A stretch of DNA of 36,035 bases, taken from a virus. Lineage: Duplodnaviria > Caudoviricetes. The DNA lies in the IMG/VR virus record IMGVR_UViG_3300038393_000133, positions 1 to 36,035 of that record. One strand, written 5' to 3'. A program made the position numbers and the translations under genes. The notes beneath the pieces were generated by a model that made no database searches, was not told the origin of the DNA, and saw nothing but the letters and a program-made list of their open reading frames with translations. How positions within the stretch are numbered: the first letter of the stretch is position 1; the number at the start of each line of letters is the position of its first letter. Below are positions 1 to 36,035 of the stretch, piece after piece.

Positions 1-384
1 GCTCCTGACGCTGGCGCTTCGAAGAAGGCTCGCAAGTTTGCTCAAGAGGGCGGGTTCGCTGGCCTGATTCAAGCTGAAAAGGTCCGGGAACTCTCCACCG
101 GCAAGATTCTGGAGACGCGTATCAGCATGGAAGGGCACAATCATGATAGTGACCACGACTTCCTGATCGTGGACGACATCTGCGATGGTGGCCGTACGTT
201 CACGGAACTGGCGAAGGTTCTGCGTCCGTACACCGATGGAAAGATCATGCTGTACGTAACGCACGGTATCTTCAGTGCTGGTCCTGAAGTGTTTGACAAC
301 CTGATCGATGTTGTGTACACTGCTAATCCTGTCGGCGTTACTGGCAAAGCAGCCGTGGAATCCGGCAAAGTAACAAGACTGTAA
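1..384 (+). CDS. prs: PRPP synthetase-like protein, 5'-truncated by the window edge (likely Adps, the ADPR-PP synthetase of NARP1)
   Basis: Frame 1 is open from base 1: APDAGASKK...AEKVRELSTGKI...FLIVDDICDGGRTF...LYVTHGIFS. These are the PDxG, KxR, PRPP-binding VDD and THG motifs of the ribose-phosphate pyrophosphokinase C-terminal domain. Lies next to a Nampt-like gene. Confidence 0.9.
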   Translation, partial: APDAGASKKARKFAQEGGFAGLIQAEKVRELSTGKILETRISMEGHNHDSDHDFLIVDDICDGGRTFTELAKVLRPYTDGKIMLYVTHGIFSAGPEVFDNLIDVVYTANPVGVTGKAAVESGKVTRL

Positions 385-410
385 GAACCACTACCAACCA
401 AGGAGAAAAC

Positions 411-512
411 ATGGACAAGGAACAAAAGACTACCCTCATCATCATGGCTACCGGCGTTGCCGGTCTGATCCTGATGGTGTTTGCATTCGGTGCTTACCGC
501 GCATTCGCTTAA
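411..512 (+). CDS. 33-aa single-pass membrane peptide (MDKEQKTTLIIMATGVAGLILMVFAFGAYRAFA), not in the ORF track
   Basis: Strong RBS (AAGGAG, 5 nt before ATG 411), TAA at 510-512, fills the gap between the two enzyme genes, one ~20-aa hydrophobic stretch. Confidence 0.8.
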   Translation: MDKEQKTTLIIMATGVAGLILMVFAFGAYRAFA

Positions 513-531
513 CCAACCAAGGAGAATAACA

Positions 532-2094
532 ATGAAAGTCAAACCGCACCTGATCCTCGATTCGTACAAGCTGGGCCACATCGACCAGTACCCGGCAGGC
601 ACTCAGTACGTGTATTCCAACCTGACGGCTCGTTCGGCTGGTCACGCCAAGATGGGCAAGCTATACGACAACAAGGTGGTGTTCGTCGGCCTGCAAGGCT
701 TCGTGAAAGAGTTCCTGATCGAAGCATGGAACGAGTACTTCTTCAAGCGCCCGAAGGACGAAGTGATCGTTGAATACAAGCGCCGCTGCGACAACTTCCT
801 CGGCCCAGACTCGGTACGAGTCGATCACATCGCAGCTCTGCACGATCTGGGCTATCTGCCGATCATCATCAAGGCACTGCCGGAAGGTTCGCGTGTGGAC
901 ATCAAGGTTCCGTTCCTGACAATCCGCAACACGCTGCCGCAATTCTTCTGGCTGACGAACTACCTCGAAACCGTTCTGTCGGACGAGCTGTGGCAACAAA
1001 TCACGGTAGCGACCATTACGTACGAATACCGTCGCATCCTGAACAAGTACGTGGAACTCACCGACTCCGACATCGGCTTTGCCGACTGGCAGATTCACGA
1101 CTTCTCGATGCGTGGTATGGTCGGCTGGCACGGTGCAGCCAAGGGCGGCGCTGCTCACCTGTTCGTCTCGCGTGGTACGGATACGCTCCCGGCTATCGAC
1201 TATCTGGAAGAGTATTACAACGCCGACGTGACGAAGGAACTGGTGGCTGGTTCGGTCCCGGCTACGGAGCACTCCGTAATGTGCATGGGCGGCAAGGACG
1301 ATGAAATCGGTACGTTCCGCCGTCTCATCAAGGACGTGTACCCTTCTGGCATCGTGTCCATCGTTTCGGATACGTGGGACTTCTGGCAAGTGATTACAGA
1401 GTATGCGAATACGCTGAAGGATGATATCCTGAACCGTACGCCGAATGCTCTGGGCCAAGCCAAGGTAGTGTTCCGTCCGGACTCTGGCGATCCTGTCAAG
1501 ATCATCACGGGTTACACCGATGACGAGTTGTTCTTCGTTGACGGTAAGATGATCCCGAAGGCTTCGATGACCGTTGACAACATCGACGGTACGCCGATCA
1601 CTGAGGCGGAACGTAAAGGCGCTGTCGAATGCCTCTGGGATATCTTCGGTGGCGATCTGACGGCCAAGGGTTACAAGACCCTGAACCAACGCGTCGGCCT
1701 GATCTACGGTGACAGTATTACGCTGGAGCGTGCGGAGCAAATCCTGCAACGCCTGATGGACAAAGGCTTCAGTGCCGGTAACATCGTGTTCGGTGTTGGT
1801 AGCTTTACGTACCAATACATCACTCGCGATACGTTCGGGCAAGCTGTAAAAGCGACATGGGGAGTTGTCAACGGAGTTCCACGCGAGATTCAGAAAGACC
1901 CTAAAACTGGAGATGGGATGAAGAAATCCGCCACTGGCTTGCTCAGGGTTGAAAAAGAGGGAGATACTTTTGTTCTGTATGATCGTCAGAGCGTCGGTGA
2001 CGAACAGCGAGGTATGTTGGAGACGGTTTTTGTAGATGGACAACTGCTTCGTGAAACCACTTTCGCAGAGATTGTAGAAAGGCTCCGTACGTAA
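532..2094 (+). CDS. nadV: Nicotinamide phosphoribosyltransferase-like protein (likely Namat of NARP1), 520 aa
   Basis: Motifs DSYKxGH, HDFSMRG, GTDT, VPATEHSVMC, SIVSDTWD, RPDSGDP, GLIYGDSIT, FGVGS, TRDT, KDPKTG..KKSATG. Start placed at ATG 532 behind the RBS AAGGAG, not at 481. Confidence 0.93.
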   Translation: MKVKPHLILDSYKLGHIDQYPAGTQYVYSNLTARSAGHAKMGKLYDNKVVFVGLQGFVKEFLIEAWNEYFFKRPKDEVIVEYKRRCDNFLGPDSVRVDHIAALHDLGYLPIIIKALPEGSRVDIKVPFLTIRNTLPQFFWLTNYLETVLSDELWQQITVATITYEYRRILNKYVELTDSDIGFADWQIHDFSMRGMVGWHGAAKGGAAHLFVSRGTDTLPAIDYLEEYYNADVTKELVAGSVPATEHSVMCMGGKDDEIGTFRRLIKDVYPSGIVSIVSDTWDFWQVITEYANTLKDDILNRTPNALGQAKVVFRPDSGDPVKIITGYTDDELFFVDGKMIPKASMTVDNIDGTPITEAERKGAVECLWDIFGGDLTAKGYKTLNQRVGLIYGDSITLERAEQILQRLMDKGFSAGNIVFGVGSFTYQYITRDTFGQAVKATWGVVNGVPREIQKDPKTGDGMKKSATGLLRVEKEGDTFVLYDRQSVGDEQRGMLETVFVDGQLLRETTFAEIVERLRT

Positions 2095-2095
2095 G

Positions 2096-2124
2096 TTGAC
2101 AAGGAAGGCATCGTAGTGTACAAT
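2096..2124 (+). promoter_or_regulatory. sigma70-type promoter upstream of the HNH gene
   Basis: TTGACA (2096-2101), 17 nt, TACAAT (2119-2124); the spacer ends in CGTAGTG. Confidence 0.8.
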
Positions 2125-2149
2125 GGAACATTTAGAAAGGTACTAATCC

Positions 2150-2713
2150 ATGAAATACGAAGATGTCTTCTACTATGACGAAACGAGTCCGTCCTGCCTC
2201 CGGTGGAAAGTCAGCAGATACTCAGGGCGAGGTTATAAACGTCTCGTCGTATCCGCCGGTGCTCCTGTAGGTAGTGTAGACTCAAACGGCTACTACACGA
2301 CCCCGTTTAACGGGAGCAACACAAGATGCCATAACATCGTTGCGGAGTTGTGTGGGCTAGATGTCCCTGACGGGTATTTGGTAGACCACGAGAACAGGAA
2401 CCGCCTCGACAACAGGATCGGGAACCTGCGTGTAATCAAATCCATCCTAAACGTCAGGAACCGTAAGAAACACTCCAACAATAGCACTGGCGTCACAGGA
2501 GTTTACAGGTACACAAATACAATCAACGGCGTAGCTTACAACTACTACGTAGCCCAGTGGGATGAACTGAACGGCAAGCGGCGTGTCAAACGATATAACA
2601 TCGCGACATACGGTGATGCCGAAGCCTTCAGGCTGGCAACTGAGAAAAGGAGCGAGATGATTAACAAACTAAATGCCGAGGGAGCTGGTTACACTAGCGG
2701 CCACGGAACGTAA
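2150..2713 (+). CDS. HNH homing endonuclease with C-terminal AP2-like DNA-binding domain
   Basis: YYDETSPSCLRWK N-terminus; H...VDHENRNRLDNRIGNLR HNH motif; NNSTGVTGVY...YG.AEAF.LA...R AP2-like domain. Confidence 0.88.
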   Translation: MKYEDVFYYDETSPSCLRWKVSRYSGRGYKRLVVSAGAPVGSVDSNGYYTTPFNGSNTRCHNIVAELCGLDVPDGYLVDHENRNRLDNRIGNLRVIKSILNVRNRKKHSNNSTGVTGVYRYTNTINGVAYNYYVAQWDELNGKRRVKRYNIATYGDAEAFRLATEKRSEMINKLNAEGAGYTSGHGT

Positions 2714-2725
2714 GAAAGAAGCACT

Positions 2726-2983
2726 ATGACACTAGACATCTTCGGTAATCCTCTATATACTGGTGATGTTGTCGTGTTCGCGGACGGAACCATCGCTGGT
2801 TCCGCCGTGTTGGAAGTGTACGAGGTAGAAGAGGTAATCGGGGAAAATACAGTCAGGGCTACCCTGATGTCCGGTCAATATGCCGGGAACGAATTCTACC
2901 TCCAATACACCGACAAGCGTTGCGCATTGATTCGTAACGTGTACAAGACCGCAGAACTTTTTCGTAGTACCTCTATCAACTAA
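2726..2983 (+). CDS. hypothetical protein, 85 aa
   Basis: Collinear ORF filling the gap; DIFGNPLYTGDVVVF N-terminus is typical of small phage beta-rich proteins. Confidence 0.7.
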   Translation: MTLDIFGNPLYTGDVVVFADGTIAGSAVLEVYEVEEVIGENTVRATLMSGQYAGNEFYLQYTDKRCALIRNVYKTAELFRSTSIN

Positions 2984-2998
2984 CAAGGAGAAATAACA

Positions 2999-4393
2999 AT
3001 GAAACAATCGAAAAACTACATCGGCTTCGTCAACGATCACTCGGGTTCGATGGCCGGTAAGCGTGCTGAGGCAGCAATCATTGACTACAACGCCAACATC
3101 ACGGCGATCAAGGATGCAGCAAACGCTGAACTGCTCGACACCGTTGTTTCCGTCGTCGGCCTCGGCATCGGCAACTCCCCGCTCGGCGGTTACGCCAACG
3201 GCACGGAACGTCAGGTCGTCATCTCGAATCCACACGTCCTGAAGCCTGTCTCCGACTGGCCGACTCCGGGTAACACCCCGCTGTACGACGGCGTGGGCGA
3301 CATGATCGAACTGCTCGAATCGCTGCCGGATGCGAAAGACTCGCACGTTTCGTTCCTCGTGATGACCACGACGGACGGTGAAGAGAACGGTTCCCGTCGC
3401 TACAGCGCTGGCTCGCTCCGTCGCAAGATCGAAGAACTGCAACGTACAGGCCGCTGGACCTTCGTGTTCCGTATTCCGAGAGGCTACCGCAGCTACGTCA
3501 GCAACCTCGGCGTCCCGGCTGGTAACATCGTGGAATGGGAAACGACGGCAGAAGGCATGGCGAAAGCTACGGCTGCTACCACGCAAGCAATGCACAGCTT
3601 CTACGCTGGCCGTTCGGCAGGCAAGTCCAGCTCGACCGTGTTCTACGCTGACGCAACCGCAGTCGATACGTCGAAGCTGGTGGACATCTCGAAGCGTACG
3701 TCGCTGTATGTGGTGGAAGCTTACGAGAACGGTATCCAGATTCGTGACTTCATCCTGAAGCGTCGTCAGCGTTACCTGAAGGGTGCAGCGTTCTACCAAC
3801 TGACGAAGACGGAAGCCCGCGTCCAGCCGTCGAAGATGATCGCTGTCCGTGATCGCGACACTGGCGTAGTGTACGCTGGCAAGGAAGCGCGTACGATGCT
3901 GGGCCTGTCGTCGGTGGACAACATCCGCCTGCACCCCGGCAACCACGGCAACTTCGATCTGTTCATCCAGTCGGAATCGGTGAACCGGAAGCTGGTGGCT
4001 GGTACTGGCGTGCTGTACTGGGAAGAAATCGGCGTACCGTTCACCCAAGAAGAGATCGACCGCTTCACGGGTAATGCAGCACCGAAACCTGCTGCCCCGG
4101 CTGTTGTGCAACTGCCTGCTGTCCCGGTGACGAACAAGCCGACGCCTTCGCCGCTGAAGCCGACTCCGAAAGCTACCCAGGCTCCGGCTGTGGTGTACGC
4201 TACCGGCAAGCCGAAAGCGATTACCCCGCCTCCGGGTGGCCGGGTGCGTTACCATGCTCCGACTACGAACTCGCTGTTCTACTCGACTCGTGACATCGCT
4301 CGTGAAGTGGCTCACTCGATGCCGGGTAAGAAGCAGTACGATGCAGGTCCGCAGGCACAACACGGTCGTCGTTTCTTTGTCGATGCTGCGTAA
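2999..4393 (+). CDS. von Willebrand factor A (vWA) domain protein with Pro/Ala-rich C-terminal linker
   Basis: MIDAS-type motifs FVNDHSGSM (DxSxS), GNTPLYD and VMTTTDGEEN; strong RBS AAGGAG; strongly biased codon usage. Confidence 0.85.
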   Translation: MKQSKNYIGFVNDHSGSMAGKRAEAAIIDYNANITAIKDAANAELLDTVVSVVGLGIGNSPLGGYANGTERQVVISNPHVLKPVSDWPTPGNTPLYDGVGDMIELLESLPDAKDSHVSFLVMTTTDGEENGSRRYSAGSLRRKIEELQRTGRWTFVFRIPRGYRSYVSNLGVPAGNIVEWETTAEGMAKATAATTQAMHSFYAGRSAGKSSSTVFYADATAVDTSKLVDISKRTSLYVVEAYENGIQIRDFILKRRQRYLKGAAFYQLTKTEARVQPSKMIAVRDRDTGVVYAGKEARTMLGLSSVDNIRLHPGNHGNFDLFIQSESVNRKLVAGTGVLYWEEIGVPFTQEEIDRFTGNAAPKPAAPAVVQLPAVPVTNKPTPSPLKPTPKATQAPAVVYATGKPKAITPPPGGRVRYHAPTTNSLFYSTRDIAREVAHSMPGKKQYDAGPQAQHGRRFFVDAA

Positions 4394-4412
4394 TAATCTC
4401 TAAAGAGATTGC

Positions 4413-4441
4413 TTGACAGGGTAGATAGGAAGTACTACAAT
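4413..4441 (+). promoter_or_regulatory. sigma70-type promoter
   Basis: TTGACA (4413-4418), 17 nt, TACAAT (4436-4441); the -10 lies in the loop of an inverted repeat (4421-4434 / 4441-4454). Confidence 0.75.
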
Positions 4442-4460
4442 GCTTCCTGTCTACTGAAAC

Positions 4461-4489
4461 TTGCAATCAGTCCTAGCATATGTTATACT
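4461..4489 (+). promoter_or_regulatory. second tandem sigma70-type promoter with extended -10
   Basis: TTGCAA (4461-4466), 17 nt, TATACT (4484-4489) preceded by TGt. Confidence 0.7.
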
Positions 4490-4511
4490 ACTACCTTTAA
4501 GGAGGTAGTAG
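4488..4511 (+). promoter_or_regulatory. hairpin sequestering the RBS of the HNH gene
   Basis: CTACTACCT (4488-4496) pairs perfectly with AGGTAGTAG (4503-4511), covering most of GGAGG and ending just before ATG 4512. Confidence 0.75.
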
Positions 4512-5081
4512 ATGAACGAGATTTTTGAGTACGATGAAACAAGTCCTTCGGGGATGAGATGGAAAGTTGACAGATATACGGGCCACTCCAAGACACGAAA
4601 GCATATCACCGCTGGAGATGTAGCTGGGCACTGGAGCAAAGCAGGTTACTGGACTGTCAACGTCAACAACAAAGCCTACTATGTGCATCGTGTTATCATG
4701 GAACTGCATGGTTACGATATAGACGGACTTGAGGTTGACCACCGTGACAAGAATAGATCGAATAACAAGCTAAGTAATCTTCGTGTCGTGCCTAGAGTCT
4801 TTAACTCCCGGAACATAACGATGAGGGATGACAACTCAAGCGGAGTGACTGGTGTTGTATGGCAAGAGTCAAAGTACAGCACCGTCGCCACTGCTTGCTG
4901 GCAAGAAGCTGGACGGCAACGTCGCAAGAGTTTTTCAGTTGGTAAGTACGGGCTGCTAGAGGCGTTTGCCAGAGCGGTCCAGTTCAGAAAAGAAACCATC
5001 CAGAGGCTTAATACCGAAGGATATGACTATACGGAAGGGCACGGAAATGACGCTACGGATCGAGAGCGGGGATTTGTTTAA
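4512..5081 (+). CDS. HNH homing endonuclease with AP2-like domain (paralogue of 2150..2713)
   Basis: FEYDETSPSGMRWK; YYVHRVIMELHG; VDHRDKNRSNNKLSNLR; DNSSGVTGV; KSFSVGKYG..EAF..A; YTEGHG. Confidence 0.88.
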   Translation: MNEIFEYDETSPSGMRWKVDRYTGHSKTRKHITAGDVAGHWSKAGYWTVNVNNKAYYVHRVIMELHGYDIDGLEVDHRDKNRSNNKLSNLRVVPRVFNSRNITMRDDNSSGVTGVVWQESKYSTVATACWQEAGRQRRKSFSVGKYGLLEAFARAVQFRKETIQRLNTEGYDYTEGHGNDATDRERGFV

Positions 5082-5505
5082 CGCTGCAATGGGTAAGCGA
5101 GTTATCATTGCGCACGGGTGTAACTCACAAGGGAAGATGGCGTCTGGTTTCGCTGGTATCGTCAAGAAACTTTACCCATTTTGCTACGACGCTTACATGC
5201 AGGAGCATAATGACTTCGGGCTGGTGGGTGGCGATGTAGTCTTTGCTACATCAAAGGATAGCAAGGTAGTAGTAGCTAATGCAATCACACAAGAATTCTA
5301 TGGACGAGACGGCAAAAAATATGTAGACTATGACTGGGTAGTGGATTCGATGCTGAAAGTCGCTGCCTATGCAAAGCAACACAGTCTGCCTGTCATCCTG
5401 CCGATGATCGGCGGCGGTCTGGGCGGTGGTGACGTGAAACGCCTGAAGGCGATCTTCGAAGCCGTCTTCTTCGATGTGGATGCTACGCTGTACGTGCAAG
5501 AATGA
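5047..5505 (+). CDS. macrodomain (ADP-ribose binding/processing) protein, 152 aa
   Basis: GDLF, IAHGCNSQGKMASGFA..VKKLYP, VANAITQ and LPMIGGGLGGGD are macrodomain motifs. Start placed at ATG 5047 (MTLRIESGDLF), which overlaps the end of the HNH gene. Confidence 0.88.
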   Translation: MTLRIESGDLFNAAMGKRVIIAHGCNSQGKMASGFAGIVKKLYPFCYDAYMQEHNDFGLVGGDVVFATSKDSKVVVANAITQEFYGRDGKKYVDYDWVVDSMLKVAAYAKQHSLPVILPMIGGGLGGGDVKRLKAIFEAVFFDVDATLYVQE

Positions 5506-5597
5506 GGCGCTTCTTCGGTTGGCTGAAGAAGCTGCTCCTTGAGGATAAGCCCCATCCGAAAGGTGATGAAATGTACCGGGGTAAAACAATTGAATAA
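5502..5597 (+). CDS. 31-aa peptide (MRRFFGWLKKLLLEDKPHPKGDEMYRGKTIE)
   Basis: ATGA start/stop overlap with the macrodomain gene; ends at the RBS of the next gene; amphipathic N-terminus. Confidence 0.55.
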   Translation: MRRFFGWLKKLLLEDKPHPKGDEMYRGKTIE

Positions 5598-5608
5598 GGA
5601 GTAATACA

Positions 5609-5767
5609 ATGGACTTTATTTTGGGCTGCTTCACTATCCTGTGCTTCGTCGGCTGGATTCTGAACATCGTGAAACTGCTGAATATGTGCGGTGACACGCT
5701 GGTACTGGCTCTTCGTGTGCTCGGTATCTTCTTCCCGCCGCTGGGTGCATTCCTCGGCTTCCTGTAA
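5609..5767 (+). CDS. 52-aa two-helix membrane protein
   Basis: RBS AAGGAG; MDFILGCFTILCFVGWILNIVKLLNMCGDTLVLALRVLGIFFPPLGAFLGFL with two hydrophobic segments. Confidence 0.8.
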   Translation: MDFILGCFTILCFVGWILNIVKLLNMCGDTLVLALRVLGIFFPPLGAFLGFL

Positions 5768-5804
5768 TACGTAACACTACCAACTAACCTAAAAGGAGAA
5801 TCAA

Positions 5805-6086
5805 ATGTTCGCATATCAATACCAATACATTCGTGCCAAATTCCTGAGCATCCCGCTCGTCCGTCGCATCCTGAAGATCAAGGATGAGGTTCGCAAGGTC
5901 GATAACGTCCTGACGGCGTTCAACGCGGCCGTGGCCGATCTGGAGCAAGTGGCTGTTCAACACGCTGGCATCGCCGTGGCACATGCCCGTGAAATCGAGC
6001 AACGTACCGCTGCCAAGCTCGCTGCTGAAGCCGAATCGCTGAAGGCAACGAACATCGCTGCCAAGATGAAGGCGGTGTTCCAATGA
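5805..6086 (+). CDS. hypothetical helical protein, 93 aa
   Basis: RBS AAGGAG, biased codons, Ala-rich coiled-coil-like C-terminus. Confidence 0.8.
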   Translation: MFAYQYQYIRAKFLSIPLVRRILKIKDEVRKVDNVLTAFNAAVADLEQVAVQHAGIAVAHAREIEQRTAAKLAAEAESLKATNIAAKMKAVFQ

Positions 6087-6319
6087 AGGTGGATACAAAG
6101 CCGAAGGTATTCACTCCTGTCACGCTAACACTGGAAACCGAAGGGGAAGTCCGCTTTTTCCGTGACGTGATGGGCAAGACTACCAACAGGACGGACACTG
6201 CGTACGGGATGGATACTAGCGTATCGCAGAGGGTGTTCGACGCGCTCGATAAGGTTTGCGACGACTTCGACATCAAACGTCCGACGAACGTAGACATCAA
6301 CTTCAAAATGGGGGAGTAA
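6083..6319 (+). CDS. hypothetical protein, 78 aa
   Basis: ATGA overlap with the upstream gene; collinear. Confidence 0.7.
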   Translation: MKVDTKPKVFTPVTLTLETEGEVRFFRDVMGKTTNRTDTAYGMDTSVSQRVFDALDKVCDDFDIKRPTNVDINFKMGE

Positions 6320-6320
6320 C

Positions 6321-6749
6321 ATGACCACGAAGCAAGCAGCTCTGATCGAATACAGCCGCGAAATCGGCCCTCGTGTTCGTGACATCATTAACAAGAAGCA
6401 GATCATCAAGGACTTCATCACGACCGATCAACGTGCCGTCGAAATGGCTGAAGAAGCCAAGGCTGCGTCCGAAGCTGCCAAGGCCGAGTTGAAGAAGTAC
6501 GTCGAAACGGAGAACGCCGAACTGCTCGAAGAAATCAAGGAGCTGGAGAAGGAACTGACGCTCGCCATCAAGGCTGCTGCACGTTCCACCAAAGGCACTC
6601 CCCGTGAGTTCAAGGCCGGTGAACTGAAGCCGTACTTCGTCGCCCGTAACAAGCCGTTCGAACAAGGCAAACCGTCCCCGGTCAAGAAGGTGATCGTCAA
6701 GGGCGATATGTTCGAAGTGTTGGAAGCCATCCTCGGCAAAGACGACTGA
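6321..6749 (+). CDS. hypothetical coiled-coil protein, 142 aa
   Basis: RBS GGGGAG, biased codons, E/K/A-rich helices. Confidence 0.8.
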   Translation: MTTKQAALIEYSREIGPRVRDIINKKQIIKDFITTDQRAVEMAEEAKAASEAAKAELKKYVETENAELLEEIKELEKELTLAIKAAARSTKGTPREFKAGELKPYFVARNKPFEQGKPSPVKKVIVKGDMFEVLEAILGKDD

Positions 6750-6753
6750 CAAT

Positions 6754-6795
6754 AAAAAAAAAAAAGGAGGGAGGACCATAACAGTCCTTCCCTCC
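6754..6795 (-). terminator. intrinsic terminator at the convergence of the two transcription arms
   Basis: Stem GGAGGGA-GGAC / GTCC-T-TCCCTCC (6766-6795) next to A12 (6754-6765), which is a U12 tail on the minus strand. Confidence 0.8.
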
Positions 6796-6820
6796 AACCC
6801 ACCCTACCACGAGTGTTCCA

Positions 6821-7363
6821 TTACTTAGCTGCCGGTGGCGTCGATGCTGCCAGCAGCTTTGTCTTTTCTGCCGATCCGCTTGTGCTACCGAAGTAGTAGC
6901 TGATAACGCCGGTCCACGCCGTACCCAGCGTACCGAGCATGATATACAACACTTCCTTCGTACCGTCCGGAATCTTCCCGAACATCAACGCTGCCAACAC
7001 ACTGAAGAAGCCAATCGTAATCGCATAGGCCAGAATCTTCGGTGTGTTGTCCTTCACGTCCGCTTCACGCTTACGGGCTGAATCACGATCCGTTCCCGCC
7101 AGCTCTTCACGCTTGATACCTAGTGTTTCCATCTGCACAGCGTAGTCCTGATCCGCTTTCTTCAGGGCCAGCAGTTGATCGGGCGTAGCCCCGCTAATCG
7201 CCGCTACAAGCGCTTCTTGCTTGTCGGAGGTAGTTCCATCCGTCTTCAAGCCGAAAACGCCTTCTAGGGCCGCTACAGCCCCTCCAGCGAGGGGTCCGCC
7301 AATCGCTGTTGCCAGCGTAGGAGCGATCTTCGTCAGAACGCTACCCAAATCCTTGAAATCCAT
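6821..7363 (-). CDS. putative holin
   Basis: N-terminal PTLATAIGGPLAG segment, DRDSAR motif, two C-terminal TM helices ending ISYYFGS; adjacent to the endolysin. Confidence 0.7.
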   Translation of the reverse strand: MDFKDLGSVLTKIAPTLATAIGGPLAGGAVAALEGVFGLKTDGTTSDKQEALVAAISGATPDQLLALKKADQDYAVQMETLGIKREELAGTDRDSARKREADVKDNTPKILAYAITIGFFSVLAALMFGKIPDGTKEVLYIMLGTLGTAWTGVISYYFGSTSGSAEKTKLLAASTPPAAK

Positions 7364-7375
7364 ACCGCATCCTCT

Positions 7376-7921
7376 TTATACTTTAAAGTGAACCCGGTTG
7401 GTGATCCATCCAATCAGGAAGTCTTCCTGTACCGGGTTGTTTTTTGCGATTGCCAGATACCGGGCTCCACGGTTGATGATGAGAGCCTTCAGCAGAAGGT
7501 CTTCACCACGTTTGCTCAACAGGGTAGCCAGTACAGCCATCGTCCCCGGACCCAACGCACCGTCTTCCTTAATATCGACGTAATCTTTCCCTTGACGATT
7601 CAATAGGTTTAGACATTCTTGCAACGCTACCGCTGCTGCCTTCGGCCCCATGTTCACGCCCATGTCCGCTAGCTCTGCTGCTACCTTTTCCGATAGCACA
7701 GCAACCCGGTCGAACTTCGGTTCAAGCCAGTAGCGGTTCTTATACACCTGAACCGCAAAGCTCTTCGGCATATCCTTGATGGCTCCGTAGTAGCCGTTCG
7801 CACGTGCTACGACTTCAGTAATACCGTAGTTCGTCGCTCCCCCGGCGTCATTACAATCATTCACGTAACCGCCCTCGGCTACGAGAATGTCGTCAATAAT
7901 TTTATCAACGACATCGGCCAT
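7376..7921 (-). CDS. endolysin, glycoside hydrolase family 108 with peptidoglycan-binding domain
   Basis: EGGYVND..D.GG.TNYGIT catalytic motif; DG..GP.T; C-terminal FL.GW..NR. Confidence 0.9.
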   Translation of the reverse strand: MADVVDKIIDDILVAEGGYVNDCNDAGGATNYGITEVVARANGYYGAIKDMPKSFAVQVYKNRYWLEPKFDRVAVLSEKVAAELADMGVNMGPKAAAVALQECLNLLNRQGKDYVDIKEDGALGPGTMAVLATLLSKRGEDLLLKALIINRGARYLAIAKNNPVQEDFLIGWITNRVHFKV

Positions 7922-7932
7922 TTCATTTCTCC

Positions 7933-8286
7933 TTATCTTGATTCTTGCTTACGTACCATCTCGATCATCAGCTTGAGCTGTGAAAGAATGTTCGTTTCTG
8001 TGGATCGAATCTGGTCCGTCAGACGGGCCGAGAGCTGTTCGATTTCCTTGTCATGCTTGGCTTCTAGCTTATTCACAAGTTTCTCCGTGTCGGCTTTCGC
8101 CTCTGCGATTTCAGATTGAAGTCGGCGTTCCATTTCAGTAACACGATCCGTGTCTGCTTTCTCTTTGATCGCATCAGCGTGATCTTTCGACTCATCACGT
8201 AGAAGTTTCCACACAACACCTACCAGAAGAGTGATGAACGTAAATAGACCGCCTGCGATCCACAGTACTACAGTTTCATTTGGCAT
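7933..8286 (-). CDS. lysis-region membrane-anchored coiled-coil protein
   Basis: Single N-terminal TM helix followed by a charged coiled coil; directly upstream of the endolysin. Confidence 0.7.
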   Translation of the reverse strand: MPNETVVLWIAGGLFTFITLLVGVVWKLLRDESKDHADAIKEKADTDRVTEMERRLQSEIAEAKADTEKLVNKLEAKHDKEIEQLSARLTDQIRSTETNILSQLKLMIEMVRKQESR

Positions 8287-8296
8287 TTCATAGTCC

Positions 8297-8755
8297 TTAG
8301 ATATTTGGCTTTAATGCCAGTAAAGTATTGCCAGTGATGTGTCCAATGTTGTTGAATACGTCACGGCCTGCTTTTGCGAGAGTAGCCGCAGCCAATTCGA
8401 AACAGAACCACGAATTATCTTCAGTCCAATCGCGATCAGGGGCGATAGCCAAACCAAATGCGCCTTTGAAATCGTAGGCTTTGCCTACTTGTTCGCGGGC
8501 GTATTTCAGTCCAGCTTCCGCATCCTGTACTTCAAACTCCACCGTTCTGACAACAACGGAACCTTTCAATGCTTCGTCGAATAGCGCACGACGACATCCG
8601 TGCGTCATAGAGGCTTCGATAAGGTAATCACCGTCTTTAACAAGGCAGTGGGAAGCTTCGGCATTCTTGAAACGGCTACGTGGTAGGCAGAAGCGAATAA
8701 GCCAAGAAACCGGATTCCACTTCCTTGTTGTAAAAACTACAGTGATCTTTTCCAT
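8297..8755 (-). CDS. permuted papain-like (NlpC/P60-related, YiiX/YaeF-type) peptidase/amidase
   Basis: His before Cys: ASHC...IEA...G; GKAYDF; SWFCFEL. Confidence 0.75.
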   Translation of the reverse strand: MEKITVVFTTRKWNPVSWLIRFCLPRSRFKNAEASHCLVKDGDYLIEASMTHGCRRALFDEALKGSVVVRTVEFEVQDAEAGLKYAREQVGKAYDFKGAFGLAIAPDRDWTEDNSWFCFELAAATLAKAGRDVFNNIGHITGNTLLALKPNI

Positions 8756-8772
8756 GTTGTTATCTTTCTGTA

Positions 8773-9177
8773 TTACAGAGTAGAAGCAATAATGAATAGG
8801 TTATCGATGTCCGCTTCTGACATGCCAAGTGCAGAGCCTAGCATCTGTGTGATCGCCCTGTCCCTGTCCACAGCACTAGAAAACTCCCACTCAATTTGAG
8901 CTGCCTCCTTTTGAGGGCTAGGCATTGAAGCAATCGCTGCATCAACACTAGATAGTTTCCCGGCTTGAAGCAGAGCTAGGCGGGCCTGTCGCATGGTAAC
9001 GGACACGGGGACGGCAGGGGTTACAACTGGGTCCGGAACTTCGACCTCTGTAACGCCCATCGCATCCCTGTTAGCCTTGTCGTGAAACCATCCGACAGGG
9101 TATTGGACATCTTCAATTACTTGAAAGGTGTTGATATCAAACGGTGAGCCGTTTAGTTGGTATGTAATCATGTACAC
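8773..9177 (-). CDS. tail-fibre-associated protein
   Basis: VSVTMRQARLALLQAG...IEWE...V.R...LG......D.LF pattern common downstream of phage fibre genes. Confidence 0.65.
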   Translation of the reverse strand: MYMITYQLNGSPFDINTFQVIEDVQYPVGWFHDKANRDAMGVTEVEVPDPVVTPAVPVSVTMRQARLALLQAGKLSSVDAAIASMPSPQKEAAQIEWEFSSAVDRDRAITQMLGSALGMSEADIDNLFIIASTL

Positions 9178-9181
9178 TCCT

Positions 9182-10243
9182 TTAGAAGAAAGATAGGAAC
9201 GTAGGCAATGCTTTTAAGAACGTAATATTCGCATTGTTGCCTAGGTTCGTAGACGACCGTGCCGTGAACGTCGCGGACGGCGATCCATTGATATCTTTGA
9301 TTTTGCAAAAGTCCAGATAGACCGTCCCGCCGCCAGTCTTCGTTAGGTTTGCTCTTGTTCCCGAAGTGGCTGACTGGATCGTAATGGGAGATGCTGGTGT
9401 TCCTACGACCTGATAACTTGCAGCGACGAGGCCCGTCGTACCAGTTGGGCAGGATACTATGCACCCCGGATCAATGCGAACGCTTGCTGCACCAGTGGAG
9501 GGAACTGTAAGAGTCAAAACCCCCGTACCAGCCCCAGACACCCAGACCGCAATAGCTGTTGTAGTGTTCGGGAGAGTAAGAGCCTTCGCTGTAGCACTAG
9601 CATCAGTGGTTTTCATTGTGCAACCCGTCGCTGCTGTGTAGCTAATGCCGCTGGCGCCAAACAGTGTATTTGCCCCGGTGAACGTCCACGTCCCACTGCC
9701 AAGCTTCCACGTTACTGTCGCTCCGTTACCTGCGGATGATGAGCTGAGAGCGCTCAGCGTGACATTGTATGTGACAGCATCAAATGTCCATCCCTGCTCC
9801 GTAGTACCGTCAGACTGGTAAGCCACGTTGGGAATGACATTTCCGGACACGCTAATGTTCGAACCCAACGTTACGGAAGTTCCTATATTCAGCGTAGTGA
9901 TTGGAACGTTCGGAGCAATGAGGGTGTACGTCGTCGAAAACCCGTTGACTGTGCCTAGTGTCAACGTAGCAACGCTCGCTGTGCCCGTCAAGTTGTTGGT
10001 AAAAGCTCCGCCACCAGCTAAGGTGTTTAATGTCCCGGTGAACGTCATAGCTGCCGAAGCAGACGTGTTGATACTTCTACATACACCAGCAACAATTGAG
10101 CGCGAGATCCCAGAATTCGCATCGAATACGACATCGATAGTGTTGTTGGGAGTTGATCCATTAGACGCCCCTCCGGACGTGTTGGACCAGCCCCCAGCAG
10201 TGCTCCAGTTTGTGAGTCCCGGTAGAGCGTAATATGTAGTCAT
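9182..10243 (-). CDS. putative tail fibre / receptor-binding protein (Thr/Gly/Ser-rich, beta-helix-like)
   Basis: NWSTAGGWSNTSGG...DVVFDANS; T/G/S/N-rich beta repeats; located in the tail module. Confidence 0.6.
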   Translation of the reverse strand: MTTYYALPGLTNWSTAGGWSNTSGGASNGSTPNNTIDVVFDANSGISRSIVAGVCRSINTSASAAMTFTGTLNTLAGGGAFTNNLTGTASVATLTLGTVNGFSTTYTLIAPNVPITTLNIGTSVTLGSNISVSGNVIPNVAYQSDGTTEQGWTFDAVTYNVTLSALSSSSAGNGATVTWKLGSGTWTFTGANTLFGASGISYTAATGCTMKTTDASATAKALTLPNTTTAIAVWVSGAGTGVLTLTVPSTGAASVRIDPGCIVSCPTGTTGLVAASYQVVGTPASPITIQSATSGTRANLTKTGGGTVYLDFCKIKDINGSPSATFTARSSTNLGNNANITFLKALPTFLSFF

Positions 10244-10251
10244 ATCTTACC

Positions 10252-11115
10252 TTACATGTTGCTCAGTGCGGCCACCAAGTCCCACTTGGAATCTGTCGCG
10301 TTATAGACGAAGCCTAGGTAGGTCCATTTGCCCACGACTGTTGTGGAAGGGAATGGAATCTCCGTTGGTGCACGGTAGATCGCGTTGTAGGCAAGGGTTT
10401 GAGCTGTTCCATTGTCCTTAATACGGTACATGAGTTGTCGTCCGTCCGTTAGCGTCCCGGTCGGTACGCCCAAGGTCACTCCTTGCGCTGCTGCTGTCAG
10501 TACGTACATGTCGTAGTTGTTCATATCCGGTACAGGCCCGTTGGTGTTCACTACGGTCTGAACTCGACGTGTTAGCGTTCCGGTAGGTCCAATGTCGCCC
10601 GTGCGCTGGAAGAACAGCAGAACCGCGTCGGTATCAACAAAGGGGCTCGCCGAGCTGCTTCCGGTCGGTGTGACGTAGTAGACACGGTAGCCGGTAGGGG
10701 CGCCCACTGAGTTGACATTGAACGTCAGCCACTTGCTTGCGTCACCTTGTTTGACAAGACGGAGCTGGCCTAACACAGCGCTCGTTGATGTGCTCATAGA
10801 GTCGAGCAGTGTTGTCACATCAGTGTTAGCACTATTGAGCACATCGACATAGATCGCTGTTGTGGCATTTTGCGCTCCGGAGGTTAGAAGGCCGATTTTG
10901 CCTGTGCCGGGGTCAGTGCTAGCAACCTGCCCTGTTTTGAACGTGTACGGAATCGCGTACGCTCCGCCAGCAGCTATGCTGTTCAAGTTAGCTGCTAGTG
11001 CGTTAGCATCTGTTACGAATTGCGGCAGAGCTGCAATAAACGTGTCAGAGTTCGTGATAAACACGTCTGGAGAATCTGTCCGCTTCGGCGCAGTTGGTAG
11101 TAGTGTAATAGCCAT
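10252..11115 (-). CDS. tail (fibre/adaptor) protein
   Basis: MAITLLPTAP.R.D.P..F N-terminus; C-terminal PTGTL.DG..L..RIKDNGTA.TL.YNAIYR...KWDLVA domain typical of phage fibre tips. Confidence 0.65.
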   Translation of the reverse strand: MAITLLPTAPKRTDSPDVFITNSDTFIAALPQFVTDANALAANLNSIAAGGAYAIPYTFKTGQVASTDPGTGKIGLLTSGAQNATTAIYVDVLNSANTDVTTLLDSMSTSTSAVLGQLRLVKQGDASKWLTFNVNSVGAPTGYRVYYVTPTGSSSASPFVDTDAVLLFFQRTGDIGPTGTLTRRVQTVVNTNGPVPDMNNYDMYVLTAAAQGVTLGVPTGTLTDGRQLMYRIKDNGTAQTLAYNAIYRAPTEIPFPSTTVVGKWTYLGFVYNATDSKWDLVAALSNM

Positions 11116-11124
11116 ACTTATCCT

Positions 11125-13032
11125 TTAAGTTAGTCCCTCGACAGATAGCGTGCAAACTGAATAATTTTGATACGCAATGTCGATACTGAAGTCTTTGTAG
11201 AAACCATAAATGGTCGCAGAGCTGTACTGGTCGTCCCCGTCGTTCGATCCAATGTACACAACGGGTGTAGCCCTATATTGAGATAGAAGTCCGTGCAGTA
11301 CATCTACAGATGAAGTCGGTAAATGAATGGTGAAATCCGCCTTCTTACTAAAGGCTCGTTGCGTAATAGTGTATGTACCGAAGGCGTCCTGAGTCTTAAC
11401 GCTATAATCAGTAACTCCTACCTTTGCGCTGGCCTCTGTTGTACCAATTTCTTTCGCCAGTCCAATAACAATTCCGCCAATACCCGCTGTACCGTTCGCA
11501 TTCGGCACGCGGACGGTAATTACCCCTGTAGCTGACGGTGCAATTGGTAGGTCCGTAAATGAGAAATCTCCAACGCGTACAATTGGCTCATAAAAATAAC
11601 TATACCAATCTTGGATAGCGCTGTCCGATGTCAGGTTTGCGGTGTTTCGGTACACCACAACTCCGGCTGCATCTACCATACTTACCTGAGCGCTACTTGC
11701 AGTGATGTTTAGGCCTACAAGGGAATCCACGCGTCCTCCGGGCACGATTGCCATTACAACTTCTGACGAATTTGTAGCTTGGGACGTAATGTACTGGTCG
11801 TACGGAGCCCACTTATTTGTTGGTCCAACTTTTACCCAGTGTGTAGTATCTGTCGTCGGGTCGTTGCCCACGTTACCGGCTCCAGTGACGTTCGCCACTA
11901 CTGCTATCGCTCCTGTTGCGGTAACTGCTGAAGTCCCTCCTGCTGTCGTCGTGATCGTAAACGTATTGGCGTCGATTACAGAGAAAACGTAGTAAGTAGT
12001 GCCCACTACGATATTCGACGGGAGATTAGCCCCTGAATTGATTAACACAGTATCGCCCACTACTAGCCCGTGGGTCGGCAGTTGGAATTGGTACGCCTGT
12101 CCGCTTGCTGAGGCCACAATCTTAACATTCCCTATAATACCTGTAATAGACTCATATACTAGGTGCTGAGACGTTACGATGCAACGTGACTGAGCTGAAG
12201 GGTATAGCGAATTAGGCTTAACGTATGTTGTTGAAGAACTCCAGACTGGATAGTCGTTTTCAGCGATATTTGAATATAGTAGCCCAGTTCCGGTAATGAC
12301 ATCGGCAGCACGTGTAACCGCTGCGCCGGTTGTTGATATATAGCTGGTCGCGACGGAGCCAGCCTCAACTTGTGCGCCCCAAATCATCCACTGCTCACCG
12401 ACCGCGTAGACGCCCCCGGTGGCACCGGCATAAACGTTGAGTGTGTCTCCGGGGCTTACGCCACTTGTGATGGTAAGGCTCAGCCTGTACCACCCCCCGC
12501 CAACCGCTTCGGACGTACCGATAGCATAGGGTGCCTGCGGGCCGATGAGTGACACACTGCCATCTACGTAGTTGACTTGAGCGTAAGCCAGATCCAACCC
12601 GGTCGTGATGTTGTACAACCCGAACGAGCGAGCGTTCGGCAACGCCGCGTTGCCGAACTTAAAAAATATGCTGTACGTGAGTGTGTTACCCGGCGCAATA
12701 ATCGCGTAATAAAGAATGCATCCGGCTGTTCCCGTCGTCGCGACGAGCGTTGCCGAGTTGGTGCCGTCCGGCGCCGCTCCGGCGTTCGACGTAGTGGAAA
12801 CTAACGTCTTGGCCCAGCCTGTCGTGAAATTGGAGGATTGCGGTATCAAATTCGTGGTGGCGGGCTCTACCAGCGCATATGGCGCGTTCGTAAGATCACT
12901 TGGATCATACGTAATTCTAAGTGTATTAGCAGGCGCAGTTTGAAGTACTCCACTCTTATCCCAGTATGTGCCAGTGCTGGCCCTTGTCAAAGTCGCTGTC
13001 TGGGTTACAGGTACGGGGCGAACAATCTTCAT
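11125..13032 (-). CDS. tail tip protein directly after the tape measure gene, with inserted carbohydrate-binding-like modules, 635 aa
   Basis: Start placed at ATG 13032 (MKIVRP) behind RBS GAAAGG. Contains TRASTGTY..K.G.LQTA..N..R..Y...EP..TNL, WGAQVEAGS.ATSYI.T.GA.VTRAAD and a C-terminal YGFYKDFSIDI.Y...S.C.L.VEGLT. Confidence 0.7.
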   Translation of the reverse strand: MKIVRPVPVTQTATLTRASTGTYWDKSGVLQTAPANTLRITYDPSDLTNAPYALVEPATTNLIPQSSNFTTGWAKTLVSTTSNAGAAPDGTNSATLVATTGTAGCILYYAIIAPGNTLTYSIFFKFGNAALPNARSFGLYNITTGLDLAYAQVNYVDGSVSLIGPQAPYAIGTSEAVGGGWYRLSLTITSGVSPGDTLNVYAGATGGVYAVGEQWMIWGAQVEAGSVATSYISTTGAAVTRAADVITGTGLLYSNIAENDYPVWSSSTTYVKPNSLYPSAQSRCIVTSQHLVYESITGIIGNVKIVASASGQAYQFQLPTHGLVVGDTVLINSGANLPSNIVVGTTYYVFSVIDANTFTITTTAGGTSAVTATGAIAVVANVTGAGNVGNDPTTDTTHWVKVGPTNKWAPYDQYITSQATNSSEVVMAIVPGGRVDSLVGLNITASSAQVSMVDAAGVVVYRNTANLTSDSAIQDWYSYFYEPIVRVGDFSFTDLPIAPSATGVITVRVPNANGTAGIGGIVIGLAKEIGTTEASAKVGVTDYSVKTQDAFGTYTITQRAFSKKADFTIHLPTSSVDVLHGLLSQYRATPVVYIGSNDGDDQYSSATIYGFYKDFSIDIAYQNYSVCTLSVEGLT

Positions 13033-13078
13033 TTTAGTTACCTTTCTTATCTGAATGACGCCCAGCGTCATACGCATA

Positions 13079-13107
13079 ATTTTACCATGCGTAATACTGT
13101 GTGTCAA
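13079..13107 (-). promoter_or_regulatory. sigma70-type promoter for the tail tip and lysis genes
   Basis: Minus strand: TTGACA, 17 nt, TAAAAT preceded by TGg; lies right after a terminator. Confidence 0.7.
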
Positions 13108-13116
13108 GCAAAAGCC

Positions 13117-13148
13117 AAAAATAAAGGCCGCACCACTGGTGCGGCCTT
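13117..13148 (-). terminator. intrinsic terminator after the tape measure gene
   Basis: 11-bp stem AAGGCCGCACC / GGTGCGGCCTT followed by a U-rich run (TATTTTT) on the minus strand. Confidence 0.85.
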
Positions 13149-13152
13149 AACA

Positions 13153-16100
13153 TTACGTACTTGGACGTTCTGGTGGCATTCCGTATCCATCCCACTGCTT
13201 GACGATTTTAACCATTTCGTTCATTTTCTGAACGTTGGCTACATCTCCTCGTACGATGACATCCATCAGTTGGTCCAACTTCGTAGCTACGCTTGACTCT
13301 CCGCTGGAAGCCTTGTCAGAATCCACTTTGTCAAGTTTGCGTTGAAGCTCAGCATTGTCTGCTGCCGGGATAATACGTTCGCCCTTATGCACCATAGCGA
13401 GCATATCTTCCGGTACGTTGTTGGTTCCTACGTCGAATGACGGAAGCTTACTTGTAGCTTTGTACTCTGCACTATCGTAGAACGCTTGCGTGACTTGAGC
13501 CATTGTTGCGCTCCCGCTCGATAGAGCATTCATCCAGAAGGCTTTTCCGGCTTCGTCACTTGCGCGTCCTAGAACGTTCTTGTACAACGATTCCACCGCT
13601 GCGGATACGCCTCCAGTGTTACCCGCTTGCACCGCAGCGTAGTTATTCTTCGCTGTAGTTGCTTCGCTCATTGCTCCGGCAAAGTTAGCCAAAGCCGCAG
13701 CCACGGTTAGAACACTGTTGTCGATACCCTTTAGCGCATCCAACTGTTGGCGAGCTGTATCCAACTGCTGATCCAGCGTGTCAAGTTGTTTCTGGTAAAT
13801 GCTGACTTGAGACTGTCCAGCGCGCTGCAACGACATCAGAGCCGCATTAGCCTCTGCCTGTGCACGCTGGTACTCAAAAGCCGTACTGTATGCATCTGTG
13901 CTTTGGCTAGATACGGTTTTGATCGCATCATCAAGACCCGCCACCTTCGAGATATCACCCCCACTTCCAACTGTCGCGATGGCTTGGTTAATTACTGCCA
14001 ATGCCTTCTTGAACGAATTGATTTGCGTATCTTTAGGTGCAGTCGCTTTCAATGCGTCCGCCAACGTAGATAGTACATTGTTGATCGAGTCCACCGACGA
14101 TTGAATCTTCGTCTTCTCCGCGTTAATCGATGTTTCGAGACGACTGTAAGCTGTTTCAGCTACACTCACTGCGTTATCGAATGCGGTTTTGGCTGCATCA
14201 ACTGCATCGGACGAGAACATGTCCGTTGACTTGGCAAGATCGTCAATCGAGGTTTTCAGTGTATCGAACCCGCTAGCGAGTGCTAGGAGCTGACCAACTT
14301 TCAATTGATCCCCTGCTGAAGCTGCTGCTGTAATCCACGACTTCAGTTCGTCACGCGTATTCGGCAACGTATAGCCGATAGCTGTGAATTGAGCCGTCAT
14401 ATTCGACGTTTCAATCGCAACCTTCTGAGCTGCTGTAAAATACTTATCGTAGAACGAACTCAAATCACTCGTCAGAGATTTCAAATCACCTGCACCTTGC
14501 AACGTAGCCATATTAAGCCCGCCACCGAGTCCAGTGTCTTGCATCTTCTTACGAGCTGCCACGAGGTCTGTGTAAGCTGAGATAACGTCGCTCATGGTCC
14601 CGGTGATCTGGGTCATGATTTCACCAACTCCGCTTGCGCCTTCTTTCAATGCAATCGACTGCTTCGCAATCTCGTACGAGATGTCACCAGTCTTGTTTGC
14701 GATGTCGAGGTAGCTAACAGCGCTTACGTTCAGCTTCTTCAGTGCTGCATCAGCTTGTTCGATTCCGCCCGCTACGCGTACGACAGTCTCAGCGTATCCT
14801 TCTCCGACTTTCTGGAACGCTGTCATTTGCGGATACACCTTCTTAGCAATCTCGTCCATTGCACCGGAGATAACGTTGTTGATCGCGTCCGTAAGGTCTT
14901 GGCCTTTCAGGTCTTTCAACGAAACTTTAGTACTCTCCAGTACCATGTTTTGGATCGCTGTGCCAACTGCGTCGCTGTTGCTTCCTAGTGTTGTTGCAGC
15001 GCTCTTCAACGTAGCATCCAGTCCTTGGAAGACAAGAGCGAACTGGTTGGACATCTCTGCACTCAAGGCTTGCGTCATCGAGCTGTCCTTGCTAGACTTA
15101 ATGAGTCCGAACAGAGAAGACGAAGATGTGTTCGTAACAGCGTATTGATTGAAGCCTTTGCCCAACATAAGGTCGGCAACGCTTCCGCCGAACGACAATC
15201 CCGAATCTTTCAGCGTCGTCGAAGACTTACCAAACAGTGCACCTAGAAATCCGGAACCGCTTGACTTCAATCCGAGGTCGAAATTAGAACCTACGGAAAC
15301 ACCGCTACGAGCAACCAGATTCGAAAGCCCAGTCATTGCAGCTTCGATACCTTGCAGCGATGTAAGCATGTTCTGCGTCAATGGTAGCATCATGTCTGAG
15401 TTGTTTTTCAGATCATCCAGAGCTTTACTAATCGACTCAGACTTGGCATCTGCGTCTCCTAGAACTGTCCCTGTACCTTGATGCTTCTGAACGTAGTCAG
15501 ACGACAGTTTTGGATCAGAACCGTTTCCACCCCCTGTCACCGCATACCCCAGTGCAGCCATCGTAGCGCCCATTGCGGCGATTCCTGCCCAACCTCCCAT
15601 CCCTAGCTGGGCGAAGAATTTAGAAGCAGCTTCGTAAATATTAGCAGCAGTACGGACTGAGATACGTGCCATCTCAGCAACGTGGAATACTTGAGAGATA
15701 CCGTTCAACAGTTTGAAACCTCTAGACTGCTTATCAAAGAATCCGCTAGCAGCTTGGGTCATATCGCCGTATTGTTTCATCCGGGTTTCTGCGGATGCAT
15801 TTTCGGTATTTTGGTACTCCATCGACGCTTTACTTAGATCGCCAAGAGCTTTGCCCGGTGCACCGAAAGCATCACTCAGCGCCTTTGAGATAGCGTCAGC
15901 CGCCTCCAGCCATTTCGTTTTAGCACTATCTGCTTCAGCCCCAAGTGCCTTAGATGCCTCAGCGTACTTCTTCCAAGCTTCGGGCGTATTAGAGGTTTGC
16001 GCATCGAGGAACAAATTCATTGTCTTGGCACGTAGCACACCCATCGCAGTTTCAAATTTCTTTGTTGCTTTGGTTGCGTTATCGAAGATGTCAGACACAC

Positions 16101-18909
16101 TACTTCCGTATGCTCCGTCCTTCAGCCCTTTCAACGTCCCTTGCACATCCAGCAATGCGGTATCAAAAGCTACCGAGTCTTCTTTAAGTTGCGCGGATTG
16201 CATTGCTGCAAGCTTAATTGCGTCCTGTGCAGCTAGGTATTCTTTAGCCACTGCATTTCCAGTTGCGGAAGCGTCCGAAGCAGCTTGCATCCATCCAGTC
16301 TTACTTTCAGCGCTCCACTTCAAGCTAGCAGCTTCTACAAACTTACCCTGATCCTCAAGAGCCTTGATTTTCAAGTTTGTGATTTGCGTTTGCATCTCAC
16401 GTTCCGCTGCCAACGTGTTGGCTCTGCGCATCTTCTCAGCTTGCTCGATACTCTCGTTAGCTCGGTCAATTTCGCCTTGGAATCTCTCTGCATCAGCCTT
16501 CTTATTCGGCGTAGCTTCTGCGATCTTTTTCTGTGCTGCTGCGTCTTCTGCGATTCGTTTGTAGGTAGCTACTTCCTTATCTGCGACCTTGTCAATAAGT
16601 TGCAACTTGCCGATCTGACCCGCTTTGAACTTGGCGTCTTCTTGCTCACGGAATTCGCTCAGACCTTTGCTAGCCATTTTGATGTCGTTTTGAAACTTCG
16701 TAATAGCTTCGTTATAGGCATCGTTGGCGCCCTTGATGTCTGGTTTGCCAGTCAACATGCCTGTACCAGTCGACAGGAAACGGTTATCTTTCGCTGCCTT
16801 ATCATCAATCTCAGCGGACTGTTTACGGGCACGGTTAAGTGTCAGCGTGTTCAGTTCAGTCTCTTTGATGAGCTTATTCGCTTTAGCAAGAGCTTCGTTG
16901 TACAGTAAGTTCTGTTTAACATAGTCAGCTACAGCCGAGCCACCGCCTGCAAGAATTTGATCCCGAGTTCCCGGGTTAGCGATAACAAGGTTGGCAGTCT
17001 TCCTTTCCTGCTCAGACATTCCTGCCCACATCGCTTCCTTCGCCTTCTTCATTGCCTCTACACCAGCTTTCACAGTGTTTACGGCTCTAGCTGAAGCATC
17101 CTCTTGGGCTTGCATTTCCTGTTCGCGGGCAATAGCAGCATCGCTATAACCTTTCTTCTTCATCTCCAGAACTGCCAACTCTTTCGCGGCTGCTTCACGA
17201 ACACGGTCAGCATACTCCTGAAGGTTGTCCTCTGCTGGCTTGTTATCTAGGGCTTTGTCTTTAGCTGTTTTGTAAACACCCCACAGGTATGTAAGACCGG
17301 CAATTGCGATGCCAATCGGTCCTAGAGATGTCCAGAAACCTTTCGCAGAGACAGATGCCACGTCGAATGCTAAAGCTACAGCCCCGAGCCCTTTTGCGAA
17401 CTCGAAGACCTTCATACCAGCGTAAGCCAGTGCGAGGTTTTTAATAACCCCGATGTGATCTACAAGATACTTGGTCAGGTCTGCAACGTTGGTTGCAATT
17501 TCCTTCAACCCTGCCTTAAACTCTCCCGAGTTGAATGCAGCTTTCAGCGAACGAGCTACTGATCCGATTTGTGGCTGAACGTCAGCAAACACTTCCGAGA
17601 AAACAGATTGAATAGTATTGCCAACGCTTTTTAGCTGGTTAGAAGTGGTCTGTCCCATGGCAATCGCAGAAAGCGTTGCGAATGCGGCGGACTTGCTAAT
17701 CTCTCCTGCTACCTCTTCAAGCTTGTTCGCATATTTCTTTCCGAACTCGTCAACTTGATCCGATGCGGTATGTAGCATACTGCTCAGCACAGCGAACTCA
17801 CGCACACCTTGCTGGCTGAACATTTTAACTTCTGCTAGCTTCTTTTGCTGCTGATTCAGGCTATTGAAACCGGAATCAAGCTTCTTTACTACGTCAATAA
17901 GCGGCAGCATGAAACCTTGTGCATCCCTGAAATCCGAGATGTTCAGGTGCATATCCTTCAACGCCTGTGTTACCTTCTGCGTCGAAGCTGACAGGTCTTT
18001 GTAGAAGTTCTTCAGAGCCGTACCAGCCGACGTGCCTTGGATACCCAAGTTGGCGACAGCGGCAAGACCAAGAGCGATGTCTTGCAGTGTAGCGCCGTAA
18101 ACCTCACCAACAGCGGCAGCAGATTTAAACGCATTCGAGATGCTGTCAACGCTGGACATAGACGCAGCAGCGGTTTTTGCGATAACGTCCCCAACATGGT
18201 CGTACGCATCAGCCGAGTAGCCTAGCGCAGTACCAACCTGTACCAGAGTCTCCGCCGATTTCTCAACAGATACACCGCCTGCAATGGACAGGCTAAGAGC
18301 TGCGCCGACGCCTTGCATAGCTTGCTTGGCGTTCAAGCCAGCCAGAGTCAGGACGTTCAGCGCCTCCGCTACGTCTCGCGGCCCTTGGGCACCTTTTCCG
18401 AGGTCAGAAATCGCAGCAGACATCTTCGCAACATCTTCTACTGAAGCTCCGCCAAGTACGCGGATTTGTTCAAGAGTCTGCTCTACATCTTTACCTACAC
18501 TGACAATACCCTTCAGGGACGCGCCGATGGCGATACCGATACCCATTCCGGCAAGGTTCCCGTACGTTACCCACAGCGCACCAAGTGTGCCCGACAAACC
18601 CCGAGCCAAGGCATGTGCTTCAGCCATAGCGTCGTTATTTGCACGAGTAGTAGCAGTAGCACGAGTCTGAGACTGTGACATCTGGTTGATAACAGCAGTC
18701 AGCGACGTAATGGCAGTAATAAGAGCCGTAGCCTGTGCCACACCCCCTGTCATCATGCCGTTAACACCGACCACAGACGTTCCCAGCTTCTTTACAGCCT
18801 GTTCCGCCTTATCGGCAGACGTGGCAAGGTTATCCAATTGCTTCGCAGCAGTTTGGATACCTGTACTTTTTACCTCAACTACAAGTTGGCTGATATCTTG
18901 TGTTGCCAT
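13153..18909 (-). CDS. tail tape measure protein, 1918 aa
   Basis: Very long Ala-rich helical ORF after the tail chaperone; TP901-like core (LANLGIQGTSAGTALK-type motif); C-terminal LPSFDVGTN.VP.DM.A.VHKGERIIPA motif. Confidence 0.93.
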   Translation of the reverse strand: MATQDISQLVVEVKSTGIQTAAKQLDNLATSADKAEQAVKKLGTSVVGVNGMMTGGVAQATALITAITSLTAVINQMSQSQTRATATTRANNDAMAEAHALARGLSGTLGALWVTYGNLAGMGIGIAIGASLKGIVSVGKDVEQTLEQIRVLGGASVEDVAKMSAAISDLGKGAQGPRDVAEALNVLTLAGLNAKQAMQGVGAALSLSIAGGVSVEKSAETLVQVGTALGYSADAYDHVGDVIAKTAAASMSSVDSISNAFKSAAAVGEVYGATLQDIALGLAAVANLGIQGTSAGTALKNFYKDLSASTQKVTQALKDMHLNISDFRDAQGFMLPLIDVVKKLDSGFNSLNQQQKKLAEVKMFSQQGVREFAVLSSMLHTASDQVDEFGKKYANKLEEVAGEISKSAAFATLSAIAMGQTTSNQLKSVGNTIQSVFSEVFADVQPQIGSVARSLKAAFNSGEFKAGLKEIATNVADLTKYLVDHIGVIKNLALAYAGMKVFEFAKGLGAVALAFDVASVSAKGFWTSLGPIGIAIAGLTYLWGVYKTAKDKALDNKPAEDNLQEYADRVREAAAKELAVLEMKKKGYSDAAIAREQEMQAQEDASARAVNTVKAGVEAMKKAKEAMWAGMSEQERKTANLVIANPGTRDQILAGGGSAVADYVKQNLLYNEALAKANKLIKETELNTLTLNRARKQSAEIDDKAAKDNRFLSTGTGMLTGKPDIKGANDAYNEAITKFQNDIKMASKGLSEFREQEDAKFKAGQIGKLQLIDKVADKEVATYKRIAEDAAAQKKIAEATPNKKADAERFQGEIDRANESIEQAEKMRRANTLAAEREMQTQITNLKIKALEDQGKFVEAASLKWSAESKTGWMQAASDASATGNAVAKEYLAAQDAIKLAAMQSAQLKEDSVAFDTALLDVQGTLKGLKDGAYGSSVSDIFDNATKATKKFETAMGVLRAKTMNLFLDAQTSNTPEAWKKYAEASKALGAEADSAKTKWLEAADAISKALSDAFGAPGKALGDLSKASMEYQNTENASAETRMKQYGDMTQAASGFFDKQSRGFKLLNGISQVFHVAEMARISVRTAANIYEAASKFFAQLGMGGWAGIAAMGATMAALGYAVTGGGNGSDPKLSSDYVQKHQGTGTVLGDADAKSESISKALDDLKNNSDMMLPLTQNMLTSLQGIEAAMTGLSNLVARSGVSVGSNFDLGLKSSGSGFLGALFGKSSTTLKDSGLSFGGSVADLMLGKGFNQYAVTNTSSSSLFGLIKSSKDSSMTQALSAEMSNQFALVFQGLDATLKSAATTLGSNSDAVGTAIQNMVLESTKVSLKDLKGQDLTDAINNVISGAMDEIAKKVYPQMTAFQKVGEGYAETVVRVAGGIEQADAALKKLNVSAVSYLDIANKTGDISYEIAKQSIALKEGASGVGEIMTQITGTMSDVISAYTDLVAARKKMQDTGLGGGLNMATLQGAGDLKSLTSDLSSFYDKYFTAAQKVAIETSNMTAQFTAIGYTLPNTRDELKSWITAAASAGDQLKVGQLLALASGFDTLKTSIDDLAKSTDMFSSDAVDAAKTAFDNAVSVAETAYSRLETSINAEKTKIQSSVDSINNVLSTLADALKATAPKDTQINSFKKALAVINQAIATVGSGGDISKVAGLDDAIKTVSSQSTDAYSTAFEYQRAQAEANAALMSLQRAGQSQVSIYQKQLDTLDQQLDTARQQLDALKGIDNSVLTVAAALANFAGAMSEATTAKNNYAAVQAGNTGGVSAAVESLYKNVLGRASDEAGKAFWMNALSSGSATMAQVTQAFYDSAEYKATSKLPSFDVGTNNVPEDMLAMVHKGERIIPAADNAELQRKLDKVDSDKASSGESSVATKLDQLMDVIVRGDVANVQKMNEMVKIVKQWDGYGMPPERPST

Positions 18910-18928
18910 ACTATTCCCTTATAAACGC

Positions 18929-19483
18929 TCAGTCTCTTTTTTGCGCATTCAGCATCGAAGCGAACACATCTTCTACCTTATGTTCAACCATCTCCCTGAC
19001 GACCTCATCCTTTTGGTCTTCAACGACCGGGATGTACGGAGCCTTAGCCCCTTTCTTGCTTGCCACTGAATACTCAGCACAGTACGACCTGCTGAGCCTC
19101 CAGACGGCTCTATATTCTTTAGGGCTCAACACACCAACGAAATCGTTACATTCAGCCCACGCTTTAATCTCACTCCACGACAAACCGACCAGACCCATTC
19201 CTGTAGGGTTAGCTACACCGACAGAATGCAAAAGAGCCACGAGATACCCCGCAGCTTCCGAAATCTCGGGCATTGGAATTTCTCGTAGCTCTTGTAGAGA
19301 TACTGTCGGAGTGTCGGGGATCGAGCCATCATCCTCTTCCCCAGAGTCGTCCAGCGAGGCAACGTTACCGGACGTTACCTGCCTTATTTGCTCCGCTCGG
19401 CTTAGCTTTTGACCATCTGGTACAGCGTTGTAATACGCCTCTTGACGGACGTAAAGTTCAGCCTCATCGACTGTTACTTGAAA
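18929..19483 (-). CDS. C-terminal extension of the tail assembly chaperone (gpGT-like), reached by -1 frameshift
   Basis: The frame of the 18929..19273 ORF stays open upstream past the chaperone stop and reads FQVTVDEAELYVRQEAYYNAVPDGQKLSRAEQ...; it is the -1 frame at G CTT TTC (19486-19480). Confidence 0.75.
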   Translation of the reverse strand, partial: FQVTVDEAELYVRQEAYYNAVPDGQKLSRAEQIRQVTSGNVASLDDSGEEDDGSIPDTPTVSLQELREIPMPEISEAAGYLVALLHSVGVANPTGMGLVGLSWSEIKAWAECNDFVGVLSPKEYRAVWRLSRSYCAEYSVASKKGAKAPYIPVVEDQKDEVVREMVEHKVEDVFASMLNAQKRD

Positions 19484-19884
19484 AGCTCGATAGTACCCAG
19501 TGCTTCATCGATTTGTTGCTTAATAAACGAAATCGAATCATCAGCCAGCATTGCACGGAACTGTGCATCCGTCTTGACCGGCTCACCGTCGTAAGACAGG
19601 TTTTCCGAATCGAGGCAGCAAGCCACCAGCAGCTCGATACCTTCCTGCTTTTGTTCTTCTGCTGTCAGCTTCTTGTTACCCCGCTTGATCCCACGGTTAA
19701 CCATAGCGTTCACAGCAAGACGATACTCACGCGAGCCGGTCGAAGCGATAGTCACGGTAACTGGATTCTTACCCAGCGGGTCAAGTTGGCCGTCGTCGTT
19801 GACGAACAGGTCTTCGTCGGTGAACGGGTTCTTCAGGTGAAGAACAGTAGATTCTTTGATTGCTAGCGATTTTACGTCAAACAT
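19474..19884 (-). CDS. tail assembly chaperone (gpG-like)
   Basis: Lies between the major tail and tape measure genes; acidic, 136 aa; RBS AAGGA. Confidence 0.82.
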   Translation of the reverse strand: MFDVKSLAIKESTVLHLKNPFTDEDLFVNDDGQLDPLGKNPVTVTIASTGSREYRLAVNAMVNRGIKRGNKKLTAEEQKQEGIELLVACCLDSENLSYDGEPVKTDAQFRAMLADDSISFIKQQIDEALGTIELFK

Positions 19885-19936
19885 GTTATAGTCCTTTGTG
19901 TGGTAGGTTGCGGCATTATTTGCCTAAGTAATGCTA

Positions 19937-20027
19937 CTAACGTAGCTCTCTGCGCTTGTACCGTGATTGTACACTACGTACAACATGATGTCAAGTTTTG
20001 CTTGCACTGCGTAGAGAGCTATGTTAG
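19937..20027. repeat. 19-bp imperfect inverted repeat enclosing the promoter
   Basis: CTAACGTAGCTCTCTGCGC (19937-19955) versus GCGTAGAGAGCTATGTTAG (20009-20027); 17 of 19 pairs are Watson-Crick. Confidence 0.85.
19966..19994 (-). promoter_or_regulatory. sigma70-type promoter upstream of the chaperone and tape measure genes
   Basis: Minus strand: TTGACA tcatgttgtacgtagtg TACAAT (17-nt spacer). Confidence 0.8.
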
Positions 20028-20029
20028 AA

Positions 20030-20047
20030 GCCCCGCCGAAGCGGGGT
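20030..20047 (-). terminator. UUCG hairpin after the major tail gene (weak terminator or mRNA stabiliser)
   Basis: Minus strand: CCCCGC TTCG GCGGGG then CTTCT; poor U-tract. Confidence 0.55.
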
Positions 20048-20055
20048 ATGCTGCA

Positions 20056-20544
20056 TTAAGCAGTCTGGTTCGTCGTAACGATGTCGTTGTCGATTTCTAC
20101 GTCAACGGTCAGGCCGGTGATCTGGTCAACCGATCCAACTTCGAGCGTCCAACCCATCACCTGAGCGGTGAAGTAGTAAGTCGTACCCGACTGGGTTACA
20201 ACCTTGAACGCATACGACACGTCTTGGTCCGAAGCAGCTTTGATTGCGATCTGTCCGTTGTCCAGAATCGAATCACCAAGCTTCAGGGACAGGGTGCCGT
20301 TGTTGTACGAACCCTTACGCTTAACCGTCTGGCGCGAGCCGAGCGGGTTAAATGAAACTAGGTTGTACTTTTTACCGAACGATCCAAGGTCGGTTAGCTC
20401 GCCAATCTGGATGTACGATGCGCTACCAAAGGTTGTAGCATCGTATGTTGACGACAGGGCACTAGGCGCAGCGGACGGGGCCGAGCCAGTACCAGAGATG
20501 AACAGTTGTGTACCAGCACTGGTACGTACTTTAGAAACAGCCAT
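20056..20544 (-). CDS. major tail (tube) protein
   Basis: TSAGT.L.I; IGE.TDLG.FG..Y..V.F.PL..R.T.K.KGS.N.G; GQ....AA; YF.A.VM siphovirus tube pattern. Confidence 0.85.
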   Translation of the reverse strand: MAVSKVRTSAGTQLFISGTGSAPSAAPSALSSTYDATTFGSASYIQIGELTDLGSFGKKYNLVSFNPLGSRQTVKRKGSYNNGTLSLKLGDSILDNGQIAIKAASDQDVSYAFKVVTQSGTTYYFTAQVMGWTLEVGSVDQITGLTVDVEIDNDIVTTNQTA

Positions 20545-20562
20545 TATTTACTCCTTCAAATA

Positions 20563-20916
20563 TTAGTTGGTCAGCAGCGTGATGATTGCACCAGTAGCCC
20601 CTGCAACAGTCACAGTTCCGTTACCCGCAAGGTACGGTGCGATTGTGTCTAGGACGATGTGGTACGTCGTGCTAGCTGCAATCGTTAGCGACAGACCGGC
20701 AGTGAGGTTCGTAGTAAGTCCTGCAACGCCCGGAACAGGGAACGCAGCGGACGGGGCTGAGCCCTTAATCGTCACGGTGAGCGATCCAGCAGTGTTGTTA
20801 TGAATTTCAAGCACTTGGCTGGTGTTAGGTACGTAAGTGAAAGTGTCGGACGCTGATGCCGTGTTACGGTTTACAAGCGCCACGCCACCGCGAACTGTTG
20901 AGTTCAGAGTTGCCAT
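20563..20916 (-). CDS. small virion structural protein (Thr/Ala-rich beta protein)
   Basis: Collinear in the neck/tail module with RBS GAAGGA. Confidence 0.7.
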   Translation of the reverse strand: MATLNSTVRGGVALVNRNTASASDTFTYVPNTSQVLEIHNNTAGSLTVTIKGSAPSAAFPVPGVAGLTTNLTAGLSLTIAASTTYHIVLDTIAPYLAGNGTVTVAGATGAIITLLTN

Positions 20917-20940
20917 TTATTTTCCTTCGAAGAAAAGTTA

Positions 20941-21333
20941 TTATGATTCAATTCGGTAGTTGCCACGAACCGGGACGAATGCGTACCCGTCGATAATGCT
21001 TCCACGCGACCAACTTAGGGGCTGCTCAATACTAATTGTCCCCACCTTTGGTAGTACTGGAAAAAGTGCTACGATTGAATTTCCAAGCGCTTCCACTTCC
21101 CCCATTCCTTTTCCAGCCGGGGCGTAACAGTTGACTTGGAATATTCCTTGTTCTCGTACGCCGTCCGCTGATACATTCCGCAGCTTGCTATCTGACCCAA
21201 GCATATACACTTCAAGGTAAGAGCCACTTGCGGGCTTTGTAAAATTAACGCCTTCAAAGGCGACTGGGATCGGAGGCGTTTGCGCTTTCGCCCAGTTGTT
21301 AATTCGTGTTTCGATTTCTGATCGAGCTGTCAT
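20941..21333 (-). CDS. tail terminator / tail completion protein
   Basis: Position before the tail tube gene; PVAFE...F.KP, G.FQVN.YAP.G.G motifs. Confidence 0.7.
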   Translation of the reverse strand: MTARSEIETRINNWAKAQTPPIPVAFEGVNFTKPASGSYLEVYMLGSDSKLRNVSADGVREQGIFQVNCYAPAGKGMGEVEALGNSIVALFPVLPKVGTISIEQPLSWSRGSIIDGYAFVPVRGNYRIES

Positions 21334-21749
21334 TACGGCCTCTTATATTTCGGGACAACTTTAATGAAGGCTTTGCCGATCATCGCGTAAGGTCCGACAC
21401 GTCCAGTCCACTCAGGCGTAGGCCAACCGGCGTATTCTGCACGGAAACCGTACGGAGTCGAGTTTGACAAGCTGACACTGCTGTCACCGCCTACGAAGCC
21501 CGTATAGGTCTTCAGAGACGCGATCTGTGTCAGGCTGGACATTCCGTCCTTACTAGCCGAGTTTTCGTTGTAGGAGCTGTTATACGCGCTTCCTGTGTCA
21601 GCGTACCAGTTGTTAATCAACACGCCCTTATCGACTGGCGTACCGTGCACAACCTCTGTGAACAATTCCGTAGCAATGTTTACGATCTTATCGTTTACTT
21701 GGCGTTTTACTTTGTCCCGGCTTGCTCGTATAGAGTCTGCGAAGCCCAT
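21333..21749 (-). CDS. HK97 gp10-like neck/tail completion protein
   Basis: TPVDKG.L.NNW and N..PY..R.EY.GW motifs. Confidence 0.75.
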   Translation of the reverse strand: MGFADSIRASRDKVKRQVNDKIVNIATELFTEVVHGTPVDKGVLINNWYADTGSAYNSSYNENSASKDGMSSLTQIASLKTYTGFVGGDSSVSLSNSTPYGFRAEYAGWPTPEWTGRVGPYAMIGKAFIKVVPKYKRP

Positions 21750-22126
21750 TAAGCCCTCGCATAAATCTCGTACAGGTAGCTCTTTGCTCCTGATGGGTTG
21801 TGATCCTTGACCACCTTAACGTTCCATCGCTTACCCTCGAACATGATGTAGTCTACTTCAGCTCGTGGGAGAGGGGTATCGTCGGCAGGCTGGATGAAAA
21901 TCCACTTGTCTCCGGTTTGTACGGTAGTTCCGTCTCTAGCAAGCATACCCAGCGACTTTTGAATATAGTCTTGAGCGATGACACGGACTGGATATTCGGT
22001 AACAGATGGCGTGGAAGTGGATGTTTCAGGGTCGTACGTTCCTTCCCCAGTATCCACTACCAACGTTGCGTCTCCGCCGAACCGGCTCATCATCAAAACA
22101 ACTGTGCTGATAAGCGGGTCAACCAT
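21749..22126 (-). CDS. head closure / head-tail joining protein
   Basis: G.YDP.T, G..VQ.GD, W.V..V....P.G motifs; gene position. Confidence 0.7.
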   Translation of the reverse strand: MVDPLISTVVLMMSRFGGDATLVVDTGEGTYDPETSTSTPSVTEYPVRVIAQDYIQKSLGMLARDGTTVQTGDKWIFIQPADDTPLPRAEVDYIMFEGKRWNVKVVKDHNPSGAKSYLYEIYARA

Positions 22127-22602
22127 TAGTAGAACCTTCCGATAGTGCTGAACGGATCGTTAGGAATCGTAGTTGGCGGCAGAGCCATCAAATGCATATC
22201 CTGCGATTGCGTTGTCGTGATGTAGTTATCGTTCCAATCTCTCTGGAACTGAACAAGCGGAAGTTCCACTACCTGCCCGAATTCGTTCTTAACTTGCGCT
22301 ACGTATGGCATCGGTGCGATATCCATGAAGTTCGGGTTCAGGATCGTCGCTTTAACGAATGCAAGGTAGTTGTTGAACCACTCTGCACCGAACACTTCGA
22401 TCTGCGCTAGTTTCTGGTGTGTCTGCCCCGTCAGCATCGCAAGGATGTATTGGGCTACCAGAACGCTCGCTTTCGGGAGGTTATTATTCGTATCCTGCAA
22501 TGCCGAGATATAAACCGAGTCAGGCATCAACGGAAGATCGGAGAAATCACCGACCCGGAGGCGCATCTTACCTACGGGTGTTGTTGGATCAAGAAGTGCC
22601 AT
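22126..22602 (-). CDS. head-tail adaptor protein, 158 aa
   Basis: Start placed at ATG 22602 (MALLDP) behind RBS GAAAGGA; RLRVGD motif; first gene after the capsid gene. Confidence 0.7.
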   Translation of the reverse strand: MALLDPTTPVGKMRLRVGDFSDLPLMPDSVYISALQDTNNNLPKASVLVAQYILAMLTGQTHQKLAQIEVFGAEWFNNYLAFVKATILNPNFMDIAPMPYVAQVKNEFGQVVELPLVQFQRDWNDNYITTTQSQDMHLMALPPTTIPNDPFSTIGRFY

Positions 22603-22616
22603 GATGTTCCTTTCAA

Positions 22617-22682
22617 TGTTATCTATGAAGGCTAGGTACGGAATTAACCGTTTGACATGGAACGTAACCTTCATAGATAACA
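22617..22682. repeat. 15-bp perfect inverted repeat downstream of the capsid gene
   Basis: TGTTATCTATGAAGG (22617-22631) / CCTTCATAGATAACA (22668-22682). Confidence 0.9.
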
Positions 22683-22700
22683 GACCCCGAAGGGTCTGTT
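22679..22700 (-). terminator. UUCG hairpin after the major capsid gene
   Basis: Minus strand: AACAGACCC TTCG GGGTCTGTT, then ATCTAT; weak U-tract. Confidence 0.6.
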
Positions 22701-22708
22701 TTCAAGCA

Positions 22709-23737
22709 TTAGTTGCTTGTGGTAGCCTTCACAACCATCAGCGGCTTCAGCAGCGCGTTGATGAAGTTCGACTCCGATTCGATGGTGTAGGCAGTGCCAT
22801 TCGGTGCCATCGTTTCGAACACGTAGACTTGTTCACCCAGCGTATTCACCAGACCGAAACGGTTAGCTGGCGAGAAGTAGGTTTTGAAGAAGTCCGTACC
22901 AGTTGGTACGAAGTACGCATCAGCAGCCGGGATCAGGCGAGTACCGTTGTAAGCATCGCGCATTTCGATGAACGTTACACCCATGAATTCCCACGTACGA
23001 CGCATTCCAACTGCGCTACCATCTGCCGACTGACGACGACGCAGCGGTTCGCTGGTCGAAGTGTAGTACTGGTAAGCCTGCTTAACTACCGGGTGGGTAA
23101 TCAGCTTTTGGAAGAACGTTGTACCGCACAGAGCGACGATACCCGTGTAGTTCACTTGACCGCTGTTGTCCTGAATCTGTGCCAGAACAGTTTCGATCAT
23201 TGTCGAAATCTCAGTGGTCGAAGTACCCAGCAGGAAGTCAACAGCAGCAGGACGAGCCCCACCAGTCATTTCCTGATACCAGTCTTGCGACACAGTACCG
23301 TTTGGAGCGTAGACAGTGCCGCTCACAATCGCTTGTGCACGGGCTGCTTCCAGCGTCCATGCGTGGTTTTGGCGGATACGAGCCAGCTTACGAGCGCGCA
23401 CGAGGTCCAGCGTTTCAGCTTCCGAAGCCGATCCGTAGGCGCGTTTGCCTTGGATGTCTTGCGGATAGATCGCATCTTCGTATGGAAAGTGCGGAACGGT
23501 GAACGAGTGCATTTTGCGCTGTTGGTCACGGCCCACGCTTGCACGGTCGCCGCGAACACGGTCAACGATCAGTTGGCCGTCTTTGATGATTTCTTCGAAC
23601 ACAACCACGTGTTCAGCAACCGATTCCTCTTGGAAGATGCCCAGTTGGCCCAGCAGACCCCACTGGTTCGGAACGGTGTTTACTTCTTGGGTCCAGTCAA
23701 CGACACTGAAGCCGTTACCAAAATCGCGAACGATCAT
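22709..23737 (-). CDS. major capsid protein (lambda gpE-like family)
   Basis: 342 aa; T..VN.VPNQWG....LG.F, F.VPHFP..D.I.P.DIQG.R, T.E..RAQA..G, FAPAN-like motif, ESN; follows a decoration gene. Confidence 0.9.
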   Translation of the reverse strand: MIVRDFGNGFSVVDWTQEVNTVPNQWGLLGQLGIFQEESVAEHVVVFEEIIKDGQLIVDRVRGDRASVGRDQQRKMHSFTVPHFPYEDAIYPQDIQGKRAYGSASEAETLDLVRARKLARIRQNHAWTLEAARAQAIVSGTVYAPNGTVSQDWYQEMTGGARPAAVDFLLGTSTTEISTMIETVLAQIQDNSGQVNYTGIVALCGTTFFQKLITHPVVKQAYQYYTSTSEPLRRRQSADGSAVGMRRTWEFMGVTFIEMRDAYNGTRLIPAADAYFVPTGTDFFKTYFSPANRFGLVNTLGEQVYVFETMAPNGTAYTIESESNFINALLKPLMVVKATTSN

Positions 23738-23760
23738 TTGTTATTCCTTTGATTGGTTAA

Positions 23761-24192
23761 TTAGAACGAGGCTTCAACGAGGATGCCAACGGTTTTCAGC
23801 GAGTCGTATGCAGCCTGCTTCTGTGTAGCAGTGCCGAACGATGCGTCCAGTTTCAGAGCCTCTTTAGCGACGATTACTTTGCCGCGAGTCAGGGCCAGAG
23901 CTGGAGTGTCCGTTGCAGCTACCAGAGTGGTATCAACGATTGCACCCATCTTGCCGTCACCTAGATAGATAGCGACAGGGTTTTGCGAACCATCAGCGGC
24001 GTTCTGTACGGAGACTTTGTATTTACCCGTAGCAGTCACTTTGCCCAGAACCGTACCCAGCGTGTAGGTAGGAGTACCGGCTTCGTTTGCGGTGATGACA
24101 TCAGTGTGGAACTCAAAACGCTCCGGAGTGTCGCTCATTTTGACAAGCGAACCGAAACGAGAGTATTGGCCTTCAGTTGCGAAAACTGGCAT
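23761..24192 (-). CDS. head decoration protein (lambda gpD-like)
   Basis: GTVLGKVTATGKY......A.DGSQ.P.AI; C-terminal L...GI. Confidence 0.85.
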   Translation of the reverse strand: MPVFATEGQYSRFGSLVKMSDTPERFEFHTDVITANEAGTPTYTLGTVLGKVTATGKYKVSVQNAADGSQNPVAIYLGDGKMGAIVDTTLVAATDTPALALTRGKVIVAKEALKLDASFGTATQKQAAYDSLKTVGILVEASF

Positions 24193-24210
24193 GTTACATT
24201 CCTTTATGGA

Positions 24211-24816
24211 TTAGTTGGATTGGTTATGGTCGATGGTCTTCAGGTAGTCCATCACACGCGAGCCACTGGTTTCAGCAGCGAGTTTTACAGCGTCGGTTGA
24301 ACCTTCAACGCCGACTTCTTTGAAAGCCGGAGATGCTTCTTCGGTTTTCATTTTGTTCGACATAGCACCGACTGCTACATCAAACGCTGCGTCGTCCAGA
24401 GAGGCCAGTGCTGCTTGCAGACTGGTTGCTTGCTCTGTTCCGACTACTTCCGCCAGTTTTGCAGTGCGAGCTGCAACCTTTGCTTCGGCTGATGCTTTAG
24501 CTTGCGCTGCTTTGAATTCGGTAGCTGCTTCGACCAGTGCGGTCAGTTCAGCAATCTTCGAATCCTTATCAGCCAGTTCTGCAACCTTGCCGTTCAGTTG
24601 TTCGGTAAGAGCCGATACAGTGGCTTCCAGAGTTGCGACTTGGCCGCTCATCGAAGCGACAGCATCGCGCATGCCATTCAGATCAAGTGCCATAAGGCTT
24701 GCTTGCTCTTTTTGGTCTTGGGTTAGTTCCACTGCCATGTCGGCTCCTTCATGTGTTGTTTCTGCTTGCGCAGCGTCCGGTTTTGCACCGAACATTCGTT
24801 TAAGTACGTCCTTCAA
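24211..24816 (-). CDS. capsid scaffolding protein
   Basis: Ala/Glu-rich coiled coil between protease and decoration genes; TTG start behind AAGGAG; a second in-frame ATG (24738) behind GAAGGAG. Confidence 0.75.
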   Translation of the reverse strand: MKDVLKRMFGAKPDAAQAETTHEGADMAVELTQDQKEQASLMALDLNGMRDAVASMSGQVATLEATVSALTEQLNGKVAELADKDSKIAELTALVEAATEFKAAQAKASAEAKVAARTAKLAEVVGTEQATSLQAALASLDDAAFDVAVGAMSNKMKTEEASPAFKEVGVEGSTDAVKLAAETSGSRVMDYLKTIDHNQSN

Positions 24817-24825
24817 AATGGCTCC

Positions 24826-25650
24826 TTATTGCGATAGATATTCAGCGAACTGTTCGTTCGTCATGATCGAATTAATCAGTCCCATCGAAAGAGCTTTGTT
24901 AGCACGGAACATCGAAGCCTCTGTAGCTTTGATTTCCTCTGTCGAAAGGCCGGTGTATTTCGATACGTGCGCTACGAATTCGCCGTACAGTTCATTCACA
25001 CTCTCTTGAAGCGATTCAATGAACTCGTCTCGGAAGTCGCCATCCGCGTCGAACGGAATCTTGTTGGCTCCCGCTGTTACGAACGTACGTGTGATTCCTG
25101 CTTGTTCAAGCTGCTTGCTGTTGTTCATCAGGGCGATCAGGACGCCGATGCTTCCGACTTGGCCTTGCGGATGGCACACAACCTCATCAGACAGTACGCA
25201 CAGAGCGTATGCTGCGGATGCTGCGCAATCCTGAACGTACGAAATCAGGTAGACATCGTTGTCGTCAGCCATTTTGCGGATGGCGTCTGCGGTCTGGAAG
25301 CAATTGAATGCTTCACCACCACCGGAGCTGATATCGAATACAATCTTCTTGCATCCCATTCCGATCAGCTCATCCATCTGGTTCAACAGTCCTGCGTAAC
25401 TTGTTCCGGTCGCTCCGCACAGCGATTCGACTGGTTTGTTTGTCAGGCTTCCGTGGATGTTAATCAGGCCAATCTTCCCTACGTTTGAGGGTTTATCCAG
25501 ATCAGCGGAAACAGTTTCTACTTGTGCCAGCATCCCAGTATTGCGGAGGTCCAGATACGATGTGATCGCTCCGAAAGCCTCCGCTGAAATGAGATGCGGC
25601 TTGTTGTACAGATCAGCGGTCAATCTGCGAACAGGCCGTTGCATTGTCAT
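24826..25650 (-). CDS. prohead protease, S49 (SppA/ClpP-like) family
   Basis: DISSGGGE, AASAAYAL, VGSIGV, AGANK motifs; start placed at ATG 25650 behind AAGGA. Confidence 0.9.
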   Translation of the reverse strand: MTMQRPVRRLTADLYNKPHLISAEAFGAITSYLDLRNTGMLAQVETVSADLDKPSNVGKIGLINIHGSLTNKPVESLCGATGTSYAGLLNQMDELIGMGCKKIVFDISSGGGEAFNCFQTADAIRKMADDNDVYLISYVQDCAASAAYALCVLSDEVVCHPQGQVGSIGVLIALMNNSKQLEQAGITRTFVTAGANKIPFDADGDFRDEFIESLQESVNELYGEFVAHVSKYTGLSTEEIKATEASMFRANKALSMGLINSIMTNEQFAEYLSQ

Positions 25651-25660
25651 GTTGGATTCC

Positions 25661-27118
25661 TTATCCTGTGTTGTCTCGATTTCTCGCTGACTTGTCCTGC
25701 TTACTGGACTTGCCACCGATATCTGCCGTACCTTCGCCGGATTTACCTACCGCCATGCCGTCACCGGAGCGACTTGCGTTACCCGTCAGATTTTCTTTAT
25801 CGACAGGCTCATCAACAGGTAGCGGTTCCACGCCAAGGACTTCACGAGTCTTGTTCAGGATCGGACGGTCAATTTCAACCAGACCAACAGATGCCGCACG
25901 TTGCAAGGCTTTCGACCACGCTTCGCTATCGACTTCGTTCACGTCACCGAATTCAAATGTCGGAAGACGATCTTGGTTCCAGCCATTCAATGCGAACAGT
26001 TGCGGGATCAGATCGTTGTTCAGGACATCACGGATTTCGTTCAGTCTGTGTTCAATCGCCATTTTGCAGAGAATGCCTGCTTCCTCTTCTGTCGCTGTCA
26101 ACACTCGCGTGGATAGCGCAGTACGGATATCTTCCTGCAAAGCTGCGATAATTGCCGGGATGTCGAATTTGTTGTGGCCTTTTGCTTCCATCAACGTAAA
26201 TTCGAATTGCTTGTTACCACCATCATCCAACACCAGCGGCATCACTAGGGAGCGCTGTTTGCCGTCTGCGATTGCTTGAGCGGCATTCAGGTACGCTTGG
26301 TACACTGCACGCTCGGAGTCGCTTGCGTCATTCGCCATAAACTTCGGCGGAATGTAGATGACCGGCACAGAAGCAATGTCTTTCGACACACCAAGCATCA
26401 ACTGGTCTTTAAGCAGTGTTAGCTGCTTATATGGTAGGTACACCGATTTCAGGATCGACTTACCTTCGGGGTTACCTTTCACGCTGTCAGCGGAGAACAA
26501 CATGAACTTCGAACGATCGATTGTAATCAGTCCGTTCGGGTCAGCCAGATTTTGGAATCGAGCCGAGTTTTCCATGTTGCGAATGCTTTGACCTACGCTC
26601 AACAGCTCACGACCATCTTCGGAGAAATTCCAGTGGCGAATCGTGTCTTGAGGGCGTGTTGCGATCTTGCGTAGCCCTACCAAACCATCGTTGTACTTGC
26701 TCCCGTTCCTTTGTAGGCGGCGGCGAAATACTTTCTCTTGAATGGAGAAGCCGTATTCGATGTACGTTACGACTTCAGCCATAAACTGGGGCCATGACCC
26801 TTCCATGTCAAACATACAGCTTTCAACGAACTCTGCACGCTGCTTGTCAGTCGCAGTGGCATTATCTGGCGGAGCTACATGCCAGTCTACGCCGGTAATC
26901 ATCATTCGGTAGATACCAAGCGATGCTGCGATTGTCGGGTCGGTCTTCATTTCCGTAACAGTTTTCAGGAACTCAGGGAATCGGAAGACTCGATTCTGTT
27001 CCTCAAGGATTCGACCGCTCATGGTCGTCAGGCCGGAGAAACCGACCTCACTCAAACTGATACGTGGGATTACTGTATTTGGGTCGGCCCCAAGGCCGCT
27101 CTGCTCTTTCTCAGCCAT
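25661..27118 (-). CDS. portal protein
   Basis: 485 aa between terminase and protease; M..DP.I, YGFS..EKV, NPEG.S.L, LN..LIPQLF.LNGW motifs (DUF935-like portal). Confidence 0.88.
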   Translation of the reverse strand: MAEKEQSGLGADPNTVIPRISLSEVGFSGLTTMSGRILEEQNRVFRFPEFLKTVTEMKTDPTIAASLGIYRMMITGVDWHVAPPDNATATDKQRAEFVESCMFDMEGSWPQFMAEVVTYIEYGFSIQEKVFRRRLQRNGSKYNDGLVGLRKIATRPQDTIRHWNFSEDGRELLSVGQSIRNMENSARFQNLADPNGLITIDRSKFMLFSADSVKGNPEGKSILKSVYLPYKQLTLLKDQLMLGVSKDIASVPVIYIPPKFMANDASDSERAVYQAYLNAAQAIADGKQRSLVMPLVLDDGGNKQFEFTLMEAKGHNKFDIPAIIAALQEDIRTALSTRVLTATEEEAGILCKMAIEHRLNEIRDVLNNDLIPQLFALNGWNQDRLPTFEFGDVNEVDSEAWSKALQRAASVGLVEIDRPILNKTREVLGVEPLPVDEPVDKENLTGNASRSGDGMAVGKSGEGTADIGGKSSKQDKSARNRDNTG

Positions 27119-27749
27119 TAGTTGCCTTCCATTTCATATAGTCGGAGTCCTTCGAGGGAATCCAACCAGATTTAAATTTATCCGTTATTGCTGTGAGCTG
27201 CCGGAAAGTAAATGAGCCGTAAGCTTTCGCAAGGCGGCGATGGCCGCACGCCGGTATCGTTAGATACGTTTCATAAAGCGACTCTGCAACTCGCCAAACA
27301 GCTACGTTCGCTCTACCGTTGTCCCAGTCCTTAAACCTACCAGATGTTGACGCTTTCCGAGTACTAACCATCTTTGATACGGTGTCAGGCGAAAGTTTCT
27401 TCCCTTGCCTAATTGCAGACATGCGTGATTTAGTCTCGTCACTGTGCTTCATTCCGCGCGTTGAGGGTATATCACCACCCACTGCGCAGTTCCAGCCTAT
27501 CCTTGAAGATGGTCGAAGACTACGTTCTATCGTGTAGCAGTAGTCGCTGTCACCCTCCACTATGGTATCTACGGCGACCTTATCTCGGTACTTTCGAATA
27601 GCTTTGTGGACAGTATATTGCGAGCCCCGCCTTGCATCGCTGCTGTGTTTCACGAATCGCTTTGCGGCTGTAGTATTGCTCACACCTACGTAGCCTTGAG
27701 AAGCAATATCAGTGTGCTCTGGAAGGTGTAGCCAGTAGACAACTGCCAT
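27111..27749 (-). CDS. GIY-YIG-type homing endonuclease with NUMOD3 repeats
   Basis: VVYWL...GYVGVS....KR...H; E; GWN...GG; GMKHSDETKSRMS..RQGKKLS.DT..KM. Confidence 0.82.
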   Translation of the reverse strand: MAVVYWLHLPEHTDIASQGYVGVSNTTAAKRFVKHSSDARRGSQYTVHKAIRKYRDKVAVDTIVEGDSDYCYTIERSLRPSSRIGWNCAVGGDIPSTRGMKHSDETKSRMSAIRQGKKLSPDTVSKMVSTRKASTSGRFKDWDNGRANVAVWRVAESLYETYLTIPACGHRRLAKAYGSFTFRQLTAITDKFKSGWIPSKDSDYMKWKATNG

Positions 27750-27777
27750 AGTGCTCCTTCTTTACTGTATATGCGCT

Positions 27778-27806
27778 ATTGTACACTACGTAGTGCTCCT
27801 TGTCAA
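27778..27806 (-). promoter_or_regulatory. sigma70-type promoter for the NUMOD3 endonuclease
   Basis: Minus strand: TTGACA aggagcactacgtagtg TACAAT; the -35 overlaps the TGA stop of the upstream gene. Confidence 0.8.
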
Positions 27807-28600
27807 GTTTCGACCATTTCCATGTATTCAATAACGTCTGGTGGAACGGTTTTTGCTACAAAACATTCCGTATATCCGTCGAACGATAAGTCTGGGCGTT
27901 CGTAACCAGCACTACTTACCATAGAAAGTAGTTCCGCTTCTGCTCTGACGCACTTCTCTCCGTCCTCAAATTTTACGTACTTTACGATGTCGAATTTTAC
28001 GCCAGCCCTACTTGAGACGAATTTAGCTCTGACACTAACTTCTGAATTTGTTATCCCTATTTTGAATATACCGTTTGATTGCAAAACGTACAGGTAGCCC
28101 GCCTTCTTCTTATCGAATCCGCCCCTTCCTCTGTGGCACTTCTGACACCCTACACCACGTACCGAGTGATTACCTGCATGTACAGTAAACTTCTCGTTGC
28201 AAGTTCTGCATAGGACTTCAATCTTTGATGCTTGGTTAACAAAGTCAATATAAGAGTAGTCGTACAAGTCCCCATGCTTTTTGATGCATTTATTGATAAA
28301 CGCTGTCTTTCTTTTCTCGTAAGCCTTGCAAATGCTACAGCCCTTACTTAAGACGTACTCTCCATGCTTGCCGCACACTGCTCTTTCTGCTTTTGGACGG
28401 CCAATAGGGCTACAAGCATTGCACCCATAACCTCCGTACGCGTGGTTATTATGTTGAATAAGGAAGTCGCCGTGTACTCTGCACGTAACAACAACTTTCT
28501 GACATTGACCGTTATACCTAGTTCGGCTGTAGTCGTACCTGTCTCCGTGTTTTTTAACGTATAAGGCGATAGCCTCGTCGTTCGTCAGAGTCTTCCGCAT
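27803..28600 (-). CDS. putative homing endonuclease with Cys/His repeats and C-terminal GIY-YIG-like (T5orf172-like) domain
   Basis: Two copies of KKHGD.YDYS...Y/F.....K..V.C.....F.....NH...G.GC..C; then GYLYVL.....FKIGIT...R and DGYTECF. Confidence 0.78.
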   Translation of the reverse strand: MRKTLTNDEAIALYVKKHGDRYDYSRTRYNGQCQKVVVTCRVHGDFLIQHNNHAYGGYGCNACSPIGRPKAERAVCGKHGEYVLSKGCSICKAYEKRKTAFINKCIKKHGDLYDYSYIDFVNQASKIEVLCRTCNEKFTVHAGNHSVRGVGCQKCHRGRGGFDKKKAGYLYVLQSNGIFKIGITNSEVSVRAKFVSSRAGVKFDIVKYVKFEDGEKCVRAEAELLSMVSSAGYERPDLSFDGYTECFVAKTVPPDVIEYMEMVET

Positions 28601-28629
28601 ACTTCCTCCAAAAAGTTGAATATAATGTG

Positions 28630-28658
28630 ATGGTACACTACGTACCCTTATTTGTCAA
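28630..28658 (-). promoter_or_regulatory. sigma70-type promoter for the 27803..28600 endonuclease
   Basis: Minus strand: TTGACA aataagggtacgtagtg TACCAT; flanked by an 11-bp inverted repeat (28609-28619 / 28655-28665). Confidence 0.75.
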
Positions 28659-28665
28659 CTTTTTG

Positions 28666-28700
28666 CCACACTACCTATTTACGGAAGCTAGATAGTGTGG
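28666..28700 (-). other. stem-loop after the terminase gene
   Basis: Minus strand: CCACACTATCTA / TAGGTAGTGTGG, 12 bp with one G-U; no U-tract. Confidence 0.6.
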
Positions 28701-28710
28701 TAGTAAGCGT

Positions 28711-30207
28711 TTAAACGAACGTCGGCACAGGACTGGGCCTTGACAAATCAGGAACAACGAAGTCAGGGATGTTCCCGTTCTTCGCTAGGTAGTTGAATGC
28801 GTCCGCACAGGCGTCAACCTGATCGTTCTTCTCCGCACGGATACCTTGGAAGTGTTCCAGCTCCACGAAGAAATCCTCGTTCCAGTCTCCGCGTACCACG
28901 TCCACGAGGCCAGCTTCGGCCAGTGAACAGAACGGCAGGAAGCGTTGCATCTTGCTGTTGTGGCCCGAAATCGGGATGCCCTTGACCGTGATCCCCTCTT
29001 CTGCCAGTTCCTTCGTGAAGAACTGGGTAGCAGCCTTACCACCACCGTTATCCTTCGGGATCGTCACTGGGACACCAAGTCCGTCCTCGTGCACCGCTGT
29101 GTCGATAATCATCTTGACAACGCCGTCGGTCAACTTCTGGTCCCGCTTCACATGCTCCACTACGTAGCGGCCCGTCTTCGTGCGGCTCATCAGGACGCCA
29201 GCAGTCCAGTCGGGGTCCGGATACGTTTCGCTTGGAACGGAGTGCGCCAAGTCCCACGAGCGGACACGTCCTGTCACTTCAACAGGGGCATGTTCCACCA
29301 TCGTTACCCAGCTACGGTTGAAGTTACTGTTACCTTCGGGCACAGCAGTCCACGAGCCATGCAAGAATCGCAACTGCGACACCCGCGTACCGGACAGCAG
29401 GTTGGCGAGGTAATCTGGGTTGTTCTTCAATAGCACCGGGTTCGAGTAGATGTCCATCGGGATGAACCGGAAGGACGTTGGCTTGAACGTAACACGTCCC
29501 TTGTTCGGATCGCGGTTCAGGCCGGGGCCGTGGTTTTCGTACAGCTCGTCGTGGGAATCTCCCCACAGAACCTTACCTCCGCGTACGATGAAGTAACGGG
29601 TACGGTTCTCTGTTCCTTCCACCGGCACGCCAGTTTCAGGATCGAGGCAGTATTGTACGAACGGGTACAGCCAGCTATTACGGTTCGGGTTGCAGGTAAT
29701 GATCATACCCAGCTTCCCTTTGTATCGTGCACCACGGATACGCTCTTTCAGCGCAAGGATATCTTCCAGTTGGAATTCAGCGCCTTCGTCGACGATAATA
29801 TTCGTTGCCTGCCAACCCTGAACTTCTTGGCGGTCTGCTGGCATAGCGACGAATTTAACGACAGCCCCGTTCGGGAAGTGCCATTCAAGTGGTTGTAGCT
29901 TGAAATCTGCACCGAATTGCTTGTAGAGATACTTGGATTCATCCACAAGACCTCCGACAGCCTTCAGTACCGGGTACGTCAGACGTACGATCAGCACGCG
30001 AGCTGCCGGGTCGGTCATGCAGAAGTTGAGGGCTTTAAGCAGTGCCAGATACGATTTTCCGCCTCCGGCCCCGCCTCCGATAAGCAGCATATCGGTTGTA
30101 TTGTCCGTCAAAACCATCCGCTGCTTTTCAGAGCATGGCCCTAGAACCAATTGTTCTTCTTCGTACGCCTGCTCTACGCTTTCAGGGATTGACTTCTTTT
30201 TCGCCAT
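28711..30207 (-). CDS. terL: terminase large subunit
   Basis: Walker A GGGAGGGKS, Walker B IIVDE, motif III TCNP; nuclease domain RSWDLA...PDWTAG...NDQVDA. Confidence 0.93.
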   Translation of the reverse strand: MAKKKSIPESVEQAYEEEQLVLGPCSEKQRMVLTDNTTDMLLIGGGAGGGKSYLALLKALNFCMTDPAARVLIVRLTYPVLKAVGGLVDESKYLYKQFGADFKLQPLEWHFPNGAVVKFVAMPADRQEVQGWQATNIIVDEGAEFQLEDILALKERIRGARYKGKLGMIITCNPNRNSWLYPFVQYCLDPETGVPVEGTENRTRYFIVRGGKVLWGDSHDELYENHGPGLNRDPNKGRVTFKPTSFRFIPMDIYSNPVLLKNNPDYLANLLSGTRVSQLRFLHGSWTAVPEGNSNFNRSWVTMVEHAPVEVTGRVRSWDLAHSVPSETYPDPDWTAGVLMSRTKTGRYVVEHVKRDQKLTDGVVKMIIDTAVHEDGLGVPVTIPKDNGGGKAATQFFTKELAEEGITVKGIPISGHNSKMQRFLPFCSLAEAGLVDVVRGDWNEDFFVELEHFQGIRAEKNDQVDACADAFNYLAKNGNIPDFVVPDLSRPSPVPTFV

Positions 30208-30219
30208 GCTCTTACTCCT

Positions 30220-30549
30220 TTATTTCGTGATATCCTGAGTAAACAGGTACACGTCTTTATCTAACGTAAGGACACGTCCGTACGAATCCGTCATCTGGAC
30301 ATCGTAGTAGAAATATCCCACTTGGTTTGCCTGATCCGCTGTCGGGGAGAATTCAACGATCCCCGTCTCCGGGGCACTAATTACTCCGTCCAGTTGATAT
30401 ACTTGGGTAGTCGTATCCACCGGGTCCGGAACGGTACTGATTGTCATTTTGAATGAGCACCCGGTAAGGTTCACTACACCACGCGTTTTTGCGTTAGTGA
30501 CTGTGAAACTATCCGAAGCCGTATCTCCACGAGTGCGAGTAATTTGCAT
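30220..30549 (-). CDS. small virion adaptor protein (BppU N-terminal-like)
   Basis: RGDT....F.V......VNLTG....M.I ... G.V.F.P ... G.YYDVQ pattern. Confidence 0.65.
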   Translation of the reverse strand: MQITRTRGDTASDSFTVTNAKTRGVVNLTGCSFKMTISTVPDPVDTTTQVYQLDGVISAPETGIVEFSPTADQANQVGYFYYDVQMTDSYGRVLTLDKDVYLFTQDITK

Positions 30550-30556
30550 TTCGTCC

Positions 30557-32290
30557 TCAATTAAGGTTAAGTTTCAACGCCATGTCATTCAGCGTCAGTT
30601 TGTACGGAGACAGAATCAACGTGATCGCGAACTTGTCACCCGATGCCGTGTAATGCAGGCCACCTCCTGTTACACCAGAGACAGTTGCCTTACCCCCAGA
30701 GCTACCGATAGCTGCCGCGACGTATGCCGCAATCGCCTGCACCTGTGCTGCTGACACCGAAACGCCGCTGGCCCCGTAAATGGCGATTGTCAGGCCGTTT
30801 ACCGTAGCGAGTCCTGTTGCAGTTCCAGACGCGCATGCGAGGATTACCCCGTCGCCTGATGCTGAAGATGCTCCAGAAGAGTTAGCAACCGTTGACACAC
30901 GAGAGATACTTGTCCCGGTAATCAGAGATGTACCTGACGCGTTCGCAGATGTGCTACTGATCGATCCACCACTTCCAGAGACGGTAGCTGATCCAATAGC
31001 GTTTGCGACAGCATTGTAAAATGCACTTACTACTGCCGTTGCGCTCGACGTGCCAATTGCCGTTCCGCTTGCGGTTCCGTCCGCCGGAGTTAGACCGACG
31101 CCTGTTCCAGATACGACAGACGTGCCAACGGCGGCGCCACTCGCCGAGAACAGTGCCAAGCCTCCGGCTATGTTTCCCGCAGAGCCAGCCGTATTAGCTT
31201 GGACGCTCCATACCGAATACGCATTCCCAGAAACCGTTGCGGTACTGGTGCTTGACCCGTTGGATACTGTTACAGTCACGCCTGTCCCGCTTACTGTAGA
31301 GCTGGCTTGCGCACTTCCTGTGCCGTATGCAACGCTAATACTTGCACCCGCCGCTGTACTGCTACATGCTGATGATGCAGATGACTGGAACAAGCTAACG
31401 CTTCCTGCGGACGTGGCAGAACTTCCCGTGCTCGACGGGTACGCGTTGAACACAGCCAATGCAACGGCTGTAAGGCTTGATACTCCTACTGAGCTACCTG
31501 AAGCAGAGAACAGCCCATCCGCCGCTGGGGCAACCAACAAACGCCGCGACGGCGGTTTGAAAAATTGCCACGGGTTAGCGGACCACAGCTTTACCTCGCC
31601 CGCTCCTAATGCGCGGTTATACACATCGGCTTTGTAAAGACGCGTTCCGTTTGGGACGTGCTCGCTACCGGCACCCAGATAATACTGGACGTTCAGTGTG
31701 AACGTTCGAGCGTTTGTGAACGTGCCAGCGGGACTTCCGTTGATGTAAAACGCGCCATTCGTCCCGTCAAACGTTACAGCAATATCAATATCAACACCGT
31801 AGGTGACTGAGGTCGTTGAGGAACCTAGGACGGCTTGACCTTGAGCGAGTAATTGCACCTTCCCAGTACTGTTATCGACCCGGATGTAGATACCGCCTCC
31901 GGTAGCGGAGGCACAGCCGTAGAGTGCAGAGATTGAGCCGGACACTAAACGGCATCGTGCAAGGAAACTAAATTTACTGGACCCCGGCGAACCAGAGCCC
32001 GACGAATCTCCAACGGCGAGATCGGGACTGAAAGTTATACCTGTTCCGGTGTTGTCAAAATTAATGTAATAACCGTTCGGCCCGAGAATCCATTTATCAC
32101 CAAACGTGCCACCCGTTCCAGCTCCAAACGTGCCGTGGGCGCGGCCAGTGGCATCGTATGCCTTGGTATCGCCATAGGTGTTCAAGCCCCACGCATGCAC
32201 CAAACCTTGTGCAAGCGAGTTGCCCCAATCGATTTGCGCAAATTGTTGGGGCTGGCGCGTCCTTTTGCGCCGGGTGATAAGCGCTGCCAT
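30557..32290 (-). CDS. putative virion fibre: LamG/concanavalin-like domain plus ~14 Ala/Ser/Gly-rich 20-aa repeats
   Basis: IAVTFDGT...FYING and VYNRAL...EV are LamG-like motifs, followed by a periodic small-residue region. Confidence 0.7.
   Translation of the reverse strand: MAALITRRKRTRQPQQFAQIDWGNSLAQGLVHAWGLNTYGDTKAYDATGRAHGTFGAGTGGTFGDKWILGPNGYYINFDNTGTGITFSPDLAVGDSSGSGSPGSSKFSFLARCRLVSGSISALYGCASATGGGIYIRVDNSTGKVQLLAQGQAVLGSSTTSVTYGVDIDIAVTFDGTNGAFYINGSPAGTFTNARTFTLNVQYYLGAGSEHVPNGTRLYKADVYNRALGAGEVKLWSANPWQFFKPPSRRLLVAPAADGLFSASGSSVGVSSLTAVALAVFNAYPSSTGSSATSAGSVSLFQSSASSACSSTAAGASISVAYGTGSAQASSTVSGTGVTVTVSNGSSTSTATVSGNAYSVWSVQANTAGSAGNIAGGLALFSASGAAVGTSVVSGTGVGLTPADGTASGTAIGTSSATAVVSAFYNAVANAIGSATVSGSGGSISSTSANASGTSLITGTSISRVSTVANSSGASSASGDGVILACASGTATGLATVNGLTIAIYGASGVSVSAAQVQAIAAYVAAAIGSSGGKATVSGVTGGGLHYTASGDKFAITLILSPYKLTLNDMALKLNLN
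30660..31507 (-). repeat. degenerate 20-aa (60-nt) coding repeat, ~14 units
   Basis: Units such as SASGSSVGVSSLTAVALAVF, YGTGSAQASSTVSGTGVTVT, SASGAAVGTSVVSGTGVGLT, CASGTATGLATVNGLTIAIY. Confidence 0.7.
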
Positions 32291-32760
32291 TACGTATATT
32301 GCGCTGCTGCCGCTAGCGCTTTAAGTGTCCAGTTCACCGATACCGTTTGACCGGACCTGTTCAGAATGTACACGTTGTACAGCACCGGCATGAGGTCCAC
32401 GACGGCAGACTGGAAAAGCATAAGAGTATTCGCTGTAGGCGCTTTCGGGGCAATGAACACACCCTGTAACATCGCTGACGGGATGTAAGATGCACCTGCT
32501 GTCGTATCAATGTCGGGGAAGTTCGTACCGTCGATGGCTGGCACGAGATATAGTTCCGCAACGTTCGTACCGGCCGTGATACCTGTCGCAGTTGCCCACT
32601 GAGCTGTAAGTGAGAACAGCGCTGAAAACATGTCGGCCGCGTTTCCCCCAGTACGGCAGTCCAACGTCCCCGCGAGACCTGATGAACCGTTAGTTAGCGA
32701 TGAACCCGTGCTAGTTACGGTTACAATTGCCTGCTCTTTTAATAGAATACTACCGGCCAT
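32290..32760 (-). CDS. putative virion protein, 156 aa
   Basis: Stop/start overlaps with both neighbours; LYLVPAIDGTNF and N.SGQT beta-sandwich-like pattern. Confidence 0.65.
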   Translation of the reverse strand: MAGSILLKEQAIVTVTSTGSSLTNGSSGLAGTLDCRTGGNAADMFSALFSLTAQWATATGITAGTNVAELYLVPAIDGTNFPDIDTTAGASYIPSAMLQGVFIAPKAPTANTLMLFQSAVVDLMPVLYNVYILNRSGQTVSVNWTLKALAAAAQYT

Positions 32761-33206
32761 TATTTACTCCCCCATGCGTCCAAAACATCCCTCGCAGTCG
32801 GAAGCGGGATTCCAAGTGCGTCTGCCCTGCTTGCTGGCTGTTTTGCTCTGTTAATTAGATCATCCACCTGAGCTTGCGTACAGATTCCAGTTTGAACCCA
32901 CGCAGCTAGCATTCCTTGAATGTCAGCTTCTTCAATGTGAATTTGGTCGCCCGATGCAAAGACGTCTCGGATTACTAAGCAAGAAGCTCTACACGGATGT
33001 GATGTGTTATTGCTCGCGTCTACGATAGCTGCATACGGGCCTGAAGCGGCCCAAGCTTTCGCTGTGGTAGAGCGAAGCGGTCTTACAACCATCTCAGTTT
33101 GTAGACTTAGAAGTTCTACCACTTTCGTAGGATCGTCGGGGAGGAAGGCCGCATAGCCTTTTCCTGCCGGATCATTCACCAATTCGTCCGTCAAAATATT
33201 CAACAT
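32760..33206 (-). CDS. hypothetical protein, 148 aa
   Basis: RBS GGAGG; EL..DP.G.GYA N-terminus, SRA..LG C-terminus; collinear. Confidence 0.7.
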   Translation of the reverse strand: MLNILTDELVNDPAGKGYAAFLPDDPTKVVELLSLQTEMVVRPLRSTTAKAWAASGPYAAIVDASNNTSHPCRASCLVIRDVFASGDQIHIEEADIQGMLAAWVQTGICTQAQVDDLINRAKQPASRADALGIPLPTARDVLDAWGSK

Positions 33207-33226
33207 ATATGCGTCCTCCCACCTAA

Positions 33227-33670
33227 TTAATCTTCTGTTACCAGACCCGCAGCCGTAGTAATACGCGGTTGCACGCCAACGTTCATTACGATATTTGGTG
33301 ACAGCGTACCGCTGTACAGAAGCTTACCAGCACCGCTTGACGACGTTCCGACACCAAAATGGGTAAGGTTTCCGCCCGGAGCTGCTGTGCACTGTCCGAA
33401 GTCGCCGTTAGCCGTTAGGTTCACAGAGTTACCTGTCACAGTAAAGCCAGCAGACGAACGGGCGACAGCGATACGAGCATAGCCAGTGTATGCGGTCTCG
33501 TTGGTAGACTGCGTGCCGGTTTCGCCCGGATCGGCTGTGTGTAGCGACAAGTAAAGGCTTCCTACTGTGCCTGCTGGTAGGAGCCCGGTAGCGTCACCAA
33601 TAAGAGACGCACCAACGTTGTTAAAGACCAGCTTCAGGAGGTCGTTTTCCCATGTATCCGATTTGCTCAT
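33227..33670 (-). CDS. putative virion structural protein
   Basis: LYLSLHTADPGETG....NE..Y.GYAR..V...F....THFG pattern seen in phage minor structural proteins. Confidence 0.7.
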   Translation of the reverse strand: MSKSDTWENDLLKLVFNNVGASLIGDATGLLPAGTVGSLYLSLHTADPGETGTQSTNETAYTGYARIAVARSSAGFTVTGNSVNLTANGDFGQCTAAPGGNLTHFGVGTSSSGAGKLLYSGTLSPNIVMNVGVQPRITTAAGLVTED

Positions 33671-33688
33671 TTCTATTTCCTCTTGGTT

Positions 33689-33713
33689 AAATAATGCCCG
33701 GACAACCGGGCAT
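33689..33713 (-). terminator. possible weak terminator after the tailspike-like gene
   Basis: Minus strand: ATGCCCGG TTGT CCGGGCAT then TATTT. Confidence 0.5.
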
Positions 33714-33720
33714 GCAGTTA

Positions 33721-35637
33721 TTACAGGTACAATCCGCCTGTTCCGGTATCCGTGTATCCTGCTGCGTTACCCGGCATGATCGTATTAGCTGCTCCATACG
33801 ATTGAACCAAGCCTCCAGCATAAACGTAGAACTTGGTGCCAGTGCTGCCCGTAATCGTGAACGATGTATCGTTGATGAATAGGTTCGCTCTGTTGTACAC
33901 GTTCGTGAAGTTTGCGGAGAACGTGATGTTAGTAGCATCGATTGGTGCGCCCTTAACGACCGTCCCACCTGCAATCTCCCAGTGAGTTCTCGCGTTGCCG
34001 GTGATCTTGTAAGAAGCGCCGGTATCAATCTCGGCACCCGTACCAACCTTCATATGCGCCAAGTTACAAGTCCCAAATTGACAGCCCGCGTCCACGTACA
34101 CGAACGAACCTTGCCCGTACGTGTTAATGGCATTGCCGCTGCTTGATGCCAGAGTTAGTCCATTGATAGTCACGCGAGCGCCATTTTTCACCGTAAGCGC
34201 ATCCCCGACCGTGGAGAACTTAACGTTACCCGGCGTGGTGCTGTTACCTACGATGGACAAGGTTGCGGCACCAAGGCCAGTCGGTTGCCCGCTGATCGTG
34301 ATAGTTTCGGTCCATGTACCGTCTTGTACCTGAATCGTCACATTTTTACCTGCGCAGTCTAGCGTGCCGTAGATCACGTCTAACGCTTTCTGCACGGTCT
34401 GGAACGGATGAATGACGTTGTTGTAGTCCTTCATACCTGTATTGGCCGTATCACTACCGGTCGTACCATTCACGTAATAGGTGCGTGCCGAGCGCAGAAC
34501 TTCCCGAGGACTCGCAGCAACGCCGCCATCGAGCGTGCCGTAGCCGATAGGCGTAGCAACAAGCATCTTGTCCCTCCAGTTCAACGGCAGATTAATCTCA
34601 ATCGTATTAATCATCACAGGGAAGTAGCTGAGGTTCGAAGTGTAATTAGGACCAAACACAAAATCCGTCAGTGCTGACTGTGTACCAGCTCCTCCGGCAT
34701 CGATCCACGGAGTAATGAACGTTGTACCAGTGTATCCGCCATCAAGATAGAATCCACAACCTCCAGTAGTGCCCATTTGGTTGTAATATCCGCCGCACAT
34801 GTTGATCTGGCAGTTAAACATCAACCCTTGGAACCAGAAATTCTTACAGTTGTTGACTCGGCCTTCGAATGCAATTCGCTCGAAGAAATTGCCGAGGAAG
34901 CTGCCAATAATATTGGTTGATTTAGTCCACAGGCCAACAAGATTGTTAGAACCTCGCAGGTCTGCGATTTGTCCGTGTTCAACCCATGTTGATAGGTCGT
35001 TGCTAGTAATATTCAGTTGGCACGCTGTACCGCCTGTATAGTCGTTGATGACAATATCACGCAGGGCATAGGTAACACTATCGTTGAATCTAACCCCGCC
35101 AAGCGCCGTTGCGCCGCCGCCGTTATAGACGTTAGCACCGTCACCCTGAATAATCACCGGCTTGTTGCCCAGCTTTCCACCGCAGTTAGCGTGAAAGAAA
35201 TTCGTCTTGATGTCAAAGCACCATCCGGTGTGCGTCGGGTTGAAACTGTTTCCGCCCAACTCGACCAGAATTCCGCTGCCCATGTAGTAGGCCGTAGGGT
35301 CGATTACAATAGATGATCCAAACGAGTACCCGGCCATCATAAACGGGAAATACAACTTACCACCCTTGTTTGCATAAAGCGCTGCTAGGGCTGCGTTTAC
35401 CGCCGCAGTATCGTCCGTTGAACCGCCCTTAGCTCCATATGCTGTAACGTCAAACACGCCAAGCTGCTGAATAGCTGAACTTGAAAGGCCAGCAATAACA
35501 AGTCGGCCATTGGAATCGACAGGTAGCTCGCTGTTAAACAGGTAGCTTCTCACGTTGGATGTGCCAGTGCCAGCAATGGCGACAAGCTCTCCATTTTCAT
35601 TTAGCCCTACAGCGGGTGAAACTTTTAAACTTGTCAT
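33721..35637 (-). CDS. tailspike / polysaccharide depolymerase-like beta-helix protein, 638 aa
   Basis: Pectate-lyase-3-type entry motif FDVTAYGAKG..TDDTAAVNAA....GG.LYFP; a second module begins RTYYVNGTTGSD...PFQTVQKAL...VTIQV.DGT.TE. Confidence 0.78.
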   Translation of the reverse strand: MTSLKVSPAVGLNENGELVAIAGTGTSNVRSYLFNSELPVDSNGRLVIAGLSSSAIQQLGVFDVTAYGAKGGSTDDTAAVNAALAALYANKGGKLYFPFMMAGYSFGSSIVIDPTAYYMGSGILVELGGNSFNPTHTGWCFDIKTNFFHANCGGKLGNKPVIIQGDGANVYNGGGATALGGVRFNDSVTYALRDIVINDYTGGTACQLNITSNDLSTWVEHGQIADLRGSNNLVGLWTKSTNIIGSFLGNFFERIAFEGRVNNCKNFWFQGLMFNCQINMCGGYYNQMGTTGGCGFYLDGGYTGTTFITPWIDAGGAGTQSALTDFVFGPNYTSNLSYFPVMINTIEINLPLNWRDKMLVATPIGYGTLDGGVAASPREVLRSARTYYVNGTTGSDTANTGMKDYNNVIHPFQTVQKALDVIYGTLDCAGKNVTIQVQDGTWTETITISGQPTGLGAATLSIVGNSTTPGNVKFSTVGDALTVKNGARVTINGLTLASSSGNAINTYGQGSFVYVDAGCQFGTCNLAHMKVGTGAEIDTGASYKITGNARTHWEIAGGTVVKGAPIDATNITFSANFTNVYNRANLFINDTSFTITGSTGTKFYVYAGGLVQSYGAANTIMPGNAAGYTDTGTGGLYL

Positions 35638-35664
35638 AGGTGTTCCATGTAGTTATAGAAGTGC

Positions 35665-35697
35665 AAAAAGCCGCCCCAGCAACGAGGCGGGAGCGGC
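35665..35697 (-). terminator. intrinsic terminator ending the tRNA cluster
   Basis: Minus strand: GCCGCTCCCGC ctcgtt GCTGGGGCGGC TTTTT. Confidence 0.75.
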
Positions 35698-35704
35698 ATT
35701 AATT

Positions 35705-35781
35705 TGGCACACGCGGAATCGAATCGAACGTTCCTCAGTCCGGTTTGGAGCCGAACTCGCCGCCTTGGTACATGCGCGTGC
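35705..35781 (-). tRNA. tRNA-Trp (CCA), atypical
   Basis: Acceptor GCACGCG/CGCGTGT, discriminator G, encoded CCA; anticodon arm TTCGG CTCCAAA CCGGA; TTCGATT T-loop with a bulged T-stem; weak D-stem. Confidence 0.8.
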
Positions 35782-35794
35782 ATTGTGTTATACT
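35765..35794 (+). promoter_or_regulatory. extended -10 promoter, antisense to the tRNA cluster
   Basis: TTGGTA (35765-35770), 18 nt, TATACT (35789-35794) preceded by TGt; predicted +1 near G35801. Confidence 0.55.
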
Positions 35795-35800
35795 GTATCT

Positions 35801-35904
35801 GGAACTCGCTTCACGGGTTTGGCCCCGTAGGCACAAACTCATGCAATCAACTGGACTGCTTGAGCGCTGTTCGATCCTGTCACCGAGTCTTACGGTGGAG
35901 TTCC
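35801..35904 (+). ncRNA. putative structured non-coding RNA with tRNA-like multi-arm fold
   Basis: 7-bp closing stem GGAACTC/GAGTTCC enclosing hairpins ACGGG-TTTGGC-CCCGT, a long central arm and CACCG-AGTCTTA-CGGTG; bracketed by a promoter and a terminator on +. Confidence 0.55.
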
Positions 35905-35909
35905 CGGAG

Positions 35910-35938
35910 GGCTGCATTCGTGCAGCCTTTCGTCATTT
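35910..35938 (+). terminator. intrinsic terminator with UUCG loop
   Basis: GGCTGCA TTCG TGCAGCC followed by TTTCGTCATTT. Confidence 0.65.
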
Positions 35939-36012
35939 GGCACCCAGCCTTGGTAACGCTCCAAGCCACCTACTTTCAAAGAGTAGTATCTGCCCTTGTC
36001 GATTTGCCGGGA
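35938..36012 (-). tRNA. tRNA-Gln (TTG) with non-canonical T-loop
   Basis: TCCCGGC/GCTGGGT acceptor (U1.U72 mismatch), discriminator G, CCA; anticodon arm CTACT CTTTGAA AGTAG; T-arm CTTGG AGCGTTA CCAAG. Confidence 0.8.
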
Positions 36013-36020
36013 ATTGTTCT

Positions 36021-36035
36021 TGGTAGTCCTACTGT
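36021..36035 (-). tRNA. probable 3' end of a further tRNA cut by the window edge
   Basis: Minus strand reads ACAGTAGGACTA-CCA, ending 8 nt upstream of tRNA-Gln; identity cannot be determined. Confidence 0.45.

Follow-up and report, generated by a model that had tools for sequence, protein, structure and literature searches.

Locus and predicted parts of the cassette

The stretch of DNA analyzed here (36,035 nucleotides, in the following referred to as the window) stems from a 36-kb virus record with a tailed-phage morphogenesis block on the minus strand. Its terminase is about 41% identical to those of the nearest cultured phages, which are Pakpunavirus-like, and 69-98% identical to those encoded on uncultured IMG/VR contigs, the largest of which measure about 92 kb. 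These IMG/VR relatives possess 13-20 tRNA genes per cluster, mostly with Ile-Gln-Trp in last position and followed by structural genes; the end of the window falls within the tRNA cluster. Between tRNA-Trp and an atypical tRNA-Gln, both encoded on the minus strand, resides the cassette that is the subject of this work and that faces the opposite way (Table 1).

Several other features of the region deserve mention. In the tRNA-Trp of the window, the D arm is unusual and the T stem irregular; the Rfam tRNA model misses this tRNA, though ARAGORN finds it. A 638-aa tail-spike-like gene (33721-35637, minus strand) is located between tRNA-Trp and a conserved head-protein gene; it has weak PHROG matches and no Pfam match, and no gene is present at this place in L009 and L010. 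The window furthermore contains a gene for a nicotinamide phosphoribosyltransferase (481-2094) and four HNH/homing endonuclease genes (27111-28600, 2150-2713, 4512-5081), two of which lie between terminase and portal. Additional stretches that look like structured RNA are a conserved non-tRNA spacer before tRNA-Ile in L002, L006, L141 and L150, with a motif that starts with ATAGGTTGGCCGTA, and some 90 nt that the more distant phages L202, L206, L208, L209, L211 and L213 have in common upstream of tRNA-Trp. In the carrier genome G001, about 150 additional nt containing several hairpins (L141 9325-9470) separate tRNA-Gln from the cassette terminator and are possibly a second small RNA.

Table 1. 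Features of the cassette and of the two flanking tRNA genes (positions in the window).
Feature	Position	Strand	Remarks
tRNA-Trp(CCA), last tRNA of the cluster	35705..35781	-	ARAGORN 35705-35779; 5' end from acceptor pairing
Weak -35-like hexamer	35765..35770	+	18 nt before -10
Whole cassette (157 bp)	35780..35936		8 nt instead in empty-site alleles (X2/X3 contigs; L004-L007, L013)
Extended -10, TGTG-n-TATACT, sigma70 type	35784..35794	+	In 5/5 carriers, 0/18 other sequences
P1 terminal helix, 5' strand; predicted +1 G35801	35801..35807	+	Pair probability about 1.0
P2 arm, about 9 bp with bulge, loop 35818-35823	35808..35832	+	Loop identical in L002, related in L003/L009
Central domain: P3 35838-35864, T-loop consensus 35869-35877, possible closing helix 35833-35/35878-80	35833..35880	+	
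P4 arm, 5 bp, 7-nt loop 35886-35892 ending UUA	35881..35897	+	Pairs covary versus L002
P1 3' strand, no CCA after it	35898..35904	+	
Terminator-like 12-bp hairpin (two G.U on +), short tail	35905..35938	+	Hairpin 35905-32; end is the last base of tRNA-Gln
tRNA-Gln(UUG), atypical, T-loop AGCGUUA	35938..36012	-	Missed by default ARAGORN; homologues called Gln at lowered threshold

An earlier note on this DNA had proposed an extended -10 element that places the start of transcription at G35801. The element is present as stated, and so is its spacing to the predicted start: the TG motif occupies 35786-87 and the hexamer TATACT 35789-94, and G35801 lies 7 nt past the hexamer, which is the usual start position for sigma70. 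The upstream half of the promoter is contained in the D arm and 5' end of the tRNA-Trp gene on the opposite strand. The -35-like hexamer is not diagnostic because phages without the cassette have it as well, and the extended -10 element on its own occurs at chance level (3 sites in the window versus 3.8 expected).

The 7-bp terminal stem and the central arm are present where they had been claimed, while other parts of the proposed fold stood with modifications. The hairpin likened to a D arm exists, yet it is bulged, comprises about 9 bp and stacks on the terminal stem, which is not the architecture of a 3-4-bp D stem. The hairpin of 5 bp and 7 nt directly before the 3' strand of P1 is also there, yet its pair probability in the window is 0.17 and its support comes from covariation. 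The putative terminator likewise has its hairpin, but an A-U pair closes the UUCG loop, and this loop lacks conservation. The earlier note had overlooked a match to the tRNA T-loop consensus at 35869-77. Folding exceeds chance: on the + strand, the body of the window has a z of -2.25 (-2.5 in the comparison of carriers) and, when the terminator hairpin is included, of -4.2.

Owing to its weak U-tail, the terminator escaped the promoter/terminator scanner. In 8 of 11 unrelated viral loci, with near-duplicates among them, the same hairpin-plus-tail lies 3' of a long ORF on the same strand; it therefore reads as a generic terminator for the + strand. A GC hairpin followed by TTCGTCATT was observed to recur after genes in the unrelated viral contigs L034, L036, L042, L056, L068, L077 and L078; this form of terminator escapes simple U-tract scanners.

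Distribution among related phages

Besides the window, four phages carry a cassette in the same slot, namely L002, L003, L009 and L128, the terminases of which are 98%, 92%, 69% and 59% identical to that of the window, respectively. L002, L003 and L009 were found via terminase-anchored loci and L128 via a pattern spanning promoter and tRNA-Trp, that is, four of the five carriers were found without promoter bases and L128 is not independent as promoter evidence. Of 23 distinct sequences preceding a tRNA-Trp of this type, five have an extended -10 element on the opposite strand, and these five are exactly the carriers. In all of them it follows the consensus TGTGnTATAnT with invariant T/A/T positions and points away from tRNA-Trp, a terminal helix begins 7 nt past the -10 hexamer, and the body is followed by a GC-rich hairpin, which together with its tail has nearly the same sequence in the window, L002, L003 and L009. 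It is this conservation in relatives that leads us to regard the observation as real, since the promoter alone is at chance level, the + strand fold is moderate and Rfam is blank. The claim of a self-contained non-coding RNA gene opposite the tRNAs is thus borne out by conserved promoter, +7 helix and hairpin in five phages, and we assign a probability of roughly 85% to the prediction that the cassette is a real, stand-alone + strand non-coding RNA gene.

Sister phages without the cassette have the same tRNA pair joined by 5-10 nt, and contigs from two soil runs (X2, X3) contain 8 nt in place of 35780-35936. A further run, X1, is possibly where the window itself comes from and does not count as independent. 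On a terminase tree with 15 rows, presence and absence of the cassette require at least three changes, for which a single gain plus two losses may account. The phages can do without the cassette, which comes and goes as a whole.

These findings bear on the suggestion, made in the earlier note, of an antisense regulator of the tRNA operon, which we disfavor: the overlap consists of the spacer and the last base of tRNA-Gln, where the predicted RNA ends without reaching tRNA-Trp, and the empty phages keep the tRNA pair with its short spacer. In a more general form, a sense/antisense pair acting in cis, the + strand RNA would pair with the spacer that separates Gln and Trp in the tRNA precursor, or the promoter would interfere with transcription into tRNA-Trp, and either event would tune tRNA-Trp maturation or a structured RNA derived from the spacer. 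Such a pair would be in agreement with good folding on both strands, the G.U pairs lying on different strands per helix, with the overlap between the promoter and the 5' part of tRNA-Trp and with the precedent of sRNA2 and as19 between tRNA-Tyr and tRNA-Gln described for PAK_P3 (PMC4933390). The limits of the overlap, the sister phages and the invariant loops, which are needless for pure cis-antisense action, nevertheless make it rather unlikely.

No carriers beyond the five emerged from further pattern, model and metagenome scans. The P4 hairpin pattern gave one match, which was unrelated, the terminator pattern 58 loci including three carriers, the central 16-mer 11 loci including one carrier, the spacing of promoter plus terminator 32 loci including one carrier, and the metagenome scan two loci, each a copy of a known carrier. 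A one-sequence covariance model of the window body, R1, was run on 100 sources (1.35 Mb) and 40 sources (0.74 Mb) and placed the window and L002 alone above noise. A co-inherited protein partner was rejected because none of 351 ORFs tested against 7 genomes co-segregated with the cassette.

Conservation of the fold

The sequence base for all comparisons is the five known cassettes. R1 scores L002 with 64.6 bits. When pair counts are taken from the two rows window and L002, the chance match L318 being left out, 14 of 33 pairs are the same, 12 carry double changes, five have changed on one side and still pair and two are broken, whereby the model-fitted alignment inflates the counts and the signal in P1 and P2 is partly a register shift. 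Differences between the two affect 31 of 66 paired and 5 of 38 unpaired positions, at a mean identity of the two genomes of about 82%. With hand anchoring on loops and terminator, P1, P3 and P4 together still show six or more double changes; in addition, bases have been deleted on both sides of P2 and inserted on both sides of the central closing helix. Both sides have changed in three of the five pairs of P4, the loop of which ends in UUA also in L002, L009 and L128. The central stretches, including the T-loop consensus and a D-loop-like AACUGG, are near-invariant. Homologue collection and covariation check thus yielded compensating stem changes next to fixed loops for this closest pair. The central closing helix comprises 5 bp in L002 and has a folding probability of 0.0 in the window; if it forms, the RNAs of both would be modeled as a four-way junction free of linkers.

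Beyond this pair, similarity of the bodies fades. R1 gives 6.1 bits for L003 and 4.3 bits for L009 (right place and strand, not significant) and no match for L128. Pairwise comparison of the bodies links the window with L002 (z 15.8), L003 with L009 (z 4.1) and, weakly, the window with L003 (z 2.1). Because pairwise similarity connects so few of them, the five bodies may be different cargoes in one slot. By eye, the bodies appear to share the pattern GUU(Y)RG in the first loop and a terminal UUA in the last. Stable + strand loops are C-UUCG-G in L009 and GAAA in L003. MAFFT/RNAalifold alignments of the bodies were misregistered and were used for the terminator alone.

Choice of strand

The bodies of the window (z -4.1 on the minus versus -2.5 on the + strand), L002 (-2.8 versus -1.1) and L003 (-2.6 versus -2.1) fold better on the strand of the tRNAs, and those of L009 (-2.1 on the + versus -1.0 on the minus strand) and L128 (-4.4 versus -2.5) fold better on the + strand. 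The behavior of the former three is explained by the base of the central arm, which is A.C on + and G.U on the minus strand. The G.U pairs of P1, P2 and the terminator lie on +, and the consensus terminator forms 11 pairs on + and seven on the minus strand. Looseness at this point of the central arm may be intended on +, the spacer may also have to fold compactly within the tRNA precursor, or RNAs may arise from both strands. A search for RNA runs containing this DNA listed none, a result that weighs neither for nor against either strand. On the basis of promoter, helix start and terminator, the + strand is favored over the tRNA strand.

The earlier note had left the strand unsettled and had pointed out that the minus strand folds and ends in CCA. 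Better folding on that strand holds for three of five bodies, yet the CCA consists of bases engaged in pairing, and three homologues lack it. U-N-N-R-A is the T-loop pattern, and on the tRNA strand the P4 loops of the window and L002 fit it. Folding and loop would both suit a functional RNA on the tRNA strand that is cut from the operon transcript like RNA C and RNA D of T4 or sRNA2 of PAK_P3, the opposite promoter being incidental. With the T/A/T positions of this promoter invariant in all five carriers, the helix start at +7, the stronger terminator on +, the better + strand folds of L009 and L128, and a CCA that is neither free nor conserved, we consider this very doubtful.

A coding role was rejected on account of indels, compensatory changes and the lack of a Pfam match for two overlapping ORFs. 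On the minus strand, a 60-aa ORF has no Pfam match and has its ATG in the terminator loop, where L003 and L009 lack it; an antisense RNA of a type I toxin-antitoxin system was rejected since there is no conserved small toxin ORF opposite.

Relation to tRNAs and to known RNA families

The likeness to tRNA stood in part. A 7+5 stack and the T-loop consensus are found in the window, but the stack is not kept and anticodon and CCA are lacking. The exact stack of a 7-bp helix on a hairpin with 5 bp and a 7-nt loop is restricted to the window; in L002 there are 10 bp from +7, in L009 the arrangement is 7+1+5 with an inserted hairpin, in L003 the stack is weak and in L128 it is absent. The last loop, AGUCUUA, is devoid of C56/G57. 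The T-loop consensus does not occur at the window's place in L003, L009 and L128; it is absent from L009 and lies elsewhere in L128. As had been noticed before for the + strand, the sequence holds neither an anticodon loop nor a free 3' NCCA, and the terminator hairpin follows directly after the stem. Neither ARAGORN nor the Rfam models recognize a tRNA at the element, be it in the window or in the four homologues. Negative results with both and the size of just about 135 nt also led us to reject a tmRNA, which would have a tag reading frame and a tRNA-like domain with CCA at its end.

The comparison of the P4 loop with the AGCGTTA loop of tRNA-Gln is a fair one, as A54...UUA loops recur in real tRNAs of the clade. 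In the clusters of the window, L002, L141 and L142, such A54-type T-loops (AUCGUUA, AGCGUUA, AUCGAAA) replace UUCGA in several tRNAs. They were counted in 4 of 15, 3 of 16 and 5 of 20 tRNAs of carriers and in 0-3 of 15-22 in eight empty clusters, a post hoc excess with a nominal p of 0.016 for three versus eight related genomes, which as kin are not independent; the atypical Gln of L002 and L006 escaped the count script.

Searches of Rfam 15 up to an E value of 10 with the window, the four homologues and the G001 cluster returned no family over the element, in line with the earlier proposal of an undescribed RNA. The best match over an element was tRNA-Sec (E 7.4), overlapping tRNA-Trp, and no covariance-model match was obtained for ribozymes, C4, RNA I, SRP, 6S or CsrB/Rsm. 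When the window stretch and three homologues were compared by BLAST with 50,697 annotated phages, short chance pieces or nothing came up. Features that we take to be typical of hammerhead, HDV-like and retron RNAs served for comparison; all three readings were rejected since the motifs are not conserved among the cassettes, and no reverse transcriptase was present among the scanned proteins of the window. RNAs of the ColE1 RNA I type are about 105 nt long, fold into several hairpins, have their own promoter and terminator and lie opposite a structured sense RNA. The cassette likewise combines several hairpins with its own promoter and terminator and differs from RNA I as generally known by the lack of an Rfam match, the absence of a replication primer or toxin ORF on the opposite strand and its helix-closed ends.

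RNA C and RNA D of phage T4 are co-transcribed with the tRNAs. Like the cassette RNA, they are small RNAs from a phage tRNA region (rnaC, rnaD), the role of which is given as unknown (PMC3014915), and BLAST among 50,697 phage records revealed no homology to them. Full-text literature searches found no description of the RNA studied here, and neither the motif nor the contig identifiers occur in the covered files of an IMG/VR structured-RNA catalogue (PMC10690425), the two largest files of which lie outside this coverage and may hold the motif. In PAK_P3, sRNA2 with the overlapping antisense RNA as19 has been described between tRNA-Tyr and tRNA-Gln (Chevallereau et al., 2016), with boundaries refined later (bioRxiv 10.1101/2023.10.13.562163). 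As presented there, sRNA2 is similar in its size of about 120-130 nt, its position between phage tRNAs, a T-loop-like stretch and an annotated RNA on the opposite strand. In contrast to the cassette RNA it is encoded on the tRNA strand, processed and devoid of its own start site, whereas the opposite-strand unit of the cassette has its own conserved promoter and terminator. BLAST and a search of L108 with R1 uncovered no match to sRNA2 in sequence or structure. Taken together, the cassette appears from its sequence to be an uncatalogued, independent opposite-strand unit akin to the orphan RNAs of phage tRNA regions and a member of no tested family.

Since carrier G001 encodes Ro60, we also weighed a putative divergent Y-RNA-like ligand for Ro60/Rsr. 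Y RNAs of the YrlA type contain a GNCGAAN0-1G motif near the 5' end and are encoded within about 4 kb of the Ro60 gene on the same strand (Chen et al., 2014, PMC4201824). In that account they resemble the cassette RNA by an end-closing helix, tRNA-like loops without anticodon and phage-encoded examples, and a 436-aa Ro60/TROVE gene indeed lies about 2 kb away in the tRNA cluster of G001. However, inspection of the five bodies revealed no GNCGAAN0-1G motif, invariant D and T stem-loops as in YrlA are missing, Rfam gives no YrlA match, and the RNA of G001 is located opposite the strand of Ro60. A TROVE gene is furthermore lacking in the complete carrier G006 and in G008 (89% complete), two of the three well-covered carriers; of the four carrier records searched, one has such a gene. 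A Ro60 ligand is therefore highly improbable. The Ro60/TROVE gene of G001 (L141 6211-7521, + strand) is itself flanked by repeats with GTTACTTC (at about 5815, 6005 and 7612), which are maybe Y-RNA-like and have no Rfam YrlA match.

Possible function

A base-pairing sRNA would act on host mRNAs via the conserved central single-stranded stretches, a putative role that would be in accord with the promoter and terminator of its own and with stretches that hardly vary between window and L002, unlike the stems. Being short and interrupted, the U-tail is a poor fit for Hfq; moreover, both ends are locked in a helix and no central sequence is common to all five bodies. In three carrier genomes, matches of 11-13 nt at chance level were the only ones, a shared base-pairing target was not found, and targets in the phages' own genomes were rejected for this reason. 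Despite the phage precedents VpdS and PreS (PMC12197685) we regard this mode of action as unlikely.

With no co-segregating protein and no shared target in the own genome, a host-side role based on structure remains. We tentatively put forward that the RNA is a trans-acting structural decoy made by host polymerase, a reading that is possible though short of probable. It draws on the predicted autonomous expression, on the fold and fixed loops of the closest pair, on the rapid turnover of the body, on the tRNA-like traits and on the lack of a partner or target. Host sigma70 RNA polymerase would read the cassette from +1 at 35801 to about 35938, giving rise to a folded RNA of about 135 nt. Expression would presumably be early since only host polymerase is needed. 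The product would probably not be charged because it has no free CCA and the terminator hairpin is stacked on its 3' end. Acting in trans, the RNA may present a structural decoy to a host RNA-handling protein; the likeliest kind would be one recognizing the top half of tRNA. A defense nuclease or tRNA-modifying toxin would be the preferred, albeit speculative, candidate since promoter, terminator and flanking tRNAs change far more slowly than the body, the pattern to be expected of cargo in an arms race; tRNA cleavage is described as a common route of defense (10.64898/2026.07.14.737667). Against a decoy speak the tRNA geometry, which is not kept across the homologues, and the bodies of window, L002 and L003, which favor the fold on the tRNA strand.

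Going further, the locus could be seen as a swappable slot for RNA cargo in phage tRNA clusters, in which a host-type promoter embedded in tRNA-Trp would drive fast-evolving, non-chargeable decoys of the tRNA top half directed against defense enzymes that recognize T arm or acceptor, beside remodeled A54-type T-loops. We deem this extended scenario quite unlikely. If true, it would represent the first RNA-only, non-tRNA counter-defense against tRNA-targeting immunity.

Significance

Ever since RNA C and RNA D of T4, phage tRNA regions have been recognized as a source of small RNAs, which, as far as the cited descriptions go, are still without function. The cassette is unusually testable in this regard because natural sister phages with and without it exist. 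As a unit of 157 bp with its own host-type promoter it should, in addition, be expressed when cloned alone. Should the RNA prove to be a cis-antisense partner, it would provide a way of timing tRNA supply. Should it protect against tRNA-targeting defenses, a non-coding RNA decoy would join the known resistant tRNAs in phage counter-defense.
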